This document shows, piece after piece, positions 1-6,931 of a DNA stretch of 6,931 nt. Position numbers and translations under genes: made by a program. The stretch comes from a virus (taxonomy: Duplodnaviria > Heunggongvirae > Uroviricota > Caudoviricetes), in IMG/VR virus record IMGVR_UViG_2529293078_000014. The stretch is one strand, 5' to 3'. Under the pieces are notes generated by a model. The model saw only the letters and a program-made list of their open reading frames with translations. It had not been told where the DNA came from and did not search any database. The stretch's first letter is position 1. Every line of letters begins with the position of its first letter.

Positions 1-4872: not shown

Positions 4873-5964
4873 ATGCGTGATTACGCAAAAGTTTCTCCGC
4901 GATTCTGGCTGGGAGAAACGGGGAGAGAACTTAGAAAGGCGGGTGCAGAAGCGCAAGTTGTTGCTTTTTACCTGATGACATCCCCTCACGCAAATATGCT
5001 GGGTTTGTATTACCTGCCAGTTTTATACCTTGCTCATGAAACCGGGCTTGGTCTGGAAGGGGCTTCAAAGGGGCTTAAAAGGGCTGTTGAAGCTGGTTTT
5101 TGTAGCTATGACCATGATGCAGAGATGGTCTGGGTCCATGAAATGGCAGCCTGGCAGGTTGGGGAAACGTTGAAGCCTGGCGATAACCGTTGTGCAGGTG
5201 TCAGGAATGAGTATGCATCATTACCTGAAAACGCTTTTCTGTCAGTGTTTTACGACAGATATAAAACGGATTTCCATCTGGATGTGAGGCGGAATAATAG
5301 CCGAAATTCGGTAAGGGGCTTCGAAGGGGATTTTAAGGGGCTTCGAAGCCAAGAACAGGAACAGGAGCAGGAGAAAGAACAGGAACAGGACAAAAACACT
5401 ATGGTTCATGGCAAAAAAAACACCACGAACCAGGCAGGGGATGTTCAGACCGTCAATCCTGGTCAGCCAGCAGGCACGACACCGGAAGCCGATTCGGGCG
5501 CTGTGCAGCAGGTGATGACCGCAGGGTCGGAGCAATCACACCAACTGCAGCAGCCTGAAGCCGATTCCGCCATTCAGCGGGAAGCCGATCGGGTAGTCCC
5601 GGAAAGCACCGGGCAGTCTGTGGGACGAGTGGATTATCCGGATGTGTTCGAACAGGTCTGGCGGGAATACCCGTTGCGTGCTGGGGCAAACCCGAAGAAA
5701 TCCGCTTTCAGTGCCTGGAAGGCCAGATTGCGCGAGGGGGTGCCACCAGAGACCATGCTGGATGGTGTGAGGCGTTACGCGAGATACCTGGCGGCGACCG
5801 GGAAAGCGGGAACGGAATTTGTTCAGCGAGCGACGACGTTTTTTGGGCCGGACCGGAATTTTGAAAACCCCTGGTTGCTCCCGGTAAGCGGCACGAACAA
5901 CCAGCGTTGTGTGAATCATATTTCTGAACCGGATACCGAAATTCCGCCGGGATTCAGGGGGTGA
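4873..5964 (+). CDS. Putative phage replication initiation protein (363 aa; YdaU-like by position, functional analog of lambda O) with an internal Gln/Glu repeat linker
   Basis: Long ORF directly upstream of the DnaC-like gene. ATG at 4873 has GAGG 5 nt upstream, whereas the track start at 4762 has no Shine-Dalgarno. C-terminal motif VFEQVWREYPLRAGANPKKSAFSAWKARL resembles phage replication-initiator C-terminal domains. Family assignment is from memory. Confidence 0.65.
   Translation: MRDYAKVSPRFWLGETGRELRKAGAEAQVVAFYLMTSPHANMLGLYYLPVLYLAHETGLGLEGASKGLKRAVEAGFCSYDHDAEMVWVHEMAAWQVGETLKPGDNRCAGVRNEYASLPENAFLSVFYDRYKTDFHLDVRRNNSRNSVRGFEGDFKGLRSQEQEQEQEKEQEQDKNTMVHGKKNTTNQAGDVQTVNPGQPAGTTPEADSGAVQQVMTAGSEQSHQLQQPEADSAIQREADRVVPESTGQSVGRVDYPDVFEQVWREYPLRAGANPKKSAFSAWKARLREGVPPETMLDGVRRYARYLAATGKAGTEFVQRATTFFGPDRNFENPWLLPVSGTNNQRCVNHISEPDTEIPPGFRG
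5057..5400. repeat. Iteron-like direct repeats and a hexanucleotide repeat inside the replication gene (candidate origin)
   Basis: AAGGGGCTTCAAAG at 5057..5070 and AAGGGGCTTAAAAG at 5068..5081 (11-bp phasing); AAGGGGCTTCGAAG at 5313..5326 and 5335..5348; (GAACAG)-type hexamer repeats at 5351..5395 encoding QEQEQEQEKEQEQ; A-rich stretch at 5390..5418. Confidence 0.35.
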
Positions 5965-5970
5965 TGTGGC

Positions 5971-6717
5971 ATGAAAAACATTGCGGCAGCCGGGGTTCTT
6001 GAACGTATTCGCAGACTTGCACCACAGGCGTCGGTTCCACCGTACCGGACGGTGGAGGAGTGGCGGGAATGGCAACTTGCTGAAGGACGAAAACGCAGCG
6101 AGGAGATTAACCGCCAGAATCACCAGTTGCGGGTGGAAAAAATCCTGAATCGTTCGGGCATCCAGCCTCTGCACAGCAAATGCTCGTTTGCGAATTATCA
6201 GGTGCAGAACGACGGGCAAAAATACGCGCTGAGCCAGGCCAAATCCATAGCTGACGAACTGATGACCGGGTGCACGAATTTTGTGTTCAGCGGTAAAACC
6301 GGCACCGGGAAAAATCACCTTGCAGCGGCGATGGGTAACCGGCTGATGGCGAAGGGGCGCAGCGTGATTATCGTCACCGTGTCTGATGTCATGAGCGTGT
6401 TGCATGACAGCTACGACAACGGCAAATCCGGGGAAAAATTTTTACAGGAGCTTTGCAGTGTTGATTTGCTGGTCCTGGATGAAATAGGCGTTCAGCGGGA
6501 GACGAAAAACGAGCAGGTGGTATTACACCAGATAATTGATCGCCGGACAGCATCACTGTGCAGTGTCGGGATGTTAACAAACCTGAATCATGCCGCAATG
6601 AGTACACTTCTTGGTGAGAGGATTATGGACCGCATGACCATGAACGGTGGTCGATGGGTGACGTTTAACTGGGATAGCTGGCGTCCAAATGTCAGCAATA
6701 TGAGGGTTGTGAAGTAA
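5971..6717 (+). CDS. DnaC-like replicative helicase loader (AAA+ ATPase, 248 aa; YdaV-like / lambda P analog)
   Basis: Walker A GKTGTGKNHLAAA and Walker B DLLVLDEIG; alignable along its length with E. coli DnaC as I recall it (MKN..., SGI.PLH..CSF.NY, GKNHLAAA, VDLLV.DEIGVQ, MLTN, LGER.MDRM, FNWDS.R); starts 7 nt after the initiator stop. Confidence 0.9.
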   Translation: MKNIAAAGVLERIRRLAPQASVPPYRTVEEWREWQLAEGRKRSEEINRQNHQLRVEKILNRSGIQPLHSKCSFANYQVQNDGQKYALSQAKSIADELMTGCTNFVFSGKTGTGKNHLAAAMGNRLMAKGRSVIIVTVSDVMSVLHDSYDNGKSGEKFLQELCSVDLLVLDEIGVQRETKNEQVVLHQIIDRRTASLCSVGMLTNLNHAAMSTLLGERIMDRMTMNGGRWVTFNWDSWRPNVSNMRVVK

Positions 6718-6738
6718 TTTTGTCCGGAGGAAATTTTA

Positions 6739-6876
6739 ATGGAAACCGTATCTGACGCACTGAAAGCACTGAAAAAAGCCTCTTCACATGTGGTGGCAGC
6801 TCGCCTTGGAATCAGTCGTGAAGAGGCTGTCAACGAGCTGTGGGAACTCAAAATCCGCATATTGATAATATATTGA
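6739..6876 (+). CDS. Small hypothetical protein (45 aa, [45 protein letters not shown])
   Basis: GGAGG (6726..6730) 8 nt upstream of the ATG at 6739; follows the DnaC-like gene on the same strand; TGA at 6874..6876. Below the track's length cutoff; translated by hand. Confidence 0.35.
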
Positions 6877-6931
6877 CAGGCATCATTGCTGTCTGTGAAA
6901 AATAAGTCTCTACAAACATATAAGGCCTTTT

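Follow-up and report, generated by a model that had tools for sequence, protein, structure and literature searches.

Phased 11-bp repeats within the initiator gene of an O157:H7 lambdoid prophage form a probable replication origin

The initiator gene and its neighbourhood

The window, the whole stretch of 6,931 nucleotides analysed here, is part of a lambdoid prophage of E. coli O157:H7, which we take to be Sp4 from the ECs1072 locus name. It carries a replication initiator gene followed by a gene for a DnaC/IstB-like AAA+ ATPase (Table 1), the latter a likely helicase loader partner of the initiator; two related E. coli alleles lack this gene 3′ of the initiator. The initiator is labelled 'DNA-binding protein' in RefSeq. 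PHROG 25210 and PHROG 1701 matched its N-terminal part and PHROG 3729 ('replication initiation protein') its C-terminal part; the label of PHROG 1701, 'DnaD-like helicase loader', was the sole DnaD-type match of the protein, and a match of label only. A search against Pfam (E≤0.01) gave no family match, including to Phage_rep_O, Phage_rep_org_N and DnaD, and Pfam and NCBIfam together returned nothing useful, the single match being a weak one to the DnaT C-terminus (E 0.0019). Comparison of the initiator sequence profile with the PDB identified no relative. The fold of the N-terminal domain was confidently predicted to be a winged helix, a type of DNA-binding domain also found in the Rep proteins of iteron plasmids. 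The family to which the initiator belongs comprises 4084 cluster representatives at 50% identity, is represented by no Pfam model, and occurs in EHEC prophages, Stx1 phages of Shigella and prophages of Klebsiella and Acinetobacter. The C-terminal module showed 91–92% DNA identity to seven Escherichia phages in a match that begins exactly at position 5393, and among relatives of the initiator the C-terminal domains vary widely after the same linker DNA.

Table 1. Features of the initiator locus (window coordinates; a point marks features given without strand)
Feature	Position	Strand	Basis or remark
Replication initiator gene, 363 aa	4873..5964	+	ORF; RefSeq CDS at matching position in NZ_CP038425
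N-terminal domain (aa 1–143), predicted winged helix-turn-helix	4873..5301	+	
Cluster A, two AAGGGGCTT units in 11-bp phase (5057–5065, 5068–5076)	5057..5076	+	
40-mer of lowest stability in the gene, between the clusters; weak candidate unwinding site	5234..5273	.	Nearest-neighbour stability, 93rd percentile of window
Cluster B, three units in 11-bp phase (5313; 5324, one mismatch; 5335)	5313..5343	+	
Conserved AAGCCAAG junction, then (GAACAG)-type hexamer tract coding for an (EQ)n linker	5346..5395	+	
C-terminal module, swapped among phages independently of N-domain and repeats	5393..5962	+	
Imperfect inverted repeat around an A8 run, just 3′ of the hexamer tract	5402..5432	.	Also in Tritos
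DnaC/IstB-like AAA+ ATPase	5971..6717	+	Pfam IstB_IS21, E 3.9e-19

Repeat units, hexamer tract and A-rich stretch

A preliminary description of this DNA had listed four copies of a repeat within the initiator gene, and all four were found exactly where it had placed them: AAGGGGCTTMRAAG occurs on the + strand at 5057, 5068, 5313 and 5335, giving four matches against 0.13 expected, and none of 200 shuffled sequences reached four copies. Tandem Repeats Finder reported 11-bp arrays at 5057–5083 and 5313–5348. The units fall into two clusters of two and three members, respectively, that lie 256 bp apart. The middle unit of cluster B (5324–5332, AAGGGGATT), which was absent from the earlier list, matches AAGGGGCTT perfectly in two of three related E. 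coli alleles and reads AAGAGGCTT in the third. Of the GGGCTT copies that had been proposed at about 11-bp spacing in 5044..5085, the one at 5044 does not belong with the repeats, being 16 bp out of phase and showing no fixation of its codons among relatives; at 5079 the unit has decayed. No copies of the unit were found in the window upstream of the initiator start codon.

Cluster A codes for EGASKGL (aa 62–68) at the start of helix 3, the predicted recognition helix, and in the structural model it sits within the folded DNA-binding domain, outside the linker. The three units of cluster B are read in three different frames (RGF, EGD and KGL), and residues 144–160, which they encode, have pLDDT values below 50, as for a disordered linker at the mosaic junction. 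The same disordered linker contains the hexamer tract. GAACAG-type repeats had been described as following the iterons, and Tandem Repeats Finder placed 6.3 copies at 5353–5390. The expectation that slippage in this tract would cause length variation was likewise confirmed, as all three of the related E. coli alleles examined are one GAACAG unit shorter (a 6-bp indel) and a comparison across homologues gave copy numbers from 3 to about 10. The A-rich stretch that had been noted is real (5390–5425, AT skew 0.70), and the predicted duplex instability of this stretch and the hexamer tract reaches only the 83rd percentile of the window.

Conservation of the repeats as DNA

We compared about 110 loci (111 distinct) with GC contents of 33–69%. 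Two clusters were present in 79 of the 111 distinct loci and three in a further nine, with 2–8 units per cluster and a median inter-cluster distance of 256 bp. Cluster A lies at +184/+195 of the gene in nearly all of 50 relatives, where its codons, GAA GGG GCT TCG AAG GGG CTT, are the major codon in 71–100% of sequences. Across 37 non-redundant relatives (GC 33–69%), the major-codon fraction was 0.90 at the eleven 4-/6-fold degenerate motif columns of clusters A and B versus 0.46 at the 43 conserved 4-/6-fold positions elsewhere (Mann-Whitney p = 4e-7), and Leu was encoded by CTT in 87–89% of cases under the motif versus a background of 10%. Cluster B is inverted in 25 of 29 non-redundant relatives, where it reads as the exact reverse complement (AAGCCCCTT). 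This changes the encoded peptide from EGASKGL to EAPSKPL and keeps the DNA site; mixed unit orientations were also seen in some relatives, and in the window and other enterobacterial loci clusters A and B are direct repeats. Non-coding units just 5′ of the start codon were found in Acinetobacter prophages and in one further locus (L087). At the AAGCCAAG junction and tract, AGC is 100% fixed and CAA 77% fixed among relatives, and the hexamer DNA is retained in at least six loci despite a different reading frame (L035, L044, L046, L157, L158 and L159). The same motif, unchanged, was found in hosts ranging from Acinetobacter to Myxococcota, and the arrays occur almost exclusively within initiator genes.

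Because synonymous sites are fixed, cluster B is flipped, three frames are used, non-coding copies exist and the hexamer DNA is retained off-frame, these sequence comparisons show that selection acts on the DNA of the repeats and not on the peptide. The preliminary description had considered that the repeats might be unconserved as DNA while the protein was conserved; the opposite was found, with the DNA kept where the peptide changes. A requirement at the protein level only, for EGASKGL at two places and an (EQ)n linker, could draw on the presence of EGASKGL twice in some enterobacterial proteins and on the GAR/CAR third codon positions of the hexamer tract, which do vary. It is scarcely credible, being refuted by the flip to EAPSKPL, the three frames, the non-coding copies, the rare codons fixed under the motif and the off-frame hexamer DNA.

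The reverse-complement arrangement also allows for pairing of clusters A and B in mRNA or unwound single-stranded DNA, with a long-range stem as the functional unit, and in the 25 of 29 loci concerned 16–20 of 20 possible Watson-Crick pairs would form. However, just one of 25 deviating core positions is compensated, the directly repeated clusters of the window and other Enterobacteria cannot pair, and no Rfam family matched the region, which makes such a stem very improbable and disfavours a structured RNA element. Two overlapping ORFs on the opposite strand (5242–5535 and 5250–5399) were dismissed because the conserved cores recur every 11 bp, which no reading frame explains.

Exchange of the C-terminal domain

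Tritos was the one inspected among the seven Escherichia phages that share the C-terminal module. Its C-terminal domain is common with that of the window initiator (92% DNA identity), whereas its N-terminal domain is different, and hhalign of the window N-domain profile against the Tritos N-domain detected no homology. Tritos carries repeats of another type, GTCACG (RTGTCACG) with a 10–11-bp period, arranged in two clusters 260 bp apart and followed by a simple-repeat linker, a layout that is the same as in the window. Between these two initiators the repeats thus co-vary with the type of N-terminal domain while the C-terminal domain is exchangeable; judged from this sequence comparison, the repeats go with the N-terminal domain, which is the logic of lambda O.

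The mosaic junction with the seven phages, which begins right after the hexamer tract, and the diversity of C-terminal domains that follow the same linker DNA would both be expected if the conserved boundary DNA were a recombination joint at which microhomology shuffles N- and C-terminal modules. We consider this highly unlikely: cluster A lies in the N-terminal domain, 256 bp from any junction, the 11-bp phasing, the flips and the non-coding upstream arrays play no part in a joint, and second-order selection is an improbable cause of synonymous-site fixation across phyla. Module shuffling may still be a by-product of the conserved DNA.

A probable origin inside the initiator frame

In our judgement the repeats, the AAGCCAAG junction and the (GARCAG)n tract probably constitute the prophage replication origin, located inside the initiator frame, with the units serving as iterons bound by the initiator's own winged-helix N-terminal domain. 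The best reading is that of a lambda-like origin with an iteron type not previously described: the literature searched yielded no description of the motif or the origin type, and the sequence strings matched only unrelated primers. Under this model, N-terminal domains would bind head-to-tail on one helix face at each tandem array, and the two arrays, about 256 bp apart, would be joined by looping in one nucleoprotein complex. Nearby DNA would then open, either at the purine-rich hexamer tract to the right of cluster B or at the less stable segment between the clusters, and the exchangeable C-terminal domain would recruit the helicase via the DnaC-like loader for the origin to fire.

In the window no strong AT-rich unwinding element was found, the best candidates standing at the 93rd and 83rd percentile; AT content in relatives is mildly raised (+7 to +9%; +9% at 70–100 bp upstream of cluster B). 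No DnaA boxes were found near the repeats, and a scan for promoters and terminators gave background levels. GC skew, a check that the preliminary description had proposed, is positive throughout 4850–6100 with no turn and is therefore uninformative at that scale. In the plasmid collection searched we found no autonomous replicon with this initiator, the matches being prophages in chromosomes, megaplasmids or mislabelled chromosome fragments. It also counts against an origin here that, in O157 Sakai, the amplification of Sp4 seen after mitomycin C was purely passive, driven from the neighbouring Sp5 (PMC2669165).

The units could alternatively be initiator-binding sites for autoregulation or copy-number control (as an operator or by handcuffing), with unwinding elsewhere in the prophage. 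The lack of a convincing AT-rich unwinding element beside the clusters fits such a role, as do those relatives in which units lie over the promoter/RBS region directly 5′ of the start codon. We nevertheless regard it as unlikely, since the window has no upstream copies and, over its 6.9 kb, no other origin-like feature, and since the layout of two clusters plus simple repeats recurs at the domain junction of unrelated initiators, as in origins that lie inside initiator genes.

If the origin assignment is correct, it defines both origin and iteron for a very large initiator family that lacks a Pfam model, and two 11-bp-phased AAGGGGCTT arrays about 256 bp apart become an origin predictor for such elements. 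It would also be a case of dual coding, in which a cis-acting site persists inside an ORF by switching strand and frame.

Comparison with known systems

The lambda origin lies inside the O gene, and in lambda-type origins changes in repeat copy number add or remove residues in the protein (PMC7466680). The candidate origin of the window is likewise situated within the initiator gene, in or close to the linker between the domains, the hexamer indels among its relatives alter protein length in the same way, and the two-domain initiator, with repeats tied to its N-terminal part and an exchangeable C-terminal part that goes with a helicase loading partner, resembles lambda O/P. The lambda-like layout put forward in the preliminary description is therefore supported by the DNA conservation, by the repeats following the N-terminal domain and by the position of cluster B in the linker; what does not fit is cluster A in the folded domain, the length, spacing and two-cluster arrangement of the repeats, and the lack of a convincing AT-rich element. 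In contrast to lambda O, with which the window initiator has no sequence homology (no Pfam match, hhalign probability 0.1), the partner is DnaC-like and not P. The lambda iterons, four in number and 18 bp long, form one cluster at 20–24-bp spacing (lambda annotation), whereas the window has a 9-bp core with an 11-bp period in two clusters, and not four to six symmetric iterons of 18–19 bp in a single cluster, and a purine-rich hexamer repeat takes the place of a clear AT-rich tract.

Iteron plasmids (pPS10, F, R6K and RK2; RepA_N type such as PDB 4pta) share with the window directly repeated sites and a winged-helix initiator, which is predicted here, and a further likeness may be the copies close to the gene start in some relatives, which could be autoregulatory. 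Plasmid iterons measure 17–22 bp, recur about every two helical turns and are located outside the rep gene. The units of the window differ in having a 9-bp core and an 11-bp period within the ORF, with neither the 17–22-bp length nor the spacing of about 22 bp, and while plasmid iterons diverge with Rep specificity the 9-bp site stays the same throughout a very large family. In phage SPP1 (G38P/oriL) and Lactococcus phage Tuc2009 (Rep2009) the initiator binds repeats in its own coding sequence. These replisome organisers are alike in having repeats in their own gene, and the PHROG labels of relatives of the window initiator include 'replisome organizer', but the window initiator has no Pfam Phage_rep_org_N match and the repeats and hosts differ. 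The winged helix of PhoB/OmpR proteins reads a short core every 11 bp, head-to-tail on one DNA face (the pho box), which resembles the combination of an 11-bp tandem core and a predicted winged helix seen here. PhoB is a transcription factor and not a replication initiator, and we draw a mechanistic analogy with it only, claiming no homology.

The motif in other initiator families

Arrays of the same motif were found at the end of the N-terminal domain of initiator-like ORFs in nine of ten inspected low-GC viral contigs, where they are followed by other simple or AT-rich repeats. When these low-GC initiators were compared with the window initiator by hhalign, only the motif-encoded peptides aligned, with no detectable homology of the N-terminal domain. 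One initiator type (L084) has a helix 3 without the EGASKGL peptide. Because the site is common to initiators without detectable N-domain homology, and because of the L084 helix, recognition of the site could rest with a part other than helix 3, or even with another factor.

A conserved host or phage factor acting in, for example, partition, packaging or transcription, and not the initiator, might accordingly read these sites, as an identical motif in initiators with no detectable N-domain homology and in hosts from Acinetobacter to Myxococcota would suggest. This is distinctly unlikely given that the arrays are almost confined to initiator genes and that Tritos-type initiators, with another N-terminal domain, have other repeats at the same places; moreover, no universal bacterial protein known to us has this site.

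It is possible, if doubtful, that AAGGGGCTT with its 11-bp period is a near-universal 'frozen' origin code, that is, the iteron for thousands of phage and prophage initiators whose proteins have diverged beyond recognition, with a range that would take in Enterobacteria, Acinetobacter, Myxococcota and low-GC phages. Iterons normally diverge with initiator specificity, and such constancy of one iteron across phyla is therefore atypical, a point against reading the units as iterons. A shared iteron would further raise the question of whether co-resident prophages cross-activate or compete with each other. What would freeze the code is the position of the site in the initiator's own frame, and in the main family in codons of the presumed recognition helix, so that site and reader could not drift apart. 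The element would fit an ORF in either orientation and any frame, and the hexamer tract, open in all three frames, would absorb the frameshifts that result from gain or loss of 11-bp units. The hexamer tract itself would then be a DNA-level part of the origin, as an unwinding or loading tract; in low-GC relatives, very AT-rich tracts follow the arrays.

Tandem repeats within the initiator gene

Over the 721 bases compared (4700-5420), the window matches a prophage in the chromosome of E. coli O157:H7 at 100% identity. Among 5426 complete genomes of E. coli, 477 have this region. The gene concerned encodes a 363-aa protein annotated as 'DNA-binding protein', for which no Pfam family was found; among PHROGs, the first 160 aa hit families 25210 and 1701, and the C-terminal part hits family 3729, 'replication initiation protein'. 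The 14-bp element given in the preliminary description has exact matches at 5057, 5068, 5313 and 5335, well above chance (four observed against 0.13 expected, a number reached in 0 of 200 shuffles). Tandem Repeats Finder returned 11-bp arrays at 5057-5083 and 5313-5348 and, as described, a following GAACAG array (6.3 copies, 5353-5390). A conserved 9-mer core, AAGGGGCTT, recurs with an 11-bp period in two clusters, A (5057-5076) and B (5313-5343). The middle, third unit of cluster B, at 5324, has one mismatch; in three related E. coli alleles this unit is a perfect core in two and AAGAGGCTT in the other. Of the GGGCTT copies proposed over 5044..5085, the one at 5044 is out of phase and without conservation.

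Annotated features of the immunity and replication region, and predicted elements of the initiator N-domain
Feature	Position	Strand	Source
RelE/RelB (RelE/ParE-RelB) toxin-antitoxin pair	2435-2913	-	
cI-like repressor, 133 aa, without peptidase domain	2941-3342	-	
YdaS-like Cro	3451-3723	+	
YdaT-like protein	3707-4132	+	
ECs1072-family gene	4339-4794	-	
'DNA-binding protein', 363 aa	4873-5964	+	
DnaC/IstB-like ATPase	5971-6717	+	
H1	residues 25-36		AlphaFold2 model
S1	residues 45-47		AlphaFold2 model
H2	residues 50-57		AlphaFold2 model
H3	residues 60-73		AlphaFold2 model
S2	residues 77-80		AlphaFold2 model
S3	residues 85-88		AlphaFold2 model

Conservation of the 9-mer units

N-domain homologs were collected from phages of Shigella, Klebsiella, Acinetobacter, Ralstonia and Escherichia and from 41 bacterial genomes (GC 33-69%) including Beta- and Gammaproteobacteria, Myxococcota, one planctomycete and one Gemmatimonas. 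Almost all carry two AAGGGGCTT units at gene positions +184/+195 and two or three more near +440/+450. Five lines of sequence evidence point to selection on the DNA of these units. The cluster A codons GAA GGG GCT TCG AAG GGG CTT are each the major codon in 71-100% of sequences; across both clusters the median major-codon fraction is 0.90 at eleven four- or sixfold degenerate motif columns against 0.46 at 43 other conserved positions of that degeneracy (Mann-Whitney p = 4e-7), and leucine is written CTT in 87-89% of cases at the motif against 10% elsewhere. Of 29 non-redundant loci, 25 have cluster B exactly reverse-complemented, as AAGCCCCTT, which changes the peptide from EGASKGL to EAPSKPL and leaves the DNA site unchanged; direct orientation is confined to the enterobacterial group, the window included, and a few distant lineages, and arrays of mixed orientation also occur. 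A long-range stem between clusters A and B is disfavoured, since the two are in direct orientation in the window and compensation was found in only one of 25 deviations. As a period of 11 bp shifts the reading frame from one unit to the next, each cluster B unit of the window falls in a different one of the three frames (RGF, EGD and KGL). In Acinetobacter prophages and in viral contig L087, the non-coding DNA directly upstream of the start codon holds another two to five units. The comparison of DNA with protein conservation called for in the preliminary description thus came out on the side of the DNA, and the fixed codons, orientation flips, three frames and non-coding copies refute a repeat kept for the protein alone.

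Non-coding AAGGGGCTT/AAGCCCCTT units before the initiator start were located at 1960-1979 in L005, at 10040-10100 in L087, and in the compared loci L017, L018, L022-L024 and L033 (about -16 to -40 from the ATG), overlapping the ribosome-binding region. Such copies may have a part in autoregulation or form a third cluster of the origin, and autoregulation is also a possible role for the units as a whole. The fifth line comes from a Burkholderiales MAG, L041, where a 5′-truncated and frame-broken second initiator copy (900-1400) precedes the intact one. It retains the repeats, with 7-8 units in an expanded cluster A, 4 in cluster B and some ten GAACAR hexamers; as this is a MAG, we take it cautiously, and the copy could be an origin-only remnant or an assembly artefact.

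The hexamer tract

In its usual frame the hexamer tract encodes (EQ)n with variable third positions (GAA/GAG, CAG/CAA), a pattern that, taken by itself, would fit a linker maintained for the protein. In six loci (L035, L044, L046, L157, L158 and L159), nevertheless, this DNA is retained, as AAGCCA(A)GARCAGGARCAG..., in a shifted frame that gives KPRAGAGAG, KPGTGTGTG or ETEAEAE, and the domains on either side stay in frame; many more proteins of the family have shifted peptides of this sort. Because of this, and because the AGC CAA junction directly before the tract is fixed (AGC 100%, CAA 77%), the tract, too, seems to be kept as DNA, on less firm grounds than the 9-mers. The length variation anticipated from slippage was borne out: all three related E. 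coli alleles examined are one GAACAG unit shorter, and copy number across the family ranges from 3 to about 10.

Exchange of the N-terminal domain

The C-terminal module (5393-5962) is common to seven Escherichia phages at 91-92% DNA identity, which begins exactly where the hexamer tract ends. In one of these, Tritos (L154), the N-domain is unrelated and the repeats are different, yet their positions correspond: the N-domain contains four (R)TGTCACG units spaced 10-11 bp apart (1152-1190), five more stand 260 bp downstream at its end (1412-1460), and a simple repeat (ACAGATAAAGAT)x2 precedes the shared C-domain. By sequence comparison, Tritos and the window form a natural domain swap of the classical lambdoid pattern, in which the repeats stay with the N-terminal domain, and the helicase-loading function goes with the C-terminal one. 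Reading the repeats as a recombination joint leaves cluster A, the 11-bp phasing and the non-coding arrays unexplained. An imperfect inverted repeat, TGGTTCATGGC...CCACGAACCA, surrounds an A8 run at the start of the shared module (5402-5432) and is present in better form in Tritos.

A candidate origin

The lambda origin lies inside the initiator gene (PMC7466680), and by analogy an origin inside the initiator gene is the best-supported reading here. An AlphaFold2 model of aa 1-160 (pLDDT 85) has the element order of a winged helix; on that order, cluster A encodes residues 62-68, the start of helix 3, which is where this fold has its recognition helix, and the linker is encoded by cluster B together with the hexamers. 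The overlap with helix 3 does not hold throughout, since the first cluster of the distant type L084 encodes residues 18-26 instead. The tandem sites, with their 11-bp period, would place the bound winged-helix N-domains along one side of the DNA in each of the two arrays, which lie about 256 bp from each other and might be brought together by looping; the C-domain would then recruit loader and helicase for origin firing. The lambda-like layout proposed earlier is supported, and the element would act as ori-lambda does, but it differs from ori-lambda on three counts: the initiator has no protein homology to that of lambda, iteron length and number are different, and the units do not form a single cluster. 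Two places are weak candidates for DNA opening: the least stable 40-mer of the gene (5234-5273) reaches the 93rd percentile of the window and the A-rich stretch after the hexamers the 83rd in the stability profile; at the equivalent places in relatives AT is raised by only 7 to 9%.

Breadth of the motif

The N-domain family comprises 4084 representatives at 50% identity. Viral contigs scanned for three tandem units gave 100 stretches, and among 80 loci read a detectable N-domain homolog was encoded in 55 and not in 25. In nine of ten inspected loci of the latter kind, the arrays fall within ORFs that encode other initiator-like proteins in low-GC phages. Five representative ORFs were scanned, and four of them match PHROGs with a replication initiator or replisome organiser label. 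The arrays again stand at the N-domain end, followed by GIGNGIGN, KEKEKE or KDMDMD repeats or very AT-rich DNA. In profile comparison these domains do not align with the window's N-domain; the motif-encoded peptides alone do. Such unusual constancy of a 9-bp site across undetectably related initiators makes sites for another factor a possible, less probable alternative to the origin reading. Two clusters are present in 79 of 111 distinct loci and three in nine, with 2-8 units per cluster and a median inter-cluster distance of 256 bp. It is surprising that one 9-bp site should be constant across phyla, persist within an ORF in any frame and either orientation and, in the main family, overlap codons of the presumed recognition helix. 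No description of the motif or its layout was found in literature searched by keyword and sequence string. Three low-GC viral contigs (L110 3643-3728, L095 4962-5014 and L127 793-845) have 5-8 tandem units at the end of an initiator-like ORF without detectable homology to the window's N-domain, and a very AT-rich tract comes after these arrays.

Neighbouring genes

The name ECs1072 suggests that the window may be Sp4-like. The ECs1072-family gene lies antisense between the YdaT-like and initiator genes, so rightward transcription to the initiator would need read-through of an opposing gene. The toxin-antitoxin pair is directly downstream of the cI-like repressor gene in the same orientation. 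A full-length DicF antisense RNA (711-762, minus strand; Rfam RF00039, 76.9 bits) adjoins dicB, ydfA and ydfB homologs, which marks a prophage with a Qin-like dic region. The last 24 residues of the initiator (aa 340-363, 5892-5964) have weak similarity to the C-terminal end of primosomal protein DnaT (NCBIfam PRK02854, E 0.0019), which probably explains the annotation of relatives as 'primosomal protein I'. DnaC-type loaders are carried by O157 Sakai prophages Sp4, Sp10 and Sp12 (PMC2669165). In E. coli YC21-F17 and 8178 (L052 and L053), close initiator alleles are directly followed by a DUF977 gene instead of the DnaC-like ATPase, so the phage-encoded loader is dispensable or replaced.
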